From Clostridia bacterium (GTDB lineage Bacteria > Bacillota > Clostridia > Christensenellales > Borkfalkiaceae), in contig JAFTMQ010000073.1 in the NCBI GenBank assembly GCA_017452305.1, forward strand, positions 1-30,588: a DNA stretch of 30,588 bases. Direction: 5' to 3'. Shown here piece by piece: positions 1-30,588 of the stretch; positions within the stretch are counted from its first letter, which is position 1, and every line of letters begins with the position of its first letter. Made by a program: the position numbers and the translations under genes. Under the pieces are notes generated by a model that was not told the DNA's origin, did not search any database, and worked only from the letters and a program-made list of their open reading frames with translations.

Positions 1-3000
1 CACCGCCACGGGCAAGCCCATTACCGAGCCGCAAACCGTATCCTTTTCTTGCGAGGATGCTCTTTCCCCACCGCCGCTCGGCTTTTCGTTTGCCGTCACC
101 TTAATCTTTACAATCAAGGCTTGTTCGCCGTAGGTATATCGCACGTATTGCGTGTTCGCTTTCAAGGGCTGCGTGTACTTTTCGTCCAACGTCAACTCGC
201 TTGCGTCAAGCTCGATTTGCGAGCCGTCCGTGTAGATAAGCAAGGCAATCAAGCCCGTGCCGTCAAACCTTTCCCCTTCGCTGTATTCCTTTTTATAGCT
301 TGCAAAGGTGGCGATTTTCAATTCCTTAACGCCGACAAACACGCCGAAATGCCCTTTCACCTCACGCAAAAGCGTTTCTGCTTGTTCCAGCTTTTCCAAG
401 CGTTCCGCCGTCGCGTATTGCGCCTGCGTTGCGTTCTCGCGTGCGTTGTTACAATAGAGACGCGCCAAAGCCAACTGCTCGGAATATTTCAAAATTTCTT
501 CCTTCTTCGCCTCGTCGGACGTATCCCACGTAAGCCAAGCTTGTATTTCCGTCAAGTCGATAGCGTCCACAATGCCCACGAACACACTCGTGTTTTCTTC
601 CATCGCAATGCCCGTCGTATGCTTCACGCCAAAGTACGTTCTATATACGTAATTATCATAGCCCAAGCCGTTTTCGGGATAGCGAATAATAAGCTTGCTC
701 TTTTGTCCGCCAAACTGCGTATAATCGAAGAAGTATCCCTCGAAGTTTGCGTAATAGAAGCCCTTATACGTCGATTTCGTCGTGCTGCTGCTCGCTTGGA
801 ATTTAATTTCGTCCGCGATCCAACTGCGGTATTCCGTAGCAAGCCGAGGCGCTTGAATACTCTTAAATTCGTATTCCGTCACGCCGCTTGCAAAGAATGC
901 GGAATCGCCAATCAAGCGCATGCTATACGACAAAATCACCTTGTTGAGCGCCTTGTCGTTCAAGTCGTAGAACGCATAGGCAAGCACGGAAACCGTACCC
1001 TCTTTAATGGTGTAGCTCTTCGCCTTTTCCGCGCCCTCTGCCACACGCGCCGCGGGATAGAGAACAAGCTCGTATTCCCCCTCGCGCACGTTGCGGTAAA
1101 GCACGTTGTTTTCCGCAAAGAACACGGGATTTTCCGCCGCCACCGTCACGGTTGCAAGGCTCGCCGCCGAGCCGAACGCACCCATGCCCACCACGCGTAA
1201 GCTTGCAGGGATTTCCAATGCGGAAATGCTCGTATTCAAGAAGGCAAACGCGCCGATTTCTTCCACGATAGGTATAGTAAGCGAGGTGCAAGCACCCGCT
1301 ACGTCCGCGCCGTTTTGTCCCTCTACGCCGAACGCAAACGCGCCGATTTTCTTCGCCGATTGCAGGTTGAGCGTCTTTAAAGCCGTGTTATAGAAAGCGG
1401 AATCGCCAATCGTTACAACCTTTTCAAGATTGATAGAACGCAGGCTGTACGCATTGTAGAACGCGCCCGCACCGATTTCCGTCACGCTTTCGGGCAGGAC
1501 AAGGGTTTGTAATCTCGTCGCGCCGTAGAACGCGCCGTCGGCAATCGTTTGGATATTCGCGCCGTTAAAGTCCACCGACTTCACGGACGTATTGTAGAAG
1601 GTGTAATCGCCAATCGTCGTTGCATTCGCGCCGAAACTTACGCTTGTAAGTGCTTTCGCACCCGCAAAAGTTTGCGCGCCAAGTCTCGTCACGGACGGTA
1701 AGGCTACGCTTGTAAGCGCGGAGCAATCCTTAAACACGCCGTCGCCCATCGCCCAAATGCCGTCCGCAAGGTCTATCGTTTGCAACGCCTTACAGCCCTC
1801 GAAGACGTAGCTGCCCATTTCCGTCAAGCCGTCCGCCGTAAATGCGGAAAGGTTGCTGTTTGCAAACGCATAATCGCCGAGCGTTTTCACGCTTTGGGGA
1901 AGTACTATACTTTCCAACTTCGAGCCGTAGAACGCGCCCGTCGGGATTTCCGTAATACTCTCGTTGCCCTCTGCAAAAGCCACCGAGGTCAATGCGGAAT
2001 TATAGAAGGCATACGCGCCGATTTTTTGCAGATTTCTGCCAAGGACAACACTTTCCACGCCGCTGTTTGCAAAGGCGTAAGGCGAAATTTCAAGCACCTC
2101 GTCGCCCACCGTAAACGCACCCGTTTTTTGGCTATTCACAAGCAATATCTTACTGCCGTCCGCGGTATAAATAACGCCGTCCCTCTTCACATATTTCTCG
2201 CCCGAAATCTCTACCGTCAAGCCCATAAACGGCGCGCCGTTTAATTGCAGGCTTTCCAAGTCGATTCCGTCGCCGATCGTTACCGTCGAAAGGGTGGTGT
2301 TGGCAAAAATATTGCCGCCCAAAAGCTCTAAACCGTGGAAGTTGAGATAAATATCTTTTAAGCCCGCGCCGGCAAACGCTCGGTTGCCGATTTCGCGCAC
2401 TTTTTCGCCGTTGAAGTCTATTGCAAAGCCGTCCGCCCCGCAGTTTTCAAACGCACGCGCGCCGATGGCAAAGGCAATATTTTCCCCCTTGCTATCCAAC
2501 GTAACCTTGCTAAGGTTGGTGCAATTTGCAAACGCGCCGTCCCCGATCTTCGGGGTGGAAAGGGTAATTTCCGTCAATGCCGTACAGCCCGCAAACATCG
2601 ACTTGCCGATAGCGGTAAATTTGCCCGTCTTTACGCTCGCGATTTGCTTACAGCCCAGGAAGACGTTTTCGCCGCTCATGTGTAAGCCCGTCAAATCCAC
2701 CTCGGTAAGCGCCGTATTCGCAAACGCATAGTGGTGCATCGTACCAATACTCGGCATATCAAACACAGCCTTTAAGGACACGCAATCCATAAACGCCCTA
2801 TGCGCCACGGTGATTGTCTTGACGTTGGAAAGATCTACGTATTGCAGGTTTTTACAGCCGTAGAACGCGTCCTCATAGACCATCGCAAGCGCCGCCCAAT
2901 CGATGTCGGGGTTGACCACCTTTCCGTCCTTCTCACGGTGCTGTACGTCCGAGAAATACACGCCGCGGAGCGCGGTACAGTTCATAAACGCGTATTCGCG

Positions 3001-6000
3001 AATGTCGATAACGCTGTCGGGTATGACGATATATTCGATATTGTCATTGTCCTCAAACGCGCCTGCGCCGATATACCAAATATTCATATCCGTCGGCACG
3101 ACAAGCACCTTTTCGGGTAAGCTGTCGCCGTCGAGGTCGATTTCTTCATTCCAACCTACGCCGTTGTAGTCCGTTAAAACGTAATTGCTTACCGTAAATT
3201 CTTCTTGCACGCGCAAGCTTACGGAAGGGCCGCTCGTTTCAATCCACTTATCCCCGTCTTTACGTTCCATCATCGCGGTGATTGTCGCGCTCCCCTTTTT
3301 CAAAGTCTTGACGTTGCCGCTTTGATCGACGGTTGCCACCTCTTCGTTGGACGAATACCACACAAGCCGCAAATTGGTCAAGGGGTGATACCAAGGGTCT
3401 TTTTCCACCGACAGCGTAAATTCCTCGCCCGCAAATACGCGCACCGTGCCTTGCGCTTTGGTCAAGGACTGCGTGCTCGTTTGCATAGGCCCAAACGAAA
3501 GGGACGGAAGCACCTGCAAAGGCGCTACGTTTTCCGTAACCGTCACGGAAATCACGTGTGTTTCCCCTTTCGGGTTACGCACCAAAATATCCGTAGAGCC
3601 TGCGCGCAAGCCGACGATAACGCCGTTTTTCACGTCCGCAATCGAGGGGAATGCCGACGTCCAACTAAAATTGGACAAATCCGCGTCGCCTTGATAATCA
3701 AGGGCTACCGTATGCGTTTGATAAATATCGAGGGTGATTTTATCTTCCCCTGCCGCCAACTTGAAGCTGTCGGGCAGCATATTGGTGTTTGCACTTTGGA
3801 TATCGATTTTGTACAGACAGCTATTGAGCGCATAGTCGTCAATCTGCACGTAGAAATCCTTGCCGTATTTTTCGTAAATATCGGTGATTTCAATGGAAAG
3901 CTTGCTCGTGCCGTTCCGTACCGCGTTGCGTACGGGCGTGGGGTATTCGGTTGCAAGCTGCAACACCCTCTCGCCCTTGGCGTTGTTGGTAGGATAACAA
4001 AGCATCACCGCTTGCGGATAATGATTATCGTAAACGACAAGGTCTAAGTAAATACGCTCTTTTTCCTTGTTGTTTTCTTTATAATTTTGGAAACGAACGT
4101 TTGCCGATTCCAAAACGGGCGCTTCGTAATCGACGGTAAAGGAAAAGGCAAAGGTATTTTCCTCGGGCACGTGCTCGCCTTCTTTAGGGGGATTTTGGAA
4201 ATATTCAAATTCCATACGGTACGTACCGCCCGCCGTCAAGCCCATCGCCTCGGGGGAAAGACGGAGCTCTACGTTCGCAGGTACGGCACTGCCGCCGCCC
4301 GAATACGCTTTCGCCACGTTGTATAACGTATCCGCATACACCAACTCGCCCGTTACCGCGTCGTACATTCTATAATTCACCACGCGCGCGTTGCGGAGCA
4401 AGCCCGTATATACCGCGCGGATAGAGGTGGACGAAAGATAGTTCTGGTCGCTTCCCTCGCCGTAATATTCGTTATAGCGGGAAACGGCACAATGTTCCTC
4501 GCTTACGTACATGGGTTCGTCATTTTCATCTACGAGATATACGTAGCCACCCATCGGCAACACGTAATCATCGTTATAATACGCCGTATAGGGCAAGGTT
4601 TCCCATACGCTCGCCTTAATTTTGTCCTCGTCCAAAATGGCGGGGTCGGACGCGTTTTGCGCAATTTCAAACGCCGAATAATCGAGCATAGGCGCCGCCG
4701 ACCAATCCCCGTAGAAACCGAGGAAGGGCAAACCCAAATCGCATTGACTTGCATTATCGGATTGCAGCTGCAAGAAGCCTTCCACGTACATACCGTTTTC
4801 AAAAATGCGGTCTATGTACTCTTTTTCGCTCTTATCCAACACTATTTTTACGGAAATCGTCTTTTCCGAATTTGCGCCGACAACAACCTTCCCGTCCGTC
4901 ACGCCTTCCGTCCAAGTTACCTGCGCTTTATCCAAAAGGTGCGCTTGCTCGGACACCGTCAAGCCGTCCACGGACGCGCTTTCCGTCATCAATACGTAGT
5001 TTGCCGTGAAAGAAAGCTCGCTATCGCCAAAGTTCTTTATTTTGAAGCTCATCTCGTACACGCCCGTCTTGTTTGGATCGTCGCCAAGTTCAATCTTGGG
5101 GCGGTAATCGTTTTCCGCTACGTCCGTATAGAGGTAGGCTTGCGTGTTTTCGATGACGTTTTCCAACCGCGCAACGCCCGCGCCTTGCTTACGAGGGGAA
5201 TAGGGCAACCCGTCTTGGTCGTACACTGTGCCCGCCGTGCTCATGGTAAGCTGCATCGCTAAACGGTTAATTTCGCGTGTGTCGGTGATCCCGAGGTCAT
5301 TTTTAATATAACTGCGGACGAGCGCCATAAAGCCCGCCATATTCGGCGACGCCATGGACGTACCGCTCTGTTCGCCGTAGCCGCCGGGGACGGTGGACGT
5401 AATTTCGCCGCCGTGCGCCGTGATTTCGGGCTTTAACTTCAAATCGTGCGTAGGCCCCCACGACGAGAATTCACTCATGAACGGCCCTGCCGCAAACGCT
5501 TCGTCGATTTTCAACGTACCCACGCGGTCGCTGCCCGCCGCCTTGACGAGTTGAATACCTGCATTCATACCGATAGACACTGCGGGGATAAGGTCTTTTT
5601 CCTCAATTTCGCCAAGATTCATACGAATCGTGCCCGAAACGTTGTTGTAAATGACGATAGCCGCCGCGCCCATCTTTTGCGCGACCTCAACCTTTTCCTT
5701 GAAGGTGTTGTCGCCGCGCGCAACCAACGCAATGCGGGGATTTTCGCTGTCGCCAAATTTATTTTGCACGACGCGGTAATCGGAAACGAGCCCCACGCCG
5801 CCCAAGCCGTAGCTATTCACACCGCCGACAACGACGTACTCAAATTCCGTCCTGCCGTAACGGCGGGTAAGTTCCTCAAAGAAATCGTAAGGGTTGCCGT
5901 CGATATCGCGTGATTCTTCATAGAATACGAAGGATTGATTTTCCCCTTCGTTCGCCAAGAAATAGCTTGCCTTTTGCCCGTTGATACTCGCAACGGAAAG

Positions 6001-7356
6001 CGCCGCCGAGAAGGTCGAGGGCGAACCTACCGTACCCGAATCGGGGTTGGAGGTCAAGTTCGTACCATACACGCCGCCGTAGCCCGACGAATAATCGTTG
6101 CTCGCCGCGCACACAAGCGTGATACCCGCGTCTTGTATTCTTTCATATACGTTGGCGAGGGTAATCCCTTCCCAAACCTCGTCGTTGGGGGTAGTAAAGC
6201 CGCAGGACGTACCCAAAGACATATTGATAACGTCCACACCGAGCTTCACGCAATCGTCAAGCGCCGCGATAATATCCTCGGGCACTGCGCCGCCAAGGTC
6301 CTCGTCGTCCAAATCGTCGGTGAATACCTTACAGATAACGAGCTGTGCGTCGGGCACAACCCCTTTAAAGGTTTCGTCAATAGGGTTGCCGTCCTTATCC
6401 GTATAACCCGTCGTATCGTAGCCGCCGATAATACCCGCTACGTGCGTGCCGTGGTTGGAAAAAGAGGGATAAACGTCCGCGTCGTCGTCCGCGTAGTCGT
6501 ACGCAAACGGCACTTTCTCGCTCATATATACGTCGTTGACGTCCAAACCGCCGTTGCGCCTTTCCGCGCTCAACCCACGGTTTGCCACCATATCCTTCAC
6601 GTAGTCCTTACTCCAAGCGACGTCCACGTTTTCGTGCTCGAAGTCTTGAAACGCCTCGTGCGTGTAGTCAAGCCCCGTATCCAAAATCGCAACGACCGTC
6701 CCCTCGCCGTACTTTTCGGCATATGCGGACGAATCGTAAATACCCGTATCATAAACGCTCGTTTGGTTGGTGATTACGCCGTCCTCGTTCGTCGTTTTCG
6801 CATTCTTTACCGTATCGGGAACGGAATACTTGCCCGTCGCAAACGCGCTTTGCACACCTTTCATCTCACGGATGACGTCCAAGTATTGCGTATTGACGCG
6901 GATCGCCAAGCCGTTTAAAACGGTGTTGTAGCTCTGCACCAATTCATACGCAATCCCGCGCTTGGATAAATTGCTTAAAAAGGCGGTTTGCTCCCCGTCG
7001 ATATCGACAAGCGCGCGCTCGCCCGAAAAACTCTCGGCGTAAGCGGAAACCGTTTCCCCCTTCGCGCGCTCTATAAGCGGCTGTTTAGAGAGGGTGACAA
7101 GCACCGTTCTCGTTTCGTACTTGGGCGCGACGTCCTCCGTCTTCATCACTGAGCTGTTGAAGTTTTGCTTCACCATACTCGACGTGTCAAATTGCCCTGT
7201 CACGTTGGTGAAGCTCGTATCCGTCGGCGTTGCCGTGACGGAATTGCTCGGTTGCACGCTGTCCGCGCTAATACGAATAACGCGTTCTAAAACGAGACTT
7301 GACGCCATTGCCAAAGCCAACGCACCGCATACTATCCGTTTTACTGATTTCTTCAT
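1..7356 (-). CDS. Very large secreted S8 (subtilisin/lactocepin/C5a-peptidase-like) serine protease, >=2452 aa, truncated at its 3' end by the window edge. Order: signal peptide, I9-like propeptide, S8 catalytic domain with PA insert, Fn3-like region, two Ig-like (Big_2-type) domains, long BspA-type LRR region, helical segment, Ig-like domain, C-terminal CGS plus hydrophobic tail
   Basis: Translated by hand. ATG at 7356 follows GGGAGG and gives MKKSVKRIVCGALALAM. Catalytic motifs are VVAILDTG (Asp codon 6679-6681, D226), NHGTHVAG (His 6451-6453, H302) and GTSMASP (Ser 5356-5358, S667). Also seen: PA-like IALVARGDNTFKEKV near 5650-5750, SPRKQGAG near 5180-5200, WYSSNEEVATVDQSG (Big_2-like) near 3320-3365, and many IGxxAF repeats at ~865-3090. 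The long plus-strand shadow ORFs starting at 49, 1780, 2800, 3205, 4087, 4492, 5446 and 5935 all lie in the antisense of this one frame. The ORF track lists no ORF from 7356, consistent with no in-frame stop before position 1. Confidence 0.93.
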   Translation of the reverse strand, partial: MKKSVKRIVCGALALAMASSLVLERVIRISADSVQPSNSVTATPTDTSFTNVTGQFDTSSMVKQNFNSSVMKTEDVAPKYETRTVLVTLSKQPLIERAKGETVSAYAESFSGERALVDIDGEQTAFLSNLSKRGIAYELVQSYNTVLNGLAIRVNTQYLDVIREMKGVQSAFATGKYSVPDTVKNAKTTNEDGVITNQTSVYDTGIYDSSAYAEKYGEGTVVAILDTGLDYTHEAFQDFEHENVDVAWSKDYVKDMVANRGLSAERRNGGLDVNDVYMSEKVPFAYDYADDDADVYPSFSNHGTHVAGIIGGYDTTGYTDKDGNPIDETFKGVVPDAQLVICKVFTDDLDDEDLGGAVPEDIIAALDDCVKLGVDVINMSLGTSCGFTTPNDEVWEGITLANVYERIQDAGITLVCAASNDYSSGYGGVYGTNLTSNPDSGTVGSPSTFSAALSVASINGQKASYFLANEGENQSFVFYEESRDIDGNPYDFFEELTRRYGRTEFEYVVVGGVNSYGLGGVGLVSDYRVVQNKFGDSENPRIALVARGDNTFKEKVEVAQKMGAAAIVIYNNVSGTIRMNLGEIEEKDLIPAVSIGMNAGIQLVKAAGSDRVGTLKIDEAFAAGPFMSEFSSWGPTHDLKLKPEITAHGGEITSTVPGGYGEQSGTSMASPNMAGFMALVRSYIKNDLGITDTREINRLAMQLTMSTAGTVYDQDGLPYSPRKQGAGVARLENVIENTQAYLYTDVAENDYRPKIELGDDPNKTGVYEMSFKIKNFGDSELSFTANYVLMTESASVDGLTVSEQAHLLDKAQVTWTEGVTDGKVVVGANSEKTISVKIVLDKSEKEYIDRIFENGMYVEGFLQLQSDNASQCDLGLPFLGFYGDWSAAPMLDYSAFEIAQNASDPAILDEDKIKASVWETLPYTAYYNDDYVLPMGGYVYLVDENDEPMYVSEEHCAVSRYNEYYGEGSDQNYLSSTSIRAVYTGLLRNARVVNYRMYDAVTGELVYADTLYNVAKAYSGGGSAVPANVELRLSPEAMGLTAGGTYRMEFEYFQNPPKEGEHVPEENTFAFSFTVDYEAPVLESANVRFQNYKENNKEKERIYLDLVVYDNHYPQAVMLCYPTNNAKGERVLQLATEYPTPVRNAVRNGTSKLSIEITDIYEKYGKDFYVQIDDYALNSCLYKIDIQSANTNMLPDSFKLAAGEDKITLDIYQTHTVALDYQGDADLSNFSWTSAFPSIADVKNGVIVGLRAGSTDILVRNPKGETHVISVTVTENVAPLQVLPSLSFGPMQTSTQSLTKAQGTVRVFAGEEFTLSVEKDPWYHPLTNLRLVWYSSNEEVATVDQSGNVKTLKKGSATITAMMERKDGDKWIETSGPSVSLRVQEEFTVSNYVLTDYNGVGWNEEIDLDGDSLPEKVLVVPTDMNIWYIGAGAFEDNDNIEYIVIPDSVIDIREYAFMNCTALRGVYFSDVQHREKDGKVVNPDIDWAALAMVYEDAFYGCKNLQYVDLSNVKTITVAHRAFMDCVSLKAVFDMPSIGTMHHYAFANTALTEVDLTGLHMSGENVFLGCKQIASVKTGKFTAIGKSMFAGCTALTEITLSTPKIGDGAFANCTNLSKVTLDSKGENIAFAIGARAFENCGADGFAIDFNGEKVREIGNRAFAGAGLKDIYLNFHGLELLGGNIFANTTLSTVTIGDGIDLESLQLNGAPFMGLTVEISGEKYVKRDGVIYTADGSKILLVNSQKTGAFTVGDEVLEISPYAFANSGVESVVLGRNLQKIGAYAFYNSALTSVAFAEGNESITEIPTGAFYGSKLESIVLPQSVKTLGDYAFANSNLSAFTADGLTEMGSYVFEGCKALQTIDLADGIWAMGDGVFKDCSALTSVALPSVTRLGAQTFAGAKALTSVSFGANATTIGDYTFYNTSVKSVDFNGANIQTIADGAFYGATRLQTLVLPESVTEIGAGAFYNAYSLRSINLEKVVTIGDSAFYNTALKTLNLQSAKKIGAFAFGVEGQNGADVAGACTSLTIPIVEEIGAFAFLNTSISALEIPASLRVVGMGAFGSAASLATVTVAAENPVFFAENNVLYRNVREGEYELVLYPAARVAEGAEKAKSYTIKEGTVSVLAYAFYDLNDKALNKVILSYSMRLIGDSAFFASGVTEYEFKSIQAPRLATEYRSWIADEIKFQASSSTTKSTYKGFYYANFEGYFFDYTQFGGQKSKLIIRYPENGLGYDNYVYRTYFGVKHTTGIAMEENTSVFVGIVDAIDLTEIQAWLTWDTSDEAKKEEILKYSEQLALARLYCNNARENATQAQYATAERLEKLEQAETLLREVKGHFGVFVGVKELKIATFASYKKEYSEGERFDGTGLIALLIYTDGSQIELDASELTLDEKYTQPLKANTQYVRYTYGEQALIVKIKVTANEKPSGGGERASSQEKDTVCGSVMGLPVAV

Positions 7357-7507
7357 ATATCCTCCCGATTGACAAAAATCAATCTGCTTAGTTTCCATGT
7401 TATACCGCCAAGCCGTCCGTAAATTTTTTATGCTCTTTTATATGCCGACTTTTCGGTTGTGCACGTTGGGCGTTCTTATAGAACGCCCCATTATTCCAGT
7501 TTACTTC

Positions 7508-7536
7508 ATTATATCTTTTTTGGGGACGATTGTCAA
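7508..7536 (-). promoter_or_regulatory. Consensus sigma70/SigA promoter for the S8 protease gene
   Basis: The minus strand reads TTGACA (7536-7531), a 17-nt spacer, then TATAAT (7513-7508). This predicts a ~145-nt 5' leader. Confidence 0.85.
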
Positions 7537-7561
7537 GAATTTTTTGTGTTTTGGGCAACGT

Positions 7562-7605
7562 AAAAATCCCGTCCTCGCACGCTTTTACGCCCAAGGACGG
7601 GATTT
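7562..7605 (-). terminator. Intrinsic terminator of the uxa-kdgK operon
   Basis: 12-bp inverted repeat aaatcccgtcct (7564-7575) / aggacgggattt (7594-7605), running into a T tract on the minus strand, 26 nt past the kdgK stop. Confidence 0.8.
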
Positions 7606-7630
7606 ATTGTTTTTTGGTGGCTATAAAAAA

Positions 7631-8653
7631 TTATCTTTGCACTCTGCCGCTTGCGTCGCCGCCTGCAAGGTTCATCACTTCCGCTACGGAAACCATGTTA
7701 TAGTCCCCCTCTACGGAATGCTTCAAGCAGCTTGCCGCAACTGCAAATTCAATCGCTTGTTGGGGTGCAAACCCATTGACGAGCGAGTAAATAAGCCCGC
7801 CGCCAAAGCTGTCGCCGCCGCCTACGCGGTCAACGATGTGCATGGAATATTTTTTAGAGAATACCGCCTCGCCGTTCGTGTAAAGCATACCCGACCAATC
7901 GTTGTCGCTTGCCGATTTGCTCTCGCGCAGGGTGATTGCTACCCCCTTGAAATTGAAGCGGTCGGTCAACTTTTTCGCAACGGAAATATACCCCTCGTGG
8001 TTGAGCTTACCGCCGTAAATATCGGTGTTGTCCGCTTCGATCCCAAATACGTCCTTCGCGTCCTCCTCGTTTGCGATACAGTAGTCGATATAGTGGCAAA
8101 GCTCGCCCATCACTTGCCCTGCTTTTTCCTTACTCCAAAGCTTTTTACGGAAGTTCAAGTCGCAGGAAATCGTGATATTCTTCGCCTTCGCCGCCTTGCA
8201 TGCTTCGAGGCAAATTTCCGCCGTCTCGTCGCTCAAAGCGGGGGTGATACCCGTGAAGTGGAACCATTCCACGCCGTCGAAAATTTTATCCCAATCAAAG
8301 TCGGCTTTCTTCGCCATGGCAATGGACGAATACGCTCTGTCATAAATTACTTTCGAGGGGCGTTGCGACGCGCCTTTTTCGCAGTAATAAATGCCTACTC
8401 TCTCGCCGCCGCGCACGATTTTGCTCGTGTCAACGCCGAATTTACGCAAGGAATTTACCGCCGCTTGACCAATCTCGTGGGTGGGCAATTTGGACACAAA
8501 CGCCGCGTCCAAGCCGTAATTCGCAAGGGAAACCGCCACGTTTGCTTCCGCGCCGCCAAAGGTCGCCTGCAATTTATCGCTTTGCACAAAACGCAAATAG
8601 CCCTCGGGTGCAAGTCTTAACATCAATTCGCCAAAAGTTACGATTTTTTTCAT
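7631..8653 (-). CDS. kdgK: 2-keto-3-deoxygluconate kinase (PfkB family)
   Basis: N-terminal VTFGELMLRL, GGAEANVA, FHFTGITPA and the PfkB C-terminal signature VDRVGGGDSF; lies in a uronate operon. Confidence 0.93.
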   Translation of the reverse strand: MKKIVTFGELMLRLAPEGYLRFVQSDKLQATFGGAEANVAVSLANYGLDAAFVSKLPTHEIGQAAVNSLRKFGVDTSKIVRGGERVGIYYCEKGASQRPSKVIYDRAYSSIAMAKKADFDWDKIFDGVEWFHFTGITPALSDETAEICLEACKAAKAKNITISCDLNFRKKLWSKEKAGQVMGELCHYIDYCIANEEDAKDVFGIEADNTDIYGGKLNHEGYISVAKKLTDRFNFKGVAITLRESKSASDNDWSGMLYTNGEAVFSKKYSMHIVDRVGGGDSFGGGLIYSLVNGFAPQQAIEFAVAASCLKHSVEGDYNMVSVAEVMNLAGGDASGRVQR

Positions 8654-8668
8654 GATTTATTACCTCTT

Positions 8669-9448
8669 TTAATTATTTTTTATGCTTTGAAATGCTTGAA
8701 AATATCTTTCGCCAAGCAAGTGCAAGGACTGTCTGGAAAAATGAATATCGTCCCCGTTTTGCAATGTTTCATTGTTGGAAAGCAAATCCGCCGTTTCTAC
8801 AAACGCGCAATGCTTTTCTTCCGCCGTCAAATCACGGATTTTTTGCACGATCGGGCGGCAAATTTCCTCATTTTTACTCTTCCATTCTCGCGCAAAATCG
8901 CCCGCGATAAAGGGAATATCCTCGCCGTAGCGCGCGCGAAAATCGTGTAGCTGTGCCGTTAATTGCGCCTTAAATTCATTCGGCTCACTTCCCTCAAACG
9001 CGTCGTGTTCCCCTTGATGCCACAAAAAGCCGATGACGCGGTTTTCGGGGTGCAAAGACAGGGCATAGTCCGTCATTTCCAATAATTTATTATACAAAAC
9101 CTTCCCTATGCCCCAATGATTTTTCTTAAAGCCCGTGCCGCCAATCGCCGCGCGGACAATCAACAGCTTTCTATCCGCTTGCAAAAGTCTCGCTTTTTCA
9201 TACTCTTCGGCAAAGGTCAACGAAAAATCGCCCGTTACGTTGCCGTTTACCACACGTTCTGCGGCGGGAACAATTTGAAAGGGCTTGTCGGCGTACGTGA
9301 TAATCATATTATCCTCACCGACTTCCACCGTCTTTTCGGCGTCTAAATACCAAACGTTAGGCGAAATAGGCAACTCACGCGCGACGGGGCCGCACCCCGT
9401 CCCTTCCGCATTCGACTGTCCGCCTTGTACAATAATATCGTATCGCAT
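8669..9448 (-). CDS. SGNH-hydrolase carbohydrate O-acetylesterase (SASA / CE6-like), no signal peptide
   Basis: GQSN (catalytic Ser block), WHQGE and DDIH (DxxH) motifs. Start moved from 9475 to ATG 9448, which follows AAGGA and avoids overlap with the upstream gene. Confidence 0.82.
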   Translation of the reverse strand: MRYDIIVQGGQSNAEGTGCGPVARELPISPNVWYLDAEKTVEVGEDNMIITYADKPFQIVPAAERVVNGNVTGDFSLTFAEEYEKARLLQADRKLLIVRAAIGGTGFKKNHWGIGKVLYNKLLEMTDYALSLHPENRVIGFLWHQGEHDAFEGSEPNEFKAQLTAQLHDFRARYGEDIPFIAGDFAREWKSKNEEICRPIVQKIRDLTAEEKHCAFVETADLLSNNETLQNGDDIHFSRQSLHLLGERYFQAFQSIKNN

Positions 9449-9471
9449 AGCTTTATCCTTTTTGCGTAATA

Positions 9472-10305
9472 TCAATCAATTTTTATCCTTTCGCCGCTCT
9501 TTACAAGGCGTTCTTTTTTGTTGACAAACAAATAAACGTCCATACCGCTCGGGTTATGCACAAACGATCCGTCCGCCGACCAGCGCAGGCTGTCAAACGC
9601 TTTTGTATAGGCGTAGATTTCCCCGTTCGTCGCATACCAAATATCCTCGCGCCCCCCGATAGCTTCCGCAAATTTTTCGATAACTTCCCAATTCTTATCG
9701 TTATCGAACTCGTAGGAATGTCCCCACAAATAGAAGAGCTTAGGCGTGAATTTTTGCAAACGGATCGGGTCGGGTTTTATATCCAAAAACGTTTTTACCA
9801 GCTCCATGAGTTGCGGATTGTTATGGTGACAAGTCGCTTCTAAACGCAACCAATCGGTAGGAAGTTCGAATTGCTTGGTCGAAATTACCGTCCGCGCATA
9901 TTCAATGCCGCAAGCTTTGAGAATATCCACCACCTCGTCGTTATAAGAGCCGTTCGCATACGCCATGCCCTTCACCACACAGCCGAACAGCTTTTCCAAA
10001 GCAATTCTATCCTGCAAAACGTCGTTTGCCGCAACGGCACTGTCCACGTTCGCCAAAGACAAATGGTGTTGGCCATGTACGGCAATTTCCATGCCGCTGC
10101 TTGTATATACCTCAAAAGCTTCCGCCTTCGACAAATGCCAATCACTCACTTCGGGCATAAATCCGCTGTTGAGATTAAACGTACCCTTCAAACCGTGCTT
10201 TTGCATAATTTGAATGAGCCGCTTATCGAAATGCGGACCGTCGTCGTAGCTTAACGTAACTGCTTTCTCTTTAAAATTCGGAAAGCGCATTTGCGACCTA
10301 ATCAT
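9472..10305 (-). CDS. Polysaccharide deacetylase family (CE4/NodB-like) protein, no signal peptide
   Basis: TLSYDDG (motif 1), HGQHH (metal-binding HxxxH) and LWGHSYE (motif 5). TAATG translational coupling with eda at 10303-10307. Confidence 0.82.
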   Translation of the reverse strand: MIRSQMRFPNFKEKAVTLSYDDGPHFDKRLIQIMQKHGLKGTFNLNSGFMPEVSDWHLSKAEAFEVYTSSGMEIAVHGQHHLSLANVDSAVAANDVLQDRIALEKLFGCVVKGMAYANGSYNDEVVDILKACGIEYARTVISTKQFELPTDWLRLEATCHHNNPQLMELVKTFLDIKPDPIRLQKFTPKLFYLWGHSYEFDNDKNWEVIEKFAEAIGGREDIWYATNGEIYAYTKAFDSLRWSADGSFVHNPSGMDVYLFVNKKERLVKSGERIKID

Positions 10306-10859
10306 TATTTATTCTCCATCTTCGCCAATGCGTCTTTGACGTAGAACGAGCCGCCTACCGCCGCAATCTTTTCCCAAGCCAAATACTCGTCCAAGTTGCT
10401 CGCGTCCACGCCGCCCGTAGGAATAAATTTAATTTGGGGGAAAGGTCCTGCCAAGGCTTTCATTGCCTTCAAGCCGCCGTAAACGTTGGCGGGAAAGAAT
10501 TTCACCGTCGTAATGCCAAGCTCCAACGCCGCCATAATTTCGGTGGGCGTTACGCATCCAGGATAATAAGGCACGCCGCGAAGCTTACAAATTTTCGCCA
10601 CCGCAGGTGAAAGCCCGGGGCTTACGATAAACTTTGCGCCCGCCGCCAAAGCCGCCTCGCATTGCTCCGCATTGATAACCGTACCCGCGCCGACGTTCAT
10701 ATCGGGATAATTTTTGCAAGCATACGCAATCGCTTCCGCCGCGCACGCAGTACGGAAAGTGATTTCCGCCGTATTGATGCCGTCGTTTTTAAGCGCCGTC
10801 AAAATTTTGTCCGTTTCCGAAAGTTCCTTAATGACCACTACGGGAATACGTTTTTCCAT
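10305..10859 (-). CDS. eda: KDPG/KHG aldolase
   Basis: EITFRT, VGAGTV, FIVSPG, PGCVTPTE, VKFFPA (Schiff-base Lys) and FIPTGGV motifs; 184 aa. Confidence 0.92.
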   Translation of the reverse strand: MEKRIPVVVIKELSETDKILTALKNDGINTAEITFRTACAAEAIAYACKNYPDMNVGAGTVINAEQCEAALAAGAKFIVSPGLSPAVAKICKLRGVPYYPGCVTPTEIMAALELGITTVKFFPANVYGGLKAMKALAGPFPQIKFIPTGGVDASNLDEYLAWEKIAAVGGSFYVKDALAKMENK

Positions 10860-10878
10860 AATTTATTTCCTCCAAATT

Positions 10879-12255
10879 TCACATATTCAAATACGTAATC
10901 GAGTTGCGATAGCAAATATCCTTCACCACTTCGCCGACGAGGTTGATATCCTGCGTCATTTCCCCTCTTTCCATCATGCCGCCGAAGAAGTTACACAAAA
11001 TACGGCGGAAATAGTGATGACGCGGATAGGACAAAAGCGAACGGCTGTCCGTCAACATACCCACGAACGCGCCGATGTGCCCCGTCGCCGTCAAATCGTC
11101 GAGGTGTTTCTCCATACCCACCTTATTATCCAAGAACCACCAAGCGGGGCCGTATTGCATTTTGCCGCGCGCCTCGTCGCTTTGGAAACTGCCGATAAGC
11201 GTCATGATTTCCGCATTCATCTTGGGATTGAGGTTGAACACAATCGTTTTGGGTAAGGAATTTTCGTTGTTCAAACGGTCGAAAAGGCGGGACATATACT
11301 TAATGGAATTATCTTCCGCAATACTGTCATATCCCGTATCCAAGCCGAGCTTTTCGAGCATAACAGAGTTGTTGTTACGCATTGCGCCTACGTGCAATTC
11401 CGTCGCGATATTGTATTTTGCGTACAGCTTGAAAAGGAAGTAGGTCAAATAACCCTTGAAAATTTCGCTTTCTGCTTGCGTAACCGCCTCGCCCTTTCTG
11501 CGCTTTGCAAACACGGCTTCCGCGTCCGCTTTTTCTGCGATGGGATACACTGATTGCAACGCGACGTCCGCCGCCGTCGTACCCACCTCAATAAACGCCT
11601 TCAAACGCTCCTCAATTTTCTCTTCCAACTCATTCAACGCGGACACGGTACCCAGCTTTTCGATAAAATCGTTGTATTGCGCCGCTTCGATATTCATAAT
11701 TTTATCCGCGCGGAATGCAGGGATAACCTTGAATTTATACCCCTTTTTCGCAATCGCGGGGAAGGTGGATAAATCGTCGAAAATCTCGTTGGTCGTAAAC
11801 AAATGGGTTACGTTGGACTTTTCAATAAGGCTTTGCGGGGTGACGTTGTTCACCTTGATAAACTCGTTGCACCAATCCCAAATAAGCTCCGCATTTTCCT
11901 CGTTGATTTCCAATTCGCAGTTGAAAAATTCCTTCAACTCAACCTGCGACCAGTGATAGAGCGGATTGCCAAACGCCGTCGAAAGGGTTTTGCAATACAC
12001 GAGGAATTTTTCCTTGTGCGATTTGTCGCCCGTGATATATTCTTCGTTTACGCCGTAGTTGCGCATCAAACGCCACTTATAGTGGTCGCCTGCGAGCCAA
12101 ATTTCATATACGTCGTTAAAGGTCTTGTTTTCCAAAATTTGTTTTTCGGGCAAATGGCAATGATAGTCGAAAATCGGCATATCCTTTGCGTAGTTAAAAT
12201 ACAGCTTTTCCGCCGTCTTATTCGTCAATAAAAAATTCTCTTTGATATAGCTCAT
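10879..12255 (-). CDS. uxaC: Uronate (glucuronate/galacturonate) isomerase
   Basis: PIFDYHCHL, GDHYKWRLMR, GNPLYHW, QYGPAWWF and LTDSRSLLSYPRHHYFRRILC motifs. ATGA overlap with uxaA at 12252-12255. Confidence 0.95.
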   Translation of the reverse strand: MSYIKENFLLTNKTAEKLYFNYAKDMPIFDYHCHLPEKQILENKTFNDVYEIWLAGDHYKWRLMRNYGVNEEYITGDKSHKEKFLVYCKTLSTAFGNPLYHWSQVELKEFFNCELEINEENAELIWDWCNEFIKVNNVTPQSLIEKSNVTHLFTTNEIFDDLSTFPAIAKKGYKFKVIPAFRADKIMNIEAAQYNDFIEKLGTVSALNELEEKIEERLKAFIEVGTTAADVALQSVYPIAEKADAEAVFAKRRKGEAVTQAESEIFKGYLTYFLFKLYAKYNIATELHVGAMRNNNSVMLEKLGLDTGYDSIAEDNSIKYMSRLFDRLNNENSLPKTIVFNLNPKMNAEIMTLIGSFQSDEARGKMQYGPAWWFLDNKVGMEKHLDDLTATGHIGAFVGMLTDSRSLLSYPRHHYFRRILCNFFGGMMERGEMTQDINLVGEVVKDICYRNSITYLNM

Positions 12256-13652
12256 AACGTTACTCCCGTTTTATAAAATGCAATTTCACGAATGTCCTCG
12301 CTCTTACAAGCGTATTCGCCGTTGACCGTCTTCAAAATAAGGTCAAACAAGCCGTCCTCATCCATCGAATAGGCATTGAAATCCACCCAATTATTTTTGA
12401 AAGCGGAAATTCTATCATTGGACGCAATTTTCAACGTCGGCACAAAGGTGGAAAACGGAGTGCCGCGCCCCGTGGTAAAAAGAACGACCTGTGCGCCGCT
12501 CGCCGCGAGTGCCGTAGCCGCAATTAAATCGTTGCCGGGCGCATTCAACGCGGACACGCCCCCCTCGTTTACCATTTCGCCGTAGTCTAACACGGACACA
12601 ATTTGGCTTGTCCCCGCCTTTTCCACACAGCCCAAAGACTTCTCTTCCAAAGTGGTAATGCCCCCCTTTTTATTGCCGGGCGAGGGGTTTTCATATACGG
12701 GGAAGCCTTGGCGGGTATAGTACGCCTTGAAATCCTCGATCATCTTCTTGTATTTCTCAAAAACCTGCTCGTTTTTGCACTTGTTCATAAGCAGCTGTTC
12801 CGCGCCGAACATTTCGGGCACTTCCGTCAAAATAGCACTGCCGCCAAGCCCCACTACGCGGTCGGAAATTTTCCCAACCAACGGATTTGCCGTCAGCCCC
12901 GAAGAGCCGTCGCTGCCGCCGCATTTTAAGCCGATACAAAGCTCGGAAAAATCAACGTCCTCGCGTTGATATGCGCTCGCTTTTTCCGCAAAAGTGCGCA
13001 AAATTTCCATGCCGTATGCATGCTCGTCTTCTACGTCTTGACAATTAAAGTAGGCGATATTTTCACGGCCATACGGCGCGAGATATTCCTTAATGCCGTC
13101 CATGCCGTTATTTTCGCAACCCAAGCCAACGAACAAAACAAAGCTTGCATTCGGATTTAATGCAATCGCGCAAAGCAACTTTTTGATATTTTCGTTGTCC
13201 TCGCCAAGCTGGCTGCAACCAAATTGATGGGTGAGCGCGAATATGCCGTCGATACTGCCCATAACGTATTTTTGCGCTTCCTTTGCAAGCCGCATACACA
13301 CGTTGTTGACGCACCCGACGGTGGGAATAATATAAATTTCATTACGGATACACGCCCTGCCGTGCGCCCGCTTAAAGCCGCGGAAGGTCGCCTTGCCTTG
13401 CGTGGGCGTTTTTGCGTTGAACTCGTACCTGTATGCCACCTTTTCGTCCAAATGGGATTTTACGTTGTGCGTATGTACCCATTCGCCTGCGGATATTTTT
13501 TCCGTCGCTCTGCCGATAATTTCGCCGTATTTAACGACAAATTCGCCCACGGCAATATCTCTAAGCGCATACTTATGTCCCGCGGGGATTTTCTCCGTGC
13601 CGTCCAAGCAAACGCCGACGTTATCCCGTTCGTTTATGATTACCTTTTTCAT
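12252..13652 (-). CDS. uxaA: Altronate dehydratase (UxaA family, N-terminal SAF domain)
   Basis: GHKYAL, VHTHNV, IIPTVGCVN, HQFGCSQLG, GLGCENN, GLKCGGSDG and PSPGNKKGGITTLEEKSLG motifs; C-terminal KTGVTL. Preferred start is ATG 13652, which overlaps the uxaB stop (ATGA); the ORF track uses TTG 13661. Confidence 0.93.
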   Translation of the reverse strand: MKKVIINERDNVGVCLDGTEKIPAGHKYALRDIAVGEFVVKYGEIIGRATEKISAGEWVHTHNVKSHLDEKVAYRYEFNAKTPTQGKATFRGFKRAHGRACIRNEIYIIPTVGCVNNVCMRLAKEAQKYVMGSIDGIFALTHQFGCSQLGEDNENIKKLLCAIALNPNASFVLFVGLGCENNGMDGIKEYLAPYGRENIAYFNCQDVEDEHAYGMEILRTFAEKASAYQREDVDFSELCIGLKCGGSDGSSGLTANPLVGKISDRVVGLGGSAILTEVPEMFGAEQLLMNKCKNEQVFEKYKKMIEDFKAYYTRQGFPVYENPSPGNKKGGITTLEEKSLGCVEKAGTSQIVSVLDYGEMVNEGGVSALNAPGNDLIAATALAASGAQVVLFTTGRGTPFSTFVPTLKIASNDRISAFKNNWVDFNAYSMDEDGLFDLILKTVNGEYACKSEDIREIAFYKTGVTL

Positions 13653-15025
13653 ATCAAGCAAACGCCCTCTTTAATTTTTTCTACGTTTTCAAGAACGGAT
13701 TTCGCAAAGCCTTCGTACTTTGTCAAATCCTCGCCCCAAATTTTCTCGTCCGCCATAAACGCTTCTATCGACTTCTTCGCCGCGAAGTATTCCAAGTACG
13801 GCATATCATCTTTGAGCTCAATCGTGCGGTTGGGCACGTTCACAAAATACCCCTCGCCCTGCTTTTCGATAGAGGAATACAGCGCCATCAAATACGAGAA
13901 ACCCACCGTGAGCTTGGGCGCAAGCTTTCCGTGTTTTGCATAATAATCCTTGAACGAGGGCAACACACGCGCGCGCCATTTGGAAATAGAGTTAAGCGAA
14001 ATGCTTACCAATTGATGGTTTAAATACGGATTTTCAAAGCGTTCCTTTACGCTGTCCGCAAACGCCGTCGTCGCCGCGATATCGTCGGAAACGAAAGGAA
14101 TTACCTCGTCCTTTAAGGTGTCTTGCACAAACGCCGACAACTTTTCGTCCGTCATACAATCATACACCGTCACCGCGCCAAGCATCAACGCCGCAGGCAC
14201 GAGGTTGGTATGGCTGCCGTTTAATACGCGCACCTTTCTCTTTTTGTAGTAGCCGATATTGTCCGTCAATACGACTTCGATATTGTGCACGCCCTCTTTA
14301 ATATAGGTTGCGATGTTCCCTTTCTTTTCCACCGCCCAAAGTCCGAACGGCTCGCCGACGGACATTAAATCGTCCGTTTCGCCGATAAGCTCGGTCAAAT
14401 GCGCTTTGGTTTCCTCGTCGCGGGGATAGCCCGAAACGATACGGTCAACAAGGGTATTGCAATAGAAATTTTGCTCGTCGTTCCACTTACGGAAAGCATC
14501 GGGCAACGCCCACAGCGCGATGTATTTATCCACGCATTTTTTCAACTCGTCCGCGTTGTTGTCAATAAGCTCTACGGGCAAAAGATATACGCCGTCAAGC
14601 CCTGCATTGAAACGCTCGAAAAGGAATTTCGTCAATTTCGCAGGATAAGTGATACCGTCGAAGCCGTCTATCTTGTCCTCGCCGTTAAAGCAAATACCCG
14701 CTTCCGTCGTGTTGGAAACGATAATTTTCAATTCGGGATCTTTCGCAAGCGCATAATAGGGCGCGTCGTCCTTGAAGGGATCGATAACGGAACGCACGGG
14801 ATCAATCGCCACCACGTTTTCCACAGCCTTTCCATTTTCCACGCCGCGCAAAACGATATGGTATTTATTGTTTTGCTTTTCAAACCGCTCCAACGTACCA
14901 AAGGTGATAGGCTTGACGATAGTCACCTCGTACATGCCCCCTTCGTTTTTGTTTAAGTGGTCAAAATATGCGTCCACAAACGTACGCAAAAAGTTGCCTT
15001 CGCCATATTGCAAAATTTTAATCAT
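13649..15025 (-). CDS. uxaB: Tagaturonate reductase (altronate oxidoreductase)
   Basis: ILQYGEGNFLR, IIVSNTTEAGI, YPAKLT, TLVDRIVSGYP, RKVRVLNGSHT and RFENPY motifs. Confidence 0.93.
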   Translation of the reverse strand: MIKILQYGEGNFLRTFVDAYFDHLNKNEGGMYEVTIVKPITFGTLERFEKQNNKYHIVLRGVENGKAVENVVAIDPVRSVIDPFKDDAPYYALAKDPELKIIVSNTTEAGICFNGEDKIDGFDGITYPAKLTKFLFERFNAGLDGVYLLPVELIDNNADELKKCVDKYIALWALPDAFRKWNDEQNFYCNTLVDRIVSGYPRDEETKAHLTELIGETDDLMSVGEPFGLWAVEKKGNIATYIKEGVHNIEVVLTDNIGYYKKRKVRVLNGSHTNLVPAALMLGAVTVYDCMTDEKLSAFVQDTLKDEVIPFVSDDIAATTAFADSVKERFENPYLNHQLVSISLNSISKWRARVLPSFKDYYAKHGKLAPKLTVGFSYLMALYSSIEKQGEGYFVNVPNRTIELKDDMPYLEYFAAKKSIEAFMADEKIWGEDLTKYEGFAKSVLENVEKIKEGVCLI

Positions 15026-15058
15026 CGCAATTTACTCCTATGATTATGATTTAATGAT

Positions 15059-15087
15059 ATTATACCACTTTTTTGCTTGACTTTCAA
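15059..15087 (-). promoter_or_regulatory. SigA-type promoter with extended -10 for the uxaB operon
   Basis: The minus strand reads TTGAAA (15087-15082), 17 nt ending in TGG, then TATAAT (15064-15059). Confidence 0.7.
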
Positions 15088-15105
15088 TATAAAAAATGAT
15101 AATAT
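15077..15105 (+). promoter_or_regulatory. Candidate promoter for the divergent AraC gene
   Basis: The plus strand reads TTGACT (15077-15082), 17 nt ending in TGA, then TAATAT (15100-15105). The region is AT-rich, so a chance match is possible. Confidence 0.45.
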
Positions 15106-15144
15106 TTAATTAAATTACATATATATTATAAGGAATTGTAAAAA

Positions 15145-15939
15145 ATGGCTTTCATTGAAATTGACAAATCGGTACACGGCGAGGATTGGTCGATGCACGA
15201 CTTTCACTCCCACGCGCACTATGAAATTTACTTTCTTGTCAAGGGAAACCGCTCCTTTTTCCTTTCCAACGCGCTGTATAAAATGGACGGCCCTGCCGTC
15301 GTCGTCATTCCGCCCCACGTCGTACACAAAACGGAAGGCGGCTCGTTCGAGCGTTACAACGTCAACTTTTCCGTTTCCTATCTCGACGATTTTCAAAAGG
15401 AAATCCTCGACAACCGCGCCTTGCAAATATTGAAATTGACGGAAAAAGAAGCGAGCGCACTCCTTTCCCTCGTACAAGAGGGCTACGCTCTCGACAAAAC
15501 GAAAAAGCGGGACGAATACGCACTACACACCCTCTTTTCCTATGGGGTGTATCTATTGCATAAATCCGCGGTCAACCGCCAAACGCCGCAAGCCGTTTCC
15601 GAAACGGCCATTCCGCCCCTTATCTTAAAGGTGTTTGAATATCTCAACGCGAACTATCACGAAAACATAACGCTCGACAATTTGGCGGAACGTTTTTTCG
15701 TCGCAAAACCCACCCTTTTATACAACTTTAAACGGTACGTTAACCGCTCCCCTATCGACTTTTTATTGACGGTACGACTTGCCAAAGCCAAGCAACTGCT
15801 TGTATCCACAAAACAAAGCGTCAACGAAATTGCAGCCGCCTGCGGATTTTCCTCTGCCAACTATTTCGGCTTGATTTTTAAGAAAAAAGAGGGCATTTCC
15901 CCTTTGACCTACCGCAAAAACCAACTTGCTAAATTCTAA
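15145..15939 (+). CDS. AraC/XylS family transcriptional regulator (cupin plus double HTH), divergent from uxaB
   Basis: HSHAHYEIYF cupin motif; ITLDNLAERFF and EIAAACGFSSANYFGLIFKKKEGISPLTYRK HTH signature. Confidence 0.92.
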   Translation: MAFIEIDKSVHGEDWSMHDFHSHAHYEIYFLVKGNRSFFLSNALYKMDGPAVVVIPPHVVHKTEGGSFERYNVNFSVSYLDDFQKEILDNRALQILKLTEKEASALLSLVQEGYALDKTKKRDEYALHTLFSYGVYLLHKSAVNRQTPQAVSETAIPPLILKVFEYLNANYHENITLDNLAERFFVAKPTLLYNFKRYVNRSPIDFLLTVRLAKAKQLLVSTKQSVNEIAAACGFSSANYFGLIFKKKEGISPLTYRKNQLAKF

Positions 15940-15968
15940 TTCAACGCGTACCTGCCCCCTACAAATAT

Positions 15969-16000
15969 GAAAACGACCCGTAAAAACGGGTCGTTTCTTT
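15969..16000. terminator. Bidirectional intrinsic terminator between the convergent AraC and GH28-like genes
   Basis: 11-bp stem aaacgacccgt (15971-15981), loop aaaa, acgggtcgttt (15986-15996), with T-rich ends in both directions. Confidence 0.8.
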
Positions 16001-17385
16001 TAGCACTGCTTTAAGTTTTTAACGTTGTCGAACACGAAGTCCTCGCGCACGTCGGGACGGTAAACATTGATGGTTACGTTGTCGAGCGTCAAGCCGTCAA
16101 TATGTCTAAAATATATCCCTTTTGCAGGCAACGTTCTACCGTAGGTGTTTACCTCGGGATAAGGACGGGGAATTTCGGGCACGTTGGGGTTAAAGATCTG
16201 CACCGCGCCGTCCAATTCCAAATGTACGTTGCGAAGGACGATATTTTCCAAGGGCTGTTCCTTCAAACCGCAAATATTGCTTGTAATTTGCCAAGGATCT
16301 TCCCTTGTCAACGTGGAATCCGTATTTTCAAATTTCATCTTCCACGGCTCTTGATAGGTATCCTTTTCGACAAAGCTCACGTAATTCCAAGCAACAACTT
16401 CATACGGCTCGTAAGGGCCAACCGACGTAATATTTTCAAGCGTTACGTTGCGAATACAGCCAATCTCACGCCCCGCAGGTCCGCGCATACGCATACCCAC
16501 GTGCACGAACAAGGGCGCGCCGACGTTCCGCATAGTGACGTTGCGAATGGTAATTACGTCCACAATCGCACCGTCCACGCTTTCGATGGCGATACCTGTA
16601 ATTCTCGTTTCGTAAATCTCGATATTCTCGATTAAAATATCCTCAAACCCGCCGTTCGTTTCCGTACCGAATTTAATGGCGGAGCAACGGCTCTTCACCC
16701 TACAATCCCAAACGTGAATATCCTTGCAAATGCCAAGTCGGTTTAAGGTGTAAGAGGTTTTAAAGACGATACCGTCGTCCCCCGTTTCAATATCACAGTT
16801 GCTAATACGCACGTTTTTGCTGTTGTCGGGACTAATCCCGTCGATATAAACGCGCAGCTTCAAATCGTGCACGTCCACGTTTTCGCAGCCCGCAAAATAC
16901 ACGGCAAGGTCGGTTACGTTATAAATACCTAAACCGCGGATTTCCACATTTTTACATTCCTTTAAGGCGATACATTTCGGACCTCTGTGCAGAATGTCGC
17001 GCACGTTATCTTCGTCCCAAACGGAACGCATATCAATCTCGCCCGCGCCGATAAAACCGATATTTTCGCAATCCCTTGCCACGAACAGCGAGCAATCGAA
17101 ATAGCTGTGCGACGCATCTTGATAAAGCGGATAATCCAACTTCTCTTGCGGCGCATAATCATAAAAGCTTAACGCGCCCAAAATTTTGGCGTCTTTTGCC
17201 ACCTCAATATACACGTTGCTTTTGAGGAAAATGGTACTCAACACGTACATGCCCCCCTCAAAACGCACAATGCCGCCGCCTTGCGCGTGGCAATCATCCA
17301 CCGCTTTTTGCACGGCTTTTTGGCAGAGCGTAACGCCGTCCGCCACCGCTCCGTATTCCCGAACGTCAAAAATTCTTGCTTGCAT
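16000..17385 (-). CDS. Glycoside hydrolase family 28-like beta-helix protein, cytoplasmic, with non-canonical motifs
   Basis: N-terminal FDVREYGAVADG and GGMYVLSTIFLKSNV, YIDGISPD and GDDGIVFK, and repeated parallel beta-helix coils. No signal peptide. RBS AAAGGAG upstream. Confidence 0.8.
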   Translation of the reverse strand: MQARIFDVREYGAVADGVTLCQKAVQKAVDDCHAQGGGIVRFEGGMYVLSTIFLKSNVYIEVAKDAKILGALSFYDYAPQEKLDYPLYQDASHSYFDCSLFVARDCENIGFIGAGEIDMRSVWDEDNVRDILHRGPKCIALKECKNVEIRGLGIYNVTDLAVYFAGCENVDVHDLKLRVYIDGISPDNSKNVRISNCDIETGDDGIVFKTSYTLNRLGICKDIHVWDCRVKSRCSAIKFGTETNGGFEDILIENIEIYETRITGIAIESVDGAIVDVITIRNVTMRNVGAPLFVHVGMRMRGPAGREIGCIRNVTLENITSVGPYEPYEVVAWNYVSFVEKDTYQEPWKMKFENTDSTLTREDPWQITSNICGLKEQPLENIVLRNVHLELDGAVQIFNPNVPEIPRPYPEVNTYGRTLPAKGIYFRHIDGLTLDNVTINVYRPDVREDFVFDNVKNLKQC

Positions 17386-17420
17386 ATTCCACTCCTTTCA
17401 AGAGTTTTTACTCTATCTTT

Positions 17421-17449
17421 ATTATACAATATATAGGCAAAATTTGCAA
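17421..17449 (-). promoter_or_regulatory. SigA-type promoter for the GH28-like gene
   Basis: The minus strand reads TTGCAA (17449-17444), a 17-nt spacer, then TATAAT (17426-17421). Confidence 0.7.
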
Positions 17450-17530
17450 GCCCTTTACGAGATTTCTTCCCCGCATTTTTTTAATTATTTACGTCCGCCA
17501 ATCACCCTTCAACACTCCGCATTCCGCATT

Positions 17531-17566
17531 AAAAAATCCCCCTGCAAGGTCAAGCCTTACAGGGGG
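17531..17566 (-). terminator. Intrinsic terminator downstream of the secreted repeat protein gene
   Basis: Minus-strand RNA CCCCCUGUAAGG-cuuga-CCUUGCAGGGGG-AUUUUUU. It pairs fully, with one G-U, only on the minus strand. Confidence 0.82.
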
Positions 17567-17714
17567 GTGTCATTTATTTGACTTTAATTTCTCAAAAATC
17601 GATTAGTCTTCCTTTCTCTTTTTGATAATCAAAGCGGACGCTGCAAGCGCGATACCCGTGATAGCCAACGTGCTGCCGATTGCGCTGCCGCAACCACTCT
17701 TCTCGGGCTTCGCT

Positions 17715-17786
17715 TCGCCGCTCGTCGTATCGGAAGAATCGCCGCTCGTCGTGTCGGAAGAATCGCCGCTCGTCGTATCGGAAGAT
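17715..17786 (-). repeat. Three 24-bp tandem repeats encoding (SSDTTSGD)x3 linker
   Basis: tcgccgctcgtcgt(a/g)tcggaaga(a/t) at 17715, 17739 and 17763. Confidence 0.95.
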
Positions 17787-17793
17787 TCAACTT

Positions 17794-18671
17794 CTTTTTC
17801 CGTAGCAACAACCGTGAAGGTGTAATCCTTCAATTCAAACGCTTCGGGAATTTCAACGTCCCAAGCGTAGGTATGCGTTTCGGTTTCTGCGGGAAGTTCG
17901 CTTTCAAGAATCCAAGCAAGTTCCGCTACGGTTGCGTCAAGCTTACCATCGGGTTCAATACCGAACTTGATTTCCGTCGTCGTTTCGCCGTTAACAATTG
18001 TCAAGGTATATACTTCAACCGTCCAAGTCGCATAGATAGCCGTGCTTTCCGTAATCGTGAAGTCTTCGGTGATTGCGTTGCCTTCTACGTCCGTCCAGCC
18101 TGCAAACGTTTTGCCTTCTGCGGTGGGAACGACCAATTCGCTTACCTTGAAGGTGTCGCCGTATTTATGTTCCGTCGTTACTACACAAGTAGGATAAATA
18201 CGAGGGTTACCCGTGATAACGTTTACCGTGTAAACTTTTTCCGTTGCAACTACCGTGAAGGTGTAATCCTTCAATTCAAACGTTTCAGGTACTTCAACGT
18301 CCCAAGCATAGGTGTTGTAGTTGTCTTCAGCGGGAAGTTCGTCTTCGAGAATCCAAGCAAGCTCTGCTACGGTTGCGTCAAGCTTACCATCGTTTTCCAC
18401 ACCGAACTTGATTTCCGTCGTCGTTTCGCCGTTAACAATCGTCAACGTATATACTTCAACCGTCCAAGTCGCATAGATAGCCGTGCTTTCCGTAATCGTG
18501 AAGTCTTCGGTGATTGCGTTGCCTTCTACGTCCTCCCAGCCTGCAAACGTCTTACCAACTGCCGTGGGAGCTACCAATTCGCTTACCTTGAAGGTATCGC
18601 CGTACTTGTGTTCCGTCGTTACTACACAAGTAGGATCAAGACGAGGGTTGCCCGTAATAACGCTTACCGTG
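17794..18671 (-). repeat. 441-bp (147-aa) near-identical tandem intragenic duplication
   Basis: Matching anchors are offset by exactly 441 nt (accgtgaagg at 17811 and 18252; accgtg at 18225 and 18666). The unit contains GKTFAGW...IYATW, a B-repeat-like signature. Confidence 0.95.
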
Positions 18672-20436
18672 CAAGGTTTCTTCCAAACAGTTGCCGTAAT
18701 GTCCCCAACGGTGATATAATCACTTGCTAAATAGTGAACAAAACCGCTCTTAATCGTTAATTCAACCGTATTAACGCCCAAGGATTCGATATAAGCTTTA
18801 TGAATGAAAACGGAAAGAACGCCTTCTTTAACGGTTACAAGCGTAGGATGTTGGAAGATGTCCGCATGTCCGTCTGTCGTCGAGTTCCAAGGATGCGTAC
18901 CGTATTCATACGCGCTGTCGTCCGTGTTCGCATTGATATCAAACAAAGATACGCCGTTGATAAGAATATTTTGTCTAACAGCTTGACGTTCGGGACTGCT
19001 ATAGTTGACGTCATAGATATCCCCGTTTGCAACAGCGGGCCACTTATCGAAAGCGATATTAACTTGATACAATTCGCCTGCGTCACCCGCAACGGTTGCT
19101 TCGGAAATGGTAATGTCGTCACCAGTGAGCGCATATTTTTCAGATACAAAAATACCATTACCCGCAGCAAGCAACACCGTATCTTCCTTTACTTCGTAAA
19201 CGGTGTTACCGAAATCGGTAGCCGAAGGGAATTGACAACCCGCAAGGATTTTAATTTCCGTAATTGCCGCCGCGCCGTCTGCGGTGTTGATCGATCTCGG
19301 CCAACGCATACCGAAGGTATTTTGGTTATTCCATACGTTGAAGAATTGTTCACTGGGGTTTTCGGGCGAACCGATAGGATTTGACGTCGATTGATTTGCG
19401 CGCCAAAGCGAACCAAGCTTCTTACCGTTCAACAAAATATGGTCGTAGAAGTTCAAATACTGCAAGTGCGTCTTATCCGACAAGGCACTCGTATTCAAGC
19501 CTGCATAGTCGTTTTCGCTCAAATGAAAACGAAGGAAGCTATCCCAATTACCGTCTGTTCTAGAATTGCTGCCGTCAATCTTCTTTACTTCCGTTTCGAT
19601 AACGTTGTAGTTCGACGCAGGAATATCGCCAACGTACTTTCTCGGGAACGCAAGCGAGGTGGTTACAAAGTTTACGTCTTCGCTAACGCCATATACTTGA
19701 CCGTCTGCCGAATAGGACAAATCGCTCGAAATGGTAATCGACGTAACGTCACCAACGCCAAGATAGGACAAGGGAATATAAATGTCAATCGTGCTACCAT
19801 AAGACGTGCCATGGTTGGTAAAGTTAACAAAAATAGGCGCGAAGTTCGCCGTCTTGTTGTTTACGTCTTCCACAATATTGGGTTGCATATATCTTGTGCT
19901 GCCCGAAGGTGCGCCTTCATTGTTGGGCATACCCGTCCAAGTGATGGGCGAGGTTTCGCCGCTTGCAAGAAGCGCTTTGTATTCTGCGTTGTGGTCGTAA
20001 ATAGACTTACCGTTTACCAAAACCGCTTTTAATGCAGCTTAGCCAAGCGTGTCATTGCAAACGTTTTTAGGGAACATCGACTCGGTGTAGGAAGGGCTCT
20101 TAATACGATAGAGTGCCGCTTCGGTATAGTCGCCTACGTTGCACCAACTATCAACGATGAAATGGTCCTTCAAATCAACCGTGAGGTTTTCCGCCGCCGA
20201 AGCCGTAATCGGTTCTTGGTTGTATGCAACCACGCCAAGCGCTGCGCCTGCGGATACCGCAAGAGTAGCGGACAAAGCAACGATTGCAAGTTTCTTTGTG
20301 AGTTTCTTCATATTTGCCTCCTTTTTTCTTCGTTTTCCGTCCGAGTGCAATATGACGGAAAGCGTTATTTTTTTAATTCAATACGGTTTCCCGCCCGCCA
20401 AGCAAACGAGGAAAAGCATATATATCTACATCTTGT

Positions 20437-20465
20437 ATTATAGCACAAACTTTCCCCACTTGCAA
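20437..20465 (-). promoter_or_regulatory. SigA-type promoter with extended -10 for the interrupted surface protein gene
   Basis: The minus strand reads TTGCAA (20465-20460), 17 nt ending in TGC, then TATAAT (20442-20437). This predicts a ~120-nt leader. Confidence 0.75.
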
Positions 20466-20584
20466 TAGGTATTTGTAAAATTCTTTAACAAGCTTTTCAC
20501 AAAAACCGACTTTTTATCATTTATTCGTCGCTTTTTCTTGACTTGCCCGATTTTGCGCTGTTCGCGCCCCTACGAAAGCCAAGC

Positions 20585-22369
20585 TTAATTCCAAGCCCGC
20601 AAGCTTTCGTTGGTCAAAATACCTTCGTCCTTAATGTCCTTGAACTGCGCGCGCATAACGCTTACGTAGTCCACGGAAATTACGTATTCGTAAGTCATGG
20701 ATACGTAATTTTTCATCGTCCAGCTTACAACGGGTGCAGTGTAGCTCGTATTCCCTACGTAGCAGCTCGTATAAGGCGAAACCGCGTCGGGCTTATTAAA
20801 CTTAAATTCCGGTCTCAACAAAGCGCACGTATCCGCATTGCTGTTTCCGCCGTATTCCTTAGACGTCGTCGCGTTGCTTCTGCCCGATGCAAACGAGGTG
20901 GTGTTGGGGATATACATACCCACGCCAAAGCCGCCGCCGATAATCTCGCCCTCCGCGTTCTTAATCAAATCGTCGTCGTTTACCCACGCAAACCAACCTT
21001 CCGGCGGGTTGGGGTTAGAATGCGAACCTGCCGCCCAAGAACCAAGCGTAGGTTGATATTCTAACTCGTCGTTTGTCCAAGGGTAATTGCCCGTGTAGCA
21101 AACGTAGTTATGCAAGGGGTGAGAAACGTAGGTTGCGGGCAACTCGTTGCTATGAATGGGTACTTTTTCCATATCTTCAAAGCCGTTCCAATCGATGAAG
21201 CGGTTTTTCACGAAGAGCATACCGCCCTTGATGGTGTACCAATTTTCCATATACGACTTCGTCGTAACACCGCCGGGCGTCGTGCCGCGGAAGTTTCTGC
21301 GTTTCATCACGTCGATAAAGTCGCCCTTTGCCCAGTCCAAAGCGCGCGTTTTTACGTAAATTTCGTTGCCGCTAACCTCATAGTCGATAATTTGCGAAGA
21401 GTTTTCCGCACAGTCGCCCCCTTGTACGGGGTTGTACGGCCAATAATACCCTTTGGAATGCGCCGTAATACACAAGCCTCTTTCATATCCGTTTGCGCCG
21501 TAATCCGTCGGATATGCTTGATAGAAGGCAGGCGAAATGCCGTCCCAAAGCCCTTGCTCTTCCATCTTTGCCGGCGTATCCGCGCTCGTACCGCCGACGT
21601 TTGCGTAATAGCTTTGTTGGATTTGTCTGCCTTGGTCGTAAATATTGATAAGGTTTACGTGCGAGGACAAATGCTCTTTTGCGTTCTCTTTTGCATTTAC
21701 GCCGATATATACGTTGTCGTTTTGGTCGATAACCTCGTCAACCGAAACGCCGCCGTAAGACGTACGCTCTAAATAGGTCAACGTACCGCCGACCTGCAAG
21801 TCCGCGCCCACCTTTAATTCGTCCTTTTCAATGTAAATTTCACGTTCAAAGGACGGGAATTCACGGTCGGAAACGCTAAAACTTACCAAGGTAAACGCAC
21901 CCGCTTGCGCGCTCACGTTTTTAAAGGTGATTTTCTTTAAAATCTTGTTGAAGCGTTCGCTCTTAATACTGCCGTCGTTTAAGAAGGTTGCCTTTTGCCC
22001 TACGCCGTTGGGACGGAAGCTATCCAAGAACTGCTTAAATTCCACCTCGTCCACGCCGTTGGATTGTTCAATAAAGAAATCTTCCGTGATTTCCTTACCC
22101 GACTCACTCTCGTTTACATAGGTAAACGTACCGAACAAATTCACGTCCGTTTTTACCACCAAACGCAAATATTCTCTGTCTTTGAGCTTTTCGTTCAATT
22201 CAAACGTATGCGCCTCGTCGGCGGCGAGCTCCTTTTTTGCTTGCGAAGAAAGCACCTTCTCGAATTTGACCGTACCGTCGTTGCTGCCGCTATCGCCGCA
22301 CGCAGGAAGCGCGCCGAACACCGCAACCGTCAACATAACGGCAAGTGCGCAAGCTAATTTTCTTTTCAT
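20585..22369 (-). CDS. Lipoprotein of unknown function (~594 aa): N-terminal jelly-roll-like domain plus a large beta-rich C-terminal domain
   Basis: Lipoprotein signal MKRKLACALAVMLTVAVFGALPA-C. ATG 22369 is better spaced from GGAGG than ATG 22375. Long open frame with genome-like codon usage. Confidence 0.8.
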   Translation of the reverse strand: MKRKLACALAVMLTVAVFGALPACGDSGSNDGTVKFEKVLSSQAKKELAADEAHTFELNEKLKDREYLRLVVKTDVNLFGTFTYVNESESGKEITEDFFIEQSNGVDEVEFKQFLDSFRPNGVGQKATFLNDGSIKSERFNKILKKITFKNVSAQAGAFTLVSFSVSDREFPSFEREIYIEKDELKVGADLQVGGTLTYLERTSYGGVSVDEVIDQNDNVYIGVNAKENAKEHLSSHVNLINIYDQGRQIQQSYYANVGGTSADTPAKMEEQGLWDGISPAFYQAYPTDYGANGYERGLCITAHSKGYYWPYNPVQGGDCAENSSQIIDYEVSGNEIYVKTRALDWAKGDFIDVMKRRNFRGTTPGGVTTKSYMENWYTIKGGMLFVKNRFIDWNGFEDMEKVPIHSNELPATYVSHPLHNYVCYTGNYPWTNDELEYQPTLGSWAAGSHSNPNPPEGWFAWVNDDDLIKNAEGEIIGGGFGVGMYIPNTTSFASGRSNATTSKEYGGNSNADTCALLRPEFKFNKPDAVSPYTSCYVGNTSYTAPVVSWTMKNYVSMTYEYVISVDYVSVMRAQFKDIKDEGILTNESLRAWN

Positions 22370-22410
22370 GTCCATTTCCTCCGATTTTCTCTTTGTGCTA
22401 TGCCTTTCGT

Positions 22411-22449
22411 TTTATCGCCACCTATGCGTGCAGGCATAGGTGGGATAAA
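22411..22449 (-). other. Intercistronic stem-loop without a U tract (possible mRNA stability or processing element)
   Basis: ccacctatgc (22418-22427) / gcataggtgg (22434-22443), extended by tttatc/gataaa across one bulge. No T run follows on the minus strand. Confidence 0.6.
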
Positions 22450-22460
22450 CCTTCCGTCCA

Positions 22461-25076
22461 TTAAATAATGTTAATCAAACGAATATATACGGTGTCTTTT
22501 TCCTCCAAGCCCTTCAAGTGGTTTACGAAAATCGTCGTAACGGCTTTGGTGTCAATTTCTTCCGCGGTCAAGCCCTTGAAGTTCGCCAAATCAATTTCAG
22601 CGTAAGCCCATTCGCCTGCTTTCATGCCCGTTTGCAGGTTGACGTGATATGAGCCGCCGGTACCGCCGGGTTGCGTAATCTTTTCGTCCCAAGGCTTCAT
22701 CGTGCCGTTTTCTTCGTAGTCCACCATTTCCGTCCAACCGATAGAAACTGCCAAAGCGCTTACCGTGCCGGGGTTGTAATATACGATAGCCAACTTGGAC
22801 TTGCCGGTAAGAGGAACGTTACCCGTTTCCGATTTACCCCAAGACTTCGTCGCGCCGTAATAATACTTGAAGGGATCCGTGCCGCCGCAGGGCGCAAGCG
22901 CAAGCGCAGACATCGCGCTGTTGTAGCTTGCAAAGCCGGGCCAATCCTTATTCGCGCCTACTACCTTGTCGTACATAGCGCTCGTGCCGAAATCCCAAGC
23001 GATAGCGTTGTTCGCCTTAAAGCGAATGCTGCCGATATAAATTTCGCCCGTGCCCTCGAAGGTCATTCTAAAATTGCTTACGTTGCCGCCCTTCGTGATA
23101 GGCAAGCTAATCGTTTCCAGCTTATCCGTAAGAACTACGTCAAAGCTGTAAACTTGTTCTTGTCCGTCAACGGTAAGGATAACGTTAACCTTCGTTACGC
23201 CCTCTTTCTTTTGCTTGTAAGCCAACGTCAAAACTTCATAGCCTGCGCAGGTGAAGTTGGTATATGCGCTGTAATCCATACTTACAACCGCTTGCGTATC
23301 GCTTAATACCTTGAACTTCGTTGCGTAATCGGACGCGTTGTAGCTAACCTCTAATGTGTCCGTGCTTTCAAGCCCGAACATATTTCTGTCGTCAAAGTTG
23401 AAGCCCGCGATTTCCGTCGTCTTGTAGGGCTTGAACTCAATGCTTTCAAACAAGATAGCGTTATCTACGCCTTCCGACGTATATTCAAACGTCAAGGAAT
23501 TCAAAAATTCCTTCCATTGATTTGCGCGCGCCATGTTAAATTCGCATTCCACAACGCCGTCCGTTTTTGCGGGAATCGTGAACGTTTCCGTACCCTTACG
23601 GCCGATTTCGTTTTTATCGTATTCCGCAGTGTATCTGTGTTCCCACGTCACTTTCACGTTCGTTGCATAACCGTAGTTTCTAAGTCTAATAACGAGCGTC
23701 GTATTATCGTGCAAGTTAATTGCTTTATCTCCCGCGTTAAATACGACCTTTGCTTCTTTCGCACGGATAGGTGCGTGCATCAACAAGCCTTCCTTCTTGT
23801 CGTAAAGGGTGATGTTTTTCGCGTCTTCCACGATAACGGGTTCTACGGACGCGTTATCCTTCGGGAAGATAAAGCCGGTGATCGAAGTTTGCTTATCCGC
23901 AACCGCTTTTACTTCCGTTGCGTCGTCGTCCACCAAAAGCGCCTTCATTTCCGCCGTGTCGTCTAAGGGCTTGTAGTTCGGATCTTTTACACCCTCAATG
24001 CTCTTAATCCAAAGTCTGTTGGACAAATCGTTTTCGTCCGTGCAAACGTAAGGCGAGTCGATACGAAGTTTCAAAAGCGTCTTGGATTCGCCCCAAGAAG
24101 AAATCCCCTTACTGTCGGCCTTTTTCAACATTTCGCTTGCAAGATCAATTTCAATTTCTTGCCAAGGCGCGTCCTCCGCTACGTTGATTTGGTCGGAAGT
24201 ATATTGATAGGAATATGCACAGGATTCCGTGAAGTAGGATTCGCCTGCGAATTCCTTCGTATCGTTGTCAATCCAAGCTGTGAAGTAAAGCTTCAACGTC
24301 TTTGCGTTGCCCAAGTTCTTCATCGTGAATTTCACTTTCTTGGAATGGCTGATATCTACGGTAACGTATTCCAACAAAATGTGGGGATCCGCCGCCGTCG
24401 AATAACCGAAGTTGATGTCCGCGTATTGCTCGTCCCCTTCGCCCGCCAACGCGATCGTACCCGCCTTAGAGCCCGGGCCGCTCGGTGCCGCTTGAGGCGT
24501 AAATCTCGTCGCGATCATCTCTGCGCTAAAATAGAACTCGTCGCTGCGTTGAATATAGATATTCTTATGCTCGGTGATCGGTTGACTAAAATCAAACGGC
24601 GTCGTGTATTCGGGATCGGCAAAGAAACCGTCGCTTCTATAACCGTGTTTTAAGCTTTCGTTAGGGACGATCATACTCCCTTCTCTAAACTGTTCCTTGA
24701 ACATATACGTATCCGTTTCCTCGCCGAGGTAATAGAATACGTCAAACTTCTTCACCCATTTTGCATAAAGCGTCATATCCTCTTCTACCGTATCCGTGTA
24801 GAAGCTCCAAGGCTGCGTGTATTCTCTGTCGCGATACCAACCCTCAACCTCTTCGTTGTTGGGATTTTCGCCGCTTACCGCAACGGTAGGCTTCGTAACG
24901 ACGTCGCCCTTCACAACCTCTTTGGGTAATACGGGGTTGGTTTTAAGCTCGGTGCAGAGCTCAAACGTAACCGTACGCATACCGTCGTCCTTTTCGCCGC
25001 CGCAACCCGTCAAAACGCCAAACGACGTGATTACGCAAAGCAAGCAGGACAAAATTGCTTTTAACCATTTTTTCAT
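22461..25076 (-). CDS. Lipoprotein (871 aa) with two InlB B-repeat (Flg_new)-like units followed by about four tandem CBM-like beta-sandwich domains
   Basis: Lipobox SFGVLTG-C. B-repeat-like EGWYRDREYTQPWSF...TLYAKW and DGFFADPEYTTPFDF. Recurrent domain-end motifs LWIKSIEG, ILFESIEF, IYIGSIRF and VYIRLINI. RBS AAGGAG. Confidence 0.8.
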   Translation of the reverse strand: MKKWLKAILSCLLCVITSFGVLTGCGGEKDDGMRTVTFELCTELKTNPVLPKEVVKGDVVTKPTVAVSGENPNNEEVEGWYRDREYTQPWSFYTDTVEEDMTLYAKWVKKFDVFYYLGEETDTYMFKEQFREGSMIVPNESLKHGYRSDGFFADPEYTTPFDFSQPITEHKNIYIQRSDEFYFSAEMIATRFTPQAAPSGPGSKAGTIALAGEGDEQYADINFGYSTAADPHILLEYVTVDISHSKKVKFTMKNLGNAKTLKLYFTAWIDNDTKEFAGESYFTESCAYSYQYTSDQINVAEDAPWQEIEIDLASEMLKKADSKGISSWGESKTLLKLRIDSPYVCTDENDLSNRLWIKSIEGVKDPNYKPLDDTAEMKALLVDDDATEVKAVADKQTSITGFIFPKDNASVEPVIVEDAKNITLYDKKEGLLMHAPIRAKEAKVVFNAGDKAINLHDNTTLVIRLRNYGYATNVKVTWEHRYTAEYDKNEIGRKGTETFTIPAKTDGVVECEFNMARANQWKEFLNSLTFEYTSEGVDNAILFESIEFKPYKTTEIAGFNFDDRNMFGLESTDTLEVSYNASDYATKFKVLSDTQAVVSMDYSAYTNFTCAGYEVLTLAYKQKKEGVTKVNVILTVDGQEQVYSFDVVLTDKLETISLPITKGGNVSNFRMTFEGTGEIYIGSIRFKANNAIAWDFGTSAMYDKVVGANKDWPGFASYNSAMSALALAPCGGTDPFKYYYGATKSWGKSETGNVPLTGKSKLAIVYYNPGTVSALAVSIGWTEMVDYEENGTMKPWDEKITQPGGTGGSYHVNLQTGMKAGEWAYAEIDLANFKGLTAEEIDTKAVTTIFVNHLKGLEEKDTVYIRLINII

Positions 25077-25097
25077 AAATCGTTTTCTCCTTTATCG

Positions 25098-27245
25098 TTA
25101 AGAACCAGACCGCATATCGTCTATTGCAATCATTCTTCTCTCTTTTCTCGATTTCTCCGCCGCGAACACGCAAAGGTGTCCGTTGATGGAATCGTCAAGC
25201 TTTGTAATGGAAACAGAGCTCTTATCCCCATGCAGGTACGCGATGAGATCGTGCATAATGGCAAAATCACCGCCGTTATGTCCGCCGTATTTCGCGTTGC
25301 TTATTACCTCGTCCTTGATGTCGATAACCTCGCTCGTACCGCTAAACGTGCCGTCCGCATATTTGCGAAGCGTGAATTTATCCTCTTCCAATTTGCCCTC
25401 GATTTCACCCAACGTACCGACGATATGGATATATCTATCCGCCTTCACCGCGCCGCCAACCAACGTAAACGTGCAGTTGGAGCCGTTTTTAAAGGACACG
25501 ATAACGTTTTGTCTATCGACAAGGTCGCCAAGGTTATCGTAAGCGCATTTGCCGTAAATATCGTGCTTTAAGAACTCTTCCTTTTCCTCGGGCGTAATGT
25601 CGTCCAAGGGCTTGTTAAGTCTATCCCACGTAAGGAAGGGCATCGCGTTCATTTCCATATACAGCTTGATTGCCGAATAGGGACAATTCCGCTCGTGCGG
25701 GCATTGATAGCAATACTCCGTCGCGCCTTCGGGTTTGTTTTCCTTGACGAACTGCGAACGACAACCAAAGCTCGAAACCAAGTCGGGTTGGCTTTTGTTG
25801 TTCAACCAACACATCAAGTCCAAATCGTGACAGCATTTTGCAAGCAAGAAACCGCTTCCGCAGTTTTCTTCGCTGTTCCACTTCCCGCGGACGTACGCGG
25901 TAAGATAGTGCGCGATACAAACGTGCTCGTTCATTTCCATAGAAACGACGTCGCCGATTACGCCGCGGAGCAAAATCCGCTTAATGCGACGGTAGTACGG
26001 CGTATAGCGCAATACGTGGCAAACGAATACCTTACAGTCGTTCTTCTCGGCGAGATTTCTAATGTCCATCAATTCCTTTTCGTTGGGCACGATAGGCTTT
26101 TCCATCAACATATCGTACTTCGCGCCAAGAATTTGCATCGCCGTTTGATAATGGTATTGGTCCATCGTCGCATTGATAACAAAGTCGCATTCCACGTTGG
26201 CTTTTAAGAAGTCGTCAAAGCTTGAAAACAATCTATCGTCCGACAGTCCGTATCTCTTTTGCGCTTCTTTAAGCTTGAAATCTCTCGGATCAACGATAGC
26301 GGCAACACCGAACTCATCAGGATAATCCAAACTGTAATCGGCATATACCTGTCCTCTATTGCCATAACCGACTATCACCGCCCACAGCTTTTTGCTATGC
26401 GCTTCCGTAGCCTTTACTTGTTCCTCGGTAAGATTATCCATCTTTTTCTCTTCTCCTCCACTCTCACCCTTGTATTTTTTCAATACACGGTAATAAGTTT
26501 CCATACTGTTAAATCCGCAACGAAGCACAATTTCCCTAAGCGTGTATTTGGATTCCAACCGCTCGCGCAATTCCAAAACCTTACGCACGCGCACTCTATT
26601 GATATATTCGTTGAGGTTCATGCCTGCCATTCTATTGAACAAGGCAGAAAAGTAATTTTCGCTGTAACCAAATTTTTTGGCAAGTGCGGGCAATTTCAAT
26701 TCCTCGCCGTAGTTGTTGGCGATATATTCGCTCACCTTAATAAAGAATTCACGATTATTGTTCTTTTCTTTATGGCGAAGCAAATTATAGGGATATAACA
26801 CCCCGAAAAAGGATTGAATAAAACCACGCTTCTGCAAGGTGTTAAAGCCGTCGTAATTATGATACGCGTCGCGAACGAGCGCCTTCAAATCCTCCCAGCT
26901 CTTCCCCGTCGGATATAAGAAGTTGTTAAATTCCGATTTATCGTCAAGAATATTTACAAGATACTCCTTACTCACGACGATGATATACGCCGACGCGTTG
27001 CCAACGTATTCGTAGTGATGGGTATCGTAGGGGTTCGCGATAAACACGCTCCCCCCCGACAGCTCCTCCGTTTGATTGTTGACGCTGCAACGCATACACC
27101 CGTCGCAAACGACCAAAATTTCTATGCTTTGATGAATGTGCAATTCCCCAAAGCGATAACGCGCCGCCGCCATATCCGGAAAATATTGGAAATAGACGTA
27201 ATCGGGTTTATCCGCACTGCCTTCATACCAAATTTTATTCGTCAT
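25098..27245 (-). CDS. In-frame fusion of an AraC-family regulator (~268 aa) with a Gfo/Idh/MocA oxidoreductase (~447 aa)
   Basis: N-half has HIHQSIE cupin and LKLPALAKKFGYSENYFS...CGFNSMETYYRVLKK HTH. C-half has IVGYGNRG Rossmann loop, LMEKPI, CHVLRYTP and AKCCHDLD. Internal GGAGGAG (26459-26453) precedes an in-frame ATG at 26441. Confidence 0.85.
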   Translation of the reverse strand: MTNKIWYEGSADKPDYVYFQYFPDMAAARYRFGELHIHQSIEILVVCDGCMRCSVNNQTEELSGGSVFIANPYDTHHYEYVGNASAYIIVVSKEYLVNILDDKSEFNNFLYPTGKSWEDLKALVRDAYHNYDGFNTLQKRGFIQSFFGVLYPYNLLRHKEKNNNREFFIKVSEYIANNYGEELKLPALAKKFGYSENYFSALFNRMAGMNLNEYINRVRVRKVLELRERLESKYTLREIVLRCGFNSMETYYRVLKKYKGESGGEEKKMDNLTEEQVKATEAHSKKLWAVIVGYGNRGQVYADYSLDYPDEFGVAAIVDPRDFKLKEAQKRYGLSDDRLFSSFDDFLKANVECDFVINATMDQYHYQTAMQILGAKYDMLMEKPIVPNEKELMDIRNLAEKNDCKVFVCHVLRYTPYYRRIKRILLRGVIGDVVSMEMNEHVCIAHYLTAYVRGKWNSEENCGSGFLLAKCCHDLDLMCWLNNKSQPDLVSSFGCRSQFVKENKPEGATEYCYQCPHERNCPYSAIKLYMEMNAMPFLTWDRLNKPLDDITPEEKEEFLKHDIYGKCAYDNLGDLVDRQNVIVSFKNGSNCTFTLVGGAVKADRYIHIVGTLGEIEGKLEEDKFTLRKYADGTFSGTSEVIDIKDEVISNAKYGGHNGGDFAIMHDLIAYLHGDKSSVSITKLDDSINGHLCVFAAEKSRKERRMIAIDDMRSGS

Positions 27246-28120
27246 AATTTTATCCCCGCCGCAAAGTCACCACTGCTAAAGAATTTCATGCTAATAATCG
27301 ACGTAAAGATGAGCGGAACACTCGAAATGATATACATTGCGTAAATTGCACCGCGCGACGCGCCGCCGCCCGTGGGCGAACCCATAAATCTTTCCTGCAC
27401 GGAAAGCATAATCGGCATCAACGTCATCTTTTCGCTCAAAATCAAGCTCGGCCACAAATAGTCGTTATACAAAGAGCCAAACGTACCGACGAACTTATAC
27501 AAAATAATCGGAAACGCCAAAGGCGTGGTCAATTTGAAGAAAATTTGTATATCGTTTGCGCCTTCGATTTGCGCGCTTTCATAGATTGATCTCGGCTGTT
27601 GCCCGAAGAAGGTTCTAAACAAGAACAACGCACCGACTTGACCGCCCGCAAAGTTGGGCAACAAATAACCGATATACGTGTCGTTTAAGTGCAATACCGT
27701 ACGCATATACGGCACGAGGATAGGCATACCCATGATGGACGGCAAAAGCATAACCGAAATATACATCATAAAGATAATTTCCTTGAACGGGAATTTCTTG
27801 TAGGTGAAGATATAGCCCAAGATTGCGCCCAACATACAGTCCACCGTCGCACCGGTGAGGGTAAGTAAAATACTATTGCCGAACGCGCCGCTAATCGCAT
27901 TCCACGCCGTCGAGAAGTTGTACGCTACGTTCGAGAAAATCATCGAAATCTGCGGGAATGCGAAGATATTTCTCGAAACCTCGTCGCTCGATTTTAAGGC
28001 GTTCAAAATGGTTACGAACAACGGCAATAAGCAAAAGACCGTACAGAAGGTAATCCAAGCAACGACAACGATTTGAACATGGAGCTTATCCGAGTGTTTT
28101 AAAATAACTTTTTTACCCAT
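27242..28120 (-). CDS. Carbohydrate ABC transporter permease (MalG/CUT1 type)
   Basis: Multiple hydrophobic helices, EAA-loop variant IYESAQIEGA...FFKLTTP, and YNDYLWP. Start moved to ATG 28120 after AAGGAGG, just past the upstream stop. Confidence 0.9.
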   Translation of the reverse strand: MGKKVILKHSDKLHVQIVVVAWITFCTVFCLLPLFVTILNALKSSDEVSRNIFAFPQISMIFSNVAYNFSTAWNAISGAFGNSILLTLTGATVDCMLGAILGYIFTYKKFPFKEIIFMMYISVMLLPSIMGMPILVPYMRTVLHLNDTYIGYLLPNFAGGQVGALFLFRTFFGQQPRSIYESAQIEGANDIQIFFKLTTPLAFPIILYKFVGTFGSLYNDYLWPSLILSEKMTLMPIMLSVQERFMGSPTGGGASRGAIYAMYIISSVPLIFTSIISMKFFSSGDFAAGIKL

Positions 28121-28121
28121 A

Positions 28122-30527
28122 TTATTCGTCCCCTCCTTCACGTCTCTTGGAATACATATTGAACACCGTCGCCGCGAACAGGAATACGAACAATACCGAC
28201 GCGTATGCCGACGCCAAGCCGTAGTTGCCTTGCGTTTGTATCTTGTCGTACATGGTATGTATTGGCGTGTTCGTATCGTAGATGTTGTTCATATCCGTCA
28301 TGTACGTTCGTCCAAAGTTCTGCACGGACGAAATGAAGGTCATAATCAATACGTACTTAATCTGCGCGGCAATGAGCGGCACGTCAATCCAAATAAACCG
28401 CTTGATGACGGTGATGCCGTCCAATTCCGCCGCCTCGTAATAGCTGTCCGGTACGTTCATCATCGCGCCGTAGAAGATAAGATAGCTGCCTACGAACGGG
28501 AAGCCCATCATAATGATGGATATTCTCGTACCGATTTTATCGTGCATAAAGTCAAACGGCGTGCCGTTAAACAGCTGTATGACCATGTTGATAACACCGT
28601 TGGGGTAATCGTAAATACCCGATTTCCAAATCAACGTCGTCGCAACGCCGGGGATAACGCCGGGAATGAACAAGAGTGTTCTCATAACCGCCGAATAATT
28701 CTTGTTGCGCATAATCGTCAAGAAGAACGCGAAAATCAACGGAGGCAACAACGCCGTGAAAATATCGGTGGCAAGGAATAAGAGCATATTGCTAAATTCC
28801 AACCCCGCCTTCGACGACGTAAATACTTCCGCGTAGTTCGCAAAATTATTCCAAACCTTCGATTCGTTTTCTACCGTATAGTCAAAGAAGGACAACGCAA
28901 TAGAACCGATTGCGGGATAGTAACAGAACATTCCGACAAGCGAGAAGGACGCCGCCAATACGACGTAAATAAGCCAATGCTTTTTGACGAGCTTCATCGT
29001 TTTTTGGAATTTTTCCGAGAAACCGGGCTTGTATGCGCAAAGTGCGCTAAGCAGTACGACGATTGCCGCCACAACCGCCAATACGATTGCCGTAATCATA
29101 AAGCCCTGCAACAGGAAATAATATTCTTGGTTTTCAATGCCGATATGGCGCAAGATAAACTCGCCCGAAGCCGCTTCGTTTTTGTTTCTGTATAAGTAGT
29201 AGTTATCCACCCCGTTCCCGTTTTGGATAATCGTATTGATGTCGTCGTTTGCTTGCGTGGTAAACGTCAATTCGCCCGTATTGAAATCAATACGCGAAAT
29301 ACGGCTCGACGCTTCGTAGAATACGTACCCTACCTTCAACGTATCGTTGTAGGCGAGCGCATGCCCCTCGTCCCTCGGGGAAAGCGGAAGGGTGATGCCG
29401 CCAAGCTTGTTTTTCAAACGCACGAAATCGTTGGTTTCCACCGGAATATCGTCCACGTCCACAGTGTACACGCAGCTATCCTTCGTGATGAGGTAATATT
29501 TGTTTTTATCCGCGTCGTAACCGGCGCCGCGGTACGCTTCTTCCGTCAAGCTGTAAACGTAGCTGCCCGCCATGAGGAACTTATTAAAATCGAATTGAAT
29601 CGTCCCCACCTTCGCGTCGTAAGCTACGATACCGTCGCTTGCGTATTGCGCCGCAATCTCTTGCGCCGCAACGTTGGTATATTCCGCCCTCTTCGCCGTT
29701 TTATCCACGTCCGACAACCCCGCAAAATCGGGATCCGCATTGCAAAGCTCGTCCGTTCTTACGTCCACCTTTTCCTTCAATTCGTCTTGGTAGCCGTTGA
29801 ACGTGAAATCGGTGTCAAAGCGAATGATACCGTCGGGATGTACGATGCTTACGTAATCCTTCACGTTGCCGTTCATATCCATACACTCTACGATTTCAAA
29901 GGAATGTACGAGAAGGTTTTGCAAATAGGAAAGCACGGCATTTTGCTGCATTTCTACCTTATAAACGTAGCCCGTAGCAAGCGCGCCGGCGCTCAAATTA
30001 TTTACGTCGAATTTGCTAATTTTCATATTGCCGAGATAGCTGTTGAGCACGTACAAAATCCCGTCCTTCTCACGAAGGGCGTTCACCGTACCCGTAAGCT
30101 GCGTGACGCCGTTATACGTCAATTCGCCGTCCTTTTCCCGCAATTGAATTAAGTAGTTTTGCGCAGTATATACGTAAAAATCCTTTGAATCGCGCGAAGG
30201 CTTCAAAATACTGCGAATGTATTCCACTTTGCTTGCGTCGCCAATGCCGTTCTTCTCGGTAATGTCCTTCAAGCTGTAAGTTTCCAAGGTTTCGCCCTTG
30301 GCATTTAAGCGCATCACATTAGAACGCGTGGAAAGAAACCATTCTTCCCCGTCCGTTTCGGTGACGGAACTAATCGTCCCGCCGTCCGACGGATAAAGTC
30401 TCGTCGTTTGCGGGATATTCACGCCAAGCACAACCGCCGCAACGATGAACGCGAGCATAACGACTGCCGCGATCACCATTACGATTTTGCTCGGTTTTAT
30501 CCGTGATTGCTTTACGGATGTATCCAT
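28122..30527 (-). CDS. Carbohydrate ABC transporter permease (MalF/CUT1 type) with a ~430-aa N-terminal extracytoplasmic domain
   Basis: The C-terminal ~300 aa carry the YYEAAELDG...FIWIDVPLI EAA loop and GLASAYA. The N-terminus has one hydrophobic helix (~aa 14-36), a long hydrophilic beta-rich region and a second helix (~aa 470-500). RBS AAGGAG. Confidence 0.88.
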   Translation of the reverse strand: MDTSVKQSRIKPSKIVMVIAAVVMLAFIVAAVVLGVNIPQTTRLYPSDGGTISSVTETDGEEWFLSTRSNVMRLNAKGETLETYSLKDITEKNGIGDASKVEYIRSILKPSRDSKDFYVYTAQNYLIQLREKDGELTYNGVTQLTGTVNALREKDGILYVLNSYLGNMKISKFDVNNLSAGALATGYVYKVEMQQNAVLSYLQNLLVHSFEIVECMDMNGNVKDYVSIVHPDGIIRFDTDFTFNGYQDELKEKVDVRTDELCNADPDFAGLSDVDKTAKRAEYTNVAAQEIAAQYASDGIVAYDAKVGTIQFDFNKFLMAGSYVYSLTEEAYRGAGYDADKNKYYLITKDSCVYTVDVDDIPVETNDFVRLKNKLGGITLPLSPRDEGHALAYNDTLKVGYVFYEASSRISRIDFNTGELTFTTQANDDINTIIQNGNGVDNYYLYRNKNEAASGEFILRHIGIENQEYYFLLQGFMITAIVLAVVAAIVVLLSALCAYKPGFSEKFQKTMKLVKKHWLIYVVLAASFSLVGMFCYYPAIGSIALSFFDYTVENESKVWNNFANYAEVFTSSKAGLEFSNMLLFLATDIFTALLPPLIFAFFLTIMRNKNYSAVMRTLLFIPGVIPGVATTLIWKSGIYDYPNGVINMVIQLFNGTPFDFMHDKIGTRISIIMMGFPFVGSYLIFYGAMMNVPDSYYEAAELDGITVIKRFIWIDVPLIAAQIKYVLIMTFISSVQNFGRTYMTDMNNIYDTNTPIHTMYDKIQTQGNYGLASAYASVLFVFLFAATVFNMYSKRREGGDE

Positions 30528-30588
30528 AGTTTTCTCCTTACCGACAGCCGTTTAGACTGCCTTTCGTTGATATCTATTCGACTGTGTC

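Follow-up and report, generated by a model that had tools for sequence, protein, structure and literature searches.

A probable cysteine-type C-terminal sorting signal of secreted Clostridia proteins that co-occurs with one clade of CPBP proteases

Two unrelated secreted proteins encoded on a single contig of an uncultured Clostridia bacterium from the animal gut end in the same short cysteine-containing motif, which in both is followed by the start of a hydrophobic helix. This locus raises the question of whether the shared ending is a protein-sorting signal and, if so, which enzymes would act upon it. The window, i.e., the whole stretch of 30,588 nucleotides that was analysed, represents the entire contig C53 of a genome assembly of 1.40 Mb (205 contigs, 74% complete, 48% G+C). 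In the initial annotation, the C-terminus of a repeat protein had been read as KSG-CGS followed by a helix and KKRKED. Translation of positions 17606-17701 on the minus strand confirmed this reading and gave KSG-C-GS-AIGSTLAITGIALAASALII-KKRKED, then a stop. The features of this gene are as follows (by translation, unless another basis is given).

17603-20299, minus strand: gene of a secreted repeat protein of about 898 aa, with one in-frame stop
20039-20041, minus strand: the in-frame TAA, which is Glu (GAA) in orthologues (translation and orthologue comparison)
17696-17785, minus strand: Ser/Thr/Asp low-complexity linker, three SSDTTSG units and then EAKPEKS
17684-17695, minus strand: signature motif G-C-G-S, Cys codon at 17690-17692 (alignment of tails)
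17624-17683, minus strand: hydrophobic 20-residue transmembrane segment AIGSTLAITGIALAASALII
17603-17623, minus strand: basic tail KKRKED (cytoplasmic in the topology proposed below) and stop codon

The repeat protein begins with the signal peptide MKKLTKKLAIVALSATLAVSAGAALG (ATG at 20299, by translation) and contains two List_Bact/InlB B-repeat-like units, for which the weak Pfam match is Flg_new. The linker at 17696-17785 probably spans the cell wall; linkers of a similar kind, rich in P/T/E or S/D, were found upstream of the tails in the genomes G229 and G421. An N-terminal signal peptide had been claimed for both proteins of the window. For the subtilase described below the claim held, and for the repeat protein it held in part: the signal peptide is present, but the TAA at 20039-20041 splits it from the body of the gene. 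The orthologues P0003 and P0006 (880 aa each, one of them annotated as 'MAG ... Clostridia bacterium') are uninterrupted and carry the same signal peptide and tail. Moreover, contigs from three other animal-gut metagenomes have C and not A at plus-strand position 20041, so that the codon reads GAA, and the probable source sample retains A (TAA) at a depth of about 7x. The TAA is a strain-specific nonsense change, and the gene is likely a pseudogene in this strain; the change has no bearing on the sorting signal itself. No RNA holder is listed for the stretch.

The second protein is a giant subtilase whose gene runs off the edge of the contig.

1-7356, minus strand: gene of the S8 subtilase, at least 2452 aa, 3' end cut by the contig end (translation and Pfam)
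25-36, minus strand: signature motif V-C-G-S, Cys codon at 31-33 (aligns with the GCGS of the orthologue in G009)
1-24, minus strand: VMGLPVAV, the first eight residues of the tail helix (translation; the remainder lies past the contig end)

Besides a signal peptide, the S8 protein has Peptidase_S8, PA, Fn3-like, Big_2, and BspA-type LRR domains (Pfam). As had been reported, it ends at the cut in CGS-VMG-LPVAV: positions 45-1 of the minus strand encode KDTV-C-GS-VMGLPVAV, and the contig stops eight residues after V-C-GS. Because the ends of the window are the ends of contig C53, this tail cannot be extended within the assembly, and its completion was read from an orthologue in the genus-mate G009 (42% identity over 528 aa). 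The alignment runs through CGSV[MV]G, and the G009 protein terminates in GCGSVVGISGLLAAVALGAAVLLKKKEN, that is, in a helix and then KKKEN. Several further tail matches in the genus lie in frames as long as the S8 protein, at about 2300-2600 aa. The variant V-C-G-S is also present in G229.

A six-frame scan of this genome identified eight complete frames with G-C-[GAS]-S, a helix, and a K/R cluster at the end; the truncated S8 tail is the ninth tail of this genome. When long frames were examined for GC[GAS]S within their last 45 residues, 7 were observed (0.8 expected), far above the chance level. Among 20 aligned tails, Cys was found in 20/20, Gly at -1 in 19/20, and Ser at +2 in 18/20. In a pooled set (n=49, namely 48 tails and one false inclusion), Gly occupied -1 in 44/49 and +1 in 39/49, and Ser occupied +2 in 37/49. 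The pooled tails have 19-27 residues (mean 21) between Cys and the basic cluster, and the set is rich in Lys (K:R = 139:53). The motif, the transmembrane helix, and the basic cluster at the extreme C-terminus are thus all present, the cluster being Lys- and not Arg-rich, and the region ahead of the signature is an acidic or low-complexity linker. A profile built from the 20 tails matched 55/80 species sampled in the genus, single genomes having as many as 18 tails, and Cys was found in all inspected tails of G229, G421, G301, and G089. The motif therefore recurs across the genome and the genus, and its Cys is invariant. A search of a 5.8-billion-protein set with the tail region returned orthologues of the repeat protein only and gives no measure of how far the tail has spread.

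The carriers of the tail are unrelated to one another, several occur per genome, and they include the S8/LRR protease, a GH32 enzyme, B-repeat proteins, F5/8-type-C proteins, and some proteins without any Pfam domain. A signal peptide was present in every tail carrier whose N-terminus is assembled; since five carrier N-termini lie off the contigs, this could be checked for just three carriers in this genome. A 190-aa frame (L006, G000:C189, 585-1157) closes with the double motif SGCSGCGS, a helix, and KKKED; no signal peptide could be recognised upstream of this frame, which is perhaps fragmentary or a pseudogene. The best explanation of these tails is that they are tripartite cysteine-type C-terminal sorting signals, comprising a linker, [KED]-[GS]-G-C-G-S, a helix of about 20 residues, and a Lys-rich end.

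When the eight complete tails were compared with NCBIfam 20.0 and Pfam, all matches fell below the cut-offs. LPXTG_anchor came to 15.6 bits (cut-off 15.9), with only the helix and basic part aligned (profile positions 8-33); the best tail reached 17.7 against Synerg-CTERM (TIGR04564; cut-off 22.5), and one tail reached 13.7 against MYXO-CTERM/GC_trans_RRR (cut-off 15.85), to which the other tails gave no match. The tails of MYXO-CTERM protein families were also among the nearest sub-threshold matches. The JDVT and CGP CTERM models did not reach their cut-offs on the tails either, and Firmicu-CTERM (TIGR04145, a 191-position model) returned nothing in this genome at E <= 10. A Firmicutes version is absent from the paper of Haft on cysteine-type signals (10.1101/2023.06.07.544157), and our literature search found no paper describing this tail. 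Consistent with the initial annotation, which knew of no named Clostridia version, the tail is best read as a version of the known cysteine-type signals that lies outside the current family models.

A resemblance of the Cys context to the lipobox had also been suggested. The Gly residues at -1 and +1 fit this suggestion, whereas Leu at -3 is missing, Cys stands ahead of a C-terminal helix, and Ser at +2 (18/20 aligned tails) occurs in 0/40 lipoproteins of this genome. The likeness is thus partial, and the tail does not have the form of a lipobox, in which an N-terminal signal peptide ends in L-[ASTVI]-[GAS]-C.

Candidate enzymes were then sought in the genome. It had been stated that no processing enzyme is visible in the window, which was right, and no relevant ones were found in the assembled genome either. 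The assembly contains LspA and one CPBP gene (contig C184, adjoining rlmH and a sigma-factor gene); its assembled 74% yielded no sortase, no rhomboid, no Lgt, no tuf, and no match to A4, the profile of one CPBP (Rce1-like) protease clade. Given that this genome encodes about 40 lipoproteins, its own Lgt must sit in the unassembled quarter; and because tuf was not found either, its A4 region is simply unassembled. With A4, Lgt, and tuf unseen in the assembly, we infer the enzymes of this organism from its relatives. The CPBP gene of C184 was considered as the specific sorting enzyme and rejected. This type is a core gene of the genus, found in 77/80 genomes with or without tails (control), so that it cannot account for the patchy distribution of the tails, and it is just 25% identical to the clade that co-varies with them. 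Sortase was found in 1/81 genus genomes and in 0/21 good ones. The sole sortase matches of the genus are two identical copies on two contigs (C55 and C56) of G054, the closest sampled relative; this assembly has 6% contamination, and the copies may be foreign DNA.

The A4 clade followed the tails. All of its members retain the catalytic motifs EExxxR, FxxxH, and HxxxN. Among genus genomes at least 90% complete, A4 was present in 17/17 tail-positive genomes versus 1/6 tail-negative ones; the 14 tail-positive genus genomes without A4 are every one less than 90% complete. The tail-negative exception is G083 (93% complete), which has no tail even at E <= 0.5. In G083, the only good genome with A4 and no tail, the A4 match (C8:18913-19590) lies inside an unusually long frame of 476 aa. 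The protease gene takes two forms in the genus. In G004 it is overlapped by a gene for an Lgt paralogue (ATGA), and the same two genes are neighbours in G024 and G043 (family f1); in most other species of the genus, a collinear CPBP gene (30-40% identical) lies directly downstream of fusA-tuf. The Lgt-adjacent and tuf-adjacent forms never occur together in one genome. On a single-gene tree, the genomes lacking both tail and A4 are scattered. An independent-contrast test within the genus gave 2 pairs changing in the same way, 0 opposite, and 2 unchanged (p = 0.5), and it is powerless because this tree is poorly resolved.

The association was also examined beyond the genus. Among 300 high-quality genomes sampled at the class level, the tail profile matched G229 only (15 true GGCGSS tails), and the protease profile gave 274 bits in G229, 190 bits in G301, and 86 bits in the next best genome. 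By inspection, G301 was found to have four divergent GC tails; its genus-mate G349 is without tails and without the protease. The class sample was then enlarged to 400 genomes of 213 genera, and the protease was searched first. At E <= 1e-25, it was found in G089, G301, G229, and G421 only, and tails with the Cys motif were found in the same four genomes only. G421, which represents a third family, had been flagged by its protease before any tail search, and the tail search then gave 17 tails. At the class level, tails are therefore present in 4/4 genomes with the protease versus 0/~395 others or, counted by family, in 3/3 versus 0/~76. Weak class-level tail matches in G149, G176, G203, G375, and G385 were rejected, as they comprise the helix and basic part only, without the Cys motif. 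Among 1.84 billion representative proteins, the protease profile matched 260 clusters (50% identity) at E <= 1e-30.

These combined data show that the tails strictly co-occur with one CPBP clade, with A4 unseen in the incomplete assembly studied here. It is this tie to a single Rce1-like protease clade that is newly established. Profiling thus picked out a CPBP (type II CAAX-like) clade and not sortase or rhomboid, and the proposal that this lineage has a Cys-CTERM system of its own gained support from the helix and basic end of the S8 orthologue, the recurrence of the tail, the invariant Cys, the absence of a model match, and the co-occurrence with CPBP. None of the named Mrt models matched the A4 proteases at its cut-off. 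MrtJ was among the best NCBIfam matches, yet at 24-32 bits versus a cut-off of 75; Mrt_core gave 18-29 (cut-off 100) and MrtS 16-18 bits (cut-off 130), and the remaining Mrt models (MrtX/C/P/A) scored lower.

The protease is linked to Lgt outside the genus as well. In G421 (family f78), the CPBP gene overlaps that of an Lgt paralogue by 20 nt, and tail-bearing genes lie on the same contig; the order is a tail protein, the Lgt paralogue, CPBP, an anchored protein, and, further on, another tail protein. Relative to the pair of G004, the Lgt of G421 is 40% identical and its CPBP 34% identical. At the same locus (L145, G421:C62, 380-8325), the anchored protein is secreted and has a C-terminal helix without the Cys motif, and a metallophosphoesterase gene and an acyltransferase-like gene precede the gene for the tailed F5/8-type-C protein. 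Moreover, the sixth-best match of the protease profile, P0014, is a natural Lgt-CPBP fusion of 557 aa, represented on three contigs from three samples, with Lgt (PF01790) at residues 5-239 and a CPBP domain of the tail-associated clade (PF02517) at residues 386-489. The gene encoding P0014 (L146, 8001-9674) lies downstream of tsaE, tsaB-like, and rimI-like genes.

A dedicated Lgt paralogue is not obligatory, since G301 has tails and a single Lgt. Lgt copy number was tried as a predictor of tails and proved weaker than the protease (13/17 versus 2/6 good genomes). The coupled Lgt class, which bears the signature GRxGCxxAGCC, also provides the one Lgt of G349, a genome without tails, and the Cys-rich signature was therefore rejected as a marker of the system. 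Frames of about 655-660 aa in G079 and G074 were considered as additional Lgt-CPBP fusions and set aside; judged from their sequences, the Lgt frame appears to run into a galactokinase-like gene. These frames (L028, 4416-6395, G079:C5; L029, 4074-6038, G074:C25) comprise a second Lgt paralogue and a galactokinase-like frame and stand beside uppP. A single frame of this Lgt/galactokinase-like kind occurs in several genus genomes and could be a true fusion or the result of a missed stop codon.

Our preferred reading, to which we assign a probability of roughly 0.6, is that the tail is a C-terminal signal that is lipidated at its Cys by an Lgt-family enzyme and then loses its helix to a CPBP protease. 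By analogy with MYXO-CTERM and its myxosortase, we propose the topology, the occurrence and order of lipidation and cleavage, and the location at the surface. After Sec export, the helix would keep the protein in the cytoplasmic membrane with its N-terminus outside and its C-terminus inside, and in this topology the invariant Cys would lie at the membrane's outer face. There, lipid would be attached to the Cys by an Lgt-family transferase (the dedicated paralogue if present, otherwise the housekeeping Lgt). The CPBP/Rce1-like glutamic intramembrane protease would then cut just behind the Cys and thereby remove the helix, and the large enzyme or adhesin would stay attached by its lipidated C-terminus to the surface of a Gram-positive cell without sortase. 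The host lineage is assumed to be monoderm. With respect to precedent, MrtX cleaves MYXO-CTERM in a Cys-dependent manner, and Rce1 and MmRce1, as reviewed, cut only once the Cys is lipidated (PMC11980579). The lipidating enzyme for MYXO-CTERM is still listed as open in the same paper, with Lgt named as the leading candidate (PMC11980579).

It could be argued instead that the tail is a plain, uncleaved anchor, so that its carriers would be type I membrane proteins, with G-C-G-S serving some other end, for instance helix capping, a disulfide, or reversible S-acylation, and the CPBP protease acting elsewhere. A helix with a Lys cluster does suffice to anchor a protein; moreover, this assembly has tails without A4, and G083 has A4 without tails. 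The missing A4 is attributable to assembly gaps, because tuf and all Lgt are absent as well. A plain anchor has no need of an invariant Cys, fixed flanks, and a fixed distance to the helix, kept in three families, and it would turn the 4/4 versus 0/~395 distribution, the intact protease clade, and the gene neighbourhood of G421 into coincidences. We regard this explanation as unlikely.

Another possibility is that the CPBP protease cleaves the tail without prior lipidation, which would make the tail a signal for retention and release, with shedding of the protein into the cell wall or the medium. This reading draws on the same co-occurrence data; G301 has a single Lgt, and in many genus genomes the protease gene stands beside tuf, apart from any Lgt gene. 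The overlapping Lgt-CPBP pairs in two families and the fusion, however, tie the protease to Lgt, and the lipidated Cys that Rce1 and MmRce1 require (PMC11980579) also points the other way. On balance, cleavage of an unlipidated tail appears improbable.

A further alternative would have the Lgt-CPBP pair serve the ordinary maturation of N-terminal lipoproteins, for example as an LnsB-like helper of acylation, with only an indirect link to the tails. It draws on the finding that LnsB of Staphylococcus aureus, which is CPBP-like, is needed for lipoprotein N-acylation (PMC7387801), and on the lipoproteins (about 40) of this genome. LnsB lacks the CPBP catalytic motifs (PMC7387801), all of which the A4 proteins keep; and lipoproteins, Lgt, and LspA occur throughout the genus, whereas A4 tracks the tails. 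For these two reasons, a role of this kind is very improbable. Finally, that the tail is a variant sortase-type signal by which the proteins are joined to peptidoglycan through transpeptidation is hardly credible, despite the helix and basic end that bring it close to the LPXTG_anchor cut-off, since the tails contain no LPXTG-like motif (as had been noted initially), the LPXTG model aligns to the helix and basic part alone, and sortase is missing from this assembly and from 80/81 genus genomes, which effectively closes the sortase route.

The proposed lipidated and cleaved signal can be set beside the systems already described. It resembles MYXO-CTERM and its proteases MrtX/MrtC/MrtP in Myxococcota (TIGR03901, older TIGR03382): in both, the layout is tripartite, the Cys is invariant and lies in a Gly-rich signature, numerous unrelated secreted proteins of one genome bear the signal, and a dedicated protease of the CPBP/Rce1-like type co-occurs with it; for MYXO-CTERM, too, the proposed order is lipidation and then cleavage. 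Unlike the Myxococcota, the host here belongs to the Clostridia and, if monoderm as assumed, would need no type II secretion step; the basic end is Lys- and not Arg-rich; and the protease of some lineages has its gene coupled, or is itself fused, to an Lgt paralogue. We know of no report of Lgt coupling or fusion for myxosortases. With Synerg-CTERM and MrtS of Synergistales (TIGR04564, NF040589), the tail has in common a Ser/Gly-rich signature, an invariant Cys set against the helix, and a CPBP enzyme, but Synerg-CTERM belongs to another phylum and is linked to type II secretion. As with JDVT-CTERM and MrtJ (NF033191, NF033192), the enzyme gene can adjoin a target gene, as it does in G421; in JDVT systems each protease has a single target, whereas genomes with the present tail have up to 18. 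LPXTG proteins and sortase A (TIGR01167, PF00746, PF04203) fill the same role in Gram-positive bacteria and offer the same succession of linker, motif, helix, and basic end on large surface enzymes and adhesins, but the present tail has Cys as its key residue and a glutamic intramembrane protease as its candidate enzyme. With the lipoprotein pathway (lipobox, Lgt, LspA), finally, the tail shares a Cys flanked by small residues, at the outer face and beside a helix, as well as the link to the Lgt family; in contrast, the helix here lies on the other, C-terminal side of the Cys, and the tail has no Leu at -3 but typically a Ser at +2.

More broadly, and at somewhat less than even odds, gut Clostridia without sortase may make 'C-terminal lipoproteins', and the Lgt-CPBP genes may mark the class of enzyme that lipidates cysteine-type signals generally. 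The overlapping and fused Lgt-CPBP genes provide a testable candidate for this lipidating enzyme, a question left open in previous work (PMC11980579). If the reading of a lipidated and cleaved C-terminal signal is true, annotators could separate surface-anchored from released proteins in these genomes. It would also constitute a third route to the Gram-positive surface, beside sortase/LPXTG and N-terminal lipoproteins, and one that abundant gut Clostridia, as yet uncultured, would employ for the largest of their glycan-degrading enzymes, proteases, and adhesins.
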